Shown here in pieces: positions 1 to 58,913 of a DNA stretch of 58,913 nt. Under the pieces are notes generated by a model. That model made no database searches, was not told where the DNA came from, and was given only the letters and a program-made list of their open reading frames with translations. The position numbers and the translations under genes were made by a program. This stretch comes from a bacterium (GTDB taxonomy: Bacteria; CLD3; SB21): positions 1 through 58,913 of the forward strand of contig JABWCP010000019.1 of assembly GCA_013360215.1 (NCBI GenBank), read 5' to 3'. Within the stretch, counting starts at the first letter, position 1. Every line of letters begins with the position of its first letter.

Positions 1-2210
<2,210 letters not shown>

Positions 2211-2254
2211 TTTATTTATAAGTTCCTGTTATTCGTATTTTCTATTTCTGACTA

Positions 2255-2725
2255 TTACCAGCGGAAGTGCGCAAACGCTTTGTTTGCTTCGGCCATCTTA
2301 TGCACATCTTCACGTTTTTTGACGGCAGCGCCTTCGTTATTGGACGCGGCTAAAATTTCATCCGCCAATTTAGAAGCCATGCTTTTGCCGGCACGTTCAC
2401 GGGAATAGCCGATCAACCAACGCAAAGCCAATGTTTGACGACGTTCGGCACGCACTTCGACGGGCACTTGATAGTTGGCGCCACCGACGCGTCGGGAGCG
2501 TACTTCTAAAAGCGGAGCGACGTTTTTGATCGCTTTTTCCAAGATTTCCAAACCGTTTTTACCGGTCTTCTTTTCGACGGTTTCCATCGCATCATACAGG
2601 ATGGATTCGGCAACACCGCGTTTACCTTGCCACATGATCACATTGATCATCTTCGTGACTAAGACGCTGTTGAATTTGGGATCCGCCGGAATGCGGCGCT
2701 TGGGACTTCTTTTTCTTCTCGACAT
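2255..2725 (-). CDS. rpsG: 30S ribosomal protein S7
   Basis: [12 protein letters not shown] and [13 protein letters not shown] motifs. Confidence 0.99.
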
Positions 2726-2757
2726 ATTTCCTCTATATCAAACTTTTATATCTAAGA

Positions 2758-3147
2758 TTACTTCTTAGCGGCGCCTTCTTTACCTTTTTTGGTGCCGTAT
2801 TTGGAACGACCTTGTTTACGATCTTGAACACCTTGCGTATCCAAAACACCACGAACGATGTGATAGCGCACACCCGGGAGATCTTTCACACGACCACCAC
2901 GGATAAGCACAATCGAGTGCTCCTGGAGATTATGGCCTTCGCCGGGAATATAGGCGATCACTTCGATACCATTGGAGAGACGCACCTTGGCTACCTTACG
3001 GAGGGCCGAATTAGGCTTCTTGGGGGTTGTCGTATACACGCGCGTACAGACGCCGCGACGCTGGGGGCATTCCTGCAAAGCGGGTGACTTCGTTTTCCAA
3101 GTCTTGGATTGTCTGCCTTTGCGAATAAGCTGTTGGATCGTTGGCAT
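2758..3147 (-). CDS. rpsL: 30S ribosomal protein S12
   Basis: [18 protein letters not shown] and [10 protein letters not shown] motifs. Confidence 0.99.
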
Positions 3148-3310
3148 TAATGCACTTCCTGCTAAACTGTTATTTAGTAGTTATACTGTAACAAACTCTG
3201 TTTTTACTCTTATTTGACAGAAAACCTGGGGGTTTTTTATCATTGCCTGCGCATCCGAACTCCGCTTCCGCGGAAACCTGAGGCAGGTTGAGTATCTAAA
3301 AAGGCTTGCA

Positions 3311-3339
3311 AATATATACGAAAGAGGGTCGCATGTCAA
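3311..3339 (-). promoter_or_regulatory. Sigma70-type promoter of the str operon
   Basis: TTGACA (3339-3334), 17-bp spacer, TATATT (3316-3311) on minus strand. Confidence 0.8.
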
Positions 3340-3747
3340 GAGAAAATATGAAAATTTTTAAAATAATTTTCGTTGTGAAATAAAGACTTAGCGTATAGTT
3401 AGGTTTCTCTGTTTAAAAATGAATCATGACGTGATGTCGTATACTTGATTTGATCTTTGTAGACACGCCGCCCATGTTGCCGTATCCATATCCCTGTTAA
3501 ACCTCATTACTTATTAATTTCGACTCGCTGACATCAAAGCAAAAACATAAATTTAAGTCATGACTTTAAATCAATTCGGCGGTTGAAGGTAACTATGGTA
3601 GGCGTTTATCATATAATGTAATGAGCCGGCAATTATATATTATATATATTGGGATGGATGATGTTTCATGCGCTTGAGTAAAAATTTTTCTATCTCTACC
3701 AAGGCCGTCGATAATGCTCTGAGATTAACAAGAATAAACAAACTTCT

Positions 3748-5172
3748 TCAATGTTCGGCGATCTTATTGATCATACCTCTAAAAATCAGCCCATGAAACG
3801 GAAAAACAGTATACCAATATATGCGCCCCAATACACCTAAAGGTCTGAAGGTTGCTGTTTGGGTAAGAATGTTATTTTTATCAATGCTAAACTCAAGCCA
3901 GGCTTCTCCCGGCAATTTCATTTCTGCATATAGTAACAGCCTTCTGTCATCTTTGTCTGACAAAAGAACACGCCAAAAATCAAGAGCATCGCCGGCATAT
4001 ATTTCTGTATCACTTTTTCGCCCTCTCCTCATACCTACACCGCCAAAAAGTTGATCTAAAAAACCACGGATCTCCCAAAGCCAGTTACAATAATACCAAC
4101 CCGTTTTACCTCCGATAGCCCAGATTTTATTAAGTGCTGCATCGGGTTTTGCTAAAGCAATAGAACGAATATCTTTATAACATCCTTCAACAGGTACCTC
4201 AATCAATTTAGTCAACCCCGGGCTTAGAAGACTGGTGGTTTGTGCGTCTTTCCAACTTGAAAGCACCTGATTTTGTTCTATTTTTTCAAAGGCTAATCGT
4301 ATGGATGTGTCATAATCAATAAGCTTAATCCCAAGCACTTCGGCCAAATTATTAGGCTTGCAGGTCACCTCAATTTTCATACTGTTCACTAAATTTTTTG
4401 CTAATGCATAAGATGTAGCCGTAACAAAGTATAACCAATAAGAAGAAACCCGTGGAGTCATTACCGGAACGATCACAATATGTCGTTTTAAGCCGCGTAT
4501 TTTTGCATAACGCAACAACATATCCTTGTAACTTAAAATATCCGTGCCGCCGATATCATAACTCTTATTATATGTTTCTGATTTGCCTATTACTCCGATT
4601 AAAAATTCTATCACATTACGAATAGCAATAGGCTGGCATTTGGTTTTTAACCATCTCGGAGTAATCATAATCGGAAGTTTCTCCACCAAATCACGAATAA
4701 TTTCAAATGAAGCGCTTCCTGAGCCAACTATGATTCCCGACTTAAGCGTGGTGAGCGCAAAACTTGATCCGGATAAAATCATTTCCACGTTTTTTCGTGA
4801 GGTGAGGTGTTTTGATAACTGTTCTGCGTTGCTGATCCCGCTAAGATATATGACTTGTTTAACATTTGCTGAAATCATGCAATGTCTAAAATTCAATGCA
4901 CAGAGTTGCTCCATTTTTTCAAAATCACCGCTTTGTGTTGACATGGAATGAATGAGATAAAAAGCAACATCTATATTTCTTGGTATTACGTGCAAACTTT
5001 CTGCATTTAAAAAATCCGCCTCAACGACTGAGATATTCGGGTTCGAATAATTTTTTTCATTAAATCGATTTTTGTCCCTTACGCAACATATGACTTCATG
5101 CCCGTTTGCCAATAAAACGGGCAACAGTCGTTTCGCAATGTATCCGGTTACACCGGTTAACAAAATTTTCAT
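3748..5172 (-). CDS. NAD(P)-binding SDR-like protein with C-terminal DUF2867 domain (YbjT-like)
   Basis: N-terminal TGVTGYIA Rossmann motif; C-terminal GDALDFWRV...LLLYAEMKLPGEAWLEF...FRPLGVLGRIYWY. Confidence 0.85.
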   Translation of the reverse strand: MKILLTGVTGYIAKRLLPVLLANGHEVICCVRDKNRFNEKNYSNPNISVVEADFLNAESLHVIPRNIDVAFYLIHSMSTQSGDFEKMEQLCALNFRHCMISANVKQVIYLSGISNAEQLSKHLTSRKNVEMILSGSSFALTTLKSGIIVGSGSASFEIIRDLVEKLPIMITPRWLKTKCQPIAIRNVIEFLIGVIGKSETYNKSYDIGGTDILSYKDMLLRYAKIRGLKRHIVIVPVMTPRVSSYWLYFVTATSYALAKNLVNSMKIEVTCKPNNLAEVLGIKLIDYDTSIRLAFEKIEQNQVLSSWKDAQTTSLLSPGLTKLIEVPVEGCYKDIRSIALAKPDAALNKIWAIGGKTGWYYCNWLWEIRGFLDQLFGGVGMRRGRKSDTEIYAGDALDFWRVLLSDKDDRRLLLYAEMKLPGEAWLEFSIDKNNILTQTATFRPLGVLGRIYWYTVFPFHGLIFRGMINKIAEH

Positions 5173-5386
5173 GTTATGAATTTGAAAAAAATTTGAACAA
5201 AAATGAATTCATACTCAAAAAGGACTTATTCATCAAAGTTTTTTCCGACGACTAACAAACGCCTGGTATATGAACTTTTAAGAGAAGCTCGGATTCTATT
5301 GTTTGAAAGCAACTGCGTTGTATACATATCTAATTTTGTACAACATCACCATATGCCGGTTGGTGTTTTTTTGCAGATGCGCTCTA

Positions 5387-5827
5387 TTACTTTAACGCAT
5401 ATGTGAAATGTATCGCATCCATTTCGTAACTGAAAGCCGTTTTTTTATAAAAATTAACCGCATCGGTATCATCACCTTCGGCTTCGACGTATGCGTTTTC
5501 AAATCCGTTCACTTGACAATAACGGCACACCTTCGTGATCAAAGCTTTCCCTAAACCTTTTCTTTGGAACTCCGGCGAAATGCCTACGTCATAGATATAC
5601 GCTTCCGGTTTCACACTGTAGTATCGGTGCAAAACATAGATCGTCAGGCCGCCTACCACATTGCCACCGCTCAGGACGACAAACACCATAAAATCCGGAT
5701 TGGAAAGCACCCGCCGTAAATGATCCACTGGAGGAATATCCTCATCATTTTCAAAAACATCTTTGAAGATTTCAATTAATCTTTTGAAGTCCGACACTTC
5801 ATCGGCAGTGAGTTTTTTTATCTCCAT
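5387..5827 (-). CDS. GNAT N-acetyltransferase (AAC(3)-I-like)
   Basis: YIYDVGISPEFQRKGLGKALI acetyl-CoA binding motif; AVNFY motif. Confidence 0.85.
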   Translation of the reverse strand: MEIKKLTADEVSDFKRLIEIFKDVFENDEDIPPVDHLRRVLSNPDFMVFVVLSGGNVVGGLTIYVLHRYYSVKPEAYIYDVGISPEFQRKGLGKALITKVCRYCQVNGFENAYVEAEGDDTDAVNFYKKTAFSYEMDAIHFTYALK

Positions 5828-5860
5828 GACCTTATGGTGTTTTCTCGTTTATTAGTAAGA

Positions 5861-6529
5861 TTACGAATCAAATTTCGAGGCATCCCATGCAACGCCGGGA
5901 GGGAATAATTCCGATTTTCTTTTGATCATTTCTTGAGCGATAAGCGCACTATTGCCGCCTTGCGCTTCAAGTTTGGAAATGATATTCATATAGCTTTTTT
6001 CATCCCGATTTTGGCTCAGCTTAAACACGTTATCTAACGTATCCGCTTTGATCTCAAATCCGGCAATAGCCGGCATCATTTTATTCAAGAAGGATTCGGG
6101 CAGATTATCATAAATAGTCTGTGACTGCGTGTTGCCTTTTTCAAATTTCAGCGTAAACTTTCGCATAAACCGGATCAACTCCTCCGACGACATGAACTTC
6201 ATCTTCCCACTGATATACACGCTCATATAATTCCAGGTCGAACCGATTTGAGGATTACTATACCACGAGGCACTCACGTACGTACTGGGTCCTGTAAAAA
6301 CAACCAGAGCATTCGGATTTTCGACCAAAGCCTTGTGGTGGTCCGTATTTCGCATGATGTGCCCTTGCAAATACAACTCTCCGTCGCGCTCTTCGAACAA
6401 AATCGGAATCTGCGTTCCCACTTGGACCCCGGACAAAAAACTACCTGTCAAAAAGGCAAACGGATTACCTTCCATAAACTCCCGTATTACTTGCCGTTCT
6501 TTTTCTTTGAAATACGAAAAGTTATACAT
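5861..6529 (-). CDS. FMN-binding split-barrel protein, PaiB family
   Basis: FTGPSTYVSASWY, TWNY and FKLSQNR motifs typical of PaiB. Confidence 0.85.
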   Translation of the reverse strand: MYNFSYFKEKERQVIREFMEGNPFAFLTGSFLSGVQVGTQIPILFEERDGELYLQGHIMRNTDHHKALVENPNALVVFTGPSTYVSASWYSNPQIGSTWNYMSVYISGKMKFMSSEELIRFMRKFTLKFEKGNTQSQTIYDNLPESFLNKMMPAIAGFEIKADTLDNVFKLSQNRDEKSYMNIISKLEAQGGNSALIAQEMIKRKSELFPPGVAWDASKFDS

Positions 6530-6693
6530 ACGAATCTCCTTCGGTTATATGTTTAGAATACCTGTTTTGTCCTATCGCATGGGATGCACCTTGAGCGGTA
6601 TCATAAAAATTTTATGCCCGTATGTCTGAAACGACATAACCCTGTCCGCTCAAAATGACAATATTAAACTACAACCTTTTTGATCTAAAAAAG

Positions 6694-6707
6694 TTGTCTT
6701 AGGACAA
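6694..6707. promoter_or_regulatory. Crp/Fnr-type operator TTGTC-N4-GACAA
   Basis: Perfect 5-4-5 palindrome overlapping the stop codon of the Crp/Fnr gene, upstream of the PaiB gene. Confidence 0.6.
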
Positions 6708-7283
6708 TTTATGTTTTCGGGTGATTTGCCGTCGTATACGGCTTAGCGAGGTGGGGGTAACACCGATGAAGGAAGCGAGGTATTTTTGCGGGATCGTTCC
6801 TAAAAAGTCCGGTTTGCCAAGCAGGTCCAGATATCTTTTTTCGGCCGAATCGGTCTGAAGCGCCGTAAATCGTTTGATCAGGTTAAGAATGACATCTTCC
6901 CAAAAGTTACGCATCATCTGTTGCATGTTCGGATGACGCACGTAGAGTTTTTTGAGTTCGGTCTTGGAAAGGTAGAGTACTTCACTCTCTTCGATGGCTT
7001 GCAGGTAATAATCGGACGGATTTTCACTGATAAAACTGTATATCTCGATCGCGGAGGATTGCGCAAAAGAAAACCAGACGGATACGTCTACGTCGTCTTT
7101 TCGATAAAATAAACGCAAACAGCCTTTTTGAACAAACACGATATTTCTGCACACTTCACCTTGCCGCAGCATATAACTATTCTTTCGAAGCCTCTGGCTT
7201 TTGAACTTTCCGGCAATGTTTTCCAATTCCGCTTCCGAGAAGTCCGCATACCGGCTGAGAAATTTTTTTAGATCGGTGGTCAT
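6699..7283 (-). CDS. Crp/Fnr family transcriptional regulator
   Basis: cNMP-binding-like N-terminus; C-terminal HTH IPQKYLASFIGVTPTSLSRIR. Confidence 0.92.
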   Translation of the reverse strand: MTTDLKKFLSRYADFSEAELENIAGKFKSQRLRKNSYMLRQGEVCRNIVFVQKGCLRLFYRKDDVDVSVWFSFAQSSAIEIYSFISENPSDYYLQAIEESEVLYLSKTELKKLYVRHPNMQQMMRNFWEDVILNLIKRFTALQTDSAEKRYLDLLGKPDFLGTIPQKYLASFIGVTPTSLSRIRRQITRKHKLS

Positions 7284-7395
7284 GTGAAGATTAGAGTTCT
7301 TTGTTTGTTTAAGCAGAAGATTAGCTTAGGATGTCAATAACGTCAATCTGATATAGAAATTATGGGATGTGGCTAGGCTAGGAATCGAATGCTGC

Positions 7396-8079
7396 TCATG
7401 ATCTAGAATTAACTGATTCATAACCATTTTTGATAATTGGCGTTTGATTGTTTGAGTTTTTTAAAGTTTCAAAGTCATTTTGAATTTGCCTTAATATATC
7501 CCGTATGTTAGCAGTCTGAATTTTCGTCGGTTTTCCGAATGTCAATGACGAACTAAACGGTACGATGAGATTATCACCTTTAGGCATTGCTTTTCCCAAA
7601 CCCGTCATGAATACAGGCACGTATGTTATGTCGGGTCGTTGTGAAAGAACAAATCCGATACCCGGCTTTAAGGGCTGTTCCTTTTCCGGTTCACCTCTTG
7701 TCCCCTCGGGGAAAATTATCAATGAATACCCCCTTTCTAAGGTTCTTATCATCTTAATGATTGGGTCATTATCCGGATTCTCTAAGTCTCGTTTCCTTTG
7801 TATGAGAAGTGAATTGATAAAAAAGTTACTCAATTTTTCTTGGAATTTCGTTTTACCGAAATGATCCTGAGCCGCCACCGGTTTAATTTTGTGAATTATT
7901 TTTCTTGGAACCGAGGCCAATATACTCATGGTATCCAAATGGCTGTTATGATTAGCAACGATGATAAATTGCTCTTCGCTAAGCAAAAACTTTGAATCAT
8001 CAAGTTTTACGCCAACGATTAATTTCAAAAACCAACGAATCAAAAAGCTGTAAATAAGCTGGAGTACGATTTTTTGCAT
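7396..8079 (-). CDS. Lysophospholipid acyltransferase (PlsC family)
   Basis: ANHNSHLD (NHxxxxD) and FPEGTR motifs. Confidence 0.92.
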   Translation of the reverse strand: MQKIVLQLIYSFLIRWFLKLIVGVKLDDSKFLLSEEQFIIVANHNSHLDTMSILASVPRKIIHKIKPVAAQDHFGKTKFQEKLSNFFINSLLIQRKRDLENPDNDPIIKMIRTLERGYSLIIFPEGTRGEPEKEQPLKPGIGFVLSQRPDITYVPVFMTGLGKAMPKGDNLIVPFSSSLTFGKPTKIQTANIRDILRQIQNDFETLKNSNNQTPIIKNGYESVNSRS

Positions 8080-9033
8080 TTAGTATGCGATATAATAAAC
8101 GAGATGAAAAAATGTTGGAGCCGTATAGGCTAATGAGTCAATACGATCTAATACGCCGCCATGACCAGGAATTGCCGAACCCGTATCCTTTACACCCACG
8201 TCGCGCTTAATTGACGACATTACGATGTCTCCAATGAAACCTGAAAGCGCAATCATAAAACTAACTAACAAAACCTGATAGTTGTTTAATGGAGTCAAAA
8301 ATGCGAGTAAATATCCTATACTTGTCGTACAAATGAGCCCGCCAACTAAACCTTCCCACGTTTTATTAGGACTGACTTTGGGAATGATTTTGTATTTGCC
8401 TAACAGCTTACCCCACGTAAACTGCATAACATCATTTATTTCGGTCAGAAAAACCAGAAACAATAATAACCCTCTGCCGCCAGAGTTAAAACCTTCTATT
8501 TCTGGAAGTGAAAGCAAATAAGCCATGTGACTAAGTCCGAATACTGTAAGCATCAGTATCCATTGAAGCACCGACATCGATTTGGTAATTCCGGCGGTAT
8601 CACCTTTAAGAACGAGACGAAGCGGGAGCAAAAGAAACATGACTACAGGAATGAAAATAATGAATGCTCCATACCAACCGATATACGCTAAGTAGTATTG
8701 AATCGGAATAGACACGAATGCCCAAAAAATCGCCCTTCGGTCAGACTGACGAAATCCAACCAAAGAGTATAGTTCCCTAAATGCCACAAATGACAAGAAA
8801 GCAATTGCTACGTATGAAATGTTAGTGTTAAAAATGGTAGCTCCAATGAATACAGAGGCCATGATCCACCACGATTTCGTCCTGGTTTTCAACTCTTGTA
8901 GGTTGGCATTTGGATTTATTTTTCCGATTAAAAAAAACAAAAGTGAAGCAAAAGTTAAAATGCCAAAAATAAGCGCAACAACGATGAGTAATTCGTTGTT
9001 GTCTATGAATTGTAAGTGAAATACTTCTTTCAT
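8080..9033 (-). CDS. Phosphatidate cytidylyltransferase (YnbB/CdsA family)
   Basis: SPNKTWEG and KRDVGVKDTGSAIPGHGGVLDRIDSL signatures; multiple TM helices. Confidence 0.92.
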   Translation of the reverse strand: MKEVFHLQFIDNNELLIVVALIFGILTFASLLFFLIGKINPNANLQELKTRTKSWWIMASVFIGATIFNTNISYVAIAFLSFVAFRELYSLVGFRQSDRRAIFWAFVSIPIQYYLAYIGWYGAFIIFIPVVMFLLLPLRLVLKGDTAGITKSMSVLQWILMLTVFGLSHMAYLLSLPEIEGFNSGGRGLLLFLVFLTEINDVMQFTWGKLLGKYKIIPKVSPNKTWEGLVGGLICTTSIGYLLAFLTPLNNYQVLLVSFMIALSGFIGDIVMSSIKRDVGVKDTGSAIPGHGGVLDRIDSLAYTAPTFFHLVYYIAY

Positions 9034-9632
9034 GTTGCTTTCAGCGCTTTGTTAATTCTGATGGCTGTACTTATTACAAGCAATATAATGATTACTGAAA
9101 AAAACCAATTCGAATACAGTTTAAAGTCTATGCTTAGAAATGAAAATACGCCGTATATTCCCATTACAAAGGCCCTGTCACTTTTACCCATAGGGCCATC
9201 ATATCTCCGCTCCCCAGACAACGCTTTTCCAATAAGTCCTGCAAATTCATTAATGATACTAAGGCTCATAAATAGGACAACTAAATAAATGATCTGTTTT
9301 TCAAAAACCAATAATGGAAAATAAATAAACACATCTGAAATCACGTCGCCAAGCTCGTTTAATACTTCCCCTTCTTTTGTTTGCTGGTTATAAGTTCTAG
9401 CCATCATGCCGTCAAGGGCATTAAGAGCCATCCTAACCAAAAGCCCAAAAGGTAATGCAAGAAACAAAAACCGATAAGCATCAGCAAACCAAAAAGCAAT
9501 TCCAATCAGCAACGAAAGGAAAATGGATGACCAAGTTATTTGGTTGGCTGTTACTCCGATTTTGTGAAGACCGACCAGAATCGGTGATAGGAGTTTCTGA
9601 AAACCGGGTTTTATTTTATATATTGAGATCAT
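9030..9632 (-). CDS. CDP-alcohol phosphatidyltransferase (YnbA-like)
   Basis: ALDGMMAR...GEVLNELGDVISD motif; GPMGKSDRAF; 4-bp overlap with next gene. Confidence 0.9.
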   Translation of the reverse strand: MISIYKIKPGFQKLLSPILVGLHKIGVTANQITWSSIFLSLLIGIAFWFADAYRFLFLALPFGLLVRMALNALDGMMARTYNQQTKEGEVLNELGDVISDVFIYFPLLVFEKQIIYLVVLFMSLSIINEFAGLIGKALSGERRYDGPMGKSDRAFVMGIYGVFSFLSIDFKLYSNWFFSVIIILLVISTAIRINKALKAT

Positions 9633-9756
9633 TTTTTCTCTTTATGGTCAAAAATTTTTACATATATATATATTTATATGTATTTTTAACTGTAGTAAAA
9701 ACTTATCACTTCATAAGATCATGATCGGCGTGAGAGAATATACCGTTGTGACAGAA

Positions 9757-9785
9757 AACGTACATAATCTGTTTCAGGATGTCAA
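9757..9785 (-). promoter_or_regulatory. Candidate sigma70 promoter of the lipid trio
   Basis: TTGACA, 17 bp, TACGTT on minus strand. Confidence 0.45.
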
Positions 9786-9876
9786 CCGGAGGTTTGATGT
9801 TTTTTCGACGCGCTGTGTGAGTGAGATATAAGATAGAAATTAAATACGGTGTGTTTTGACTAGAGACCATCAGTAA

Positions 9877-10050
9877 TTAAGATTCATACGATACTTCGCA
9901 CACGAAACGGTTTCTTTTGAGATTTTGAAGGTATTCGAATACTTCTTTGCGACGCAGATCGGCATGGCGCTCCCGCAGCTTGGCCAGTACGGGACATTCG
10001 CGGCAAGCCTTCCCTTTTTTCTTATAGTTTTTGCAGCAATCGGGTTTCAT
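9877..10050 (-). CDS. 57-aa Cys-rich protein with CC-x9-CxxC motif (not in ORF track)
   Basis: Manual translation MKPDCCKNYKKKGKACRECPVLAKLRERHADLRRKEVFEYLQNLKRNRFVCEVSYES; starts 10 bp after upstream stop with a GAGGGA RBS. Confidence 0.75.
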   Translation of the reverse strand: MKPDCCKNYKKKGKACRECPVLAKLRERHADLRRKEVFEYLQNLKRNRFVCEVSYES

Positions 10051-10060
10051 CGTTGATCCC

Positions 10061-10393
10061 TCAGTTATAATACGTCGTGCGTTGGCTTGTCAAACTCAGT
10101 ACCGTATCCGCTTTTTCCAATAAATCCGTCAGTTTAGAAAGCTCCGAACTCGTGAGCGCCAAATGCCATGCCCTGGAAGAAGTTTCGATGAAAATATTTT
10201 TCTCGCGCGGATTGGGTTCCGATTTCAGAGCCCTCCGCTCACGAATAATACGTTCTCTGAAATCGGAAAATTCCCGCCGTGTAAAATTAGCCAGCGCCGT
10301 ACCAAAACCGACCTGTATGCGTTCGCACGTTTCGCAGACGGAGACGTAGCCCAACTCGTTTTGTTGGACGATGCGGTGATGACAATCAGCCAT
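10061..10393 (-). CDS. Small CxxC protein, DUF6686-like
   Basis: GYVSVCETCERIQVGFG...NFTRREF pattern recalled from DUF6686 proteins; operon context. Confidence 0.7.
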   Translation of the reverse strand: MADCHHRIVQQNELGYVSVCETCERIQVGFGTALANFTRREFSDFRERIIRERRALKSEPNPREKNIFIETSSRAWHLALTSSELSKLTDLLEKADTVLSLTSQRTTYYN

Positions 10394-10419
10394 TCGGTAA
10401 ATCCGTCATTTTAGTGATA

Positions 10420-10542
10420 CTAGTTGCACACCCATACCGTGACCATGGGCACAATGAGCCACAATACGCCTTTGATTAAAAAAAACAAAAAACCGATGAT
10501 ACCGAGTTTTTTGGCCCACGGCCAGCGATTCGTAAAATTCAT
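10420..10542 (-). CDS. 40-aa membrane peptide (not in ORF track)
   Basis: Manual translation MNFTNRWPWAKKLGIIGFLFFLIKGVLWLIVPMVTVWVCN; ATGA overlap with upstream stop indicates translational coupling. Confidence 0.75.
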   Translation of the reverse strand: MNFTNRWPWAKKLGIIGFLFFLIKGVLWLIVPMVTVWVCN

Positions 10543-10871
10543 CGCGCGATCACCGCGTAGGTTTTAAATTTGGACTCCATAGGTGCGGCTTCTCCGCGCG
10601 CTTTGGCAGCACGTACATCGGCAAATCCGCGCTTGTGGCCTTCGATGAATTCCGGCGATTGGGTCCAGGTATCAAACGCTTCCTTGCTATCCCAATGACT
10701 CACAATCAGATACGGCTCGCCCGGTTGATCGGGTTTGAGAACCTGCATATCTACAAATCCCGGCATGCGGTCAATGGCATGCGCGCGTGAACTGAAAAGT
10801 TCTTCAAACCGTTCGCGATAAGTATCGTTGCAGGTGATATAATTGATCGCCACAAAACGATGCGTACTCAT
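10539..10871 (-). CDS. ABM-fold haem-degrading monooxygenase, IsdG/MhuD-like
   Basis: MPGF and WDSKEAFDTW motifs; N10/W69/H79 match the IsdG Asn-Trp-His triad. Confidence 0.8.
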   Translation of the reverse strand: MSTHRFVAINYITCNDTYRERFEELFSSRAHAIDRMPGFVDMQVLKPDQPGEPYLIVSHWDSKEAFDTWTQSPEFIEGHKRGFADVRAAKARGEAAPMESKFKTYAVIAR

Positions 10872-11170
10872 TATTTTTTCTCCGGTTTTTTATAGCTGGT
10901 AAGATATTTTAAAATCCGTTCTTTTTGATGATCGGAAATTTTAGCACGCGTCTGCATTTGATCCAGATGCGCTTCCCATGCTTCATCGGAAAAATCCGAT
11001 GGTACAAAAAGGCTGTGGCAACTGCCGCAATGCTGCACATACATCGCGCGCCCTTCGTTCAAAACCGTAAGTTCGGCGGGATCACTCGTTGTAGCGGCGC
11101 TCGGTACATAGAGCGCCGGTGCACAACTAGGCATAAGCAGCAGCGAAAGACAAAAAAAGTATTTTTTCAT
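10871..11170 (-). CDS. Monohaem cytochrome c, probable lipoprotein
   Basis: CGSCH haem-binding motif; candidate distal Met in WEAHLDQM; signal peptide ending LLMPS-C. Confidence 0.85.
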   Translation of the reverse strand: MKKYFFCLSLLLMPSCAPALYVPSAATTSDPAELTVLNEGRAMYVQHCGSCHSLFVPSDFSDEAWEAHLDQMQTRAKISDHQKERILKYLTSYKKPEKK

Positions 11171-11178
11171 GGCTGTGC

Positions 11179-11970
11179 TCAGAATATGTAAGAAAAGATC
11201 AGACGCGTTTCGAGGCGCTCATGTTCATCCAATACCAAACCGTTTTTGGTGGCACCTTTTAGCGCTTTAATCTGCGGCAGGATAGTCAGATTGACCCAAA
11301 AATTTTCCATCGTGTAGCTCAGTGTAGGACCCATAAATAGCGCGGAATGTTCCCACTTGCCTTCGACCACTTCATTGTGATTGCGGGCTTCAATACCCAA
11401 GTACAATCCGTTGCGAACGCGGTAACTATAGCCGAGATCCAATTCGTAAACCGTTTCTTTTTCGTTTTCGATCTCACCGTGTTCTGCTTCTTTTTCAAAT
11501 TCCAGTTCACCGACAAGGTTGAGTGCCAGAATGGAATTCCCGATACGCTTATCAAAGATCAACTTGCCTTCGATTTCGATCTCATTGCGTCCGATACCGT
11601 ATTCGCCATACAATGCAAATCCTACCGGATCGGCCACGGCGTCAAATACTTTGTATTTCCATTCATTAGAAAAACTCAGTTCGGTTGCATTTTCTATTGT
11701 CGAGTCATTGGTCTGAGCCGCCGATGTTTTTGCGTTGATATAAAACGCCGTTTGAAGATTTTTAGCGAAGCCGAGTTCATATTCGATGCGATTTTCAAAT
11801 GCTCTGTAAAATTTTTCGCGGCCCCATTTGAAGGTGACCCAAGGTTCGACTTCACGTTGGCCGACATTGAGCACATTACTTTGGTACGTGTAGTTAAAAA
11901 TACGATCCTGAGCAGTTAATGCATTAAATCCACACCATGTCAAAATCAGGCCCCAAAAAAACGTTTTCAT
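11179..11970 (-). CDS. Exported protein, probable outer-membrane beta-barrel (DUF6662-like)
   Basis: Signal peptide; alternating hydrophobic strands; C-terminal RLIFSYIF barrel signature. Confidence 0.75.
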   Translation of the reverse strand: MKTFFWGLILTWCGFNALTAQDRIFNYTYQSNVLNVGQREVEPWVTFKWGREKFYRAFENRIEYELGFAKNLQTAFYINAKTSAAQTNDSTIENATELSFSNEWKYKVFDAVADPVGFALYGEYGIGRNEIEIEGKLIFDKRIGNSILALNLVGELEFEKEAEHGEIENEKETVYELDLGYSYRVRNGLYLGIEARNHNEVVEGKWEHSALFMGPTLSYTMENFWVNLTILPQIKALKGATKNGLVLDEHERLETRLIFSYIF

Positions 11971-12010
11971 AAAACAATCCTCGGTTATTATTTAATTGGT
12001 TACAATTGAA

Positions 12011-12166
12011 ATTGAGATTCAGTCTCAATATTGGAAATAAAGAAAACAAAATTTATTTTCATATTATCTAATAATTGAGAACAGTTCTCAATGATAATTG
12101 TCATGTTTTTATGTAATTATAATGATTATTTATTTTATTTAATTGAAATTGAGACTTAGTATCAAT
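12011..12166. promoter_or_regulatory. Three 19-bp Fur-like inverted repeats
   Basis: ATTGAGATTCAGTCTCAAT (12011-12029), ATTGAGAACAGTTCTCAAT (12074-12092), ATTGAGACTTAGTATCAAT (12148-12166). Confidence 0.75.
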
Positions 12167-12176
12167 TGATGGTTAA

Positions 12177-12205
12177 TATATATTCATTATTGATTATTTT
12201 GTCAA
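12177..12205 (-). promoter_or_regulatory. Candidate sigma70 promoter of the iron/haem operon
   Basis: TTGACA (12205-12200), 17 bp, TATATA; immediately upstream of the Fur-like boxes. Confidence 0.55.
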
Positions 12206-12535
12206 GAATTATTTTTCAATAACTGATACTTACGAAGTTACTGAGAACCTCATCGTCTATAGTTCTTCCAAAATCTATGGTTTTGGTATATACTCGTATA
12301 ATCCCTTATTCACAAAAGGGCTCGTATTAAACAAAATTGCGTTATCTTACTTTTAAATAAAAAGCATAATAGCCACTGTATTAAGTTGCAAACTCGCGCT
12401 ACATCAGAAGAAGAAATAGACTTTCAAATAAACGCCGACCTTAAAACATTAAGAAAAAATTTGGAAGTAAATACGTCAGGGAGGATAATCAAAAGAAGGA
12501 GAAAAATTTATTCGAAATGGAATAACGATCTTACA

Positions 12536-14248
12536 CTATTCCGCTTCTTTGGCACGTTTAACAAATTCGGGATAAAGTGTGTTAAGGCATTCGGGGCAGA
12601 CACTGTGGGTAAACTCCGCATCGGTATGTTTCTGAAGATACGTTTCGATTTGGCTCCAAAATCCGTGGTCGTCGCGCACTTTTTTACAGTTGGCACAAAT
12701 AGGAAACATGCCGCGTAACTCTTTGACATTGTGCAGCGCTTCTTCGAGGTCACTGTTTATTTTCGTCAATTCGGCATTTTTGGCATTCAGCAATTCTTCC
12801 GATTGACGTTTGACGCGATAGCGTTGCCACAGTAACACCAAAACCACGATTAGCGCCAAAAACCCGCCGATCAGCGAATGGCGTACAATTTTACTCTGAC
12901 TGATTTCAAGCGATTTGATCGTACTATCACGCTGTAGAAGTGCGATCTGCTGATCCTTACGCTTGGAATCGTAGAGCAACTGAAGCTCGGCTGTTTTACG
13001 GTTTGCTTCTACACTCTGTAAAGAATCTTTGATCGCGATGTAACCCTTGTACCAAGTCAATGCCTGCGGCAAATACCCCATCGCTTCATAGATTTCCGAA
13101 AACACAAGGCGTACATCACGAATACGATTGCGATTACCCGATGCAAGGTAAATCTGATGCCCCATTCCTGCGTATTGCAAGGCCATATCGTACATTCTGA
13201 GTTTTTTATAATTTTGAGCCAAGCTGACATACGCATTACCTTCGGCGGTTAGATCTTTCACAAACTTTGCCATTTCGAGTGATTGGCGCAGGTATGTCGC
13301 CGCCTCCGCATAATTTCCTTTTCGATTGTGTACGTCGCCAAGGCTTACCAATGTCCACGCCACGCCGGATTTATTATCCAGCTGCTTATACAGCCCGTAT
13401 GCTTTCCGATATAAATGTAAAGCGCTATCCAAGCGTTCCTGCTTTTCATAAACAGAACCGATATTTAGAAAACAAAGTGCCGTACCGGATTGGGAACCTA
13501 TCTTTTCCTGTATTTCCAACGACTTCTGATAATACTCTAACGCTTCAACATATTTGGATTGCTCCAAAAAAACATTACCGAGATTGATATACGATGTGCC
13601 TAGGCTTTTTTGGTCGCCGGCTTCTTGGGCAATTTTGAGCGATTTGAAATAATATTCCAAAGCCTCCTCATGATCGCCCATTTCTACATACACGTTGCCG
13701 ATATTGTTGTATGCGACAGACTGACTTTGTAAATCTGCTCTTCCCTGATACACACCCAACATGTTTTCGTAATAACCCAACGCTTCACGGTATTTACCGC
13801 CGATCATGGCAATGCCGGCAAGACTATTGTAAGCACGCGACAAACCGACCGTATCATTATTATTCATCGCCATTTTCAATGCATCGCCATAGAGACGCTT
13901 GGCGTCATCTACCCGGCCTCGCTGCTCAAAAACGTAACCGAGATAATTGACGGCCTTGACTTCACCAAATTTGTATTTAAAAACACGGCTGAGTTCTTCG
14001 GATTTGCGGATATAATATTCGGCCGAGTCGAGATCCACTTCCAGATATTGGAATGCCAGATCGTGCATCAGATTGACTTTACCGGAATCATACGCCACTC
14101 CCTGAATGGCGGTTTTTAAAACTTCAATGCCCTCTTGCTGAGTCCATCCGTCGTTATAAACCATACCGGCACAAAAAACCGATGACAAAATAACCCAACG
14201 GCGGATGTGTCGAAACCAATGATTACGGAAAGAAAACAAGTAGCGCAT
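12536..14248 (-). CDS. Membrane-anchored TPR sensor with C-terminal CxxC...HxxCxxC domain
   Basis: Signal peptide; repeated YNNIGNVY/ALEYY TPR units; TM helix; coiled coil; PICANCKKVRDD...THSVCPEC tail. Confidence 0.88.
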   Translation of the reverse strand: MRYLFSFRNHWFRHIRRWVILSSVFCAGMVYNDGWTQQEGIEVLKTAIQGVAYDSGKVNLMHDLAFQYLEVDLDSAEYYIRKSEELSRVFKYKFGEVKAVNYLGYVFEQRGRVDDAKRLYGDALKMAMNNNDTVGLSRAYNSLAGIAMIGGKYREALGYYENMLGVYQGRADLQSQSVAYNNIGNVYVEMGDHEEALEYYFKSLKIAQEAGDQKSLGTSYINLGNVFLEQSKYVEALEYYQKSLEIQEKIGSQSGTALCFLNIGSVYEKQERLDSALHLYRKAYGLYKQLDNKSGVAWTLVSLGDVHNRKGNYAEAATYLRQSLEMAKFVKDLTAEGNAYVSLAQNYKKLRMYDMALQYAGMGHQIYLASGNRNRIRDVRLVFSEIYEAMGYLPQALTWYKGYIAIKDSLQSVEANRKTAELQLLYDSKRKDQQIALLQRDSTIKSLEISQSKIVRHSLIGGFLALIVVLVLLWQRYRVKRQSEELLNAKNAELTKINSDLEEALHNVKELRGMFPICANCKKVRDDHGFWSQIETYLQKHTDAEFTHSVCPECLNTLYPEFVKRAKEAE

Positions 14249-14470
14249 GTTTAATGAATGTATGTTGAGAAAACCGAAAGATATGCCTTGAACGCTTTAA
14301 AATACCGTTATGAGACCTCAGAATCAACAGCTTATTGGGCGATTGTACAATACAAGTAGTTCTACGTACTTATTTCCTAACCCTAAAATGGCGAGATATT
14401 TTCATATTTCTCCATGTTTTTTGCCGGTTTTTCATCCGCTTTATAAAACAACTCTAAATAGGAAAAAGAA

Positions 14471-14499
14471 TTGCATTTATTGAGGTTTTGGCCTATCTT
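14471..14499 (+). promoter_or_regulatory. Sigma70-type promoter
   Basis: TTGCAT, 17 bp, TATCTT upstream of the PPIase gene. Confidence 0.6.
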
Positions 14500-14570
14500 G
14501 CCCAGCTTTAATATGAAGCCGTAAATAATTATCAAATTGACTATAAAGTTATTGCAGGAGAAATGCTCGT

Positions 14571-16427
14571 ATGATGACGTGGATTCGTGAAAAAACGCAC
14601 TGGTTACTCTATGCGTTGATCGTGTTTTTTATCGCCCTGATCGTGATCGAATGGGGCGCCAACTACACTGACATCGCCAATAAATCCCGCGGCACGATCG
14701 GCAAAATCAACGGTGAGGATATTCGCTACGCCGACTTTGCTACCGTGTATAACAACCAGATGAATAATGCCCGCGCCCAAAAAGACGGCGAAGCGTTGAC
14801 CGATGCGGAGATGGAGCAACTCAGCGACCAGATTTGGAACCAAATCGTCGAAGAAAAATTGCTGCGCGAATACATGAAAGAAAATCATGTTGCGGTCGGC
14901 GATACGGAAGTGGTATTTGAATTGCGCAACAATCCTCCGGAGTTTATCAAAAACACACCTGCGTTTTTGACCGACGGTAACTTTGATATGAATAAATACC
15001 AGCAAGCGCTCAATAATCCTCAGTACGCCAAAGAATGGGCGCAGGTCGAACAAATGCTGCGTATGCAAATGCCGTACAATAAGCTTCAGGCTATGATTGC
15101 TACCTCACCTCGTATCAGCGAAAGCGAATTGCGTCAAGAGTATGCCCGCCGCAATATCAAGCTGAACGGTCAGATTGTATTTTTTAGCCCCGCAGATATT
15201 CCCGCATCCAGCGTACAAGTGACCGATGCGGAAGCGCAGTCGTATTACGACAACCACAAAGATGATTACAAACAGGAAGAAAAAGCACGCCTTGCTTTTG
15301 TTTCGTTCAGCACGGAAGCTACCAAAGAAGATTCCGCTGAAGTCATCGAACGTGTCAATGAAGTAAAAAAACAAGTTCTCGAAGGTAAAGATTTTGCCGA
15401 ATTAGCCAAACTCAATTCGGTGGATCGTGCGGCCAATCAACAAGGCGGTTCGCTCGGTTGGTTTACCAAAGGAGCGATGGTTCGTGAATTTGAAGAAGCC
15501 TGTTTCAACGCCAAAAAAGGTGATGTGATCGGCCCTGTAATTACGTCTTTCGGTTATCACATTATTAAAATTGACTCCACGCGTTTTGTCAAAGATAAAA
15601 AAACACGTGCGAAAAAAGCCGGCGAAGCCGAAGACCGTGATAGTGTCTTGGCGCGCCATATTCTTATTCGCATGGAAGCCAGCCAGACGACGATCGAGAC
15701 AGCCCGTGAGAATGCCAACGCATTTTATGAAACAGCCAAAGATAACGGATTTGACAAAGCGCTCGAAAAATACGCATCACGCTTTAACCTAACGCCCGAC
15801 ACGACGCTGGACATCGTCAATAATGAAAACGGTATCGTTGCCGGTTTTGCCGAACGCATGAAAAACGTGACACGTTTTGCCTTTACCGAAAAAGTCGGTG
15901 CGGTCCATCGCCCGCATCAAACCGGACGCGGCGTTACAATTTTTGCAATCGTTTCGCGCACCGATAAAGGTATTCAACCTTTTGAAGCCGTCAAAGAACG
16001 CGTTCGCAATACGGTGATGGAAGAAAAACGCATGACGATGGCCTATCAAAAAGCTCAGGAGTTACGTTCCAAAATCAACTCGCTGGCTGACTTAAAGGCA
16101 CTTGATTCTACATTGACTGTACGCGATCTGACTAATTTTACGATGAATAACTCCATCATCGGTGTCGGCCGTGACGCTAAAATCAACGGTGTGTTATTTA
16201 GTACCGCCGTCGGTGCACTGAGTGAAGCTATCAAAGGCAATCGCGGTGCCTACATTGCATTTGTCGCTACTCGTGATGATATCAACGAATCCCAATTCCG
16301 CGATGCCCGGAATGATCTACGTCGCCAATTGCAAAGCACAAAACAACAACGTGCTTATCGCGACTGGGTCGAAAGCATGAAAAAGCAAGCGTCCATCAAA
16401 GACTTCCGACCGGAATTTAATTTGTAA
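14571..16427 (+). CDS. Periplasmic chaperone / parvulin PPIase, PpiD-like with SurA N-terminal domain
   Basis: N-terminal TM anchor; DFAELAK..S.D...GGSLGWF...MVREFEEA...GYHIIK rotamase domain; CAGGAG RBS. Confidence 0.9.
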   Translation: MMTWIREKTHWLLYALIVFFIALIVIEWGANYTDIANKSRGTIGKINGEDIRYADFATVYNNQMNNARAQKDGEALTDAEMEQLSDQIWNQIVEEKLLREYMKENHVAVGDTEVVFELRNNPPEFIKNTPAFLTDGNFDMNKYQQALNNPQYAKEWAQVEQMLRMQMPYNKLQAMIATSPRISESELRQEYARRNIKLNGQIVFFSPADIPASSVQVTDAEAQSYYDNHKDDYKQEEKARLAFVSFSTEATKEDSAEVIERVNEVKKQVLEGKDFAELAKLNSVDRAANQQGGSLGWFTKGAMVREFEEACFNAKKGDVIGPVITSFGYHIIKIDSTRFVKDKKTRAKKAGEAEDRDSVLARHILIRMEASQTTIETARENANAFYETAKDNGFDKALEKYASRFNLTPDTTLDIVNNENGIVAGFAERMKNVTRFAFTEKVGAVHRPHQTGRGVTIFAIVSRTDKGIQPFEAVKERVRNTVMEEKRMTMAYQKAQELRSKINSLADLKALDSTLTVRDLTNFTMNNSIIGVGRDAKINGVLFSTAVGALSEAIKGNRGAYIAFVATRDDINESQFRDARNDLRRQLQSTKQQRAYRDWVESMKKQASIKDFRPEFNL

Positions 16428-16453
16428 GCGCTTATTCAAAAATCGTTCTTCAG

Positions 16454-16485
16454 GAAATCCGGATGATGAATCCGGATTTCTTATT
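16454..16485 (+). terminator. Stem-loop after the PPIase gene
   Basis: GAAATCCGGAT-gatga-ATCCGGATTTC followed by TTATT. Confidence 0.65.
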
Positions 16486-16519
16486 GGATGATGATTAGTT
16501 TTTTAATAGATTCCTCATT

Positions 16520-16810
16520 ATGAAACCCATTACGGCAATCGCCACCCAAACGGAACATGAAGTTTCCGAATCAACCACGTTAGATCATCCTTTACGTGTC
16601 ATCCTTTTCAATGACGACATCCATACCTTTGATGAAGTGATCGCTCAGGTGATCAAAGCCATCGGGTGTACCGCTCAAAAAGCCGAAGCTATCGCATGGG
16701 AAGTGCATACCCGAGGAAAAGCCGTCGTTTATGAAGGTGATTTAGGGGAATGTTTGCGGGTCAGCAGCGTACTTGAGGAAATCGGCTTACACACTCAGAT
16801 CGAACCCTGA
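16520..16810 (+). CDS. clpS: ATP-dependent Clp protease adaptor ClpS
   Basis: VILFNDDIHTFDEVI...EVHTRGKAVV motif. Confidence 0.92.
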   Translation: MKPITAIATQTEHEVSESTTLDHPLRVILFNDDIHTFDEVIAQVIKAIGCTAQKAEAIAWEVHTRGKAVVYEGDLGECLRVSSVLEEIGLHTQIEP

Positions 16811-16822
16811 TCGGTTCTCTCC

Positions 16823-17812
16823 TTATTCGTTTTTTCCATTTCGCATTCTTGTACTTGTGATATGCGCTTCGTTGTGGCCTTCGATAGGTTCCAGATGCGA
16901 TGTGATTTCTGTTTCTATCGGAAATGTATCGGCGATAACTTTTTCGATAGCCGTAGCCTGGGCATGTGCCTGCACGATCGTCAAGCTTTCATGAAACAAA
17001 AGATGAAACTCAATGATGATCCGATTTCCTGAACTGCGGTGCTTTAAATCATGAAAACGAATTCCGTACTTTTGTGTTTCCGCTTGCAGGATAGATTCTA
17101 ATTTGGTTTGCGTCTCCGGATCGGCTTCATCCATCAATCCGCCAAACGCCTGACGTATCAATTTGCCTCCCGACCATAAAATATTGAGCGCTACTAAAAT
17201 AGCCACGATCGGATCAAACGATAACCATCCCGTCACCATTGTTAACACTAATCCGAAAATCACCCCGAAACTGGTCCAACTGTCGGTCAGAACGTGTTTG
17301 CCATTGGCTATCAAAATCAGCGAGTGATTCTTCTTACCTTTATGAACGAGATACCAACCCAAGGCCGCGTTGACGGCTGTGGCTATCACTACGAACATCG
17401 TGCCCGACTCAATATTATTGATTTCCAATCCGCGAATCCATTTCATCACCGATTCGTAAATAATATACAGCGCCGCCATCACGATCATTGCACCTTCCAA
17501 TCCGGCCGAAAAAAAACTGATACGATCGTGCCCGTAGGGATGATTTTTATCGGGGGGTTGCGTACTCAACCAGAGGCTATACGCGGCAAAGGATACCGCC
17601 AGAACGTGAACTACCGACTCTGCCGCATCCGAAAGAATCGCAGCGGAACCGGTAATAAAGTAAGCGTATATCTTCATCGCAAACATTCCAAATCCGATAA
17701 ACAATGACCAACGCATGGCGATTTTATTGTCATGCACGGTAAGTGCGGCAGTTTTGGTGTCCGTTTGCGAAGAAACGTGAATCGGATTTTCGGGTGCTAT
17801 AGATTTTTCCAT
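16823..17812 (-). CDS. Cation diffusion facilitator transporter (FieF-like)
   Basis: SAAILSDAAES, HPYGH and HVLTD motifs; start placed at MEKS (17812) rather than the ORF-track 17920. Confidence 0.9.
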   Translation of the reverse strand: MEKSIAPENPIHVSSQTDTKTAALTVHDNKIAMRWSLFIGFGMFAMKIYAYFITGSAAILSDAAESVVHVLAVSFAAYSLWLSTQPPDKNHPYGHDRISFFSAGLEGAMIVMAALYIIYESVMKWIRGLEINNIESGTMFVVIATAVNAALGWYLVHKGKKNHSLILIANGKHVLTDSWTSFGVIFGLVLTMVTGWLSFDPIVAILVALNILWSGGKLIRQAFGGLMDEADPETQTKLESILQAETQKYGIRFHDLKHRSSGNRIIIEFHLLFHESLTIVQAHAQATAIEKVIADTFPIETEITSHLEPIEGHNEAHITSTRMRNGKNE

Positions 17813-17919
17813 AATTTTTTTTAAATTGAAAACCGCATCAATGTACGTATCTGAAAAGCTAAACAATAACATTTTTTTGCTTAGCATGAGACAAGGTCTC
17901 ATGCGTGTGCATAAAATCA

Positions 17920-17947
17920 AATAACCCGACCTATGGGCCGGGTTATT
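17920..17947 (-). terminator. Stem-loop downstream of gltX
   Basis: AATAACCCG...CGGGTTATT inverted repeat. Confidence 0.55.
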
Positions 17948-18005
17948 GAATTACAAAATCTTCAACACAAAATGCGGTTTTACATTATCGAATCATAACC
18001 GTTTC

Positions 18006-19475
18006 TTATTTCGCAGATTGCGCTTCACCGACGATGCGATCATATACATCAATAGCGCGACGCATACGGCGTATGACGGCTTCCTTACCGATCACTTCAA
18101 GAAGTTCAAATAATCCCGGTCCAAGAGTCATTCCGGAAATCGCAATGCGTACCGGATGAATAAGTTCACTGGCCTTGATTTTGAGTTCTTCGGAATAACC
18201 GCGAAATACGGCTTCGATGTCCGCATGAATGAATGACGGCGTATTTTCTAAGCGGCCGGCCAATTCCGTCAAATAGGTTTGAGCCTGTGGTGTCCAGCGT
18301 TTGCGTACTCCTTCCGGATCATAGGTATCGGGATCGCGGAAAAAATAACTCGAAAACGTCAACACTTCGGATATAAAATTGACGCGTTCTTTCATCAAGC
18401 TTATCGCACGCAAAACATATTGTTTGGGATAATCGGAATAACCCGCTTTTTCCAAATCCGGTTTAAGGATCGCATAGATTTCATCATCCGAAAGTTTTCG
18501 AATATACATCGTGTTGATCCAATTCAACTTTTGAATATCAAACACGGCACCGGCTTTGTGAATACGTTCGATCGAAAATTCTTTGATCAGTTCGTCCATC
18601 GAAAAAATTTCGCGATCATCACCGGGATTCCAACCCAGCAAAGCAATAAAATTGACCAGCGCATCGCGCAGATAACCTTTGGGCGGATACGCGCGCGCCT
18701 CGGTATCACCTTGGCGTTTGCTCATTTTGCTGCGATCGGAGTTGAGAAGGAGCGGAAGATGAGCAAACTCCGGCGCTTTCCAGCCAAAATACTGATATAG
18801 CAGAACGTGCTTCGGCGTGCTGGAAACCCATTCTTCTCCGCGAATCACATGGGTGATTTCCATAAGATGATCGTCCACGACATTGGCAAGATGGTACGTC
18901 GGATACCCATCGGATTTCATCAATACCTGATCGTCCACGTTGTCGGAAGTAAACTCCACATCGCCGCGAATATGATCTTTAAAACGAATTACCGTATTAT
19001 CCGGCACACGCATACGAATAGTGTGCGGCTCTCCGGCCGCGATTTTTTTCTCAACTTCCTCTGCGGATAGACGCAAACACGTGCGATCATATTTGGGAGG
19101 GAGTTTGGATTTTTCCTGAAATTTACGCATTTGATCAAGACGTTCCGCCGTACAAAAGCAGCGATAGGCCTTACCTTCCGTGAGCAATTGCTCCGCATAC
19201 TGTTTATATAAATGAAGGCGTTCGGATTGATAATAGGGGCCAAATGACCCGCCGATGCCTGGTCCTTCGTCAACTTGTATGCCGGCCCACGCCAGCATAT
19301 TCATAAAATCATCCACAGCGCCTTCGACCAGGCGCGTACGATCCGTATCTTCGACACGTAAGATAAATTTTCCGCCATGATGACGTGCAAATAAATAATT
19401 ATACAAGGCTGTGCGAAGACCGCCGATGTGAAGGAAACCCGTAGGGCTTGGGGCATAACGAACACGAACTGACAT
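18006..19475 (-). CDS. gltX: Glutamate--tRNA ligase
   Basis: RYAPSPTGFLHIGG (HIGH) and KMSKR (KMSKS) motifs. Confidence 0.97.
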   Translation of the reverse strand: MSVRVRYAPSPTGFLHIGGLRTALYNYLFARHHGGKFILRVEDTDRTRLVEGAVDDFMNMLAWAGIQVDEGPGIGGSFGPYYQSERLHLYKQYAEQLLTEGKAYRCFCTAERLDQMRKFQEKSKLPPKYDRTCLRLSAEEVEKKIAAGEPHTIRMRVPDNTVIRFKDHIRGDVEFTSDNVDDQVLMKSDGYPTYHLANVVDDHLMEITHVIRGEEWVSSTPKHVLLYQYFGWKAPEFAHLPLLLNSDRSKMSKRQGDTEARAYPPKGYLRDALVNFIALLGWNPGDDREIFSMDELIKEFSIERIHKAGAVFDIQKLNWINTMYIRKLSDDEIYAILKPDLEKAGYSDYPKQYVLRAISLMKERVNFISEVLTFSSYFFRDPDTYDPEGVRKRWTPQAQTYLTELAGRLENTPSFIHADIEAVFRGYSEELKIKASELIHPVRIAISGMTLGPGLFELLEVIGKEAVIRRMRRAIDVYDRIVGEAQSAK

Positions 19476-19480
19476 ACTTT

Positions 19481-20728
19481 TTATATCTCCTTTGCAACTT
19501 TTTCGAGAATCTTCCGGGCGACTTGCGCTTTGCTCATTTTGGGCCAGCGCAGAATACTATTTTTATCTATGATTGTTACGATATTGGTGTCGGTATTAAA
19601 ACCTGCACCTTGTTCTTTGGGGTTATTGGCTACAATAAAATCCAGGTTTTTTGCATGCAATTTGCGCTGCGCATTTTCTATTTCCTGATCGGTTTCAAGA
19701 GCAAATCCCACGACATATCGGCGGCCTTTTTGTTTGCCGATATTCGCCAAAATATCCGGCGTGCGTGTCAATTCTAAAGTAATATTTTTCGCGTCGGTTT
19801 TTTTAATTTTTTGTTTTTCCTGTCGTACCGGTTTAAAATCGGCGACCGCAGCGGTCATAATCAACGCATCATGTTTGGTAAACTGCCCACGCACGGCTTT
19901 ATCCATAGCATCGGCTGTCGTAACTTGCATCACCGACACACCCGGCGGCACCGGAAGTGCGGTAGGACCCGAAATCAACGTCACTTCAGCGCCCATCAAC
20001 GCCGCTTCACGAGCGATGGCGTAACCCATTTTACCCGAGGAATGATTGGTCAAAATACGCACCGGATCAAGCGGCTCTTGGGTCGGTCCGGCGGTGATCA
20101 AAACGCGCTTGTTCTTCAGTTCATTTGTGCCCAGCAAAATTTTATCCGCTTCCCAGATCAACGATTCAAACTCGGCAAGGCGCCCTACACCTTCATAACC
20201 TTCAGCTAAAAAGCCGTTACCCGGATCAATAATATGATAACCGTGGTCACGCAATTTTTTGATGTTTTGTTGAACAATGGAATTGGTGTACATGCGATCA
20301 TTCATCGCAACAGCCAACGCTACGGGTTTGGAACAAGCCATGACGATAGTCGTCAGTGCATCATCGGCAATACCTGAAGCGATTTTACCGATCACATTAC
20401 CGCCGGCCGGTGCGATCAGCATGATATCCGGCCACTGGGCGATATTGACATGATGCGTACCCCACATTTCAGGATAATGCGCATCGTGTCCCGGAAACGT
20501 ATCGGTTGTAACGCGGTTATTGGAAAGCGTTTCGATCGTCAGCGGCGTAATAAATTCCGTAGCATTTTTGGTCATGACCACGCGCACTTCCGCACCCGAT
20601 TTGACAAAATAACGGATCAGCTCGGCGATCTTATATGCCGCGATACCACCGGTAATACCGATCAGTATTTTCTTTCCGGAATATTTTTCAGAATCGTTTG
20701 CCATCATGCCAGAGGTTTGCTGTATCAT
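19481..20728 (-). CDS. coaBC: Bifunctional phosphopantothenoylcysteine decarboxylase / synthetase
   Basis: GITGGIAAYK, TAGPTQEPLDPVR.LTNHSSGKMG and VGFALET motifs; start may be 20707 or 20704. Confidence 0.96.
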   Translation of the reverse strand: MIQQTSGMMANDSEKYSGKKILIGITGGIAAYKIAELIRYFVKSGAEVRVVMTKNATEFITPLTIETLSNNRVTTDTFPGHDAHYPEMWGTHHVNIAQWPDIMLIAPAGGNVIGKIASGIADDALTTIVMACSKPVALAVAMNDRMYTNSIVQQNIKKLRDHGYHIIDPGNGFLAEGYEGVGRLAEFESLIWEADKILLGTNELKNKRVLITAGPTQEPLDPVRILTNHSSGKMGYAIAREAALMGAEVTLISGPTALPVPPGVSVMQVTTADAMDKAVRGQFTKHDALIMTAAVADFKPVRQEKQKIKKTDAKNITLELTRTPDILANIGKQKGRRYVVGFALETDQEIENAQRKLHAKNLDFIVANNPKEQGAGFNTDTNIVTIIDKNSILRWPKMSKAQVARKILEKVAKEI

Positions 20729-20737
20729 CCATAAACG

Positions 20738-20781
20738 GCAAATTCCAAATAACCGGCGTTATACCGGCATTTGGAATTTGC
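20738..20781. repeat. Intergenic inverted repeat (REP-like hairpin)
   Basis: GCAAATTCCAAAT...ATTTGGAATTTGC 13-bp perfect arms plus an inner CCGG stem. Confidence 0.7.
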
Positions 20782-20804
20782 ATCGAAACTTTTGTAAAAC
20801 GCGG

Positions 20805-21089
20805 TTATTCTTCTTCGCGATTGAGATATTCGTGCTTGATTTTACCAGCGAGCAATTCATCCAACGCCGTTGCGACAGGTTTGGGAAGTTTTTCCAAATC
20901 TAAAATATCATCGCGGTTAATTTTTACTTCTTCACCATCCATAGCTTCATCGCCTTCTGTCAACGTGCGCACATGTATCATTTGTTCGTCATTGATCTGA
21001 CGTGCACGACGCGCCGCAACGATCACGGCTTCGTAGACATTTTCGATCGATGCATCAATTTTATCAAAGGGAAACGCTTTGACCGGCAT
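20805..21089 (-). CDS. rpoZ: RNA polymerase omega subunit
   Basis: NVYEAVIVAARRARQIN and PKPVATALDEL motifs; upstream of coaBC. Confidence 0.9.
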   Translation of the reverse strand: MPVKAFPFDKIDASIENVYEAVIVAARRARQINDEQMIHVRTLTEGDEAMDGEEVKINRDDILDLEKLPKPVATALDELLAGKIKHEYLNREEE

Positions 21090-21139
21090 CGTGAACTCCT
21101 TATTGAAATTATTACACTTATATTGCCAAATGGGACGCC

Positions 21140-21168
21140 AATATAGACGTTTTGTCCTATTCGCGCAA
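21140..21168 (-). promoter_or_regulatory. Sigma70-type promoter of rpoZ-coaBC-gltX
   Basis: TTGCGC, 17 bp, TATATT. Confidence 0.65.
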
Positions 21169-21323
21169 TAGAAAAATATATATTCATCATTATTTCTAAT
21201 AATAACGAATACCCGATCTCTGATTTCTAATTTTTATAGACGGTTTATATACAATTTTTAGTGCTTGTGAAGTATTAACCAATAATCTTATAGCTTTGTC
21301 TTCAGGTGATGGCAAGCTTCGAT

Positions 21324-21356
21324 AAAAAAAGCTCCGAAATTAGTTTTCGGAGCTTT
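21324..21356 (-). terminator. Rho-independent terminator of gcvP
   Basis: AAAGCTCCGAAA-N5-TTTCGGAGCTTT stem with U7 tract on minus strand. Confidence 0.85.
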
Positions 21357-21380
21357 CGAATATCTGTTATTTAAATCGTG

Positions 21381-24245
21381 TCATGCATACGATTCTACCG
21401 GCGGGCAACTGCAAATCAGATTGCGGTCGCCGTACGCATCATTGACGCGGCCGACGGAAGGCCATATTTTATTGGTACGCAACGTCGGCAATGGGAACGC
21501 TGCTGTTTCTCTTGTATAAGCGTGCGTCCATGTATCGGAAACCACCGTTTCAGCCGTATGCGGTGCATGTTTGAGCACGTTATCTTCTTTGTGCGCTTGA
21601 CCATTTTCGATTTCTCGAATTTCATTGCGTATGGATATCATCGCTTCACAAAAACGATCCAGCTCGGATTTGGGTTCGGACTCTGTCGGTTCCACCATCA
21701 GCGTACCGGCCACCGGAAACGAAACAGTCGGCGCATGAAATCCGTAATCCATCAGACGTTTGGCCATATCAATTACTTCGATATTGGCGGTTGTTTTAAA
21801 CCCGCGTGTATCCATGATCATCTCATGCGCTACAAAACCGTTTTTCCCGACGTAGAGCACATCGTAGTGATCTTTGAGACGTGCACGAATATAGTTGGCG
21901 TTGAGAATGGCATATTGGGTCGCATCGGTCAATCCCGCCGCGCCCATCAGACGGATGTACACGTATGATATGAGGAGAATGCTGGCACTGCCCCATGGCG
22001 CTGCCGAAACCGCCGTCATCGCTTTATTACCACCTGTTTTGACTACCGCATGACCCGGTAAAAATGGAACAAGATGTTTGGCAACACAGATCGGACCCAT
22101 GCCGGGGCCACCGCCGCCGTGCGGAATACAAAATGTTTTATGTAAATTGAGGTGGCACACATCCGCGCCGATCATTGCCGGACTGGTAAGGCCGACTTGT
22201 GCATTCATATTTGCACCATCCATATAAACCTGGCCGCCATTGGCATGAATGATCTCGCATATTTCATGAATGGCTTCTTCAAATACACCGTGCGTCGAAG
22301 GATAAGTCACCATCAGAGCCGCGAGTTCATTTTTGTATTGCTCGGCTTTAGCGCGCAAATCTTTCACATCTATATTTCCCATATCATCGCATTTTACGAC
22401 GACGACTTGCATTCCGGCCATCACGGCGCTCGCAGGGTTCGTGCCGTGCGCCGAGGACGGGATCAATGCGACATGACGATGCGACTGGCCGATGCTTTTC
22501 AGATATTCACGGATCACAAGTAAACCGGTATACTCGCCCTGCGCACCCGCGTTGGGTTGCAGCGAAGTACCGGCAAATCCGGTGATCGCATTAAGATACG
22601 ACTCCAGTTCGCTAAAAAGCTGTTGATAGCCGGCCGTTTGATCCGACGGAGCAAACGGATGCAGGCCGCCAAACTCGGCCCAGGTTACCGGTTCCATCTC
22701 GGTGGTCGCATTCAGTTTCATAGTACACGAACCGAGAGGGATCATCGAATTGGCCAACGACACATCTTTCAATTCCAAATATTTGATGTATCGCAGCATT
22801 TCGGTTTCACTGTGATACGTATTGAATACCGGATGTGTAAGGTAAGCGCTTTGACGAACAAATGGTTTACCCCACGACGGCGTTTGTAAATCCGAATGTT
22901 TTACAGTGACCGAAGCGGATTTCGCTTTAGCAAAAATTTGTGTCAGAATTTCTATATCTTTTGCACCGGTCGTCTCATCCACGGCGATCGTGATTGTTTG
23001 CGATCCGTGGTAACACAGATTGATTTGTGCTGCCAGTGCCGCGCTTCGAATCGCATCATACGTTTTGGCATCGCCGGTATCAATTTTGATCGTATCAAAA
23101 TACACCGCGTTCAACTGACGGTAACCGGCGGACACGAGCGCACCGGCAAGTGTTACGGCACGATTGTGAACGCGTAAGCCGATTTCCCTCATCCCTTTGG
23201 GACCGTGGTAAACTGCGTACATACCGGCCATATTGGCCAACAATACTTGCGCTGTACAAATATTACTCGTCGCCTTTTCACGGCGAATATGCTGTTCTCG
23301 TGTCTGCAACGACATACGTAATGCACGTTTGTTATTCGCATCAATGGTCACCCCGATAATACGACCCGGCATCTTACGTTTAAATTCATCTTTCGTCGCA
23401 AAAAAAGCCGCATGCGGTCCGCCGTAACCCATAGGAACACCCAGACGCTGCGTGGATCCGACAACGACATCCGCACCCCATTCACCGGGCGGTGTTAACA
23501 GCGTGAGGGCCAATATGTCCGCCGCTACGGCGACGTAAATACCTTGTTCGTGGCATTGCTGTGTAAATGCGGCGTAATCATAGATCGCGCCATCCGCTGC
23601 GGGATATTGGATCAACGCGCCGAAATATTCTTTCGAAGGTTTAAACGTCGTATGATCGCCGACCACGATTTCGATGCCCAAAGGATTGGCGCGTGTTTTC
23701 ATCACATCTATCGTTTGCGCAAAACACGACGAGGCAACAAAAAATTTATTGCCGGTACCTTCATTGGCGGACGCATGGAACATGTGCATGGACTCCGCCG
23801 CAGCCGTACCCTCATCCAGGAGCGAAGCGTTGGCAATTTCCATTTTGGTGAGGTCCATGACCATGGTTTGATAATTCAGCAACGCTTCCAGGCGGCCTTG
23901 CGCGATTTCAGCCTGATACGGCGTGTACTGTGTGTACCAACTCGGGTTTTCCAGTATGTTCCGCAGAATTACGCCGGGCGTGATCGTATCATAATAGCCT
24001 TGCCCGATGTACGACTTGTAAATTTTATTTTTTGCCGCTAAAGCACGCAGTTCAGCGAGCATCTCATATTCACCGATGGCCGGGGGCAAATTCATCGGCG
24101 AAGTCAGTCGAATGGAAGGGGGAACGGTTTTTTCGATCAGTTCATCCAAGGAGCCCACACCGATGGCCTGGAGCATGGACTTCAAATCCTCTGCGCGTGG
24201 TCCGATATGACGCTTTTGGAAGCTGTCGTTATGCAACGTATTCAT
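21381..24245 (-). CDS. gcvP: Glycine dehydrogenase (decarboxylating), single-chain P protein
   Basis: [26 protein letters not shown] and [18 protein letters not shown] motifs. Confidence 0.98.
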
Positions 24246-24281
24246 ATTAACTCCTTATGGGAAAATTCGATATAAGCGGGA

Positions 24282-25319
24282 TTACTTGCGGGCAAAAAAT
24301 ACATAGTCTTGATTTGAGCGGTTTTGCAATAAGGATCGTTCAAAAGCTTCGATGAGATCGGCTTCCGTGCGCACCCAGTCATGATTTAATCCGGTCAACG
24401 ATATTTTTGCACGGATTCGGATTTCTTTTTTATCCAGTTCATTTATTTTTTCAGACGGAATAAGATCATCGTAAATGGGAAATGGGTATGCGGCTACGGC
24501 TTCCACGATCATACGCGCTTTGATCAACGCACTGTCTTCGGAAGTGTGCGTAAAAATAACGGCAAATTTACCGCCATCAAAACGCGTCACAATATCGGAA
24601 TTACGGACGCTATTGACCAACAGGCTGGCCATTTCCTTAAGAATGACGTCGGCTTGCGGTACACCGTACTGTTCGTTAATGCCGCTATAGTTGACGATAT
24701 CTACCATCGCCGCACTGGCTTCGGCTTTGTAGCGTTTGACCGCGCTGATTTCCTTATTGATGCGTTGGTGAAAATATTTACGATTGAAAAGCGCCGTGAG
24801 CGGATCCGTTACCGTAAGCGACTTCAGATGTTCGGTTTTTTCTTCGAGCTTATTATTTACTTTTTTTAGTTCTTCATTATGCTGTTGAAGCTCCGCTTTC
24901 ATGCGATCAAGTTTGCTGACTTCCTGGAGCAAACTATCGTATAGAACTTTATTGCGCAGGAGTGCTTTTACTTTGATCGCCAGTTCACGCGGATCGTACG
25001 GCTGGATCACATAATCATCACCGCCTTTTTCAAACCCATGAACCTGATCAACAAACTCTTTAAGATTGGCCGTAACAAAAACAATGGGCAGATGCGCGGA
25101 AATTTTTCGAATACTTTCACAAATCTCAAATCCGTCAATGCCCGGCAAACGTACGTCCAGCAACATGATATCGGGATCGTGCGCCGTTACGGAGCCCAAT
25201 GCATCTTCGCCGCTGTGCGCTTCAAAAAACACATACTCCGGCCGTTGCAACGTTTTGCGCAGGGAGTACACATGGTCGGGATTATCGTCAACGATTAAGA
25301 TTTTATACGTGCGGCTCAT
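24282..25319 (-). CDS. Response regulator: REC, coiled coil, degenerate GGDEF domain
   Basis: ILIVDD...LLDVRLP receiver; TDPLTALFNR; RNSDIVTRFDGGKF in place of RxxD...RxGGDEF. Confidence 0.88.
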   Translation of the reverse strand: MSRTYKILIVDDNPDHVYSLRKTLQRPEYVFFEAHSGEDALGSVTAHDPDIMLLDVRLPGIDGFEICESIRKISAHLPIVFVTANLKEFVDQVHGFEKGGDDYVIQPYDPRELAIKVKALLRNKVLYDSLLQEVSKLDRMKAELQQHNEELKKVNNKLEEKTEHLKSLTVTDPLTALFNRKYFHQRINKEISAVKRYKAEASAAMVDIVNYSGINEQYGVPQADVILKEMASLLVNSVRNSDIVTRFDGGKFAVIFTHTSEDSALIKARMIVEAVAAYPFPIYDDLIPSEKINELDKKEIRIRAKISLTGLNHDWVRTEADLIEAFERSLLQNRSNQDYVFFARK

Positions 25320-27526
25320 GGTTTTGCGGCGTTACGCTCAGCCTCCATGATGCGGTGAATTTGCTCCAGTAATTTTTCGCGTGAGAATGCGCTTTTCTGG
25401 AAAATATAATAATGGTTACCTGAAAGTTTCCGATGATCTTCCTGCGTAAGTAATTTGCCGGTCAATACGAGTACCGGTAAATTTTGTGTGATCGGGTCAC
25501 TCTGTAAACTCGATAAAACGGCAAAGCCGTCAATCTGCGGCATCATCAAATCAAGAATTACCAAGTCGTAGGATTTGCGTCGGGCCGCCTGGATGGCTTT
25601 TTCACCGCTGGTCGCGACCTCTGATAAAAAATCATCGCTCTCCAAAATTTCTTCGATCAGTTCGGCCTGTGACAAGTCGTCATCCACGATCAAAATTTTA
25701 CGCAATCCCTTCATCTCCGTCAGCTTTTGAATGCGTTTCATAAACGCATCACGCTGTACGGGTTTTACCAAATAATCCGACGTACCGAGGCTGTATCCGA
25801 GTTTCTTATTGTCAATCATCGAAACGATGGCCACCGGAATATTTTTAGTATCGGGATTTTTCTTCAGTTCCTGCAGCACTTCCCAACCGTCTTTGCGCGG
25901 CATCATGATATCCAGAGTGATAACGTTCGGACGATATTGCGCAGATTTGACCAACGCCGTTTCGCCGTCTTGCGCGAAAAGAATATTGTAATGTTCTTCT
26001 TCAAAATATTTCCGAAACGCATACAACGTTTCTTTATCATCATCTACCAAAAGTACAGTTTTTTTAGCCGAATCGATCGCGCTGTCGGTTATAAGTTGGT
26101 CCGCTTCATCTTGCTTGCGGGTAAACATGGCCTCAATTTCTTGCGCACTAAACGGCTTGCTCGAGTCACCGCGTTTTTTGGCCGGAAGAATAAATTTGAA
26201 TGTTGAACCTTTTCCGATTTCGCTTTCGACGGAAATTTTACCGCCGAGCAGCTCCACCATACGTTTGGTTACAGCAAGCCCCAACCCGGTGCCGCCGTAT
26301 TTTCGGGTGGCCGAACCGTCGAGTTGCCGAAAGGGATCAAAAATTTTTTCGTAGTTTTCGCGATCAATGCCGATACCCGTATCAATTACCGAGAATTCGA
26401 GAACATCGGCAAATTTGGTGGGACGAACTTGCAATCGCACTTTGCCGTGCGGAGTGAACTTGATCGCATTGGATAAAAGATTGAGCAGTATTTGTTTGAG
26501 CTTATTTTCATCGGTGCTGTGAATGTCCAGTGTCTCATCAACATCCACTTCCATTTCCAGATTGGATTCACGCACCATCGGCAGAACGGTCATACGAATA
26601 CTGTCGGCAAATTCACGAACGGCGTATTCTGCAAAAAATACATCCATTTTGCCGGACTCGATTTTGGAAAGATCCAAAATATCGTTGATCAAGGCCAGCA
26701 AATTTTTGCCGCTTTTTTCGATAATGCGAATTTGTTTTTCCTGTTCCTCGGTCAATTCACCGTCCATACGCGCCAGCAGAATGCTTGATAACGCCATGAT
26801 GGAGTTAAGCGGCGTACGCAGTTCGTGGCTCATATTGGAAAGAAACTGGGACTTAAGCTGGTTGGCTTCGACGACATCGCGTCGCATTTCCTCAAGGCGG
26901 CGGTACGCATTTTCGAGTTCCTGATTTTTTTCTTCAAACTCGAATTTCTTCTTTTCTATATCACGGTACACGACCGCAATATGCCGTTCATACGTGACAT
27001 CACGAAATTTCCAAAGGCGACCGACGATTTTTCCCCGTTCATCGGGTATCGGTAAAATCTGTCGGAGAAAAAAACGACCCGACATGTGTGTGAATTCGAT
27101 TTCATCCGACACGATGTAGTTTTCGTTGTCAATCAGGTCACGTTCTTTAGTAAATCGTTCCGCCTCGCGGACCAGTGATGTAAATCGCATCACTAAATCC
27201 GATTCTTTCCATGACGTCAGTGTCGGTTCGTCCGCATTGAACAAATCGCAGAACTTGGCATTCACGGCTACGATACGACGTTGATGATCAATCACCAATA
27301 TGCCGGATGCCGCCGAATCCAATAATGCGCGAATCATCGGTGTGATGACCGACGAAGGCGTCTTTTGTGCTGAAAGAATTACGGAGGAAGAAGAGCGGGG
27401 CTTGCTTTTTTTAGTCGCTGTAGTTGATTTCTTTTTGGATTTTGATTGCACGGGCTTTGCCGTACGCGAGGCCACGGTCTTTTTGGAAGATCGTTTTTTG
27501 AGCGACGTTTTTTTTCTAGATTTCAT
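25316..27526 (-). CDS. Cytoplasmic hybrid histidine kinase (PAS, HisKA, HATPase, two REC domains) with Lys/Ser-rich N-terminus
   Basis: [10 protein letters not shown]-box; [16 protein letters not shown] and GGTGLGL boxes; two receiver domains; no TM segment. Confidence 0.94.
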
Positions 27527-27550
27527 AGTGCAAAGCCGTGTGAAGTCCGA

Positions 27551-27931
27551 TTAATGCGCTGTTGATTCGCGGTATTTATTTGCCGATAAAAGACTTGATT
27601 TAGCGCTCATATCGGAAACTTTGATTTTTACAATCCAACCGTTACCGTACGGATCGCTGTTTATTGTTTCGGCTTTGTCGGCCAGTACGCCGTTTACTTC
27701 GATCACTTCACCCGAGAATGGTGCATACAGATCGCTTACAGTTTTTACCGCTTCGACGGAACCAAAGGGCTGACCTGCGGTAACTTTTTTGCCAACTTCA
27801 GGGAGCTCAAGAAAAATAATATCGCCTAATTCAGATTGCGCATAATCAGACACACCGACGGTAGCTATATCGCCTTCGAGACGTACCCATTCGTGGCTTG
27901 CTGCGTAAAGTAGTTCTTCGGGAAAATTCAT
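27551..27931 (-). CDS. gcvH: Glycine cleavage system H protein
   Basis: HEW, GSVEAVKTVSD lipoyl-Lys motif, INSDPYGNGW. Confidence 0.97.
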   Translation of the reverse strand: MNFPEELLYAASHEWVRLEGDIATVGVSDYAQSELGDIIFLELPEVGKKVTAGQPFGSVEAVKTVSDLYAPFSGEVIEVNGVLADKAETINSDPYGNGWIVKIKVSDMSAKSSLLSANKYRESTAH

Positions 27932-27991
27932 GACAAGACTCCTATATAAACATTGATTCAGGGGGCAACGAAAATTACCAATCCACCATAA

Positions 27992-30403
27992 CTAACCGAC
28001 CAGCTGACTGCTCCAAAGGTACAGGCGCTTGAGTTCCAGCACTTTGCGATCCACCTTGGCATCGGTCGGATTTTTCATTTTCAGCATTTTGCAAACTTTA
28101 TAGGACATACCAAACTGGCCCGCTTGTGCAAATTTTTCAACCATCTCCATCGTCGCATCTTGCGGGTTAATGTCTTCTTCGGTGATTTCTACTTCTTCAG
28201 TGACAACCTCCGCCTCTTCTTCAGCTGTCGCCACGGCGACCGGTTTTGCAGTTTCTTCTTTTACAGCTTCGACTACCGGTTTAGGCGTTTCCTGAACGAC
28301 GGGTACTCTCGGAGGCGCTTCAGCAACAAGTGCTTTAGTTTCGACCTTCGGCGTATCTATTTGCTTCAGTTCCGTTACAAATGCTTCCGTCTGAGGCATC
28401 TCCGGTTGTTTGACCGGTTCTTCCACAGCTTTAATCTCAGGCGCCGGCTTCTCTTCCGTTTTTTCCGGAATGATTGCAGCCGGTTGTACAGCTTTAGGTA
28501 CTTCCTCCGTGACTGCATCCAACCGCGCTTCCGCGCGCTCCGCTTCATCACTTAGGCCTGCAACATATGCGGCATAGGATATCGCGGGTTCTTCGTCGGT
28601 AATTACACTTTCCGTTGAGGCAACATTTTTCGGCGTTTGCTCTTCCAAACCTTCCATCATCTGATACGTCGCGTAATCAATCGTATCATCGCAGGTATCC
28701 AACCATCCGGCAAAGGCAGCAAAACGCATGACCTCATTATCATCATCCAGCAACGCTTCGTTGCGCTCTTCATCGCTTTCGACGCGTTCGAGGTAATCGC
28801 TATAACTCATCGGCGCGTCTTCTTCGTCGATAAAATCATCATCCGATGCAGCCTGGACTTTAGCCAAACGTTCCGTGATCGCGTCGGTTTCATCATCAGC
28901 GACGACGGATTCCTCTTCATCGTCTTTGAAAAGCGATTCTTCAAGATCGGCTTCATCTGTCAGTACATCCAGATAGTCTTTGTAAGACATTTCAAGATCA
29001 TCCAGCGCCGCTTCTTGTTCTTCGGCTGTCAATATATCTTGATCGGCTACTTCGGAATAGGGTACGACTTCATTATCTTCAGCCGATGCTTTTTCAAAAA
29101 AGGCCGTCTCCTGTTCCGGCGTAATAAACACACCCGTATCTTCACCGCTGCCAAATGCCGAGTCCACATGACGATGAATGGTATCATCCTTATGTACTTC
29201 ATGTTTGTAGTCGTCCGCTTTACGCTCAGGAGGCCGTTTGACGACTTTGGGCTGCGATGCGGGTTTTTCTTCGGGTTTGGGAATTTCTTTTTTAACAGAT
29301 GGCGCCGTCGGCACTTCTTTGACAGCAGGTGTTTCGATTTTGGCGCGAATCTCTTCCGTTTTCTCTTTTGGACTTTCCGGAGCAACCTGTTTTTTGACAG
29401 TACCTCCGGCGGCGGCTATTTTTTTATCCAGCGCCGCACGATCCATGATCGCCGCACGACCGACCTTTTTCAGTTCCTGACGCTGCTTGAATTCAGCAAA
29501 CGACACTTCTTCATCATCATAAAAATACAAAATGCCTTCGCTATCGATCCACGCTGCCGACGCTTTTAATGCTTCATCCACATCGGACGTTTCGGCCGCG
29601 GTTTGTGCGACCGTCGTTGATACTTCGCTCGCCGAATCCGAAATCAATTCATCACGTTTTTCTTCCAGCACCGGCTCTGCCAAGGGCTCAGATTTTACTT
29701 CCTCCGCGACCGGAACCGCTTTTTTCTTTGTCATTTCTTTGACGATAAGATCTTCGACCATTTCGGTCGGCATCTTCAGTTCTTCTTTTTCAGCCGGAGG
29801 TTCAAAGGAAGGTTGCGCTTTTGCTGCAGGTGTTTCCGCTGTCGGTGAAGGGCGTTCCGCGGATGAAACAGGTTTCCGAACAACGGAACGCACGCCGTCC
29901 TCGTCTTCTTCTTCAGAGCGCGAAGCCTTCAGTTTTTGATATTGATCTTTAAGGTCAACAAGCGATTGGATCAGTGCTTTATTAATCGGATCGAAGCGCA
30001 ACGCCACGCGGTATTTTTGTACCGCAGAAACGACATCATCTTCTTCAAGTGCCAAATCACCGAGTAATTTATGCGCCGCTACGTGTGCCGGATGCGATTG
30101 GAGAAATTCACGAATATACTCCTGCGCCTGCTTTTTTTCACCGCGCCGGTAGTACGCCTTGGCCAAAATCAGGCGGGCCGTATCATAGTATGGAAATTTT
30201 TGTAGTCCGTCGGTAAGAATAGTTATCGCCTGATCGTACTGCCCCATGTCAAGGTACGCATCCGCAAGTTGTGCGAAGCGCACACTCTCCGGTTGATACG
30301 CCAGTTTGCTCTCAATCTGCTTGATCGCATCAATGAGCGTCACTTCAGCGAGAATCGCTTTATTGCCGACGGCGGGGACCGCCTGTTTTTCTGCTTTGGC
30401 CAT
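27992..30403 (-). CDS. TPR protein with long acidic low-complexity region
   Basis: N-terminal TPRs (FAQLADAY, LAKAYY, HKLLGD); Glu/Asp-rich middle; start placed at MAKAEK (30403) to avoid overlap with GT2. Confidence 0.85.
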   Translation of the reverse strand: MAKAEKQAVPAVGNKAILAEVTLIDAIKQIESKLAYQPESVRFAQLADAYLDMGQYDQAITILTDGLQKFPYYDTARLILAKAYYRRGEKKQAQEYIREFLQSHPAHVAAHKLLGDLALEEDDVVSAVQKYRVALRFDPINKALIQSLVDLKDQYQKLKASRSEEEDEDGVRSVVRKPVSSAERPSPTAETPAAKAQPSFEPPAEKEELKMPTEMVEDLIVKEMTKKKAVPVAEEVKSEPLAEPVLEEKRDELISDSASEVSTTVAQTAAETSDVDEALKASAAWIDSEGILYFYDDEEVSFAEFKQRQELKKVGRAAIMDRAALDKKIAAAGGTVKKQVAPESPKEKTEEIRAKIETPAVKEVPTAPSVKKEIPKPEEKPASQPKVVKRPPERKADDYKHEVHKDDTIHRHVDSAFGSGEDTGVFITPEQETAFFEKASAEDNEVVPYSEVADQDILTAEEQEAALDDLEMSYKDYLDVLTDEADLEESLFKDDEEESVVADDETDAITERLAKVQAASDDDFIDEEDAPMSYSDYLERVESDEERNEALLDDDNEVMRFAAFAGWLDTCDDTIDYATYQMMEGLEEQTPKNVASTESVITDEEPAISYAAYVAGLSDEAERAEARLDAVTEEVPKAVQPAAIIPEKTEEKPAPEIKAVEEPVKQPEMPQTEAFVTELKQIDTPKVETKALVAEAPPRVPVVQETPKPVVEAVKEETAKPVAVATAEEEAEVVTEEVEITEEDINPQDATMEMVEKFAQAGQFGMSYKVCKMLKMKNPTDAKVDRKVLELKRLYLWSSQLVG

Positions 30404-30423
30404 AGGAAAAATTGATATTCGCG

Positions 30424-31929
30424 TTATGCCGAGGCTCGGTTGTCGTAAAAATGCTTCAAGGACAGGAATACCACCATCGAAAACCCGACAAGAATCCAAA
30501 CGTTAAAAAAGATCATGCCGATGAAGTTGGCTTTTTCGGTATAGTAGTTGCGAATACCGACTACTAAAGATACCAAAATAAAAGCAAGAAACAACAATTC
30601 TATCAAAAAAAGTGCATCCAATTTCACGCCATGAAAACGTGTTTTTTCTTTGCGTTTCATCGTGCCCCATTTGGGGGTACGTACGAAGGACGACTTGATA
30701 TCAAAAAAACCTTCGATTACGGCTTTTGCATTACTGATCGAAAGTCCGATACTTCCCATCATAAGCACCGGCAAAATAACCATCTTTTTCTTCCAGTTGG
30801 GGTTGATCATTTTTTCCGAGTAGAAGAAAAATATAAACAGACCCAACATACTGAGTACGAATACCGCCATAATGTCGAGAATAACATTAAAGCGTCCGTT
30901 TTCGTTGTGTAAAAACAAAATGGAAGAATTGAGCAAACACGAAATCACGACAAAAATGTACGAAAAATTGGCCGTGAGGTGAAAAAGCGATTGGATTTTG
31001 GTCCACATCGGCAGTTCGGCTTTCAGAATTTTCGGTACTAATTTTTTCGCCGTTTCCACCGAACCTTTGGTCCAGCGGAATTGTTGCGTTTTCAATGCAT
31101 GGATACCTATCGGCAATTCGCCGGGCACCACAATATCATTCAAATAAACAAACTTCCATCCTTTGAGCTGCGCTCTGTAACTCAAATCCAAATCTTCGGT
31201 CAGCGTATCGTCGTGCCAATTACCGGCATCGGTAATACAGGATTTGCGCCAGATACCGCCGGTACCATTGAAATTAATAAAAAAGCCTGCACGGTTACGC
31301 GCCAACTGTTGAATCACAAAATGTCCGTTGAGCCCGATCGCCTGTGTTTTGGTGAGCATCGAAAAATCTTCGTTTAAATAGCCCCAGCGACTTTGCACCA
31401 TACCGATCCGGGATTGGGAAAAATGCGGCATCGCTTTACGCAGGAAATCTTTTTCCGGAATAAAATCCGCATCAAAAATCGCGACAAATTCGCCGTGCGC
31501 ATACTCCAGCGCTTCGCGCAAAGCGCCGGCTTTGTAACCTTTTCGATCCGTACGATGAAACAGACGAATCATGTAACCTTGCGCGGCCAAGCGTTCGACG
31601 CATGCCCGCGTCAGTTGGACGGTGTCATCCGTCGAATCATCCAGCACCTGAATTTCCAGTTTGTTTTTCGGCCAATCCAGCTGGCTGGTCGCCAAAATCA
31701 GCCGTTCGGCTACCGTACTTTCATTGAAAATCGGCAACTGAATCGTGATCACCGGAAGTTTTTCTTCCGGTAAGTGTACCCAGTCTTCTGACGGTTGCGG
31801 ATGATCATCACGATGCTTCAAAAAATAATAAATCATGATGAAATTGTGCATGCTGAAAACAAACAGCACCGTCATACACGCGAGGTACGCGTAGAATAAG
31901 AAAGAACCTGCATCCATGGTAAAGAACAT
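30424..31929 (-). CDS. Processive GT2 glycosyltransferase (cellulose/mannan synthase-like)
   Basis: DDS, KAG, DAD, TED and QQFRW (QxxRW) motifs; TM helices. Confidence 0.93.
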   Translation of the reverse strand: MFFTMDAGSFLFYAYLACMTVLFVFSMHNFIMIYYFLKHRDDHPQPSEDWVHLPEEKLPVITIQLPIFNESTVAERLILATSQLDWPKNKLEIQVLDDSTDDTVQLTRACVERLAAQGYMIRLFHRTDRKGYKAGALREALEYAHGEFVAIFDADFIPEKDFLRKAMPHFSQSRIGMVQSRWGYLNEDFSMLTKTQAIGLNGHFVIQQLARNRAGFFINFNGTGGIWRKSCITDAGNWHDDTLTEDLDLSYRAQLKGWKFVYLNDIVVPGELPIGIHALKTQQFRWTKGSVETAKKLVPKILKAELPMWTKIQSLFHLTANFSYIFVVISCLLNSSILFLHNENGRFNVILDIMAVFVLSMLGLFIFFFYSEKMINPNWKKKMVILPVLMMGSIGLSISNAKAVIEGFFDIKSSFVRTPKWGTMKRKEKTRFHGVKLDALFLIELLFLAFILVSLVVGIRNYYTEKANFIGMIFFNVWILVGFSMVVFLSLKHFYDNRASA

Positions 31930-31935
31930 CTCGAG

Positions 31936-31983
31936 TTTAGGGTTTAGGGTATTAGGGTTTTTTAAAGGGTAAAAAAATTAGGG
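31936..31983 (+). repeat. Degenerate TTAGGG/TTTAGGG repeats (five GGG tracts)
   Basis: tttaGGGtttaGGGtattaGGGttttttaaaGGGtaaaaaaattaGGG in the lptE-GT2 intergenic gap. Confidence 0.75.
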
Positions 31984-32000
31984 TTTTTTATTACTCATAA

Positions 32001-32501
32001 TTACCAATCCGACGTAACCTTATTGATCACGTTCTGCGTCAGCATCTTGATCGCATCCTCCATTCCGTCGCTGCGTTTGCGGGTACCGGTGAGTGCGTAA
32101 CGCCCCCATCCGGAAAATGTTTCTTCCCACATTGTTTTTTTCTCGCGGCGATTTTCAAATTTAATGATCGCCGTAATAGTGATCTTGTAATCCGATGTGG
32201 TAAACTGATTGCCGCTGCCTTCGAAGGCAAACACGATATCATCAACTTGGGTGATTTTTCCGCTCAGCACGGCATCGGCGGATTTGAAATCGGCTATGCG
32301 CAGGTTATTGTCGTCCAATATACCCTGCGTCAGACCGGTGGTGACTTTTTCGCGAATACCGGGTTCGGCCGTCAAATTATCGAACATCGGAACGGCGACG
32401 GTTTTCAGTTCACCAAGGTTGGCTCCGGTAAACGAATAGACGCATCCGATAAGACTGATCAGCAGTATGCCAAAGAACAAATATTTGAAATAACTTTTCA
32501 T
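32001..32501 (-). CDS. lptE: LptE-family lipoprotein
   Basis: Lipobox LIG-C followed by VYSFTG; KTVAVPMFDN and ADAVLSGKI; ends in DW; start placed at MKSY (32501). Confidence 0.75.
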   Translation of the reverse strand: MKSYFKYLFFGILLISLIGCVYSFTGANLGELKTVAVPMFDNLTAEPGIREKVTTGLTQGILDDNNLRIADFKSADAVLSGKITQVDDIVFAFEGSGNQFTTSDYKITITAIIKFENRREKKTMWEETFSGWGRYALTGTRKRSDGMEDAIKMLTQNVINKVTSDW

Positions 32502-32524
32502 CGTTACATGTACCGGCTCGACGT

Positions 32525-33817
32525 TCACAGATCGAGATTGTACTCCTTGATCTTGCGATACAACGTGCGCTCGGACAGTCCCAGGGAACGCGCGGCGGCA
32601 TTACGTTTGCCGTCAAATTTTTTGAGCGCCTTGATGATCATATCCCGTTCCAGATCGCTCAGCGAAAGACTGTCGCGCTCTTGCCCTTCGTCCACGTTAT
32701 ACACTTCCGTTTCAACGATCTTACCGTCGCGAGTTTCTTTGTCAAAGTGCGGTGCGTATCCGGCGTGCGGAAAATCGCTGCCGCCCAAAGGCCGCGGTAC
32801 GTTGCCAAACTTAGCAACCAAAAAATGTTTGATATCATCCACATCCCGTTTCAGCGACAGAAGCGTTCTGTACAACAGTTCCCGCTCCGCTTGCTCCGGT
32901 GTCATATGTGTGGGAATCGGCAACATGGTATCGTCAGCGTCATTTTCAAACGCATCAATACCTTTAAAGTTTTCCAACTGCTTGGTAATATCTTCCGCCG
33001 TTACCGTTTCACCGCGCTTGATCGTAATCAGGCTTTCAACAAAATTCTTCAATTCGCGTACATTGCCTGGCCAGCGGTAGTTGACCATCATATCCATCGC
33101 TTCCGCGGTAAAACCGCGAAACTTGGCATACGTCTGCGCGCTATAATCATCGGTAAACCGCTTGATCAATACCGGTATATCCGCCCGCCGCTGACGTAGC
33201 GGCGGCATCGTAATGGTGATCGCTTTGAGACGATAATACAAGTCTTTGCGAAATTCACCACGGCGCACCATTTGTTCCAAATTGCGATTGGTCGCGCCGA
33301 TCACACGCACGTCGCACCGCCGGACGACCGAACCGCCGACTTTTAAAAATTCACCGGTTTCAAGAACGCGCAAGAGTTTCACTTGCGTTTGAAGCGGCAT
33401 GTCGCCGATTTCATCCAAAAATATTGTACCGCCGTTGGCGGTTTCAAAATACCCTTTACGCTCAGAAACTGCACCCGTAAACGCTCCGCGTTCATGGCCA
33501 AACAGTTCGCTTTCCAAAATACCCTCCGCGATGGCGCCGCTATTGACGATCACCAGCGGTTTATTGCGACGCGCACTCAACTGATGTATGGCTTTGGCCA
33601 TCACGTCTTTACCTGTGCCGCTTTCACCGATCACCAGCACGGCCACATCCGACGGAGCGACCCGGCATACATCCCGAATGATGGTTCGGATGGTTTCTGA
33701 TTCGCCGTAAAGCCCTATGCTTTCTCCGATTGAACGAAGGTTCTTTTCGATCTCCGTTTCGTTACTGTTCAGAACGAAACTGCGGAGTTGATCGTTATGT
33801 GCGGTATCAGCTGGCAT
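32525..33817 (-). CDS. Sigma54-dependent activator (AAA+ plus Fis HTH, no receiver domain)
   Basis: GESGTGKD, GAFTGA, FLDEIG and WPGNVREL motifs; LGLSERTLYRKIK; start placed at 33817 just after the gmk stop. Confidence 0.93.
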   Translation of the reverse strand: MPADTAHNDQLRSFVLNSNETEIEKNLRSIGESIGLYGESETIRTIIRDVCRVAPSDVAVLVIGESGTGKDVMAKAIHQLSARRNKPLVIVNSGAIAEGILESELFGHERGAFTGAVSERKGYFETANGGTIFLDEIGDMPLQTQVKLLRVLETGEFLKVGGSVVRRCDVRVIGATNRNLEQMVRRGEFRKDLYYRLKAITITMPPLRQRRADIPVLIKRFTDDYSAQTYAKFRGFTAEAMDMMVNYRWPGNVRELKNFVESLITIKRGETVTAEDITKQLENFKGIDAFENDADDTMLPIPTHMTPEQAERELLYRTLLSLKRDVDDIKHFLVAKFGNVPRPLGGSDFPHAGYAPHFDKETRDGKIVETEVYNVDEGQERDSLSLSDLERDMIIKALKKFDGKRNAAARSLGLSERTLYRKIKEYNLDL

Positions 33818-33818
33818 A

Positions 33819-34388
33819 TCAGCGACGGATGATATCCAAAATTTCGTTGGCAGCCCGTTCGATGGTATCATTGACCACAACGTGATCAAATAAATGCGCG
33901 CGATCCATTTCCTCTTGCACGCGCGCCAAGCGTATTTTCAACGTTTCTTCTGTTTCTGTACCACGGGACATAAGACGCTTACGCAGCTCATCCATAGAAG
34001 GCGGTTTAATAAATATAAGTACCGAGGTCCCTCCGTATGATTTTTTTACGTTGAGCGCGCCATTGACATCCAGATCCATGATCACGTTACAACCCATTCG
34101 GAGATCCGGTTCGACGGCCATACGTAATGTCCCGTAATAATTTCCGAAATGGTGGTCGTATTCCACAAAATCATCATTCTGTATGTGATCTTTAAATTCC
34201 TCTTCTGAAATAAAGTAATAATCTTTGCCGTCATTCTCACCTTCACGTTTGGCACGTGTCGTCGCCGAAATGGAAAATACCAACGTCGGGTCCATCTTGA
34301 GCAAGGTATTCTTAATGGCGGTCTTTCCTGTACCCGATGGAGCACTAAAGACGATCAGCTTGCCTTTGGATGATGAAAGATTAGCCAT
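33819..34388 (-). CDS. gmk: Guanylate kinase
   Basis: SAPSGTGK, SATTRAKREGENDGKDYYF and YYGT motifs. Confidence 0.96.
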   Translation of the reverse strand: MANLSSSKGKLIVFSAPSGTGKTAIKNTLLKMDPTLVFSISATTRAKREGENDGKDYYFISEEEFKDHIQNDDFVEYDHHFGNYYGTLRMAVEPDLRMGCNVIMDLDVNGALNVKKSYGGTSVLIFIKPPSMDELRKRLMSRGTETEETLKIRLARVQEEMDRAHLFDHVVVNDTIERAANEILDIIRR

Positions 34389-34435
34389 TTTTAAGTACTG
34401 ACATTTTTACAGTTTATTACTTTACAATAAGCGGA

Positions 34436-34464
34436 AATATAGATTTTACTTAAGTTTAAGGCAA
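34436..34464 (-). promoter_or_regulatory. Sigma70-type promoter of the gmk run
   Basis: TTGCCT, 17 bp, TATATT. Confidence 0.6.
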
Positions 34465-34568
34465 GAAATAAATTAGCAAAAATTATTATAGCACGGTTAC
34501 GACCAAAACACTTCCCCGGTGTTCGGGTTGCTCAAAAATACAATAATTTGGTACTCGCTTTATATCTG

Positions 34569-34982
34569 TCAGGTACGAGGTATTTGTATGTAAGCGATAC
34601 TATAGAAAACGAGCGGCAAGGTCATAAATGTCAGCGGTGCAGCAAAAAAATACATGGTGCATATTCCCGTGGCTATCGCCATACCGGCTATATTGATCTT
34701 CAAAACCCCGCGCATCACTTCTATCCGATCGGTCATCCGTGAAGCGATAAAAAGATTTAAAACGGCGACAAACAAACAAAAAAGCGCGAAAAACAAACTA
34801 AATCCGTTTTGAAAATCCATCAGTGAACGTGAACTACCCATGATTTCAAATTTATAATTTTGAGCCAGTTCAAATAGTTGTTTTTCGGTTTCGTTGGCCG
34901 GTATTCGTTCCTGAAAATGACCGAGCAGGTGAATAAAGGTCGTAGACAGTAGGATATAAGAACCTATTTTGAAGAATTTCAT
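34569..34982 (-). CDS. Four-TM membrane protein (LIC_13387-like)
   Basis: HLLGH in first TM; SLMDFQNGFSL; hydrophobicity pattern. Confidence 0.7.
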   Translation of the reverse strand: MKFFKIGSYILLSTTFIHLLGHFQERIPANETEKQLFELAQNYKFEIMGSSRSLMDFQNGFSLFFALFCLFVAVLNLFIASRMTDRIEVMRGVLKINIAGMAIATGICTMYFFAAPLTFMTLPLVFYSIAYIQIPRT

Positions 34983-35035
34983 ACGACTGAGCTTCCTTTC
35001 TATACTTAAAAACGATTATCGCCAGGGATCAAAAA

Positions 35036-36007
35036 CTATTGTGAAAGAATAGATTTAAATTCCTCCGGTTTGACTGTCAGCAAACCCACACCCGGTAAAC
35101 GTTCCGTGAGAATACGCCAATTATTATCCTTGGCGAATATTTTTTTGAACATCGGGAGCGCATCGTTCATTTTACCGGCGTTGGCCAGTGCGACAGCATG
35201 CCAGTATTGCATTTCAAGGTTATCGGGAAACATTTTTTCAGCACCACCATACAGAGCCATCGCCTTGTCCATTTCGTGGTGCTCGATAGCCAAATCACCT
35301 TTATTCATCAGTTCGTAAGCGCGATACATTTTGAGAAGGCGGCGTATTTCGAGAACCGGCTCGGCATGATCTTCAACGCGTAACTCAATCATCCGGTCTT
35401 CCCAAATTTTTCCGGTAGCTTTCGCCTTAACGACAAGAATGGCGGCGGACTGTTTACCGCGAATATCGCCTCCGACGCTTTGCCCGGCTTCCAGTGCGGC
35501 AACCATCCGTTCGGCGAGCGGCCCCTGCGCTTCCTTAAAAGCTTTATGCATCGCCGGCCATACTTTGTCATTGAGCATCAGATTCGCCTGAACTGAAAAT
35601 TGTTCGCCTAACGCGTGACCGGCTGCGGGAATACACTTTTCGCCCGTGTGAGCGGCAACATTTCCTTTGGCATCTACGATAGCCAATTGGCGAACGGCAC
35701 GCCCTTCGTCGGAATCAATTAACATTTTAAGTACTTCCTGCGCCGTTTTGCCTTGCTTCAGGAGTTCCAGACCGCGCGGCCCGAACGACGGATTGACAAA
35801 CGATTGTGTAGCGATCGCACCGACACCGGCCTCCGCCCAAGTCACAAGCGATCCGACGGAAAACCAATTGGACTGCACCGCGACGCCCATATCACCGGTT
35901 TCGGGATCGCGCGCGACGATCGAATACGTGTGCACGAGACGATTTTCAGGTATGATCTGCGCAACCAACGACGATGTCATAAAATAAATAAAAAATATTT
36001 TTCTCAT
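35036..36007 (-). CDS. Exported DUF1028 (Ntn-hydrolase-like) protein with C-terminal TPR
   Basis: TYSIVARDPETGDMGVAVQS, GAIATQS and GGDIRGKQSAA motifs; GGAG RBS supports ATG at 36007. Confidence 0.88.
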   Translation of the reverse strand: MRKIFFIYFMTSSLVAQIIPENRLVHTYSIVARDPETGDMGVAVQSNWFSVGSLVTWAEAGVGAIATQSFVNPSFGPRGLELLKQGKTAQEVLKMLIDSDEGRAVRQLAIVDAKGNVAAHTGEKCIPAAGHALGEQFSVQANLMLNDKVWPAMHKAFKEAQGPLAERMVAALEAGQSVGGDIRGKQSAAILVVKAKATGKIWEDRMIELRVEDHAEPVLEIRRLLKMYRAYELMNKGDLAIEHHEMDKAMALYGGAEKMFPDNLEMQYWHAVALANAGKMNDALPMFKKIFAKDNNWRILTERLPGVGLLTVKPEEFKSILSQ

Positions 36008-36211
36008 ACACACTCCATGTGAAATGGTCTATTTATAAAAAACCTGATAATTGTATAGACATCAGTCAGCCGTTCCCACAAAACCAGAAACCATCAAATT
36101 TATCCGTAGTTCGTCACTCAAAAAGGCGGTTTGAGATCAGAACGGTGATGCGATCAAACTAATCGCGTTTATAGAATTACAATACCTCATTGGCTCACCG
36201 AATGAGCCTAA

Positions 36212-36247
36212 ATGTATCAGTGCCGGTTTACATGCGCAAGAATAAGG
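36212..36247. repeat. 36-bp direct repeat, copy 1 (contains a minus-strand promoter)
   Basis: ATGTATCAGTGCCGGTTTACATGCGCAAGAATAAGG; 32/36 identical to 39099-39134; minus strand reads TTGCGC-17-TACATT. Confidence 0.8.
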
Positions 36248-36259
36248 TGCTTTTGTTTG

Positions 36260-36291
36260 AAAAAAAATAAACCCCGCTACTCTTAGCGGGG
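36260..36291 (-). terminator. Rho-independent terminator of the lipoprotein cassette
   Basis: CCCCGCTA-N4-TAGCGGGG stem with U-rich tail on minus strand. Confidence 0.8.
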
Positions 36292-36349
36292 AAATTCATA
36301 TTTCATAAATCGCCATAGTACGTAACGTAAAGCCGAGCACTACCCTATG

Positions 36350-37318
36350 TCAATCGCAAGTGCATGAATCGGGTTTCATTTCGATAACAAAACTAATAGT
36401 ATCCGATAACGTATAGGCTCCGAAATATCCGGCTATCTTGCGACCGTCTTCATCGGTGATATTTGACCTGTATGTGATCGGAGCATTGTATCTCCAATAC
36501 GTAAGCGAATCAAATAAATCATATGCGAACCCTGTAGTTTCGCGCATGCCCCATGCCCGGGTCAGTATCGTATCCATCGCCATGGAGACATACCACGGTA
36601 TCACATCATATACATCACCTGGAACGCATTCATTTCTTTGCGCGGCTAACCCTGACTTATTTTTTGATTGTAAAAACACAAGATCTTGGTCGTTGGGGTC
36701 AAGAGGATAAGGCGTTCTGAAACGATAAATGTATGCGCCTGAAACCTCCGGGCCCGACATCGAAGCCGACGCTGCGCAAAGCGGAGAAACCGGAGTTTGT
36801 TTTTTAGGATAAACCGTGATAGTATCGCCGGATAGAGGGATAGTGATCGTGATATTGTCCGGTACGCGTACGGTCGCCTTGTACTCCTTGCCATGCGGGC
36901 GCGTCACACGGAGCGAACACACCTCCAGCGCCGATATGTGCAGGGCATTGGCCACATCCCGATAGGTGCCTTTGCCCACATGCTCAAGCTCTACGGTCGC
37001 GCCTCCGGCGGTCATATAGACTTTGGCATCGTCGTGGTATGTAAGTACGCCACGGTAGTCTTCCACATAAGCTCTAAGCTGGATCTGCATCGTAAAGTCG
37101 AGCAGATTGGCGGCATCGGTCGAATCCGGATAGACAGCCAGTAATCGTCCTACAAATACTTCGATGGGATATTTACGGTCTTCATCCGGTACAGCATGGG
37201 CGATGATAAGATCATAGTCTTTATCCAGACGACCGTCATAAGGCTTTTTTTTATCCTCCGAACATCCTGCGCACCCATAAAATACCCAAACGATAAAGAA
37301 ACCGAAAAAAAATTTCAT
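36350..37318 (-). CDS. Lipoprotein, DUF4249-like
   Basis: Lipoprotein signal (FYG-C or CAG-C); DAKV...GTY and RSNI...GYFGAY resemble DUF4249. Confidence 0.7.
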   Translation of the reverse strand: MKFFFGFFIVWVFYGCAGCSEDKKKPYDGRLDKDYDLIIAHAVPDEDRKYPIEVFVGRLLAVYPDSTDAANLLDFTMQIQLRAYVEDYRGVLTYHDDAKVYMTAGGATVELEHVGKGTYRDVANALHISALEVCSLRVTRPHGKEYKATVRVPDNITITIPLSGDTITVYPKKQTPVSPLCAASASMSGPEVSGAYIYRFRTPYPLDPNDQDLVFLQSKNKSGLAAQRNECVPGDVYDVIPWYVSMAMDTILTRAWGMRETTGFAYDLFDSLTYWRYNAPITYRSNITDEDGRKIAGYFGAYTLSDTISFVIEMKPDSCTCD

Positions 37319-37336
37319 AACAACTCCGTAAATAAA

Positions 37337-37366
37337 ACCCTATCCGGTTTTTAGGCCGGATAGGGT
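37337..37366 (-). terminator. Intercistronic hairpin or terminator
   Basis: ACCCTATCCGG-N8-CCGGATAGGGT followed by TTTATTT on minus strand. Confidence 0.7.
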
Positions 37367-37387
37367 ATAAAGCGTGCGTTCAATAGC

Positions 37388-38542
37388 TCATTGATACGTG
37401 ATCATCTTGATAGTCCAGTCCATGTGTTGGAGTGCACCGCCGTTGGCGTTTACAGTCTGAATAAAGATTGCGCCATTGTCCGTACGAGCATTCAATGTGC
37501 GCAGATTGATGCTTTTGATGGCTCCTTTTTCGTAACGATCGTCATTGAGACTTCTCCGCTCCTGAACATAATACGCCGAGTTTTCCTGAATTTTTTTGGT
37601 ATTATCCGTCATATCGTAATAGTCTGTCGCTAATGTGCTGATTGTACCCGCTTGCTGATCCCGATTATATTTACCCGCGATATTATCCTCTATATAGTCG
37701 CCTGAGCTCCAGTCTGCTTCTATGGCGACCATACGGACGCTGTCGGTAAGATTATCCACGCGTACCAATGCAATTTCCTGATCTTTAAGCGTTGTATAAG
37801 TCAGTTTAGAGTTTACATCCGGATAATATCGTGAAGCTCCTCCGGCATCAGGACGGGTCATACCATTAAAAATATGATTCGTTGTACCGTTGAAGTAACT
37901 ATTGATGGGATCCGACCCATCGGAAAAATAGACTTCAAATTCCTCGTAACTTTCGTCACTCTTGTATTTGAGATTCACAGCCCTGAATCCGAAATAAACA
38001 CCGGGAACAATATTTGTTTTGCCAAGCGCCACGTTATTATCGTAGGCATAGTTGACAAAGAAAATAAGATTTTCGGTAGAATTATTGGGGTCAAGCGTGA
38101 CGGTCGTTTCTGTAAGCGTGCCTTCATTCATATAGTAAGCCGGGATTTCCAATACAGGTAAACCGTCTATTTCTTCTTCAGTTTCCTGTCCGAAATGAAA
38201 TACATCAGGATCAAGGCTTACATAGTAGGAGCCTTCATCAAATTTTTTGGCGAGACCATCTATTTTTGAGTTATGATAAAGCTCGATTTCAACCGGTTTG
38301 CCGTTGGCGGAAACTTTTGAAAGAGATCGATTGGCGGTAATTTCGCTTAACCTGACCGATCCATTCTTAAGCATAGCCAAATTTTCGGCAGTAACCCAGG
38401 ATGGATCCTGTACAAGGCCCTTTGCCACTTCTTCCAGTCCGGTGCGGGATGCACGATCTGTTTCTATTGATGTTTCAGTATTTTTTTCCGAACAAGAAAT
38501 CGTAAAAAAAACAAATCCTAACCATACAAATAACTTCTTCAT
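37388..38542 (-). CDS. Hypothetical lipoprotein
   Basis: MKKLFVWLGFVFFTIS-C lipoprotein signal; GGAG RBS; long open frame. Confidence 0.8.
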   Translation of the reverse strand: MKKLFVWLGFVFFTISCSEKNTETSIETDRASRTGLEEVAKGLVQDPSWVTAENLAMLKNGSVRLSEITANRSLSKVSANGKPVEIELYHNSKIDGLAKKFDEGSYYVSLDPDVFHFGQETEEEIDGLPVLEIPAYYMNEGTLTETTVTLDPNNSTENLIFFVNYAYDNNVALGKTNIVPGVYFGFRAVNLKYKSDESYEEFEVYFSDGSDPINSYFNGTTNHIFNGMTRPDAGGASRYYPDVNSKLTYTTLKDQEIALVRVDNLTDSVRMVAIEADWSSGDYIEDNIAGKYNRDQQAGTISTLATDYYDMTDNTKKIQENSAYYVQERRSLNDDRYEKGAIKSINLRTLNARTDNGAIFIQTVNANGGALQHMDWTIKMITYQ

Positions 38543-38855
38543 AAACACTCCATAATTACGAGAACAGTTGCATAAACGTCCTTTGCGTTTTATATTGCAC
38601 TGGGGAAGGACATATTACTTTGTTTCTTTGTACCTGCCTAGGGTTCAAGACGGTAATATCGTTCTTCCCTTTTTTGTTCTCAGGTTAAACATAATCTTCA
38701 ATTTCAGGCGTAAGACTTTATGTAATGACATATATGCCGTTACAGTTTACGCGTAAGTAATTTTATTAGGTAAAATCAAATGATGAAGAAAACAACCACC
38801 CCCCTTTTGGCGAAATCATTATCTCAATGCAGTTCTATATTATTCTTTCACGTCA

Positions 38856-38903
38856 AGAATAGAATAGAATAGAATAGAATAGAATAGAATAGAATAGAAT
38901 AGA
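38856..38903. repeat. Pentanucleotide microsatellite (AGAAT)9 plus AGA
   Basis: Nine perfect copies counted directly. Confidence 0.97.
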
Positions 38904-38930
38904 GACAATAATCCGAAATAAACGCATATT

Positions 38931-38959
38931 ACTATAGAAATTTTTTTTCATCAAGTCAA
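38931..38959 (-). promoter_or_regulatory. Sigma70 promoter with an 8-nt homopolymer in the spacer
   Basis: TTGACT, 17 bp containing A8, TATAGT; faces the lipoprotein pair. Confidence 0.7.
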
Positions 38960-39098
38960 TGATTTTTATCACTCTAAAATTTATCCATTGCATTAAACTT
39001 CACCAAAATATAGATAGCTATAATTTTTTATATTTTGTTATATCAAAGCAAAAAAACGCCGTTGATATCGAAAACGTCATACCAAACCATAAATAAAT

Positions 39099-39134
39099 AT
39101 GTATCAGCGCAGGTTTACATGCTCAAGAAAAAGG
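39099..39134. repeat. 36-bp direct repeat, copy 2
   Basis: ATGTATCAGCGCAGGTTTACATGCTCAAGAAAAAGG. Confidence 0.8.
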
Positions 39135-39170
39135 CGTGTTTTTATCGCCTGAATTTTATACTATAATTTT

Positions 39171-39199
39171 TTGCATTTATCTCGCTCTTTACCTACTAT
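39171..39199 (+). promoter_or_regulatory. Sigma70-type promoter of the M13 peptidase
   Basis: TTGCAT, 17 bp, TACTAT. Confidence 0.6.
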
Positions 39200-39245
39200 T
39201 GTTCGCCTAAAAAATTACATCCATAATAATCGGAGTAAACCCTTT

Positions 39246-41291
39246 ATGCGAACGTTACGTTTCTTTATGCATGCATTGTTATGTATAACCGCGCTGTCCT
39301 ATATCGCCTGCGCTGATAAAGCGCCGACGATCAAAGGCAAAACCATCGAAGCAGAAAACTTGGACACTACGGTTGCGCCGTGTAATGATTTTTATCAGTA
39401 CGCCAACGGCGGTTGGTTGAAAAACAATCCCATTCCGGCTGCATTCAGCCGCTGGAGCAGCTTCAATGAATTAGCCGATTTTAATACGACGGCACTGCGC
39501 GGTTTATTGGAAACCGCAGCCAACGATAAAAACGCTCAGAAAGGTTCCAACCAACAAAAAATCGGCGATTTTTATTATACCGGTATGGATAGCGCCGGCA
39601 TCGAAGCTGCCGGATTAAAATCTCTGGCATCGGAATTTGCACGCATTGACGGTATCAAAGACACCAAAGACCTAGCCGTCGTGTTATCGTATTATCATCA
39701 GTTGGCGATGGATCCGGCGTTTAATGTTTTTGTCGGACAAGACGATAAAAACAGCACCATGATGATCGCAAACGCGTACCAGGGCGGACTCGGTTTACCC
39801 GATCGCGATTATTACACCAAAACGGATGAAAAAAGTAAAACCATTCGTTCGGCCTATGAAAAATACATCGCAAAACTTTTAACTTTATCCGGCATGGACG
39901 AAAAATCATCCGTCAAAGCCGCGTCGGCGATCATGGGAATCGAAACGCAATTAGCTAAAGCCTCCATGACCCGCGTCGAACAACGTGACCCTAATGCCGT
40001 GTACCATAAGATGACGGTTGAGGAATTGGAAAAAACGGCTCCCAATTTCATGTGGAAAACTTATTTTGAGGGCCTCGGTCTTTCCGCAATGAAAGACCTC
40101 AACGTCGCCCAACCCAATTTTTTCAAAGAACTCAGTGGCATGATCCAATCGGTATCCATCGCCGATTGGAAATCTTACCTTCGTTTTCACGTACTGAACT
40201 ATGCCGCACGGTATATGAATTCAGATTTTGTGAATGCCTCGTTTGAATTTCATGGAAAAACGCTGACCGGACAAAAAGAAATGCAACCGCGCTGGAAACG
40301 TGTCAGCAACGTCACCGATCAATCGCTCGGCGATGCGCTCGGCCAGGTCTATGTTGAAAAATATTTTCCTCCCGCGTCAAAGAAAAAAGCGCTCACGATG
40401 GTTAACAATGTAAAAGAAGCTTTCCGTGATCGCCTGATGAAACTGAACTGGATGAGCGACAGCACACGCCAGAAAGCGCTCGCCAAGTTGAATACCTTTG
40501 TTGTGAAAATCGGTTACCCGGACAAATGGAAAGATTATTCGACTCTCGAAATCGACAGGCAATCCTATCTCGGCAACGTCATGCGCGCACAACAATTTGA
40601 ATTCAAACGATTACTGGCGCAAGTCGGACAACCCGTGGATCGCAATCGCTGGGGCATGACACCGCCGACCGTCAATGCGTACTACAATACGGGTATGAAT
40701 GAAATCGTTTTTCCCGCCGGCATTTTACAATATCCATTTTTTAATCCCGATGCCGACGATGCATTTAACTATGGTTCGATGGGCGCCGTAATCGGTCATG
40801 AGATCACACACGGATTTGATGATCAAGGCAGCCAGTATGACGCCGAAGGCAATCTCAAAAACTGGTGGTCCCAAGAAGACCGTAAACAATTCGAATCCCG
40901 TGCTGACCGCGTAGTGAAACAATTTGACGGTTTTCTCGCGATCGACTCCATGCATGTTAACGGTAAACTCACGCTGGGAGAAAATATCGCCGATCTCGGC
41001 GGGCTGTCCATCGCTTACGATGCCATGATCAAAGCTCAAAACGGAAAAACACCGGCTAAAATCGGCGGGTTCACTGCGGAACAACGGTTCTTCCTCGCTT
41101 GGGCACAGATATGGCGAACCAACACACGCGACGAACGCCTGCGTCTGATGATCAACACCGACCCCCATTCGCCCGGAAAATTCCGCGTCAACGGTCCACT
41201 CGAAAACATGCCGGAATTCTACAAAGCCTTCGGATGCAAAGAAGGCGACGGTATGGTAAAAACCGACAGCAGCCGCGCACAAATTTGGTAA
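39246..41291 (+). CDS. M13 family zinc metalloendopeptidase (PepO/neprilysin-like), probable lipoprotein
   Basis: VNAYY, HEITH, ENIAD and HSP motifs; YIA-C lipobox; CGGAG RBS before ATG 39246. Confidence 0.95.
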   Translation: MRTLRFFMHALLCITALSYIACADKAPTIKGKTIEAENLDTTVAPCNDFYQYANGGWLKNNPIPAAFSRWSSFNELADFNTTALRGLLETAANDKNAQKGSNQQKIGDFYYTGMDSAGIEAAGLKSLASEFARIDGIKDTKDLAVVLSYYHQLAMDPAFNVFVGQDDKNSTMMIANAYQGGLGLPDRDYYTKTDEKSKTIRSAYEKYIAKLLTLSGMDEKSSVKAASAIMGIETQLAKASMTRVEQRDPNAVYHKMTVEELEKTAPNFMWKTYFEGLGLSAMKDLNVAQPNFFKELSGMIQSVSIADWKSYLRFHVLNYAARYMNSDFVNASFEFHGKTLTGQKEMQPRWKRVSNVTDQSLGDALGQVYVEKYFPPASKKKALTMVNNVKEAFRDRLMKLNWMSDSTRQKALAKLNTFVVKIGYPDKWKDYSTLEIDRQSYLGNVMRAQQFEFKRLLAQVGQPVDRNRWGMTPPTVNAYYNTGMNEIVFPAGILQYPFFNPDADDAFNYGSMGAVIGHEITHGFDDQGSQYDAEGNLKNWWSQEDRKQFESRADRVVKQFDGFLAIDSMHVNGKLTLGENIADLGGLSIAYDAMIKAQNGKTPAKIGGFTAEQRFFLAWAQIWRTNTRDERLRLMINTDPHSPGKFRVNGPLENMPEFYKAFGCKEGDGMVKTDSSRAQIW

Positions 41292-41300
41292 ATAAAAAAT

Positions 41301-41338
41301 ATAACAAGAGGTGAGTAATATTATTCACCTCTTGTTAT
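41301..41338. repeat. 38-bp near-perfect palindrome, possible terminator
   Basis: ATAACAAGAGGTGAGTAAT|ATTATTCACCTCTTGTTAT with one mismatch. Confidence 0.8.
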
Positions 41339-41407
41339 CTATATAGATTTTTATTAGTATCCGTTACCGTCTATTATTTTTTTATAAACGAAAGGTCTTG
41401 AATTCTG

Positions 41408-41983
41408 ATGGAACAACACCACGATACTATCGTGGGGGAGATTTGGAAACAATTGAGGGAAAATCCGACGTATTTTATCAGTAACATGGGTCGGGTAAAA
41501 AGTTTTAACTATGATAAAGTCAATGGCCGTATTCTGAAACCGCGTATCTCCGGTAAAGGCCATTATGTAGTCAGCTTCCGCAAGTACAACATCAAACAGA
41601 GCGTTTACATTCATCATCTCGTCGCGCGCTATTTTTTGCCGCCACCATCACCCGATCAGAAATTAGTTTTTCACATCAACGGCGATCATACCAATAATCA
41701 AGCGACCAACTTGATGTGGGGCACGCACAAAGATCATCTATTACGCTCTTCACAAAAAAATCCGCGCGTGCATTATTATTTCTTTGCAAATCGGGCATCG
41801 CGCTACGATACTAGCAAAATAACAGCCGCCGACGCCGAAGATATTCGCAAAATGCTTAAAAACGGCGTAACCGGACGTCGTATTGCCAAAATGTACGGTA
41901 TCAGCGAGATGCAGGTAACGCGCATTCGTCGTTTTGAAAATTGGAATCCCGATAAAAAGAATGTTCAACCTTTGGCATCGTAA
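41408..41983 (+). CDS. NUMOD4-HNH endonuclease-like protein with C-terminal HTH
   Basis: EIWK...YFISNMGRVKS (NUMOD4); HHLVARYFL...HINGDHTNNQATNLMW (HNH); IAKMYGISEMQVTRIR (HTH). Confidence 0.88.
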   Translation: MEQHHDTIVGEIWKQLRENPTYFISNMGRVKSFNYDKVNGRILKPRISGKGHYVVSFRKYNIKQSVYIHHLVARYFLPPPSPDQKLVFHINGDHTNNQATNLMWGTHKDHLLRSSQKNPRVHYYFFANRASRYDTSKITAADAEDIRKMLKNGVTGRRIAKMYGISEMQVTRIRRFENWNPDKKNVQPLAS

Positions 41984-42003
41984 GACAATATCTTACATTC
42001 GTT

Positions 42004-42035
42004 AAAAAGCGCGGTCGCATCCGCGCTTTTTTTTT
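42004..42035 (+). terminator. Rho-independent terminator, potentially bidirectional
   Basis: AAAAAGCGCGG-N6-CCGCGC-T9. Confidence 0.9.
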
Positions 42036-42111
42036 GCGTTGAAAATATGATCCCGTTTAGAGATACTCATTCACAACTTATTTGAAAACTAATACGCGAG
42101 CGATAAAATCC

Positions 42112-44772
42112 ATGATCGATATTCCTTTCGAAAAACACATTCTGGACAACGGATTGACTGTAATTTTACATGAAGATCACAAAGCACCCGTTGTCGCGGT
42201 GAATGTGTGGTATCATGTCGGATCTAAAAACGAAAAACCGGGTAAAACGGGTTTTGCGCATCTTTTTGAACATCTGATGTTCAACGGCAGCGAGCACATG
42301 GATGTGGATTATTTTCAGGTCATGGAAAATATCGGTGCCACGAATCTGAATGGTACCACCAACGAAGATCGCACCAATTACTTCCAAAACGTACCGGTAT
42401 CCGCATTGGATATAGCATTATGGATGGAGTCTGATCGTATGGGCCACATGGTCGGCGCGATCACGCAAGCCAAGCTTGACGAACAGCGCGGTGTGGTACA
42501 AAATGAAAAACGTCAGGGCGAAAATGAACCGTATGCCGTCGAAGAAGAATTGATCGTGCAAGCCACATGGCCGGTCGGTCATCCTTATTCATGGACCGTC
42601 ATAGGTTCTATGGAAGATCTGGATCATGCTTCGCTGGAGGATGTCCATGCTTGGTTTCGTAATTATTACGGCGCAGCCAATGCGGTGCTTGTCATCGCCG
42701 GCGCCATAGATCCCAAAGATGCTTTGGTACGCGCTAAAAAGTATTTTGGTGAAATACCCTCCGGGCCCCCCGTTTCACGATACAAATCATGGATCGCCCG
42801 TCGCAGCGGACACCAACGCGCTGAAACCCATGATCGTGTGCCGCTCGCCAAAATCACCAAAGTATGGAATATTCCGGAATGGGGCACGACCGAAGCTCAT
42901 CATTTGGATCTGATCAGCGATATCCTCGGCAGCGGAAAAAATTCACGTTTGTATAAACGTTTGGTATATGATGAAATGCTAGCCACCGATGTCAATGCGT
43001 ACGTGGATTTGCGTGAAATCGCAGGTCAATTTACCATCACGGCCAAAGCACGCCCCGGAATAGACATCACTCAATTGGAAAAGGCCATAGATGAAGAATT
43101 AGTCAAACTATGCACGGAGGGTCCTTCCGAAAAAGAACTCACACGTGTACGCACACAATTTTTTGCAGGATTTGTGCGCGGTATCGAACGTATCGGCGGA
43201 TTTGGCGGCAAATCGGATATATTGGCGCGTGGGGAAATTTTTAGCGGTAACCCTCAAGCCTACAAAAAAAACATGCGCGATGTCGAATCCGTTACAACGG
43301 AAATGCTTCGTGATACGGCCCGGCATTGGCTAAGCGACGGTGATTATACTTTGACAACCAAACCGTTCCCGGAATTCCGAATAACCGACGCCGCGGCAGA
43401 TCGCAATCGGTTGCCGGAAGCCGGTGTTCCGCCTGAAGTTCGTTTTCCGAAAATGGAACGTCATACTTTGGCCAATGGTCTTAAAATCATTTTAGTACCA
43501 CGGCATTCCGTTCCCGTTATCAATATGAGCCTCGTGCTTGATGCGGGATATGCGTCGGACGCTTTATCCATTCCCGGAACCGCAAGCCTTGCTATGGCCA
43601 TGCTTGATGAAGGTACAGCCGGCCGCTCCTCTCTCGAAATCAGCGAATCATTAGCCATGTTGGGCAGCACACTGACGACCGGTTCATCACTGGATGTCTC
43701 CACCGTCAATCTTTCTACTTTGAAAAATAATCTCTCGCCGTCGTTAGACATTTTTGCCGATGTGATTTGCCATCCTATGTTTCCTGAACAAGACTTCCTT
43801 CGTCTCCGTGAACAGCAGCGCGCCGGTATTCGTCAGGAAAAATCTTCACCCGTGCCGATGGCTTTGCGCGTATTACCGCAATTGCTCTACGGACCATCGC
43901 ACGCGTACGGCATACCTTTTACAGGCTCCGGTACGGAGTCGGCACTTGATCGCATCACGCGTGACGATTTAAAACGGTTTCATCAAACATGGTTTCATCC
44001 CAATCACGCCACGTTGATCGTGGTCGGCGATACCACAGCGGATGTAATAATACCATTGATTGAAAATAAATTGAAGGCATGGCAAAGCGGCACAACACCG
44101 CAAAAAAATGTAGTGTCGGTAAAGATACCCGATGCGCCTGTGGTATATCTGATGGACCGGCCGGGTTCACAACAGTCCACGATTTTTGCAGCACACATCG
44201 CGCCGCCGACTAATAATCCGGATGAAATCGCCATTCAAACGATGAATAATATTCTCGGCGGTGATTTTACTTCGCGTATCAATATGAATCTACGTGAGGA
44301 CAAACATTGGGCTTATGGCGCTTTCAGTTTTCTGTGGGACGCACGCGGGCAACGTCCGTTTATCGCCTATGCACCGGTACAAAGTGATAAAACCAAAGAA
44401 TCCGTCGCAGAAATACGAAAAGAAATATCCGATTTTATTACGATAAAGCCGCTGTCTGAAGAAGAGTTTATGAGAACACAATCCAATCAAGTACTGCAAC
44501 TGCCGGGTACTTGGGAAACGAATAACGCGGTATTAGGTTCGCTTCAGCAGTTAGTCCAGTACGGATTTAACGATGATTATTTTGATCATTACGCACAATC
44601 GATCCGAAATCTTTCATCCGCGGATGCCCGAAAGGCGGCGCAATCGTTATTGAAACCGGATCATCTTATTTGGGTGATCGTCGGTGATCGCAAACAAATC
44701 GAAAATGAAATTCGTTCCCTCAATATGGGTGTTATCCGATATATAGACAGCGACGGAAATGTATTAGAATAA
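42112..44772 (+). CDS. M16 family zinc peptidase (pitrilysin-like, duplicated architecture)
   Basis: GFAHLFEHLMF (HxxEH); second LANGL domain; LREDKHWAYG; start ATG 42112 or TTG 42082. Confidence 0.94.
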   Translation: MIDIPFEKHILDNGLTVILHEDHKAPVVAVNVWYHVGSKNEKPGKTGFAHLFEHLMFNGSEHMDVDYFQVMENIGATNLNGTTNEDRTNYFQNVPVSALDIALWMESDRMGHMVGAITQAKLDEQRGVVQNEKRQGENEPYAVEEELIVQATWPVGHPYSWTVIGSMEDLDHASLEDVHAWFRNYYGAANAVLVIAGAIDPKDALVRAKKYFGEIPSGPPVSRYKSWIARRSGHQRAETHDRVPLAKITKVWNIPEWGTTEAHHLDLISDILGSGKNSRLYKRLVYDEMLATDVNAYVDLREIAGQFTITAKARPGIDITQLEKAIDEELVKLCTEGPSEKELTRVRTQFFAGFVRGIERIGGFGGKSDILARGEIFSGNPQAYKKNMRDVESVTTEMLRDTARHWLSDGDYTLTTKPFPEFRITDAAADRNRLPEAGVPPEVRFPKMERHTLANGLKIILVPRHSVPVINMSLVLDAGYASDALSIPGTASLAMAMLDEGTAGRSSLEISESLAMLGSTLTTGSSLDVSTVNLSTLKNNLSPSLDIFADVICHPMFPEQDFLRLREQQRAGIRQEKSSPVPMALRVLPQLLYGPSHAYGIPFTGSGTESALDRITRDDLKRFHQTWFHPNHATLIVVGDTTADVIIPLIENKLKAWQSGTTPQKNVVSVKIPDAPVVYLMDRPGSQQSTIFAAHIAPPTNNPDEIAIQTMNNILGGDFTSRINMNLREDKHWAYGAFSFLWDARGQRPFIAYAPVQSDKTKESVAEIRKEISDFITIKPLSEEEFMRTQSNQVLQLPGTWETNNAVLGSLQQLVQYGFNDDYFDHYAQSIRNLSSADARKAAQSLLKPDHLIWVIVGDRKQIENEIRSLNMGVIRYIDSDGNVLE

Positions 44773-44790
44773 CACAAGCGGCTTTCTGTT

Positions 44791-45432
44791 TCATCCGACC
44801 GTTTGCATCATGCGTACGACAAACGGTTTGATACCGGCGAAGAAAAATTCGACGGCGATAACCATGATGATAAGGCCCATCAGGCGCATGAGGATTTTAT
44901 TTCCGGTTTCACCGAGAATATTTACGAAACGACTTGCGCCTAAAAGCCCGATCAAAGTGATCAGGCAGATGAGCAATATTACGCCGAGCAAAACAGCTTT
45001 CATTTCAAACGTCTTGGCATCTTCCATTAAAACGATGGACGTCGTGATCGCTCCGGGGCCGCAGATCATGGGGATTCCAAGCGGTGTGATCGATATATCT
45101 TCCACGTACGATTTGACCGATTCTTCGTCGATTTCGACACGGCTCAGGCGCGCCTGAAGCATCTCATATCCCATCATAAAAAATATCACGCCGCCGACCA
45201 CGCGAAAACTATCCACGGAAATTCCAAAAAATTTGAAAAGCAATTGCCCTGACAAAGCGAAGCCGACCATACTGATAAACGCCACCAGCACGGCCTTGCG
45301 AGCCGTGCTGTTCCGATGCGCGGCATCAAGATCCGCCGTCATCGTCAGAAAAACCGGCATCACACCCAGCGGATTGATCACTGAAAAAAAAGATGTAAAA
45401 CATAAAAGACCGAAAGCGATGAGTTCGTACAT
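44791..45432 (-). CDS. MarC family membrane protein
   Basis: INPLG, FGIS, PLGIPMICGPGAI and RLMGLI motifs. Confidence 0.92.
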   Translation of the reverse strand: MYELIAFGLLCFTSFFSVINPLGVMPVFLTMTADLDAAHRNSTARKAVLVAFISMVGFALSGQLLFKFFGISVDSFRVVGGVIFFMMGYEMLQARLSRVEIDEESVKSYVEDISITPLGIPMICGPGAITTSIVLMEDAKTFEMKAVLLGVILLICLITLIGLLGASRFVNILGETGNKILMRLMGLIIMVIAVEFFFAGIKPFVVRMMQTVG

Positions 45433-45468
45433 GCGGCAATAGCCTTTACGTTAATTTATTACAAGATG

Positions 45469-47148
45469 TTATTGCAAGCGTTCATCCAAAAACATCCAAT
45501 AGATGTTTTTATCTACATAAAAACGATCTTCTTCGATCTTAAAATCTCTCGGATCCAGGTTTTCCAATTTCATCATCTGCCATTCCGTCGTCGGCGTGAC
45601 CCATTCATACCGATCTTTAGTTGTCGTTACACGAATAGGCATACGAAAACTTTTAACATCCGCCGTCCAGCGGTATCGCATCGTCGTAGTCGAACCTTTT
45701 TTGAATAGCGCGACATCGAGTTTGGGCAACGCCTTGTGTTTGAGATATTGATCAAAAAAATAACCGTAATCCGTTCCGGTTTTCAGGCGAACGTAATTGA
45801 AGATAGAATCGGCATCTATCGTTTTGTAACGGTACGTATCCTGAATACCGCGTAATATTTCAAACCAAAGTTTATCATTATTGATTACGCTGCGCAGCGT
45901 GTTGAGCATCAGTCCGCCTTTGGGATACATATCGCCGGAGCCTTCTTTATTCACGCCCCGCGGACCGATGATCGGACGGTCATTTTTGACGAGCGTTTTA
46001 TTGGCATTGATATAGCGCAGAGACGTCGGATAATCGTACACACCTTCGAGATAAATCGTTTCGGCGTAATTTCCGAAACTTTCGTGAATCCACATATCGG
46101 CTAGATCATTGGAACCTACGGCGTTGCCCCACCATTCGTGCGCCGTTTCATGAATGATGATAAAGTCAAACAACAATCCTTCCGCCGCTTGCCCTGTGCC
46201 TTTGTAACCGTTGACGTAATTATTACCATACGCTACGGCGCTTTGATGCTCCATACCCAAATGCGGTGACTCGACTAATTTATATCCATCACGATAAAAC
46301 GCATATTTGCCGAACGATTTTTCAAACGCGTCCATCATACCTTTGACTTGAGCAAACTGTACTTTGGCTTTTTCGAGATTGTACGGCATGACATAATAAT
46401 CGCATGTCAGCTTCTGACCGTCGTAGGATGTATAGGTTTCTCCAAAATACGCAAATTTGCCCACATTGAATGTGACGTTATAATTATTAATGGGGTACGT
46501 AACGGCATAATCAAAACGCGTCCAACCGGAACCCATATCTTTTTGTTTTCGCAAGCGACCATTAGAAACATTGGTAAGGCCTTTGGGTACGGTAATGCTG
46601 ATGAGCATACTGTCGGGTTCGTCCGACTGGTGATCCTTATTGGGCCACCAACTGCTGGCGCCGAAGCCCTGGCATGCGACAGCAATCCACGGATTTCCCG
46701 ATTTGTCACGCGACCAGATAAATCCACCATCCCAGGGCGGGTTTTTAGCAACAATGGGTGTGCCCGAATAAAACACGGTAAAGCTTTGTCGAGAGTTTTT
46801 GCGAATCGTCTCAGGAAATTCTACGAATACGGCATTGAACTCACGAGAAAACTTAAGTTTTTTTCCTTTCCATTCGATCCGATCAATCGTGTAATGATCG
46901 AACAAATCAATTTGTAATCGGGTAAAATCCTGCATTGCGACCAACGTGATCATATTGCTTCCGCTGATACGGCGTGTAACGGTATCTATTTTTACATCCA
47001 GAGCATAATGCGTCACATCAAAACATGTTCGCAGCGGCGTCAGCATACCACGCAACGAATCCGCACGGGTTACGGTTTCATCGTTATCCAAAACTTGCGC
47101 GTACAATGAACAACTTATCGTAAGAAAAATAGTTATTAAACTTCGCAT
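45469..47148 (-). CDS. M1 family aminopeptidase, exported
   Basis: GMEH and HETAHEWWGN...WIHESF motifs; signal peptide. Confidence 0.93.
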   Translation of the reverse strand: MRSLITIFLTISCSLYAQVLDNDETVTRADSLRGMLTPLRTCFDVTHYALDVKIDTVTRRISGSNMITLVAMQDFTRLQIDLFDHYTIDRIEWKGKKLKFSREFNAVFVEFPETIRKNSRQSFTVFYSGTPIVAKNPPWDGGFIWSRDKSGNPWIAVACQGFGASSWWPNKDHQSDEPDSMLISITVPKGLTNVSNGRLRKQKDMGSGWTRFDYAVTYPINNYNVTFNVGKFAYFGETYTSYDGQKLTCDYYVMPYNLEKAKVQFAQVKGMMDAFEKSFGKYAFYRDGYKLVESPHLGMEHQSAVAYGNNYVNGYKGTGQAAEGLLFDFIIIHETAHEWWGNAVGSNDLADMWIHESFGNYAETIYLEGVYDYPTSLRYINANKTLVKNDRPIIGPRGVNKEGSGDMYPKGGLMLNTLRSVINNDKLWFEILRGIQDTYRYKTIDADSIFNYVRLKTGTDYGYFFDQYLKHKALPKLDVALFKKGSTTTMRYRWTADVKSFRMPIRVTTTKDRYEWVTPTTEWQMMKLENLDPRDFKIEEDRFYVDKNIYWMFLDERLQ

Positions 47149-47185
47149 AACGTTTTTCCTTTGGTATGTGATGATTAAAAAAAAA

Positions 47186-48601
47186 TCATATTTTTTGCAG
47201 TTTCCAATGTCCTTTTCTAAACATAATCACGCTTACGACAGTCGCAACCGATTCCGCAATCGGTATAGCGGCAAACACACCCTGCGCACCGAATCCGTAG
47301 ATAACCGCTAAAACATACGCCAAAGGAATTTGGAACATCCAATAACAACCGAGATTGATCCACGTGGGTGTGCGTGTATCGCCGGCACCGTTAAATGCCT
47401 GCACCATCACCATACCGCAGGCATACACGACGTAACCGTAGCTAATGATGCGTAAACAATCCACGGCGTAATAAACGACCTGCGGATCATCGGTAAACCA
47501 AGCGATGATCATCTCTGCAAATGAAATAAAAAGGATTGCCACAACACCGAGAAAGAACATATTCGCGCGCGCCGTGAACCACACCGCACGTTCGGCACGA
47601 TCGGGCTTTTGAGCGCCGAGATTTTGACCGACCAGCGTCGCGGCGGCGTTACTCATACCCCAGGACGGCATGATGGCAAAAATAATCACGCGTATGGCGA
47701 TAGTGTAACCGGCCAAAGCCGCGCTGCCTGACATTGCTACGATACGTACGAGCCCAAGCCAGCTTGCTGTCGTAATAAAAAATTGGAAAATACCTCCCAC
47801 CGATACTTTGATCAGGTTCCACAAAACTTCGGGATCCAATCGCATCACGGCCGGCGAAAAAACAAGTCGCCGTTTTCCATAAATCAGAATGTATAACTGA
47901 AACAACACACCCACGCCGCGACCGATATTGGTTGCTATGGCCGCGCCGGTAACACCCATGGCCGGCACGGGACCAAAACCAAAAATAAAAATCGGATCGA
48001 GGATCATATTGAGCAAATTGGCAACCCACAAAGCATGCATGGCTGTGACAGCATCACCCGCGCCGCGAAAAATAGCGTTATTCAGAAAAAGCAAAACAAT
48101 GGTGAGATTGCCGCCGATCATCCATACGGCATAACCGGTTCCGTTTTCGATGATACCGGCCGAAGCGCCCATTTGCTCCAAAAGCCAAGGCGTCATCGTC
48201 AGTCCGATCACGCTGACCGGTAAGGAAACGGCCACGCCGATCAGTACGGCCTGAAAACCCGCTATGGAAGCCGCTTCGGGGTTGTGTTCCCCGATACGCC
48301 GAGCAACCATGGCCGTCGTCGCCATGCTCAGGCCGATCGCCACGGCAAAAATAATTGTCAGCATGGATTCGGTTAACCCGACGGATGCTACCGCATCCGG
48401 GCCAAGCCGACTGACAAAATACACGTCCACAATACCGAACAGCGATTCCATAAACATTTCCAAAACCATCGGTATGGATAAAAGTGTAATCGCTTTTCCG
48501 AGACTGCCTTCCGTATAATCGTGTTCGGTGCCACGAATGCCGTCGAGAATATGACTGAAAAACGTTTTAATCGAAAATTTTTCGGGTGTCGTAGTGGACA
48601 T
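47186..48601 (-). CDS. MATE family efflux transporter
   Basis: FRGAGD, NMILDPIFIFG, GVTGAAIAT and GQNLGA motifs; about 12 TM helices; ATG at 48601. Confidence 0.93.
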   Translation of the reverse strand: MSTTTPEKFSIKTFFSHILDGIRGTEHDYTEGSLGKAITLLSIPMVLEMFMESLFGIVDVYFVSRLGPDAVASVGLTESMLTIIFAVAIGLSMATTAMVARRIGEHNPEAASIAGFQAVLIGVAVSLPVSVIGLTMTPWLLEQMGASAGIIENGTGYAVWMIGGNLTIVLLFLNNAIFRGAGDAVTAMHALWVANLLNMILDPIFIFGFGPVPAMGVTGAAIATNIGRGVGVLFQLYILIYGKRRLVFSPAVMRLDPEVLWNLIKVSVGGIFQFFITTASWLGLVRIVAMSGSAALAGYTIAIRVIIFAIMPSWGMSNAAATLVGQNLGAQKPDRAERAVWFTARANMFFLGVVAILFISFAEMIIAWFTDDPQVVYYAVDCLRIISYGYVVYACGMVMVQAFNGAGDTRTPTWINLGCYWMFQIPLAYVLAVIYGFGAQGVFAAIPIAESVATVVSVIMFRKGHWKLQKI

Positions 48602-48728
48602 AGTGTGCGTCAATAATAATTAATGAAATAGGTTTCTGAGTCCGGATAAATAAAAGACAGGCCTCGCGTTGTACGAACCGATCAAAATGATGTTCCACAG
48701 AATGACGTGAATTTATTGATCTGTAGAT

Positions 48729-48830
48729 AAAATAAAAAAGGCTGCATCATAAGCTACGACATATCGCTGTGTATTTTTCGGCATGATGTACAAACCGCTG
48801 CGATCGTATTCGTAAACTTTTGATACAGCC
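48729..48830 (-). terminator. Long hairpin with U-tract downstream of aconitase (terminator or MITE-like element)
   Basis: Minus strand GGCTGTATCAAAAG...CTTATGATGCAGCC plus inner stems, then TTTTTTATTTT. Confidence 0.7.
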
Positions 48831-48850
48831 CGGTAAGGGAAATGAAAAGT

Positions 48851-51319
48851 CTATCGCTTCCGTGAGTTTTTTTTCACGGGTTTACGGTTTGTTTTCTTTG
48901 TCGCTTTTTTGACTGTTTTTTTAACGGCCTTTTTTACCTTTTTTGTAGCGGCCGCTTTTTTGGGAGCGACTTTGGCGCTTTTTTTGGTTTTGGTCTTCGC
49001 TTTCGCTTTTTTAATTACCGTTTTTTTCTTGGCTGCTTTTTTGGTTTTAGTTGCCGTTTTTTTACGCGACGAAGCGGCCGTTTTGCCGCCTATCAGATTG
49101 AGTGCGCTACCGGCTTTGAACCAACCGATCTGTTGCGCGTTATACGAATGGTTGAGTTCGATCGTCTCCACGGAACCGTCGCTATGTTTAATGTCCATCG
49201 TCAGCGGCACACCCGGTGTAAACGCCGTCAAACCACGGATCGCCAAGCGATCGTCTTCACGAATTTTATCATAGTCCGCCGGGTTTTTAAATGTCAACGC
49301 CAGCATACCTTGTTTTTTGAGATTCGTTTCGTGGATGCGTGCAAACGATTTGACGATGATGGCGCGACCGCCCAAGAAACGCGGTTCCATCGCCGCATGT
49401 TCGCGGCTTGATCCTTCACCGTAATTTTCGTCGCCGATAGTTATCCAGCTAATGCTCTGGGATTTATAATACCGCGCGTTATCGGAATAACCTTTGGTTT
49501 CGCCGGTAATCACATTTTTACCTTTGCCGGCTTCACCGGTAAATGCATTAACGGCACCGATAAACATGTTGTTGGAAATATTATCCAAGTGCCCGCGGAA
49601 TTTGAGCCACGGCCCAGCGGGCGAAATATGATCCGTCGTACATTTGCCTTTGGCTTTGAGAAGTACCACGGCATTTTCGATATCGCGACCATCCCATGCC
49701 GTAAAAGGACTCAACGCCTGCAAACGTGAGCTCGCGGGATCAATGATCACCTGCACTTTGGAACCGTCTTTTGCCGGTGTGACATAACCACTCTCTCCGG
49801 GCGTAAATCCGTTGCGCGGCAATTCATCACCGTCGGGCGGCAATAAGCGAATTTGCTGACCCTCCGCATTGGTGATCGTGTCTGTCATCGGATTAAAGCT
49901 CAGGCGTCCTGCGATGGCCAGTGCCGTTACTATTTCCGGGCTGGCAACAAATGCATGGGTACCGGAATTACCGTCATTGCGGGCTTTGAAATTACGATTG
50001 TACGATGTGACGATAGTATTCGGATCGCCCTCACTGACACCATGGCGTTTCCACTGGCCGATGCACGGACCGCAGGCATTGGCTAAAACTTTACCGCCGA
50101 TTTTAGCGAAATCTTCCAATTGACCGTCGCGTTCGATCGTCGCACGAATCTGCTCGGAACCCGGTGTGATCACAAATTCGGCTTTGGCTTTAAGACCGTG
50201 TTGCGAAGCGATGCGCGCTAAACTGGCCGAACGTTCGATATCTTCGTACGATGAATTGGTACACGAACCGATCAATGCCACACGGATTTCATCCGGGTAA
50301 TTATTATCGGCAACGGCTTGTTTCAATTCAGAAATTTTCCATGCTTTGTCCGGTGTAAAAGGCCCGTTAACATGCGGCTCCAATTCGCTCAGATTGATTT
50401 CGATGACTTCATCGTAATACGCTTCCGAACCTTCGTCGGCGGTAAGTAACGCGGCGTACTGATCCGCCAGTTTGGCGACGGCTGCGCGCTCCGTCGAACG
50501 AAGATACGCCGCCATACGCGTGTCATAGGGAAAAATAGAAGTGGTCGCGCCGATTTCCGCACCCATATTACAAATCGTTCCTTTACCGGTACATGAAATG
50601 GATGCCGTGCCGGGACCAAAATATTCGACGATTTTCCCGGTGCCGCCTTTGACAGTCAGAATACCGGCTAATTTGAGAATCACGTCTTTGGGTGAAGTCC
50701 ATCCGCTGAGCGAACCCGTGAGTTTGACACCGGTAATGCCGGGCCATTTGAGTTCCCACGGCAATCCCGCCATGACATCCACGGCATCCGCACCGCCGAC
50801 ACCGATAGCGATCATGCCAAGGCCGCCGGCATTGGGTGTGTGCGAATCCGTGCCGATCATCATACCGCCGGGAAACGCATAATTTTCAAGCACGACTTGA
50901 TGGATAATACCTGCGCCGGGTTTCCAAAAGCCGATACCGTATTTATTGGAGACGCTGGCCAAAAAATCATACACTTCTTTGTTATCACTATTGGCTTTTT
51001 TCAAATCGTCCGCCGCACCGACTTCGGCTTGTATCAGGTGGTCGCAGTGCACCGTGGAAGGCACGGCCACTTTGGCTTTGCCGGAAGACATAAACTGAAG
51101 CAACGCCATTTGTGCGGTCGCATCCTGCATGGCTACACGATCGGGTGCAAGATCTACGTAATCTTTGAACCGTGCGGGCGCGGCTTTGGGGTTTTCCGCA
51201 AAATGGGAAACGAGAATTTTTTCCGTCAGCGTGAGCGGACGTCCGAAAAGTTTGCGTGCGCGGTCTTGTTTGGCCTTCATGCCGGCATATACGCGCTTTA
51301 TCATATCGAGATCAAACAT
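48851..51319 (-). CDS. Aconitate hydratase (mitochondrial-type) with Lys/Ala-rich C-terminal tail
   Basis: [38 protein letters not shown] and GSSREHAA motifs. Confidence 0.96.
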
Positions 51320-51633
51320 GGCAGTAAAACTCCTTGATCATAATTCTATGTACATAAAAGTAGAAAGATTGCTCTGAATTGGCTGATGCATTATTAGTCG
51401 GTGAGTTATTCATGCGAGCGCAAAATACATAACTTAGAAAGTTTACGCAAGGGAATATCTCGAATTTTGCTCCCGATGAAGATTTTTTTATCGTCAACAG
51501 ACTTTATGTAACGGCTTGGAAATCATCTCGCATTACGCAGGTAGATGGCAACTTGATGCCATATCTTCATAATTCTTATTCCGCCTTGCAACGCATATTT
51601 CAAATTGCGATATTAAAAAAAGTAAAGGATATC

Positions 51634-52878
51634 ATGAATATACTAGTTCTCAACAGCGGCAGTTCTTCCGTAAAATTTCAGGTCATCAATACGGACCTCA
51701 CGCAGATCCGCGACAATGCGGATACACGCCTTGCCTCGGGTATCATCGAACGTATCGGCAGCGAATCCATCATTTCGTTTAAAGCCGAAGGCCAACCTAC
51801 GCTCAAACAAACCGCACCGATGCGCGATCATAAGATGGCCGTCGATAAAATCGTCAAATGGATTATTGGGAAAGATACAAAAATAAACGGCATCAACGGC
51901 TTATCCGATATCCACGCCGTAGGTCATCGCGTGGTGCATGGCGGTGAAAAATTTACCCGCTCGATTTTGCTCAACGAACAAATCATCCAAGAGATCGAAG
52001 ATTGTATTGAACTGGCGCCCCTGCACAATCCGGCTAACCTCAAAGGCATTTATGCGGTTACCGAAATTTTCGGCGCAGGCATCCCGCAAGTGGCAGTATT
52101 TGATACGGCATTTCACCACACGATCCCCGAAGAAGCTTATCTCTATGCTATTCCGTATCAGTTTTACCGCCGCTACAAAGTGCGCCGGTATGGCTTTCAC
52201 GGTACGTCCCACCGTTATGTCGCGTATCGTTACAGGACATTGACGGGGCAAGCCAAAGAGCAGGTCCACATCATGACACTGCATTTGGGTAACGGCGCCT
52301 CCATTTGCGCCATCCGTGGCGGAAAATCCGTGGACACATCCATGGGTCTGACACCACTGGAAGGACTTGTTATGGGAACGCGTTCAGGTGATATTGATCC
52401 GGCTGTATTGGAGTTCCTCTCCCATAAAGAAGGATATTCGCTGCAGGAAATCGAATCCGTACTCAATAAACAATCCGGTTTGCTCGGGATCTCAGGTCTT
52501 ACCAACGATATGCGTGACATCATCGCGGAAGCGAAAGAAAATGATGATCGCCGCGCTAAACTTGCCATCGAAATATATTGTTATCGCATTCGCAAATATA
52601 TCGGAGCATACTGTGCGGCCGTCGGAAAACCCGAAGCTTTAGTATTTGCCGGCGGCATCGGTGAAAATTCGGCGTATATTCGCGAAAGTATTTGTAAAGG
52701 CATGGAGTTTTTTGGATTAACGCTCGATCCCCATCTTAATGCCGCAACCGTCGGCGGTAAAGAAGGTGTCATCTCTTCGCCGGATGCACACCTCAAAACA
52801 TGGGTCATCCCCACCAACGAGGAACTGCTCATCGCGCGAGATACGGTGCGTTGCGTAGAAAAGGCACCGCTGCCGTGA
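51634..52878 (+). CDS. ackA: Acetate kinase
   Basis: [32 protein letters not shown] and PTNEE motifs; AAGGA RBS before ATG 51634. Confidence 0.97.
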
Positions 52879-53057
52879 TAGTTGAGTGACTTTCGCAACG
52901 AAATAACGCGAAAAACAGACACTGCGTTTGTATTCATTGTTTTTTTTAAATTGAATAGCAAGCGTAAGACCCCTGGCTCAAATAACCTGACACCTCATTC
53001 CGCAAAGACTGGGCTTGATTTTAGGGTAATAAATAAGGAAATTCGCCCGTATCCAAT

Positions 53058-54143
53058 ATGAATTATATCTTACGGGAAGCATGGGATGTATTAAAAAATC
53101 CCGGCATTATTCCCAAACTGCCCAACATGATGCGGGCATCCGCATCGTACGCCCTTAATAAATTGACACGAAAAAATATCGTGTGGGGTTACCCCTTTGT
53201 CATGATGGTGGAGCCTACCAATATCTGCAACCTCCGTTGCCCGCTATGCATCACGGGGAGCAAACTGATGACCCGCGACGACGGCATGATGACACTGGAA
53301 CGATTTAAACAATTGATGGACGAAATGGGCCCCTATCTGATGCATCTCACACTTTGGAGCCAAGGCGAACCTTTCGTCAATCGTGATTTTGTAAAAATGA
53401 TTCGTTATGCGCATGACAAACATATCAAAACGGTTACCAGCACCAACGGTCATTTCCTTAGTGAAAACGCCGAAGCGATCGTCGAATCCGGTCTGGACAC
53501 GCTGATCATCGCCGTGGACGGCGCATCACAGGATACGTACGAAAAATACCGCGTGAACGGAAAATTTGAAAAAGTATTCAACGGCATGAAAGCCATTGCT
53601 GCAGCGAAGGCCAAATTAAAACGAAAAACTCCGGCGATCGAACTTCAATTCATCGTCATGAAACATAACGAACATGAACTGGATGCCATTCGTCGTATGG
53701 CGCACGAATGCAATGTACAGGTATTATCGCTCAAAACGGCGCAAGTCTATACTGCGGAACAAGCTCAAGAATTTTTACCGAACAATGAAAAATACCGGCG
53801 TTATGAAATCAGTAACGACGGAACGTTCGCCGCAAAAATCGGGTCCATCAATTTTTGCCGATGGGTATTGATGTGCCCTGTGATCAATTGGGACGGCACC
53901 GTATCGCCATGCTGTTTTGATAAAAATGCGGATTACCCGTTGGGCAATGTATTTGATCCCGGCGGAATGAAAACCATCTGGAAAAATAAAGCGTACCATG
54001 ATTTTCGTCGCCGCATTTTTACACAGCGTAGCGCTATACCGATTTGCAGCAACTGTTCCGAAGGACTCGAAGTCGAAGTTTACGAAAAAGAATTGATCCC
54101 GTCACGACCGGCCTCTGCGGTTGCACTGGATCACGTCGCTTAA
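53058..54143 (+). CDS. Radical SAM protein with SPASM/twitch domain
   Basis: CNLRCPLC (CxxxCxxC); C...DGTVSPCC...LGN...CSNC. Confidence 0.92.
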   Translation: MNYILREAWDVLKNPGIIPKLPNMMRASASYALNKLTRKNIVWGYPFVMMVEPTNICNLRCPLCITGSKLMTRDDGMMTLERFKQLMDEMGPYLMHLTLWSQGEPFVNRDFVKMIRYAHDKHIKTVTSTNGHFLSENAEAIVESGLDTLIIAVDGASQDTYEKYRVNGKFEKVFNGMKAIAAAKAKLKRKTPAIELQFIVMKHNEHELDAIRRMAHECNVQVLSLKTAQVYTAEQAQEFLPNNEKYRRYEISNDGTFAAKIGSINFCRWVLMCPVINWDGTVSPCCFDKNADYPLGNVFDPGGMKTIWKNKAYHDFRRRIFTQRSAIPICSNCSEGLEVEVYEKELIPSRPASAVALDHVA

Positions 54144-54158
54144 CCATAAAAGGCCGCC

Positions 54159-54998
54159 ATGAGCAAGAAAAAGGAAAAAAAGAAATCCGAAAAAAAGCAG
54201 GGCAAGAAGAAACCGGCCAAACCGGTTCCCGTAAAAAAATCAACCGGCAAAAAAGCCAGTTCTAAACCTGCATCCAAAAAAGCAAAACCGACCAAAAAAA
54301 GCGTCGCGGCCAAATCCCCTTCCAAAAATACAACCCCCACTGTTGATAAAAAACAGACGTCCGCTAAGTCAACCAAAAAACAACCGTCCCGCCCCCCAAT
54401 CCCGCGTACACCGGCAGATAACGTGCGGCGACCTTTTAACATAATTGAGAGTTATATGGGTGAATATCGTTTTAACGACATGTTTGCAGTGCTTTTTGTT
54501 TGTACCGGTAATATGTGCCGCAGTCCTTTAGCCGAAGGTATCTTTAAGCGCAAATTGGCCATTGAGTGCCCCGAATCCATCAAACACAAAATCTGGGTAG
54601 AATCGTGCGGCATTTACGCGTACGACGGGAATAAGCCTTCGGAAAACGCCATCAAAGTCGGCCATCAAAACGGCGTTGATATTTCCGCAATTCGATCCAA
54701 ACCGATCAACCGTGTGCTCGTCGAGCAATCCGATCTTATTTTTGCGTTGTCCATTGATCATTTAAACTATATTCAGGAAAATTTTCCGACCGCGCGCCAT
54801 AAAACATATTTGATGAAAGTATTCGGCAAAGATCGCGGCGTCACGATTTCCGATTCGATCCCCGATCCGATGGGTTTCAGTATGGACTTTTACCTGAAGA
54901 CCTATAATGAAATCCATGTTACCATAGATGAGATTTTTCAAAAAGTCGTCGCTATGGCCGAACAAAAGCTGAACCCCAAATCATCCGAAAGCATGTAA
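54159..54998 (+). CDS. Low-molecular-weight protein Tyr/Arg phosphatase with Lys-rich N-terminal extension
   Basis: VLFVCTGNMCRS P-loop and IPDP motif; alternative start at 54456. Confidence 0.85.
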   Translation: MSKKKEKKKSEKKQGKKKPAKPVPVKKSTGKKASSKPASKKAKPTKKSVAAKSPSKNTTPTVDKKQTSAKSTKKQPSRPPIPRTPADNVRRPFNIIESYMGEYRFNDMFAVLFVCTGNMCRSPLAEGIFKRKLAIECPESIKHKIWVESCGIYAYDGNKPSENAIKVGHQNGVDISAIRSKPINRVLVEQSDLIFALSIDHLNYIQENFPTARHKTYLMKVFGKDRGVTISDSIPDPMGFSMDFYLKTYNEIHVTIDEIFQKVVAMAEQKLNPKSSESM

Positions 54999-55750
54999 TG
55001 CGTTTTGCCATCGTTTTTTTGTTCTTTTATATAAGCGGTATCGCTCATGTCACGGCCGGCGACCCCCTGCGAACGTTGCCCAATAAAGCGTTCCCCGTAG
55101 GGGAAAAACTCAAATTTTCCATCGGCTGGGAATTTATCAGCGCGGGCACCGCGACATTGGAGGTGGAGCAGCTCACCGCACACCGCGATCGCCCGTGTTA
55201 CCTTATTTCCGCGACGACCGTATCCAACGCTTTTTTTTCTACCCTGTATCCGGTCAAAGATCGTTTGGAGTCGTACATTGATCAGGACGGATTGTATCCC
55301 CTGAAATATGTGAAAAATACTTCCGAAGGCGGCTATAAACGTAATTTTACTACCGAGTTTTATCACGAACAACGCAAAGCCACGATAGATGACCGCGACT
55401 CGGGATACAAAGAAATTGCAATTCCTGAAATGGTACAGGATATCATTTCTGCATTCTATTATTTGCGCAATCAACCGTTGGAAATCGGAAAAACGCTGTC
55501 GCTTGCGACGTACGACAACGGCAAAATAAATCAGGCCACGGTGAAGGTGGTTCGTAAAGAAACCATTTCCGTAGATGCCGGTGAATTTCATTGTATTCTT
55601 GTACAAACGCCGATCGGGCCTTTTAATAATAAATCCGATCTGAATATTTGGCTTACCGACGATGATCGCAAAATACCGGTTTTGATGAAATCCAAAATTG
55701 CCATCGGATCGGTACGGGCTGAACTCGTCGAAATGAGCGGTACTTTTTAA
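54998..55750 (+). CDS. Exported DUF3108-family protein
   Basis: GEKLKF...AGTA, QDIISAFYYLR and IWLTDDDRKIPV motifs; TAATG coupling to upstream gene. Confidence 0.8.
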   Translation: MRFAIVFLFFYISGIAHVTAGDPLRTLPNKAFPVGEKLKFSIGWEFISAGTATLEVEQLTAHRDRPCYLISATTVSNAFFSTLYPVKDRLESYIDQDGLYPLKYVKNTSEGGYKRNFTTEFYHEQRKATIDDRDSGYKEIAIPEMVQDIISAFYYLRNQPLEIGKTLSLATYDNGKINQATVKVVRKETISVDAGEFHCILVQTPIGPFNNKSDLNIWLTDDDRKIPVLMKSKIAIGSVRAELVEMSGTF

Positions 55751-55793
55751 GTTCACCTCAAACCTGTCATTGGTACGCTAACGGGAGAAAACC

Positions 55794-56507
55794 ATGCAGC
55801 ATTACGTTCACGGATGGTATTCCGAACGCCTCGGCAAACAAATGAACTTTCAGCATTTTGGCCACGGCGGCGCGCCGGTCGTGGTATTTCCCACCACACT
55901 CGGCAATCTGTACGAATTTTCCGATCGTCGTATGATCGATCCGCTCGCCGAAAAAATCGAAAACGGACTGATCCAAATTTTATGCGTGGATTCGATCAAT
56001 AACGAAAGTTGGTACAACGATCAGATTCATCCGCATGAAAAAGTTCGCCGCCATGTTTTATACGAAGATTATCTGATCCATGAATTTTTACCCTATTTGC
56101 GTAATAAAACCGGGACGGATTATCTGATTCTTTTAGGTTGTAGTTTCGGCGGTTATCATGCGGTCAATTTTGCAATGCGTCACCCGGAAATGGTCAACCG
56201 AGCTATCGGCTTGAGCGGTTCGTACACGATTCAAGGCTTTCTGGGCGGCTACTACGACGACTTGTGTTATTACAACAATCCCGCACATTATGTGCAACAT
56301 CTCTCCGACCCATATTATATTGACCGTTATAATACACACACGGAAATCACGCTTGTAACCAGTGATCTGGACCCTTGCCGGGAGCGCAACGAATATTTTC
56401 ATCAGATTCTCTCGGAAAAAGGAATTCGTCACAATTATTTCTTTTGGGACGGAGGCATCGGCCACGATTGGCCTTACTGGCAACGCATGATCGGGCATTA
56501 CGTTTAA
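55794..56507 (+). CDS. Alpha/beta-hydrolase esterase
   Basis: GCSFG nucleophile elbow; HDWPYW; FGHGGAPVVVFPT. Confidence 0.88.
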   Translation: MQHYVHGWYSERLGKQMNFQHFGHGGAPVVVFPTTLGNLYEFSDRRMIDPLAEKIENGLIQILCVDSINNESWYNDQIHPHEKVRRHVLYEDYLIHEFLPYLRNKTGTDYLILLGCSFGGYHAVNFAMRHPEMVNRAIGLSGSYTIQGFLGGYYDDLCYYNNPAHYVQHLSDPYYIDRYNTHTEITLVTSDLDPCRERNEYFHQILSEKGIRHNYFFWDGGIGHDWPYWQRMIGHYV

Positions 56508-56535
56508 ATCGCTTTAGACCACATTCTACATTATT

Positions 56536-57243
56536 ATGATCGGCATACGTTTACTACTTTTTATATCCGTTCTTTTCTTTTTTTATTTTCTTGCGCGCCA
56601 ATCCGATACGACCGAAACCATGCGTTGCGACGCGTCGTTTTACGGTCACGGCCGGATACCGGTCAAATTGCGCAGGCCGGTAAACGATTCGATCCCTGCA
56701 ACCCCGATTCGCGTAGCACAGTTTTTCAGGTGGACGCTATCGCAAGATTCATTGATCCAACATATGGACGTCTTACCTGAATCGGAGCCCGTTACAGGAT
56801 TTGAAGACCGTACCGTCTGCATTGAAGGTTACGCCGTAGCTATACGCTACGATCATAAAGACGGTCTGTATCAAAAAGACAATGCGCTGTATTTGGAAAT
56901 GACCGATTCACCGCGTTGGGATGCACCGCATCTGATCGTACGGATACCGCCGGGCGAGGCTTATTGCGATGCGCGTACAACATTGTGGAACATCGCACAT
57001 TGGGATGCTTCCGCGGCCAAAGAAAAAATTTCGGCTGGAATGCGTTTGATGCGCAGACCCACACGCGTACGTGTGACCGGTTTTTTGTATATCAATCCGG
57101 AAACCAAAAAAAAATACGACCGGCACGGCATCAGTTATCAAACCAAAGGTATTCCTGACGGCATACAACGAAAAAGAACACCGCCTCAAACGCAAGGCGT
57201 TTGGGAAATTCAGCCGGCTTTTCGGGTCGCGTTGATAAACTAA
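56536..57243 (+). CDS. Hypothetical membrane-anchored or exported protein, possibly OB-fold
   Basis: N-terminal hydrophobic anchor; VRVTGFLY...VWEIQP; fills the gap between esterase and glgA. Confidence 0.65.
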   Translation: MIGIRLLLFISVLFFFYFLARQSDTTETMRCDASFYGHGRIPVKLRRPVNDSIPATPIRVAQFFRWTLSQDSLIQHMDVLPESEPVTGFEDRTVCIEGYAVAIRYDHKDGLYQKDNALYLEMTDSPRWDAPHLIVRIPPGEAYCDARTTLWNIAHWDASAAKEKISAGMRLMRRPTRVRVTGFLYINPETKKKYDRHGISYQTKGIPDGIQRKRTPPQTQGVWEIQPAFRVALIN

Positions 57244-57251
57244 CTATACGC

Positions 57252-58736
57252 ATGAAAACACCACTCAAAATTGCTTTGGCTTCAAGTGAAGTCGCTCCGT
57301 TCGCCAAAACCGGCGGCCTGGCCGACGTATCGGGTGCCTTGCCCAAATACCTGACGCGTTTGGGATGCGACGTCAAAGTGTTTATGCCCAAATATGTTTC
57401 CGTGGACGACAGCAAGTGGGATTTACATTACTGTGCCGATATCGGCGAAATCCTCATTCGTATGGGACGCGTTACACGGAGTGCCCATGTACTCAAGTCC
57501 GCTATTCCCGGCTCCGAAGCCGAGATCTATTTTATCGAATGCCCGCACTATTATCATCGCCGCCATATTTATACGATGGATCGCGACGAAGATGAGCGGT
57601 TTATTCTTTTTTGTAAAGCCGTCATCGAAGTGATGCAGCGCATCCAATGGGCGCCGGATGTCGTGCACTGCAATGATTGGCAGACGGGGTTAATTCCGAT
57701 CTACCTCAAAGATAATTACAATTGGGATCGGATGTTTGATCGTACCGCGTGTTTGTACTCCATACACAATATCGCTTATCAGGGGCGCTTCTCCAAAGAT
57801 ACGCTGTATCGCGCCGAAATGCGACCCGATCAGTTTTATCCCGGCGGGCCGATGGAGTTTCATGACACGTTTAGTTTTATGAAAACCGGTATTCTTTCAT
57901 CCGAAGTCGTTACGACCGTCAGCCATACGTATGCCAAAGAAATTCTGATCTACGAATACGGTAACGGCATGAACGATGTGCTGTGGCCGCGGCAAAATGA
58001 TCTTTTCGGCGTATTAAACGGCATTGACTACGATGAATGGGACCCGGAAAAAGACAAATACATCCCCCATCCTTTTTCACAGTCCGATCTTTCCGGTAAA
58101 GAAAAAAATAAAAAATTTCTTTTGGAGCAAGCACATCTGACGTACGACCCGGTCAAACCGGTGATCGGAATTGTGTCGCGTTTAGTCGGACAAAAGGGAT
58201 TTGATCTGATCGAAAAAGCATTGCCGGAACTGATGCTGCTTGATGCACAGTGGGTCATACTCGGCAGCGGCGAAGACCGTTATGAAGATATGTTCGAAAA
58301 TCTGCATCACGCTTTACCTTATAAAGTGTGGACCTATATCGGCTATAGTAACGAACTCGCGCATCGTATCGAAGCCGGGGCGGATATTTTTCTGATGCCT
58401 TCGCACTTTGAACCTTGCGGGCTCAACCAAATGTACAGTCAGCGGTACGGTACGATACCGGTAGTACGAAAAACCGGCGGACTTGCCGATACGGTTTGGG
58501 ATTGGCATGCACTGCATTCCGCCGGGCGCGACATCGGTAACGGTTTTACTTTTACGGATGCGTCACCATATGCTTTATTTACGACCTTACTGCGTGCACT
58601 CGAAACCTACAAAGACAAAACCGTGTGGCGAAAAATCCAGCAGAACGCCATGGCAATGGACCATTCGTGGGACGCTTCGGCCCAAAGATATATCGAACTC
58701 TATAAAGCGGCGATTCAAAAACGACGCGCCGGATAG
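57252..58736 (+). CDS. glgA: Glycogen synthase
   Basis: EVAPFAKTGGLADV, HCNDWQ, QKGFD and FEPCGLNQ motifs; start placed at ATG 57252. Confidence 0.96.
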   Translation: MKTPLKIALASSEVAPFAKTGGLADVSGALPKYLTRLGCDVKVFMPKYVSVDDSKWDLHYCADIGEILIRMGRVTRSAHVLKSAIPGSEAEIYFIECPHYYHRRHIYTMDRDEDERFILFCKAVIEVMQRIQWAPDVVHCNDWQTGLIPIYLKDNYNWDRMFDRTACLYSIHNIAYQGRFSKDTLYRAEMRPDQFYPGGPMEFHDTFSFMKTGILSSEVVTTVSHTYAKEILIYEYGNGMNDVLWPRQNDLFGVLNGIDYDEWDPEKDKYIPHPFSQSDLSGKEKNKKFLLEQAHLTYDPVKPVIGIVSRLVGQKGFDLIEKALPELMLLDAQWVILGSGEDRYEDMFENLHHALPYKVWTYIGYSNELAHRIEAGADIFLMPSHFEPCGLNQMYSQRYGTIPVVRKTGGLADTVWDWHALHSAGRDIGNGFTFTDASPYALFTTLLRALETYKDKTVWRKIQQNAMAMDHSWDASAQRYIELYKAAIQKRRAG

Positions 58737-58893
58737 AATAACAAATAAAACCTGGTTAATTAATCTAAAATCAATTTGCACTGTAGACTTATTTACAATT
58801 TCTATCTCGGCAAAGTAATAATGTCCTAATATAGCAAAGTAGAAATGTCGTGTTAGAAAGCCGTATTATTGTCTCCTAGTGAAGGAGGCAAGT

Positions 58894-58913
58894 ATGGCAG
58901 AGAAGGACATTTT
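58894..58913 (+). CDS. 5' fragment of an unidentified gene (MAEKDI...)
   Basis: Strong AAGGAGG RBS followed by ATG at the window edge. Confidence 0.6.

Follow-up and report, generated by a model that had tools for sequence, protein, structure and literature searches.

A barrel and cytochrome gene pair behind Fur-like boxes: an apparently undescribed pair often found beside iron-uptake genes in Bacteroidota

Cyc2-type proteins are fused cytochrome-porins of iron-oxidising bacteria, and in MtrAB/PCC systems multihaem cytochromes are threaded through large barrels for respiration. The FapF and COG4313 channels carry amyloid subunits and small hydrophobic compounds, respectively. To our knowledge, the passage of ferrous or freshly reduced iron across the outer membrane before FeoB is poorly defined, and the Bacteroidota work known to us on iron passage is nearly all on TonB-dependent receptors.

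A first-pass annotation of a 58.9-kb stretch of bacterial DNA (the window) had described six minus-strand genes behind three Fur-like boxes as an iron-starvation module. The six open reading frames, spanning 9877-11970, and their junctions were confirmed by the ORF listing exactly as reported. The six genes and three boxes are real and iron control is plausible, but the idea of a fixed six-gene set is contradicted by the 80 related loci examined below. The best explanation, to which we give about an even chance, is a Fur-repressed outer-membrane iron entry/redox module made up of a conserved two-gene core and lineage-specific add-ons. The genes and junctions, in order of transcription, are:

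11179-11970, minus strand: gene 1, predicted outer-membrane 12-stranded beta-barrel, DUF6662, with signal peptide, 263 aa (Pfam, AF2 model, Foldseek)
11171-11178, minus strand: barrel/cytochrome junction, 8-bp gap
10871-11170, minus strand: gene 2, lipoprotein monohaem c-type cytochrome, 99 aa (CGSCH motif; DHC 28.7 bits)
10871, minus strand: cytochrome/ABM junction, 1-bp overlap
10539-10871, minus strand: gene 3, ABM-fold protein, 110 aa (Pfam ABM, PDB matches)
10539-10542, minus strand: ABM/40-aa peptide junction, 4-bp overlap
10420-10542, minus strand: gene 4, 40-aa single-helix membrane peptide, core GFxFFLIKGxLWLxxP (four-sequence alignment)
10394-10419, minus strand: 40-aa peptide/DUF6686 junction, 26-bp gap
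10061-10393, minus strand: gene 5, DUF6686 protein, 110 aa (Pfam 39.9 bits)
10051-10060, minus strand: DUF6686/mini-protein junction, 10-bp gap
9877-10050, minus strand: gene 6, mini-protein, 57 aa, CC-x2-Y-x6-C-x2-CP followed by a basic helix (homologue alignment)

The barrel and its lipoprotein cytochrome

The barrel matched the Pfam family DUF6662 with 29.1 bits (cut-off 27), over residues 168-239 only. It has 833 homologues at E<=0.001, many carrying PF20367, and a genome scan placed relatives of the gene at 300 places in a species-representative collection; they are widespread in ordinary heterotrophic Bacteroidota such as Flavobacterium. An AF2 model (pLDDT 92.1, pTM 0.84) has 12 strands, and its best Foldseek matches are FapF, the COG4313 channel and NanC. 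The FapF and COG4313 channels (PDB 5o65/5o67 and 4rl8) match with E values from 1.7e-8 to 3.3e-7, the last being that of 4rl8, and TM scores of 0.59-0.70. They share with the barrel the 12 strands and an N-terminal segment before the first strand, but their sequence identity to it is 8-13% and they are not known to have a cytochrome partner. In the barrel family the N-terminal segment (residues 21-38, DRxFxYTYQ) is conserved, as are Glu and Lys residues on one face of the strands; the conserved glutamates (40, 42, 63, 65, 103, 123, 132, 134, 155, 172 and 194) occupy alternate strand positions.

The lipid-anchoring Cys16, the haem motif C48-x2-C51-H52 and M72 of the cytochrome are invariant in 40/40 aligned sequences, and W65 is invariant in an alignment of 40 sequences. 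With CxxCH, a distal Met and a lipobox Cys all present, the protein is by its features a Class I-like c-type lipoprotein, of which M72 would be the distal haem ligand.

The cytochrome gene directly follows the barrel gene in 79 of 80 related loci, the 80th being cut off, and in 74 of these 79 the two genes lie <=30 nt apart. Modelling of barrel and cytochrome together gave a median ipSAE of 0.65 (runs 0.67, 0.65 and 0.55) against 0.02 for the best control; the ipSAE mark was reached in calibration by 116/157 solved complexes and 2/215 mismatched pairs, counts that hold only roughly here because custom alignments were used and haem was in the model. At least 66% of the contacts are shared between the runs, and the partner has a pLDDT of at least 84. 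The modelled interface comprises residues 22-38, 70, 110-115, 142-147, 220 and 262 of the barrel and residues 45-56 of the cytochrome, CxxCH included, suggesting that the haem motif docks on the periplasmic face of the barrel.

Compared by description, Cyc2 likewise combines one monohaem c-type cytochrome with an outer-membrane beta-barrel and is tied to iron redox chemistry in the envelope. The pair described here differs in consisting of two genes, in its 12-stranded barrel, in a lipoprotein cytochrome that is modelled on the periplasmic face and in a setting of Fur-type boxes and Feo/TonB neighbours, not of respiration; a search for a fused barrel-cytochrome protein found none, which is weak evidence both for a further difference and against the module favoured here. 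MtrAB/PCC systems resemble the pair in joining an outer-membrane barrel with a periplasm-derived c-type cytochrome from an adjacent gene, but the pair has only one haem, its barrel is small and its context is one of iron starvation. In a full-text search of a limited literature collection, no paper on DUF6662 or DUF6686 and no description of such a barrel-cytochrome module was found. The pair, often found beside iron-uptake genes in Bacteroidota, is apparently undescribed.

Fur-like boxes upstream of the barrel gene

Three 19-bp palindromes of the form ATTGAGA-N5-TCTCAAT lie 40-196 bp upstream of the operon. At <=1 mismatch the pattern occurs 3 times in the window against 0.02 expected, 0/100 shuffles reach 3, and no other site was found at <=2 mismatches in the 58.9 kb. 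The boxes, listed without strand, were scored with a position weight matrix (PWM) whose 99th background percentile is 12.1:

12011-12029: box 1, ATTGAGATTCAGTCTCAAT, centre 50 nt upstream of the barrel ATG; PWM 20.3
12074-12092: box 2, ATTGAGAACAGTTCTCAAT, perfect 9-1-9 palindrome, centre 113 nt upstream; PWM 20.5
12148-12166: box 3, ATTGAGACTTAGTATCAAT, Fur-box-like palindrome with 1 mismatch to the pattern, centre 187 nt upstream of the barrel ATG; PWM 19.4

A promoter-like sequence, TTGAGA-17-GATAAT (10/12 matches), is found on the minus strand at 12091..12063, and box 2 overlaps its first hexamer and part of its spacer.

In a study of Riemerella anatipestifer, the predicted Fur box is ATTTAGAATTATTCTAAAT, a motif derived from Fur-regulated iron-uptake genes, and Fur bound promoter fragments with putative boxes in EMSA (PMC5609570). 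Each window box is identical to this published box at 14/19 positions by hand count; both are 19-bp palindromes within about 200 bp of a start codon (PMC5609570). The window boxes differ from the published box in having G/C, not T/A, at positions 4 and 16, a change common to the window and its two closest relatives, L001 and L002; orthologous barrel genes in other Bacteroidota carry the canonical ATTTAGAATTATTCTAAAT type. The three palindromes can be described as a G/C variant of the R. anatipestifer box. They are not boxes of the E. coli type, since the E. coli Fur consensus has 0 matches at <=3 mismatches in the window.

Across the 80 related loci, Fur-box-like sites number 29 at <=300 nt upstream of the barrel gene (24,000 nt in all) and 51 in the remaining 808,546 nt, a 19-fold enrichment. 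The consensus of the PWM is identical to the published R. anatipestifer box. The upstream score exceeds the 99th background percentile in 26/80 loci against 6% of 286 control upstream regions, and a strong box directly upstream of the barrel gene is absent in 54/80. Some of the box enrichment is circular, since 15 of the sites served as seeds for the PWM. The motif also stands at the head of fur-feoA-feoB operons with the pair among their genes (L015, L039, L066 and L080) and precedes the gene of a TonB receptor that adjoins the pair in L057. Control of the operon by iron via the Fur-like boxes is, on this sequence evidence, plausible.

Neighbours, accessory genes and other readings

What we observe directly is the gene order, the boxes, the protein families, the linkage of the barrel gene to the cytochrome gene and the genes that lie near them in other genomes. 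FeoB is encoded upstream on the same strand in 6/80 loci, a TonB receptor gene adjoins the pair in 4/80, and PepSY_TM-like and FeS_assembly_P genes each occur in 4/80. The first-pass annotation had pointed out that the operon has no TonB receptor or ABC transporter. This holds for the window, in whose 58.9 kb no fur, feo, TonB-receptor or haem-receptor gene was found, but the core pair elsewhere sits inside ordinary Feo and TonB/HmuY clusters, and is therefore an add-on and not a self-contained pathway.

The genes found most often beside the pair do not encode iron transporters but a hemerythrin and a LuxR-type regulator, and they lie upstream in 30-33 of the 80 loci. The hemerythrin is weakly similar to RIC/YtfE (51.6 bits against a RIC cut-off of 204.7); RIC is an Fe-S repair protein. 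A gene for a di-haem cytochrome c peroxidase adjoins the pair in L016, L026 and L043, and genes for thioredoxin, AhpC/TSA (peroxiredoxin), ferredoxin and disulfide oxidoreductase lie upstream in L011 and L016; two Prolixibacteraceae loci carry thioredoxin and peroxiredoxin genes upstream of the pair. The Fur-family protein encoded next to feoAB scores equally on the PerR (75.0 bits) and Fur (75.1 bits) models, below both cut-offs. Together with these equal scores, the hemerythrin-LuxR, peroxidase and thioredoxin neighbours mean that a role in redox stress fits as well: the cytochrome would supply electrons to peroxidases or similar enzymes of the periplasm, the barrel would serve that chemistry, a PerR-like member of the Fur family would bind the boxes, and the iron-related neighbours would reflect a general coupling of iron and peroxide control. 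We nevertheless consider this unlikely, as the boxes match a motif that comes from iron-uptake genes under Fur control in R. anatipestifer, and this motif is found in front of feoAB operons and of a TonB receptor gene. Moreover, the window's operon adds an enzyme of haem-degrading type and contains no peroxidase, and donating electrons to a peroxidase does not call for an outer-membrane barrel of its own, yet the cytochrome's invariable partner is a barrel (79/80).

Gene 3 matches Pfam PF03992 (ABM) with 64.8 bits (cut-off 23.1). N10, W69 and H79 are found where the first-pass annotation placed them and are invariant in 4/4 orthologues; in the alignments to solved structures, W69 falls on W66 and H79 on H75 of MhuD, and N10 on the Asn of TT1380. 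These Asn/Trp/His positions are, we presume, those of the catalytic residues in haem-degrading relatives. The best match in the PDB is TT1380 (2.4e-23), followed by the haem-degrading MhuD (6e-13), HmoB (1e-10) and IsdG/IsdI (IsdG 1e-4). The protein thus shares fold, triad positions and significant sequence similarity with IsdG/IsdI, MhuD, HmoB and HmuQ, and in L062 and L066 (2 of its 3 occurrences in the related loci) the ABM gene adjoins haem-receptor genes, standing directly before those of a TonB receptor and HmuY. It differs from the IsdG/MhuD/HmuQ group in that TT1380, the nearest protein of solved structure, is without a named function. The name IsdG-family haem oxygenase given to it earlier is supported by the domain, the triad and the matches to solved haem-degrading enzymes, but the scores lie under the cut-offs of the curated models (HmuQ 49.7 vs 130, PRK13315 32.9 vs 119, IsdG 14.7 vs 156 bits). 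Judged from its sequence, it is probably a haem-degrading monooxygenase of the IsdG/MhuD/HmuQ type.

No Pfam family was found for the 40-aa or the 57-aa ORF, even at E<=10. Homologues of the 40-aa peptide, with 15 invariant columns among 4 sequences, are encoded in L002, directly after the ABM gene, and further down the operon in L062 and L066, each time before an FeS_assembly_P gene. The DUF6686 protein carries C4, H5, H6, C20 and C23 near its N-terminus. Its predicted fold (single-sequence AF2, pLDDT 78.6) consists of two beta-sheet-plus-helix repeats, for which the fold matches, to PUR-alpha repeats, are weak (E about 0.02); Bacteroidota clusters of DUF6686 are present in Atlas. The mini-protein has its cysteines (C5, C6, C16 and C19) in the spacing CC-x9-C-x2-C. 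Searching 1.84 billion representatives returned 8 sequences at E<=0.001, namely the query, 5 small homologues and 2 long repeat proteins. C5, C6, Y9, C16, C19 and P20 are invariant, the Cys spacing being kept in 6/6 aligned mini-proteins.

The first-pass annotation had taken all six genes for a self-contained iron/haem pathway in which the mini-protein is a 2Fe-2S ferric reductase of the FhuF type. The tight joining of the six ORFs and the conserved cysteines are in keeping with this, and the four-Cys pattern CC...C-x2-CP, with a Tyr after CC, does resemble the C-terminal 2Fe-2S motif of FhuF. FhuF, however, has the spacing CC-x10-C-x2-C, and the mini-protein has a spacer of 9 residues, not 10, and is free-standing at 57 aa. 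It has no match to FhuF_C at E<=10; one homologue, P0133, gave 13 bits (E 0.095, cut-off 20.5) on this model, the best in the family and still sub-threshold, and the exhaustive search of 1.84 billion representatives found no long FhuF-like protein matching the mini-protein at its C-terminus. The link to FhuF is one of cysteine spacing and is otherwise unsupported. Nor are the genes conserved together: all six occur in 0/80 related loci, where the cytochrome is found in 79, ABM and the 40-aa peptide in 3 each (the peptide being adjacent in one of its loci and at another place in the other two), the mini-protein in a single locus and DUF6686 in none. L001, the nearest relative, has the mini-protein gene directly after that of the cytochrome and no ABM gene, and L002 has ABM and the 40-aa peptide in the absence of DUF6686 and the mini-protein. 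A fixed six-gene pathway is thus very unlikely.

A split Cyc2-like porin-cytochrome working in respiratory Fe(II) oxidation or extracellular electron transfer, and not in iron nutrition, would account for the joining of an outer-membrane barrel with a monohaem cytochrome c, for a haem that is predicted to dock at the pore and for the probably high potential of a His/Met cytochrome. It is highly improbable given the Fur-type boxes and the feoAB/TonB/HmuY neighbours, a 12-stranded barrel with the cytochrome modelled outside it, the wide occurrence of the pair in ordinary heterotrophic Bacteroidota and an operon in the window that holds no further cytochromes. Uptake of a small hydrophobic or aromatic compound through a COG4313-like barrel, followed by its oxidation by the ABM protein as a cofactor-less monooxygenase, draws on the fold match to 4rl8 and on the many non-haem monooxygenases of the ABM family, but is scarcely credible, since the ABM gene accompanies the pair in only 3/80 loci, its closest functionally named relatives are haem-degrading enzymes, the conserved strand-face residues are charged and the genomic context is iron-related.

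A possible role in outer-membrane iron entry

In the Fur-repressed entry/redox module that we favour, a Fur-family repressor would bind the three palindromes, one of which overlaps the promoter-like site, and all six genes would be transcribed together when iron is short. Gene 1 would provide a 12-stranded outer-membrane channel with conserved Glu and Lys on one strand face, and gene 2 a lipid-anchored periplasmic monohaem (His/Met) cytochrome c, whose CxxCH edge is predicted to dock on the barrel at its periplasmic turns and its conserved N-terminal segment. Together they may form an outer-membrane iron entry and redox station, in which iron entering or bound in the channel would encounter the haem where the channel opens into the periplasm and be brought there to the redox state for inner-membrane uptake; FeoAB, which relatives encode in the same operon, would carry out this uptake step in them. 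Gene 3 would be a cytoplasmic enzyme of the IsdG/MhuD type releasing iron from haem, and genes 4-6 lineage-specific accessories. Binding by Fur and formation of the complex are what we infer, and most of all which way the redox step runs and on what substrate. Since c-type cytochromes with His/Met ligation generally have high potentials, Fe(II) oxidation would be favoured over Fe(III) reduction, and this counts against the module as set out here.

The pair is repeatedly found behind fur-feoAB or beside haem receptors and preceded by the Fur box of the phylum, and it is therefore a concrete candidate, open to genetic tests, for the step of iron uptake at the outer membrane. A more specific proposal, which we offer tentatively and regard as possible if doubtful, is that Feo-type iron uptake in Bacteroidota and Ignavibacteriota has a dedicated partner in the outer membrane, missing until now, and that the pair is this partner. 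It would be a porin-cytochrome split over two genes, with a 12-stranded, glutamate-lined channel and, at the periplasmic mouth of that channel, a haem that would set the redox state of incoming iron. Depending on the lineage, Fur or a hemerythrin-LuxR oxygen/iron sensor would switch it. The presence of the pair in cultured Flavobacterium species (L026 and L053) makes knock-outs and iron-limitation transcriptomics feasible. If the proposal is true, the porin-cytochrome principle would be extended from respiration to nutrient iron.

Operon layout and conservation of its genes

The listing of open reading frames agreed with the first-pass annotation that six consecutive genes lie on the minus strand, with junctions of an 8-bp gap, a 1-bp overlap, a 4-bp overlap and gaps of 26 and 10 bp:

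11179-11970, minus, outer-membrane barrel (DUF6662), 263 aa
10871-11170, minus, lipoprotein monohaem cytochrome c, 99 aa
10539-10871, minus, ABM protein, 110 aa
10420-10542, minus, membrane peptide, 40 aa
10061-10393, minus, DUF6686 protein, 110 aa
9877-10050, minus, mini-protein, 57 aa

An AT-rich spacer of 565 bp separates the operon from the TPR gene directly upstream on the same strand (12536-14248, minus). The 570-aa product partly resembles the Porphyromonas sensor kinase FimS over its TPR region (142.9 bits, cut-off 600); family searches found no kinase domain in it, and its translated C-terminal tail is Cys/His-rich (CANC...H...CPEC). Directly downstream of the operon (7396-9632, minus) are genes for an acyltransferase, a CdsA-type cytidylyltransferase and a CDP-alcohol phosphatidyltransferase, the last with archaetidylinositol-phosphate synthase as its best NCBIfam model (73.4 bits, cut-off 180); these may form an inositol-phospholipid synthesis cluster. 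No terminator was found 3' of the last operon gene in a scan that gave three sites in total (3.4 expected), and Rfam searches over 9500-12700 gave only two sub-threshold chance matches. The remaining window is ordinary chromosome (EF-G, S7, S12, the glycine-cleavage system, aconitase and others), and at 41408-41983 (plus strand) a free-standing, homing-endonuclease-like HNH_3 + NUMOD4 gene lies between two peptidase genes. No further iron-uptake gene was found in the 58.9 kb, and tblastn (E ≤ 1e-3) with proteins that neighbour the pair in related loci (Fur, FeoA/B, PepSY_TM, CCP, hemerythrin, LuxR, TonB receptor and HmuY) gave no match in the window.

A word-indexed search with the barrel returned 833 homologues at E ≤ 0.001, and an alignment of 41 of them was used to scan the species-representative genome collection. 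This gave 337 pattern matches, 300 of them confirmed, and the best 80 loci (L001-L080) were examined; as these are the closest of the 300, the gene counts describe nearer relatives only. The loci are mostly from Bacteroidota (Bacteroidales, Prolixibacteraceae, Sphingobacteriales, Chitinophagales and Flavobacterium), with three labelled Ignavibacteria.

By tblastn, the cytochrome gene lies immediately 3' of the barrel gene in 79 of the best 80 of 300 loci, and the one exception, L033, ends about 100 nt past the barrel gene. The two genes are at most 30 nt apart in 74 of these 79 and overlap in 47, with start codons estimated. In contrast, tblastn on the same best 80 placed the ABM gene in three loci (L002, L062 and L066), the mini-protein in one (L001, directly after the cytochrome) and DUF6686 in none; the 40-aa peptide was present in the same three loci as ABM, adjoining it in L002 only. 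This gene-neighbourhood check speaks against a conserved set of six. Therefore, the conserved entity is a two-gene module of barrel and cytochrome, and the six-gene operon of the window is a lineage-specific, local assembly.

The barrel, the cytochrome and the tail genes

The AF2 model of the barrel was confident (pLDDT 92.1, pTM 0.84) and had 12 strands; its best PDB fold matches were FapF (E 1.7e-8, TM 0.67), the COG4313 channel 4rl8 and NanC. Conserved Glu residues (40, 42, 63, 65, 103, 123, 132, 134, 155, 172 and 194), together with Lys/Arg, occupy alternate strand positions, a pattern that would suit a charged barrel lumen, and the segment before the barrel, DRxFxYTYQ (residues 22-30), is nearly invariant. 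The lipid Cys16, C48-x2-C51-H52, W65 and M72 are invariant in 40 aligned cytochrome sequences, and among solved structures the closest matches are to dihaem DHC cytochromes, over their N-terminal halves only (E 9.5e-7). No fused barrel-cytochrome protein was found; the cytochrome profile gave six weak matches among longer proteins, all cbb3-type or dihaem, which is weak evidence.

The complex was modelled with barrel residues 21-263, cytochrome residues 16-99 and haem. Three runs scored 0.67, 0.65 and 0.55 (median 0.65) vs 0.02 for the best control; in calibration, that mark was reached among solved complexes by 116 of 157 and among mismatched pairs by 2 of 215, counts that apply only roughly here because custom alignments and a ligand were used. 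At least 66% of contacts were common to the runs, with partner pLDDT of at least 84. The modelled interface comprises, on the barrel, the periplasmic turns (70, 110-115, 142-147 and 220), the C-terminus and the N-terminal segment 22-38, and, on the cytochrome, residues 45-56 around CxxCH. The predicted docking is consistent with a lipoprotein that faces the periplasm.

The ABM protein matched Pfam ABM with 64.8 bits. Its best NCBIfam model was the haem-degrading HmuQ, below the cut-off (49.7 bits vs 130), and its best PDB match the uncharacterised TT1380 (2.4e-23), followed by MhuD (6e-13), HmoB (1e-10) and IsdG/IsdI (1e-4). W69 and H79 align with W66 and H75 of MhuD, and N10, W69 and H79 are invariant in four ABM orthologues. 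In L062 and L066 the gene stands directly before genes for a TonB receptor and HmuY. The HmuQ/MhuD-type matches, the invariant residues and this context together make a haem-degrading role likely. The earlier likening to the IsdG-family haem oxygenases holds as far as the triad and the MhuD alignment go, but the protein scores below the curated family cut-offs.

The 40-aa open reading frame is a genuine gene for a conserved membrane peptide: 15 columns are invariant across four sequences, and homologues recur in three iron clusters (L002, L062 and L066). The mini-protein belongs to a rare family that has no model in Pfam or NCBIfam. An exhaustive search of 1.84 billion representatives (E ≤ 0.001) gave eight proteins: the query, five small homologues and two long repeat proteins that match via their Cys-rich repeats. 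C5, C6, Y9, C16, C19 and P20 are invariant. It had been likened to FhuF, a resemblance not borne out, as the likeness to FhuF_C is sub-threshold; the Atlas offered no lead (best score 0.89, unnamed clusters). DUF6686 is a Bacteroidota family, for which a word-indexed search returned a 99% identical copy as the sole match (1 among 6 candidates). Its single-sequence model (pLDDT 78.6) has two sheet-plus-helix repeats and no PDB fold match at E ≤ 0.001; PUR-alpha-like repeats at E of about 0.02 are a non-significant lead.

Palindromes upstream of the barrel gene

A repeat finder located three 19-bp palindromes of the form ATTGAGA-N5-TCTCAAT upstream of the barrel gene:

start 12011, box 1
start 12074, box 2
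start 12148, box 3

Three such sites with at most one mismatch compare with 0.02 expected in the window, and no other site within two mismatches was found in the 58.9 kb. Box 2, whose 9-1-9 palindrome is perfect, overlaps the best minus-strand promoter-like site over its first hexamer and into its spacer. An AT-rich stretch between boxes 2 and 3 (12113-12133) carries AATTATAATGATTATTTAT on the plus strand at 12115, which resembles classical Fur hexamer repeats; it scores weakly (PWM 6.8) and has more than three mismatches to the E. coli consensus.

The first-pass annotation had called the three boxes Fur-like. An E. coli-type Fur box was rejected, as its consensus GATAATGATAATCATTATC had no match at up to three mismatches. 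The likeness that stands is to ATTTAGAATTATTCTAAAT, the predicted Fur box of Riemerella anatipestifer, from a study in which EMSA showed that Fur binds promoter fragments with putative boxes (PMC5609570). Compared with that published form, the window boxes have equal length and symmetry and 14 of 19 positions identical in each, and all three have G/C in place of T/A at positions 4 and 16, which mirror each other. L001 and L002, the closest of the related loci, have boxes of the G/C form too.

The motif recurs among the best 80 of 300 loci. Within 300 nt upstream of their barrel genes, 24 loci have sites at most three mismatches from ATTKAGAANNNTTCTMAAT, 29 sites in 24,000 nt, vs 51 in the remaining 808,546 nt of the same loci, a 19-fold difference. 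When 15 of the upstream sites were combined into a palindromic PWM, its consensus was ATTTAGAATTATTCTAAAT, that of the published box. Scores above the 99th background percentile were found upstream of the barrel in 26 of these 80 loci vs 6% of 286 control regions, an enrichment that is partly circular because the 15 seed sites are counted within it. Apart from the barrel, the motif lies upstream of fur-feoAB operons (L015, L039, L066 and L080), 98 nt before the TonB receptor gene of L057 and before the peroxidase gene of L026 and L043. The window boxes most likely represent the Bacteroidota Fur box in its local form, an identity that we infer, since the source genome's own fur and iron genes lie outside the window.

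Neighbours and proposed function of the pair

FeoB is encoded upstream on the same strand in six of the best 80 of 300 loci (L015, L039, L044, L062, L066 and L080), and in four of the six a Fur-family gene and feoA head the operon. The very long same-strand iron operon of L066 (132-10762), with a Fur-box-like site before fur, encodes in order Fur, FeoA, FeoB, a CbiX-like chelatase, a PepSY_TM-like protein, barrel, cytochrome, ABM, TonB receptor, HmuY, an unknown protein, a 51-aa peptide homologous to the 40-aa peptide of the window, and FeS_assembly_P. The downstream half of this order is shared by L062. Between HmuY and the small peptide, both haem clusters encode a conserved protein (237-251 aa; L062:6529-7239 and L066:9439-10191) that has no family in Pfam or NCBIfam. 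A variant long same-strand iron operon in L080 (2549-10611) includes a LuxR-type response regulator and also has a Fur-box-like site before fur. TonB receptor genes lie upstream of the pair in L003 and L057.

Such contexts are what we would expect of the reading we prefer, with moderate confidence. Fur would repress the operon; an outer-membrane channel, capped at its periplasmic side by the monohaem cytochrome, would form a core for the entry and redox conditioning of iron; and the haem-degrading enzyme and three accessories would be additions in the window's lineage. With His/Met ligation the cytochrome may well serve iron oxidation rather than reduction.

Other neighbours point to a periplasmic redox-stress role, the main alternative, which we consider improbable. 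Directly upstream of the pair and on the same strand, 30-33 of the best 80 of 300 loci encode a hemerythrin-domain protein and a GerE/LuxR-type regulator (L005, L011, L014, L016, L021-L025 and about 20 more; e.g. L073:738-1457 and L063:5288-5854). The former, about 240 aa, is weakly similar to the Fe-S repair protein RIC/YtfE (51.6 bits, cut-off 204.7), and the latter, about 188 aa, has its GerE/LuxR domain at the C-terminus; together they may switch the pair in response to oxygen or iron. In the Prolixibacteraceae loci L011 (375-4545) and L016 (3-4519), genes for a disulfide oxidoreductase, a 4Fe-4S ferredoxin, AhpC/TSA, thioredoxin and a DUF302 protein form a run ahead of those for hemerythrin, LuxR, barrel and cytochrome; in L016 a gene for a cytochrome c peroxidase follows downstream as well. 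A di-haem cytochrome c peroxidase gene stands before the barrel gene in the Flavobacterium loci L026 and L043. The peroxidase, hemerythrin and thioredoxin/peroxiredoxin neighbours all favour a redox-stress role, as does the Fur-family neighbour, for which model scores do not separate PerR from Fur. Among the best 80 of 300, a DUF6265 protein is encoded in six Flavobacterium-type loci, and by the criteria applied the pair lacks operon mates on its strand in 26 loci.

The fixed six-gene pathway first proposed is very unlikely, given how rarely the last four genes accompany the pair. A respiratory Cyc2-like conduit is slightly less probable still. Uptake of a small organic compound is the least probable reading of all.

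Full-text searches outside the subscription journals found no literature naming DUF6662 or DUF6686 and, among the papers listed, none describing such a barrel-cytochrome pair. The pair is rated as a variation on porin-cytochrome pairs and Fur-regulated iron operons, both of which are known kinds.
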